From: Naegleria gruberi | Taxonomy: Eukaryota | Assembly: GCA_000004985.1 (NCBI GenBank) | Contig: GG739218.1 | Direction: 5' to 3' (one strand) | DNA length: 3,568 nucleotides | In this document: one piece after another, positions 1 to 3,568 of the stretch | How positions within the stretch are numbered: the first letter of the stretch is position 1 | Layout of the letters: each line of letters begins with the position of its first letter | The notes under the pieces: model-generated | Told to the model about the DNA's origin: nothing | Seen by the model: only the letters and a program-made list of their open reading frames with translations | Databases searched by the model: none | Made by a program: the position numbers and the translations under genes

Positions 1-330
1 TGCTCGATATCAATCATGTACTTTGATATGTGCCAATTATGTGATTTAATGGATTTAAATGAACCTCTTATTGCCTCTGAATGTATAGTTGGTCACTACG
101 TTGTAAGAAAGGAATTAGATTGTATCAAGGATATCAAAACGAACGAAGTTTTCAAAGTGGCATCTTTTTCAAAAGATTTTAATGAGATTACCTTAATTTC
201 CAACACCACCAATAAGACAAGGGAGATTAGTAGAAGTGAAGCATTTGAAATGCTCCCATGTGTTGTTGTCAAACTCCCTGATGAAGAGAAATATATTCCT
301 GTGCATTATTATGCATATCAATACTTTTAA
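1..330 (+). CDS. 3' portion of an unidentified protein-coding gene. The frame is open from base 1, so the 5' end is outside the window, and it ends at TAA 328-330. Product unknown.
   Basis: 110 consecutive sense codons in frame 1 is improbable in sequence this AT-rich. The first in-window ATG is at 16. The stop is immediately followed by or overlaps an AATAAA hexamer. I recognise no family from the translation (…EAFEMLPCVVVKLPDEEKYIPVHYYAYQYF*). Confidence 0.45.
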   Translation, partial: CSISIMYFDMCQLCDLMDLNEPLIASECIVGHYVVRKELDCIKDIKTNEVFKVASFSKDFNEITLISNTTNKTREISRSEAFEMLPCVVVKLPDEEKYIPVHYYAYQYF

Positions 331-334
331 TAAA
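329..334 (+). promoter_or_regulatory. AATAAA polyadenylation-signal-like hexamer overlapping the stop codon of the + strand ORF
   Basis: The sequence ttttAATAAAttg, with TAA at 328-330 and a second in-frame TAA at 331-333. The canonical eukaryotic poly(A) hexamer sits right at the ORF end. Such hexamers are common by chance in AT-rich DNA. Confidence 0.3.
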
Positions 335-370
335 TTGAAATTTATTGACTTGGAAATTTATTTGTTATTT

Positions 371-390
371 GAAATTGGAAAAATTTCCAA
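371..390. repeat. Short near-palindrome gaaaTTGGAAAaaTTTCCAAg, with 7-bp arms and a 2-bp spacer
   Basis: Read directly from the sequence. TTGGAAA at 374-380 is the reverse complement of TTTCCAA at 383-389. A further ttggaaattt copy lies at 350-359. Confidence 0.4.
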
Positions 391-414
391 GTTCCCTCCT
401 GCTAAGACAACTTT

Positions 415-475
415 TCGCTTGTTTGACGAAAATAGCTTGACGCAAAATCGTCAAAGTACCAGCACGCTTTGACAG
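415..475. repeat. GC-elevated block with three imperfect direct copies of GCTT(T)GAC(G/A) and one inverted TTGACG copy. Candidate protein-binding site cluster.
   Basis: Direct copies are cGCTTgTTTGACG (415-428), aGCTTGACG (434-442) and cGCTTTGACA (465-474). TTGACG at 437-442 and its reverse complement CGTCAA at 449-454 form a 6-bp stem with the 6-nt loop caaaat. TGACG is the half-site core of bZIP (ATF/CREB/TGA-type) factors, and TTGAC is the W-box core. Local GC is roughly 45-50%, against roughly 28% in the surrounding sequence. Confidence 0.4.
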
Positions 476-840
476 TAAGTGTTTAGCGGGTTTTGCAAGC
501 ACTTCAAAAATATTTTTATCGCCCTTAATAATTCAAAGAAAATGAGCATTTATTAAATCTGAAAAATAGAAAGAACGGAAACAACTTGCATCATTAAATT
601 CAAAATTAATTATTCGTTTGGACATTATTTGGAAAGAGGAAAGAGAATTAGTGACAGAGCAACACGGAGAAGAGTTCCAGTGATAGTGAACAATTAATAT
701 TGAAACCAACACATAGATTTTAAGATATAGTTACTCTCATTTACCAATATTTTGAATTAGTGGTGTCACCATCACATGTCTATAGAATTATTAAGAACAA
801 ACGTCCTATTAATTTGTAATAAATATACTATATTTCAATT

Positions 841-971
841 TTAAATTGTTGACTTTTGTACTTAATTGACTTCAGATACTGAGCCATCAATATGAAACTT
901 TCTCGGATTGTTCTCTCATCAAGGGGAGTGTATTCATATTTGATACTGGTATGATATTTTGTAAATTGACT
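841..971 (+). repeat. Recurring (A/T)AATTGACT motif
   Basis: ttAATTGACT occurs at 862-871 and taAATTGACT at 962-971. The 8-mer AATTGACT is therefore exact at 864-871 and 964-971, 100 bp apart. A related aaattgTTGACTttt lies at 843-857. Another ATTGACT lies at 344-350, 14 bp after the + ORF stop. By rough base-composition estimate, well under one copy of the 7-mer would be expected on one strand over about 700 bp. Confidence 0.35.
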
Positions 972-1026
972 GAGATGGAGTGTAATCTTTTTATTGAAAT
1001 GTGACATTTTGAAAGATTGTTATTAT
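887..1026 (-). CDS. Possible C-terminal coding tail on the minus strand, or the 3' UTR or subterminal region of the element. Translation …LSKCHISIKRLHSISVNLQNIIPVSNMNTLPLMREQSEKVSY*
   Basis: This is the only post-gap minus-strand frame that stays open, for 46 codons, down to a TGA at 887-889. The gap length is probably nominal, so continuity of frame with the transposase ORF cannot be established. I see no recognisable similarity to P-transposase C-termini. Confidence 0.15.
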
Positions 1027-2575
1027 NNNNNNNNNNNNNNNNNNNNNNNNNNNNNNNNNNNNNNNNNNNNNNNNNNNNNNNNNNNNNNNNNNNNNNNNNN
1101 NNNNNNNNNNNNNNNNNNNNNNNNNNNNNNNNNNNNNNNNNNNNNNNNNNNNNNNNNNNNNNNNNNNNNNNNNNNNNNNNNNNNNNNNNNNNNNNNNNNN
1201 NNNNNNNNNNNNNNNNNNNNNNNNNNNNNNNNNNNNNNNNNNNNNNNNNNNNNNNNNNNNNNNNNNNNNNNNNNNNNNNNNNNNNNNNNNNNNNNNNNNN
1301 NNNNNNNNNNNNNNNNNNNNNNNNNNNNNNNNNNNNNNNNNNNNNNNNNNNNNNNNNNNNNNNNNNNNNNNNNNNNNNNNNNNNNNNNNNNNNNNNNNNN
1401 NNNNNNNNNNNNNNNNNNNNNNNNNNNNNNNNNNNNNNNNNNNNNNNNNNNNNNNNNNNNNNNNNNNNNNNNNNNNNNNNNNNNNNNNNNNNNNNNNNNN
1501 NNNNNNNNNNNNNNNNNNNNNNNNNNNNNNNNNNNNNNNNNNNNNNNNNNNNNNNNNNNNNNNNNNNNNNNNNNNNNNNNNNNNNNNNNNNNNNNNNNNN
1601 NNNNNNNNNNNNNNNNNNNNNNNNNNNNNNNNNNNNNNNNNNNNNNNNNNNNNNNNNNNNNNNNNNNNNNNNNNNNNNNNNNNNNNNNNNNNNNNNNNNN
1701 NNNNNNNNNNNNNNNNNNNNNNNNNNNNNNNNNNNNNNNNNNNNNNNNNNNNNNNNNNNNNNNNNNNNNNNNNNNNNNNNNNNNNNNNNNNNNNNNNNNN
1801 NNNNNNNNNNNNNNNNNNNNNNNNNNNNNNNNNNNNNNNNNNNNNNNNNNNNNNNNNNNNNNNNNNNNNNNNNNNNNNNNNNNNNNNNNNNNNNNNNNNN
1901 NNNNNNNNNNNNNNNNNNNNNNNNNNNNNNNNNNNNNNNNNNNNNNNNNNNNNNNNNNNNNNNNNNNNNNNNNNNNNNNNNNNNNNNNNNNNNNNNNNNN
2001 NNNNNNNNNNNNNNNNNNNNNNNNNNNNNNNNNNNNNNNNNNNNNNNNNNNNNNNNNNNNNNNNNNNNNNNNNNNNNNNNNNNNNNNNNNNNNNNNNNNN
2101 NNNNNNNNNNNNNNNNNNNNNNNNNNNNNNNNNNNNNNNNNNNNNNNNNNNNNNNNNNNNNNNNNNNNNNNNNNNNNNNNNNNNNNNNNNNNNNNNNNNN
2201 NNNNNNNNNNNNNNNNNNNNNNNNNNNNNNNNNNNNNNNNNNNNNNNNNNNNNNNNNNNNNNNNNNNNNNNNNNNNNNNNNNNNNNNNNNNNNNNNNNNN
2301 NNNNNNNNNNNNNNNNNNNNNNNNNNNNNNNNNNNNNNNNNNNNNNNNNNNNNNNNNNNNNNNNNNNNNNNNNNNNNNNNNNNNNNNNNNNNNNNNNNNN
2401 NNNNNNNNNNNNNNNNNNNNNNNNNNNNNNNNNNNNNNNNNNNNNNNNNNNNNNNNNNNNNNNNNNNNNNNNNNNNNNNNNNNNNNNNNNNNNNNNNNNN
2501 NNNNNNNNNNNNNNNNNNNNNNNNNNNNNNNNNNNNNNNNNNNNNNNNNNNNNNNNNNNNNNNNNNNNNNNNNNN
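1027..2575. other. Assembly gap: an uninterrupted run of 1,549 N
   Basis: Read directly from the sequence. Every 'ORF' in the supplied track that runs through this interval is translated as X and carries no information. Confidence 1.
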
Positions 2576-3568
2576 GAATAATACAAGGTGTAGAACCAAT
2601 AGCAAATAATCTTTTTCCATTTAAAAGTTGACTAATTAACTTTCTTTGTAAATGTCTGGAATCACTGATGCCAACAAAAATATGGGCTTGTGTATCAATT
2701 TTAAGAAATGGAGCAGAATTGTAAATTGTAGATTCAGTACTAAATCTAGAAAGCACCTTGTTGAAATATGATCTATGTTCCGAAGCATTATCTCCACACA
2801 CTGAAATAATGTTTAATCCATAATCATCACACTCATCAACAATATCAAATACATATGTTTCCAATTCGCTGGTAGAATATTTAGTTTTTGGAATGACTCC
2901 AATTATAAATCCTTTCAAATTACTATTTCCATTTTTTAAATCCTCTATTCCTTCAATTGTATTTAACATGAATACTACTACATTAGAAGCAATTTCAAAT
3001 TGTTGTTCATTAGTTTGTTTCAAGAATTGCAGAAAATCCAAATCATTTTCTAATTGAATAACTTCTTCAAATCCATAAATTTTGTTGTCTGTTAAATCAA
3101 TAGAAATATCTTGATTTAGTGCTGTAGCATCAATAGATAAATTCAAAGAAATTCTATTGGATTCAGTAATTTTTCTTTCCGTGTTTCTTGAAAAAAAGCC
3201 ATGTGCTAATTTGATGAGAGTGGAGAAGGAGAGATCTGTGATTTTAGTTTTGATATTTTTTTTTAAAGTTTGTTTGGACGGAACTGGTGTTCCGTTGATT
3301 CTCATAAAATCCAATCCACTGGTGTTGTTATTCAGAGTTCTTTTGAATAAATTAATAGTTTCAGAGGAAAATCGTTTTTTAACTTTGAATAAATTCCGAA
3401 TCCAATCAAGCTTAATAATATCTTCCATAGTATGTTCTGATTTGTTCACTAGAGTTTTTAATGAATCAATTGATTTGCATAACTTGAGTTGAGATGAAGA
3501 CAGGTTGTTTTTCAATAGATTTCTCTCCGTACTTTCCTGCAATAACCTTTCATACCTTCGTTTGAGAC
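2576..3568 (-). CDS. P-element / THAP9-like transposase (Tnp_P_element family), internal fragment. Its N-terminus lies beyond the window edge and its C-terminal half is lost in the gap.
   Basis: 331 sense codons are uninterrupted on the minus strand. The frame is still open at 3568: upstream codons read …LKRRYERL- before the track's 'M', which is actually a TTG codon at 3540-3542. From memory, local matches to Drosophila P transposase are as follows. Heptad leucines (L-x6-L … L-x6-L-x6-L) match the leucine zipper. GTPVPSKQTLKKNI matches GFPLPSRTTLYRWL. ISLNLSIDATALNQDISIDLTDNKIYGFEE matches LCVLAFDEMKVAAAFEYDSSADIVYEPSDY, which holds the first catalytic D. LNIISVCGDNASEHRSYF matches LVVAIVSDLGTGNQKLW, which holds the second D. 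HIFVGISDSRHLQRKLIS matches KIFVFSDTPHLIKLVRNH. Confidence 0.75.

Follow-up and report, generated by a model that had tools for sequence, protein, structure and literature searches.

The open frame that runs on the minus strand from position 3566 down to 2577 of the window, i.e., of the whole stretch of 3568 bases that was analysed, very probably encodes the N-terminal portion of a DDE transposase of P type, within the P-element/THAP9 superfamily. This assignment, which bears out the superfamily named in the original prediction, is regarded as supported because three kinds of evidence agree, namely a match to the Pfam family PF21787 above its cut-off, an hhalign alignment with canonical members of the superfamily at 93.8% probability, and the Foldseek result for the model of a relative. 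The locus is organized as follows:

1020-1025, minus strand: TAATAA, two in-frame stops directly after the N run and a possible gene end (frame arithmetic).
1027-2575, no strand: run of 1549 N, either a mask or an assembly gap, expected from the lengths of the relatives to hide the insertion domain together with the catalytic Glu and the C-terminal portion.
2577-3566, minus strand: open reading frame, very probably the first, N-terminal third of the large exon in a transposase gene of the P superfamily (translation, shuffles, PF21787 and hhalign).

In the six-frame translation of the segment 2576-3568, the minus-strand frame comprises 330 complete codons and no stop, and the remaining five frames contain 7-40 stops each. 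A reading on the plus strand, with 40, 27, and 7 stops in its three frames, is ruled out. The GC content of the segment is 29.4%, and the probability of 330 stop-free codons at its own composition is about 3e-13; among 20,000 shuffles, with any of the six frames considered, the longest open stretch had a mean of 65 and a maximum of 168 codons. The frame had been predicted from the sequence as long, free of stops and unlikely to arise by chance at roughly 30% GC, all of which is borne out, and a strand, absent from that prediction, can now be added. GC content falls along the codon (34, 32, and 22% at the first, second, and third positions of the 330-codon frame), a pattern suggestive of coding DNA. 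Neither end of the frame is closed: it leaves the window at 3568 and enters the N run at 2576, and because these two boundaries confine it only the visible third of the gene can be read. The words "uninterrupted" and "intact" used of it earlier are thus valid for this third, beyond which lie the N run on one side and the end of the window on the other. Scans of the window for Rfam families, tRNAs and tandem repeats gave nothing relevant.

At the level of protein profiles, the translated frame (hereafter the window protein) matches PF21787 (TNP-like_RNaseH_N) over aa 134-270 with an E-value of 8.7e-7 and a score of 29.8 bits against a cut-off of 24.6. The two profiles that had been proposed for the search fared differently: PF12017 (Tnp_P_element) is not matched by the window protein even at E ≤ 10, and the THAP profile PF05485 finds no match in its visible part, the N-terminus lying beyond 3568; it is PF21787, a profile of the same proteins, that responds. 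No other Pfam family falls below E = 3, and no better hAT match was found. The canonical reference was an alignment (A4) of 28 diverse P/THAP9-type transposases, gathered with the Drosophila P transposase as starting point and all annotated PF21787/PF21788/PF21789. Aligned to it by hhalign, the window protein reaches 93.8% probability and an E-value of 1.7e-7 over aa 61-308, and the four-member alignment A2, made of the window protein and its three full-length relatives, reaches 94% and 1.4e-7 over 383 columns, from the HTH through the Glu block. All aligned blocks are collinear and compare as follows:

HTH block: GTPVPSKQTL in the window protein and its clade, LPSxsTL in canonical P transposases.
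D146: LSIDATAL in the window protein and its clade, LxFDEMxI in canonical P transposases.
D259: VCGDNASEH in the window protein and its clade, xxxDxxxxN in canonical P transposases.
D302 and H305: SDSRHL in the window protein and its clade, DxPHL in canonical P transposases.
Catalytic Glu block: QLQEYxxENFYSxxRxxxGS in the relatives only, LNQDxLENFFSxIRxxGG in canonical P transposases.

Single sequences do not recover this relationship. For the Drosophila P transposase, whose sequence was confirmed to be identical to PDB chain 6p5a_A over residues 140-561, the BLASTP comparison with the window protein is not significant (E 0.21), and the clade profile aligned by hhalign to the single Drosophila sequence reaches 2.9%. 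Searches of PDB sequences with the window protein and with the clade profile found no transposase, and NCBIfam, the phage and plasmid collections and the viral contigs gave no match. On sequence, the relationship to canonical P transposases is remote and visible to family profiles only.

Within the visible part of the protein, the following segments can be distinguished:

3459-3566, minus strand: basic stretch KRRYER followed by a leucine heptad, aa 1-36 (direct reading and heptad count).
3252-3386, minus strand: HTH-like putative DNA-binding segment, aa 61-105, ending in GTPVPSKQTL (hhalign, BLASTP and A2).
3264-3281, minus strand: PSKQTL, aa 96-101 (translation).
2757-3167, minus strand: N-terminal half of the RNase H-like catalytic domain, aa 134-270 (PF21787, profile positions 18-135 of 137).
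3129-3131, minus strand: D146, first catalytic Asp, in LSIDATAL (invariant in A2 and aligned with the canonical D).
2790-2792, minus strand: D259, second catalytic Asp, in VCGDNASEH (invariant in A2 and aligned with the canonical D).
2640-2681, minus strand: IFVGISDSRHLQRK, aa 296-309, with the D(2)H signature and the start of the insertion domain (A2 and A4).
2652-2663, minus strand: D302 (2661-2663) and H305 (2652-2654), the D..H pair being invariant in the canonical alignment A4.

PSKQTL, D146, D259, and D302-x-x-H305 are all present and follow one another in the order claimed for them in the original prediction. P96, S97, and T100 of the PSKQTL segment are invariant in A2, and the segment gives a short BLASTP match to GFPLPSRTTL of the Drosophila enzyme. 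In the catalytic region, D146, D259, E263, H264, D302, R304, H305, and L306 are invariant in A2, the two catalytic aspartates and the D(2)H pair thus being kept. Two blocks depart in part from what had been described. The one written as IFVxxSDxxHLxK is found at aa 296-309, where its last part reads HLQRK, hence HLxxK and not HLxK. The zipper is present as a heptad at aa 1-36 with leucine at five of six positions (L1, L8, R15, L22, L29, and L36); it is weak and not kept in the relatives. Judged from sequence, a coiled-coil or dimerization role for this segment is plausible if weakly marked, and its position along the protein is that of the leucine zipper of the Drosophila enzyme (PMC7776569).

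Structure prediction was of uneven quality, the single-sequence prediction of the window protein reaching a pLDDT of 34. The full-length relative P0002, predicted from eight sequences, reached a pLDDT of 50 overall and of 55-80 in the catalytic N-terminal half. Its model shows the succession beta1-beta2-beta3-alpha1-beta4-alpha2-beta5 followed by a helix, beta2 and beta3 being the two long strands, an order that fits an RNase H fold. Searched by Foldseek against the PDB, this low-confidence model has a sole match at E ≤ 1e-3, the Drosophila P transposase (6pe2_A, E 2.5e-5 over 513 columns), and the next ones, Mos1 (4e-3) and Hermes (6e-3), are both about 100-fold weaker. Taken together, the structural results count as weak support for the assignment.

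Kolobok, hAT, MuDR, and Dada also belong to superfamilies with a C/DxxH signature, and the P-like motifs of the window protein could in principle be a common heritage retained in a member of one of these, a reading that, on the Pfam families, canonical P profiles and PDB structures compared, is considered very improbable. The signature of Kolobok is common to other DDE superfamilies, and Kolobok elements often have THAP domains and are found in protists (PMC9587614). For hAT, the fact that Hermes comes third among the Foldseek matches is in keeping with such an origin; it is nevertheless a weaker structural match than the P transposase, which leads by 100-fold, and the HTH and Glu blocks of the window clade are of P type. 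The sole Pfam match is likewise P-specific, and no hAT domain (e.g., Dimer_Tnp_hAT) was detected in the window protein or the full-length relatives at Pfam E ≤ 10. Such an origin is also difficult to reconcile with a collinear profile alignment of 383 columns that includes both the PSxxTL HTH and the ENFFSxxR block.

An exhaustive HMMER scan of 1.84 billion representative proteins returned five relatives of the window protein, all of them uncharacterized and metagenomic. A word-indexed search of 5.8 billion proteins gave none with the window protein and nothing new with the clade alignment. Three relatives are full-length, namely P0001 (788 aa), P0002 (817 aa), and P0003 (769 aa), with 27-32% identity to the window protein over aa 43-328; P0004 (P0004/P0009) is a fragment with 49% identity over aa 24-101, and P0005 is a second fragment. 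None of the five matches any Pfam family, so that the window protein is what links this small clade to canonical P transposases. The full-length relatives have no N interruption and continue for 477-496 residues past the point where the window protein meets the N run. About 180 aa after the D(2)H motif, all three have a QLQEYxxENFYSxxR block aligned with the canonical Glu block. They do not match PF21788, and confidence is low in the alignment of their insertion region to the canonical domain, where the three proteins show D, E or N at the position of the GTP-binding D444. The GC content of the relatives is 36-37%, vs 29% for the window segment, and their distance from the window protein is too great for members of one and the same element family. 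At L001, where the closest of them lies (49% identity), the gene breaks off after its first ~100 residues with nothing of it downstream, so that this is a truncated copy. The relatives sit on contigs of JGI 3300000558 and 3300002220, ENA ERZ27315067 and NCBI GCA_041443065.1. Different lineages of the clade share samples: L001 and L004 both come from JGI 3300002220, and L002 and L009 from ENA ERZ27315067.

One of these relatives is carried by an element that is clearly mobile, as seen from its identical copies, terminal repeats and different flanks. P0002/P0008 occurs on seven metagenomic contigs (two JGI samples, one ENA sample), which have in common a unit of 3624 bp, 100% identical in six of them and 99.9% in L008. 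Similarity among the seven contigs ends abruptly at the same two positions, outside of which there are at least four different left flanks and at least five different right flanks. The termini are inverted repeats of about 40 bp starting with GAGGGGGTGTAAATATTC..., with 37 of the first 38 bases matching, and BLAST stretches the match to about 48 bp at about 92% identity. The 8-mer ACTTGTGC closes the left flank of L006 and also opens the one on the right of L008; for 20 possible flank pairs, the chance of such a coincidence is about 3e-4. These two contigs would then be the halves of one insertion with a candidate 8-bp target duplication, seen in this one pair only.

The ends of this element also bear on its superfamily. 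Duplications of 8 bp are made by hAT transposases as well, which could be taken in favor of hAT; the termini begin with GAGGGG, however, without the YARNG start of hAT type. As for Kolobok, RR/YY termini would fit the GA...TC ends of the element, but the candidate duplication is 8 bp and not TTAA. Target duplications are 8 bp long for P and 7 bp long for 1360 and Galileo (PMC3698922).

Regarding gene structure, the unit contains two ORFs of 274 and 817 codons, separated by a 37-nt spacer (GTAAAT...TTTTTAG) whose removal fuses them in frame into a protein of about 1090 aa. At the homologous place in L001, directly upstream of the basic ERERRRQMK, a 36-nt GTAAAT...TTTTGTAG is found, and in L002 a search for a short in-frame intron gave only an unconvincing candidate of 101 nt. 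The short spliceosomal intron conserved between the element (L003) and L001 indicates a eukaryotic host. The 274-aa first exon of the L003 element has no match to THAP or to any other Pfam family, and no C-x2-4-C...C-x2-H pattern could be read in it by eye. The window stops about three codons short of the intron position and consequently holds the start of the large exon; any first exon of the window gene lies outside the window, the intron position being beyond 3568.

The window gene may be carried by a similar element or may have been taken over by its host. Domestication of P transposases is a recurrent event (PMC7776569), and a single-copy host gene without element ends, selected for a cellular role, would have a frame open over 330 codons, as is observed here. 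Such a gene would also be in keeping with the flank, as no notable inverted or direct repeats occur in 1-1026 and no element end is seen in the 1 kb downstream of the gene, and with the copy number, as no further copy was found by degenerate-peptide scans of genome and metagenome contigs, by look-ups of the exact product of the left ORF, or with an exact 40-mer in the viral, metagenome and genome collections, which do not contain the source sequence. A sensitive blastn search for an element end common to the window and L001 or L002 returned the coding match only. Missing ends and copies are nevertheless uninformative, since the window does not reach the 5' end and the collections searched did not include the source genome. 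Moreover, the related element is mobile, with identical copies bounded by terminal repeats, and D146, D259, and the D(2)H motif are all kept in the window protein. A domesticated gene is considered improbable, and the reading followed below is that of a transposase gene which would lie within a mobile element.

The left side of the N run offers a possible end for this gene. With TAATAA as the end, the gene would have 847 codons in the window, 517 of them under N, provided that the number of N is real and that no frameshift lies under them. This is compatible with the 477-496 residues of the relatives; in AT-rich DNA such stops turn up often, and the size of the gap may be an estimate. The two other frames leaving the N run give peptides unlike the C-termini of the relatives. 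A transposase C-terminus re-emerging to the left of the run, in the form of a peptide ending at 887, was rejected, as it shows no similarity (shuffle p 0.37-0.94).

A related possibility, real though less likely than an intact gene, is that the exon is open in a dead or partial copy, the element being truncated, frameshifted or internally deleted in the N run or beyond it. Internally deleted copies are typical of P elements, L001 at 49% identity keeps the first ~100 residues only, and the peptides that leave the N run in the other two frames, being unlike the relatives' C-termini, are of no help to an intact gene. Against this, 330 stop-free codons at 29% GC would be short-lived without selection or a recent origin, and the 517 codons available under N up to TAATAA fit the relatives' lengths. 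The completeness of this copy, its place within an element with ends, and its present or recent activity are inferred.

On this reading, what is visible would be the beginning of the large exon in a gene for a cut-and-paste DDE transposase, from a rare and deeply divergent eukaryotic branch. The basic leucine-heptad segment might serve oligomerization, and the HTH ending in PSKQTL would read the terminal repeats; in P transposase, the HTH of PSxxTL type binds the inner half of these repeats. In the RNase H-like fold, D146 would be placed on strand 1 and D259 after strand 4, and the two residues, together with a Glu under the N run, would coordinate the pair of metal ions used in cleaving DNA and in strand transfer. 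From D302-x-x-H305 onward, a large helical insertion domain would extend into the N run, where the third catalytic residue (in the relatives, the Glu of ENFYSxxR) and the C-terminal domain would also lie. By analogy with the relatives, the protein would bind terminal inverted repeats of about 40 bp, cut the element out and insert it elsewhere, duplicating 8 bp of the target, so that for the window gene both the Glu and the duplication are extrapolated from them.

The window protein and its five relatives could possibly constitute a deep-branching family within the P superfamily that has not been described before, hosted by an AT-rich microbial eukaryote or small invertebrate, a proposal that we put forward tentatively. 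Should this be so, its traits may include an N-terminal exon without THAP and a short, conserved intron just before the basic/coiled-coil segment, an additional helix that follows strand 1 in the RNase H fold and a His replacing Asn after the second catalytic Asp, and a conserved, beta-rich C-terminal domain, possibly with no requirement for GTP. P elements are the classic model of cut-and-paste transposition, and to our knowledge their transposase is the only one that requires GTP. P-type transposases being well known, this kind of selfish DNA is ordinary, and the present case is notable for its divergence only; the current understanding of transposition is unchanged. What is new is a rare and divergent clade, with five relatives in 1.84 billion representatives, overlooked by standard domain annotation. 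New with it are the first exon without THAP in the relatives, the wider interval between the first and second Asp, the His in the place of the Asn invariant in A4, and a conserved C-terminal domain. The clade stands at the limit of detection, as the window protein passes the Pfam cut-off and the full-length relatives fail it. Such a divergent branch helps in charting the reach of the P superfamily beyond animals and in separating the indispensable parts of the enzyme (D, D, D(2)H and the Glu block) from lineage-specific ones (THAP, the Asn and perhaps GTP binding). For annotators, it points to a repeat family whose products would otherwise be left as "hypothetical protein" by the usual domain searches.

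Compared with the Drosophila P transposase (6P5A/6PE2), the window protein has the same order of blocks, i.e., a coiled-coil-like segment, an HTH with PSxxTL, and an RNase H fold with D, D, and D(2)H, and in both the Drosophila enzyme and the relatives a helical insertion of about 180 aa is followed by an ExFFxxxR Glu block. The catalytic triad of the Drosophila enzyme is D230, D303, and E531, and D339 of its D(2)H motif starts the GTP-binding insertion domain (PMC7776569, PMC8230255); the counterparts in human THAP9 are D304, D374, E613, and D414 (PMC7776569, PMC8230255). A published account deals with the function of D339 and of the D(2)H motif in Drosophila (PMC8230255). The spacing between the second Asp and D(2)H is 36-40 aa in the Drosophila and human enzymes (PMC8230255) and 43 aa in the window protein. 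The interval between the two Asp differs more, with 113 aa in the window protein vs 70-73 in known enzymes (73 in Drosophila); it is long in the full-length relatives as well, and the greater length in the window protein is due to an insertion of about 26 residues after strand 1 and to smaller ones. The first Asp is followed by Ala in the window clade (DA), in contrast to the canonical DE, and His264 takes the place of the Asn that is invariant four residues after the second Asp in A4.

At the level of the element, terminal inverted repeats are found both in P and in the related 3624-bp element, as is an 8-bp target duplication, a candidate one in the latter, whereas the relatives' termini (GAGGGGGTGTAAATATTC...) are unlike the 31-bp repeats of P. 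The N-terminal exon of the relatives has no THAP domain. THAP9, the domesticated P-type transposase of vertebrates, has an N-terminal THAP zinc finger and is a single-copy host gene. The N-terminal half of its catalytic domain belongs to the same family, PF21787, as that of the window protein, and the D, D, D(2)H, E signature is likewise found in THAP9 (PMC8230255). Unlike this single-copy host gene, the relatives of the window protein are multicopy elements with ends.

A run of N divides the window in two and hides roughly 60% of the presumed transposase gene. When the minus-strand transposase frame is read across it, the sequence TAATAA (1025-1020) follows directly after the run, which could reflect intentional masking or a gap left by the assembly within a repeat. 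The window features considered here are as follows.

Window 1027-2575: N run, exactly 1549 N.
Window 1-330, plus strand: second open frame of 109 codons, with an ATG at 16 and a stop at 328-330, cut by the window start.
Window 331-1026: stretch of ~700 bases separating this left open frame from the N run.

The left open frame and the transposase gene are in convergent orientation. No match to the left frame was found in Pfam or NCBIfam, an exact-product look-up returned no identical recorded product, and no similarity to it was detected in the related loci. It could be a gene or a chance open stretch, because one equally long arises in 1.7% of shuffles of window 1-1026. The adjoining bases 331-1026 contain no long open reading frame (ORF), repeat, tRNA or Rfam match; they could comprise a 3' untranslated region together with the terminus of an element, and nothing in them marks such a terminus.

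Two metagenomic contigs, L001 with the closest relative of the window protein and L002 with the gene of the full-length relative P0003, place transposase sequences next to other ORFs.

L002 2881-5718, minus strand: P0003 transposase gene and its surroundings.
L001 1504-1845 and 2400-2924, plus strand: two related ORFs downstream of the truncated transposase fragment.

The P0003 gene adjoins tandem F-box-like/leucine-rich-repeat genes. DNA identity between the copy closer to it and the next one is 83%, and this similarity reaches only down to position 3155. Past that point the ORF of the closer copy runs on without similarity to the neighbouring copy and shares 2881-3023 with the end of the transposase gene, as though the element had truncated this copy or become fused with it. 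Both L001 ORFs carry the Cys/His-rich motif CPICIIK..HFG.EL.F......H.IHQ..HHQ..P, and on sequence grounds they represent an internal duplication.

The last ~180 residues of the full-length relatives P0001-P0003 (e.g., the C-terminus of ORF2 in contig L003) form a conserved region common to them, with the motifs 'SRxRRFDK', 'VGDYI', 'WxGxDYxxxIxW', and 'RFxLxT'. This region lies outside the profile-profile alignment to the canonical P transposases, which stops near the Glu block, and gave no significant match against Pfam; it is predicted to be beta-rich.

A complete transposon is present in L003 and in six further metagenomic contigs (L004-L009).

L003 195-3818: complete transposon, 3624 bp.
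L003 353-1173: N-terminal exon (exon 1), 274 aa.
L003 1174-1210: 37-nt intron, GTAAAT...TAG, joining the two exons of the transposon.

Identical copies of this transposon are found within several different flanks, 37 of the first 38 bases agree between its two termini, and ACTTGTGC is a candidate 8-bp target duplication; judged from these sequences, the transposon looks recently active. Joining the two exons yields a protein of ~1090 aa. Exon 1 lacks a THAP domain and matches no Pfam family; its C-terminal tail is very acidic (DDDVGDTEEQEDGDEDQYEEEDDEEL). A two-ORF layout like that of the L003 element is also displayed by the 3463-bp contig encoding P0001, one and the same contig deposited twice (JGI 3300059473 and NCBI GCA_041443065.1), in which a 235-aa ORF is followed, after 44 nt, by the 788-aa transposase ORF downstream.
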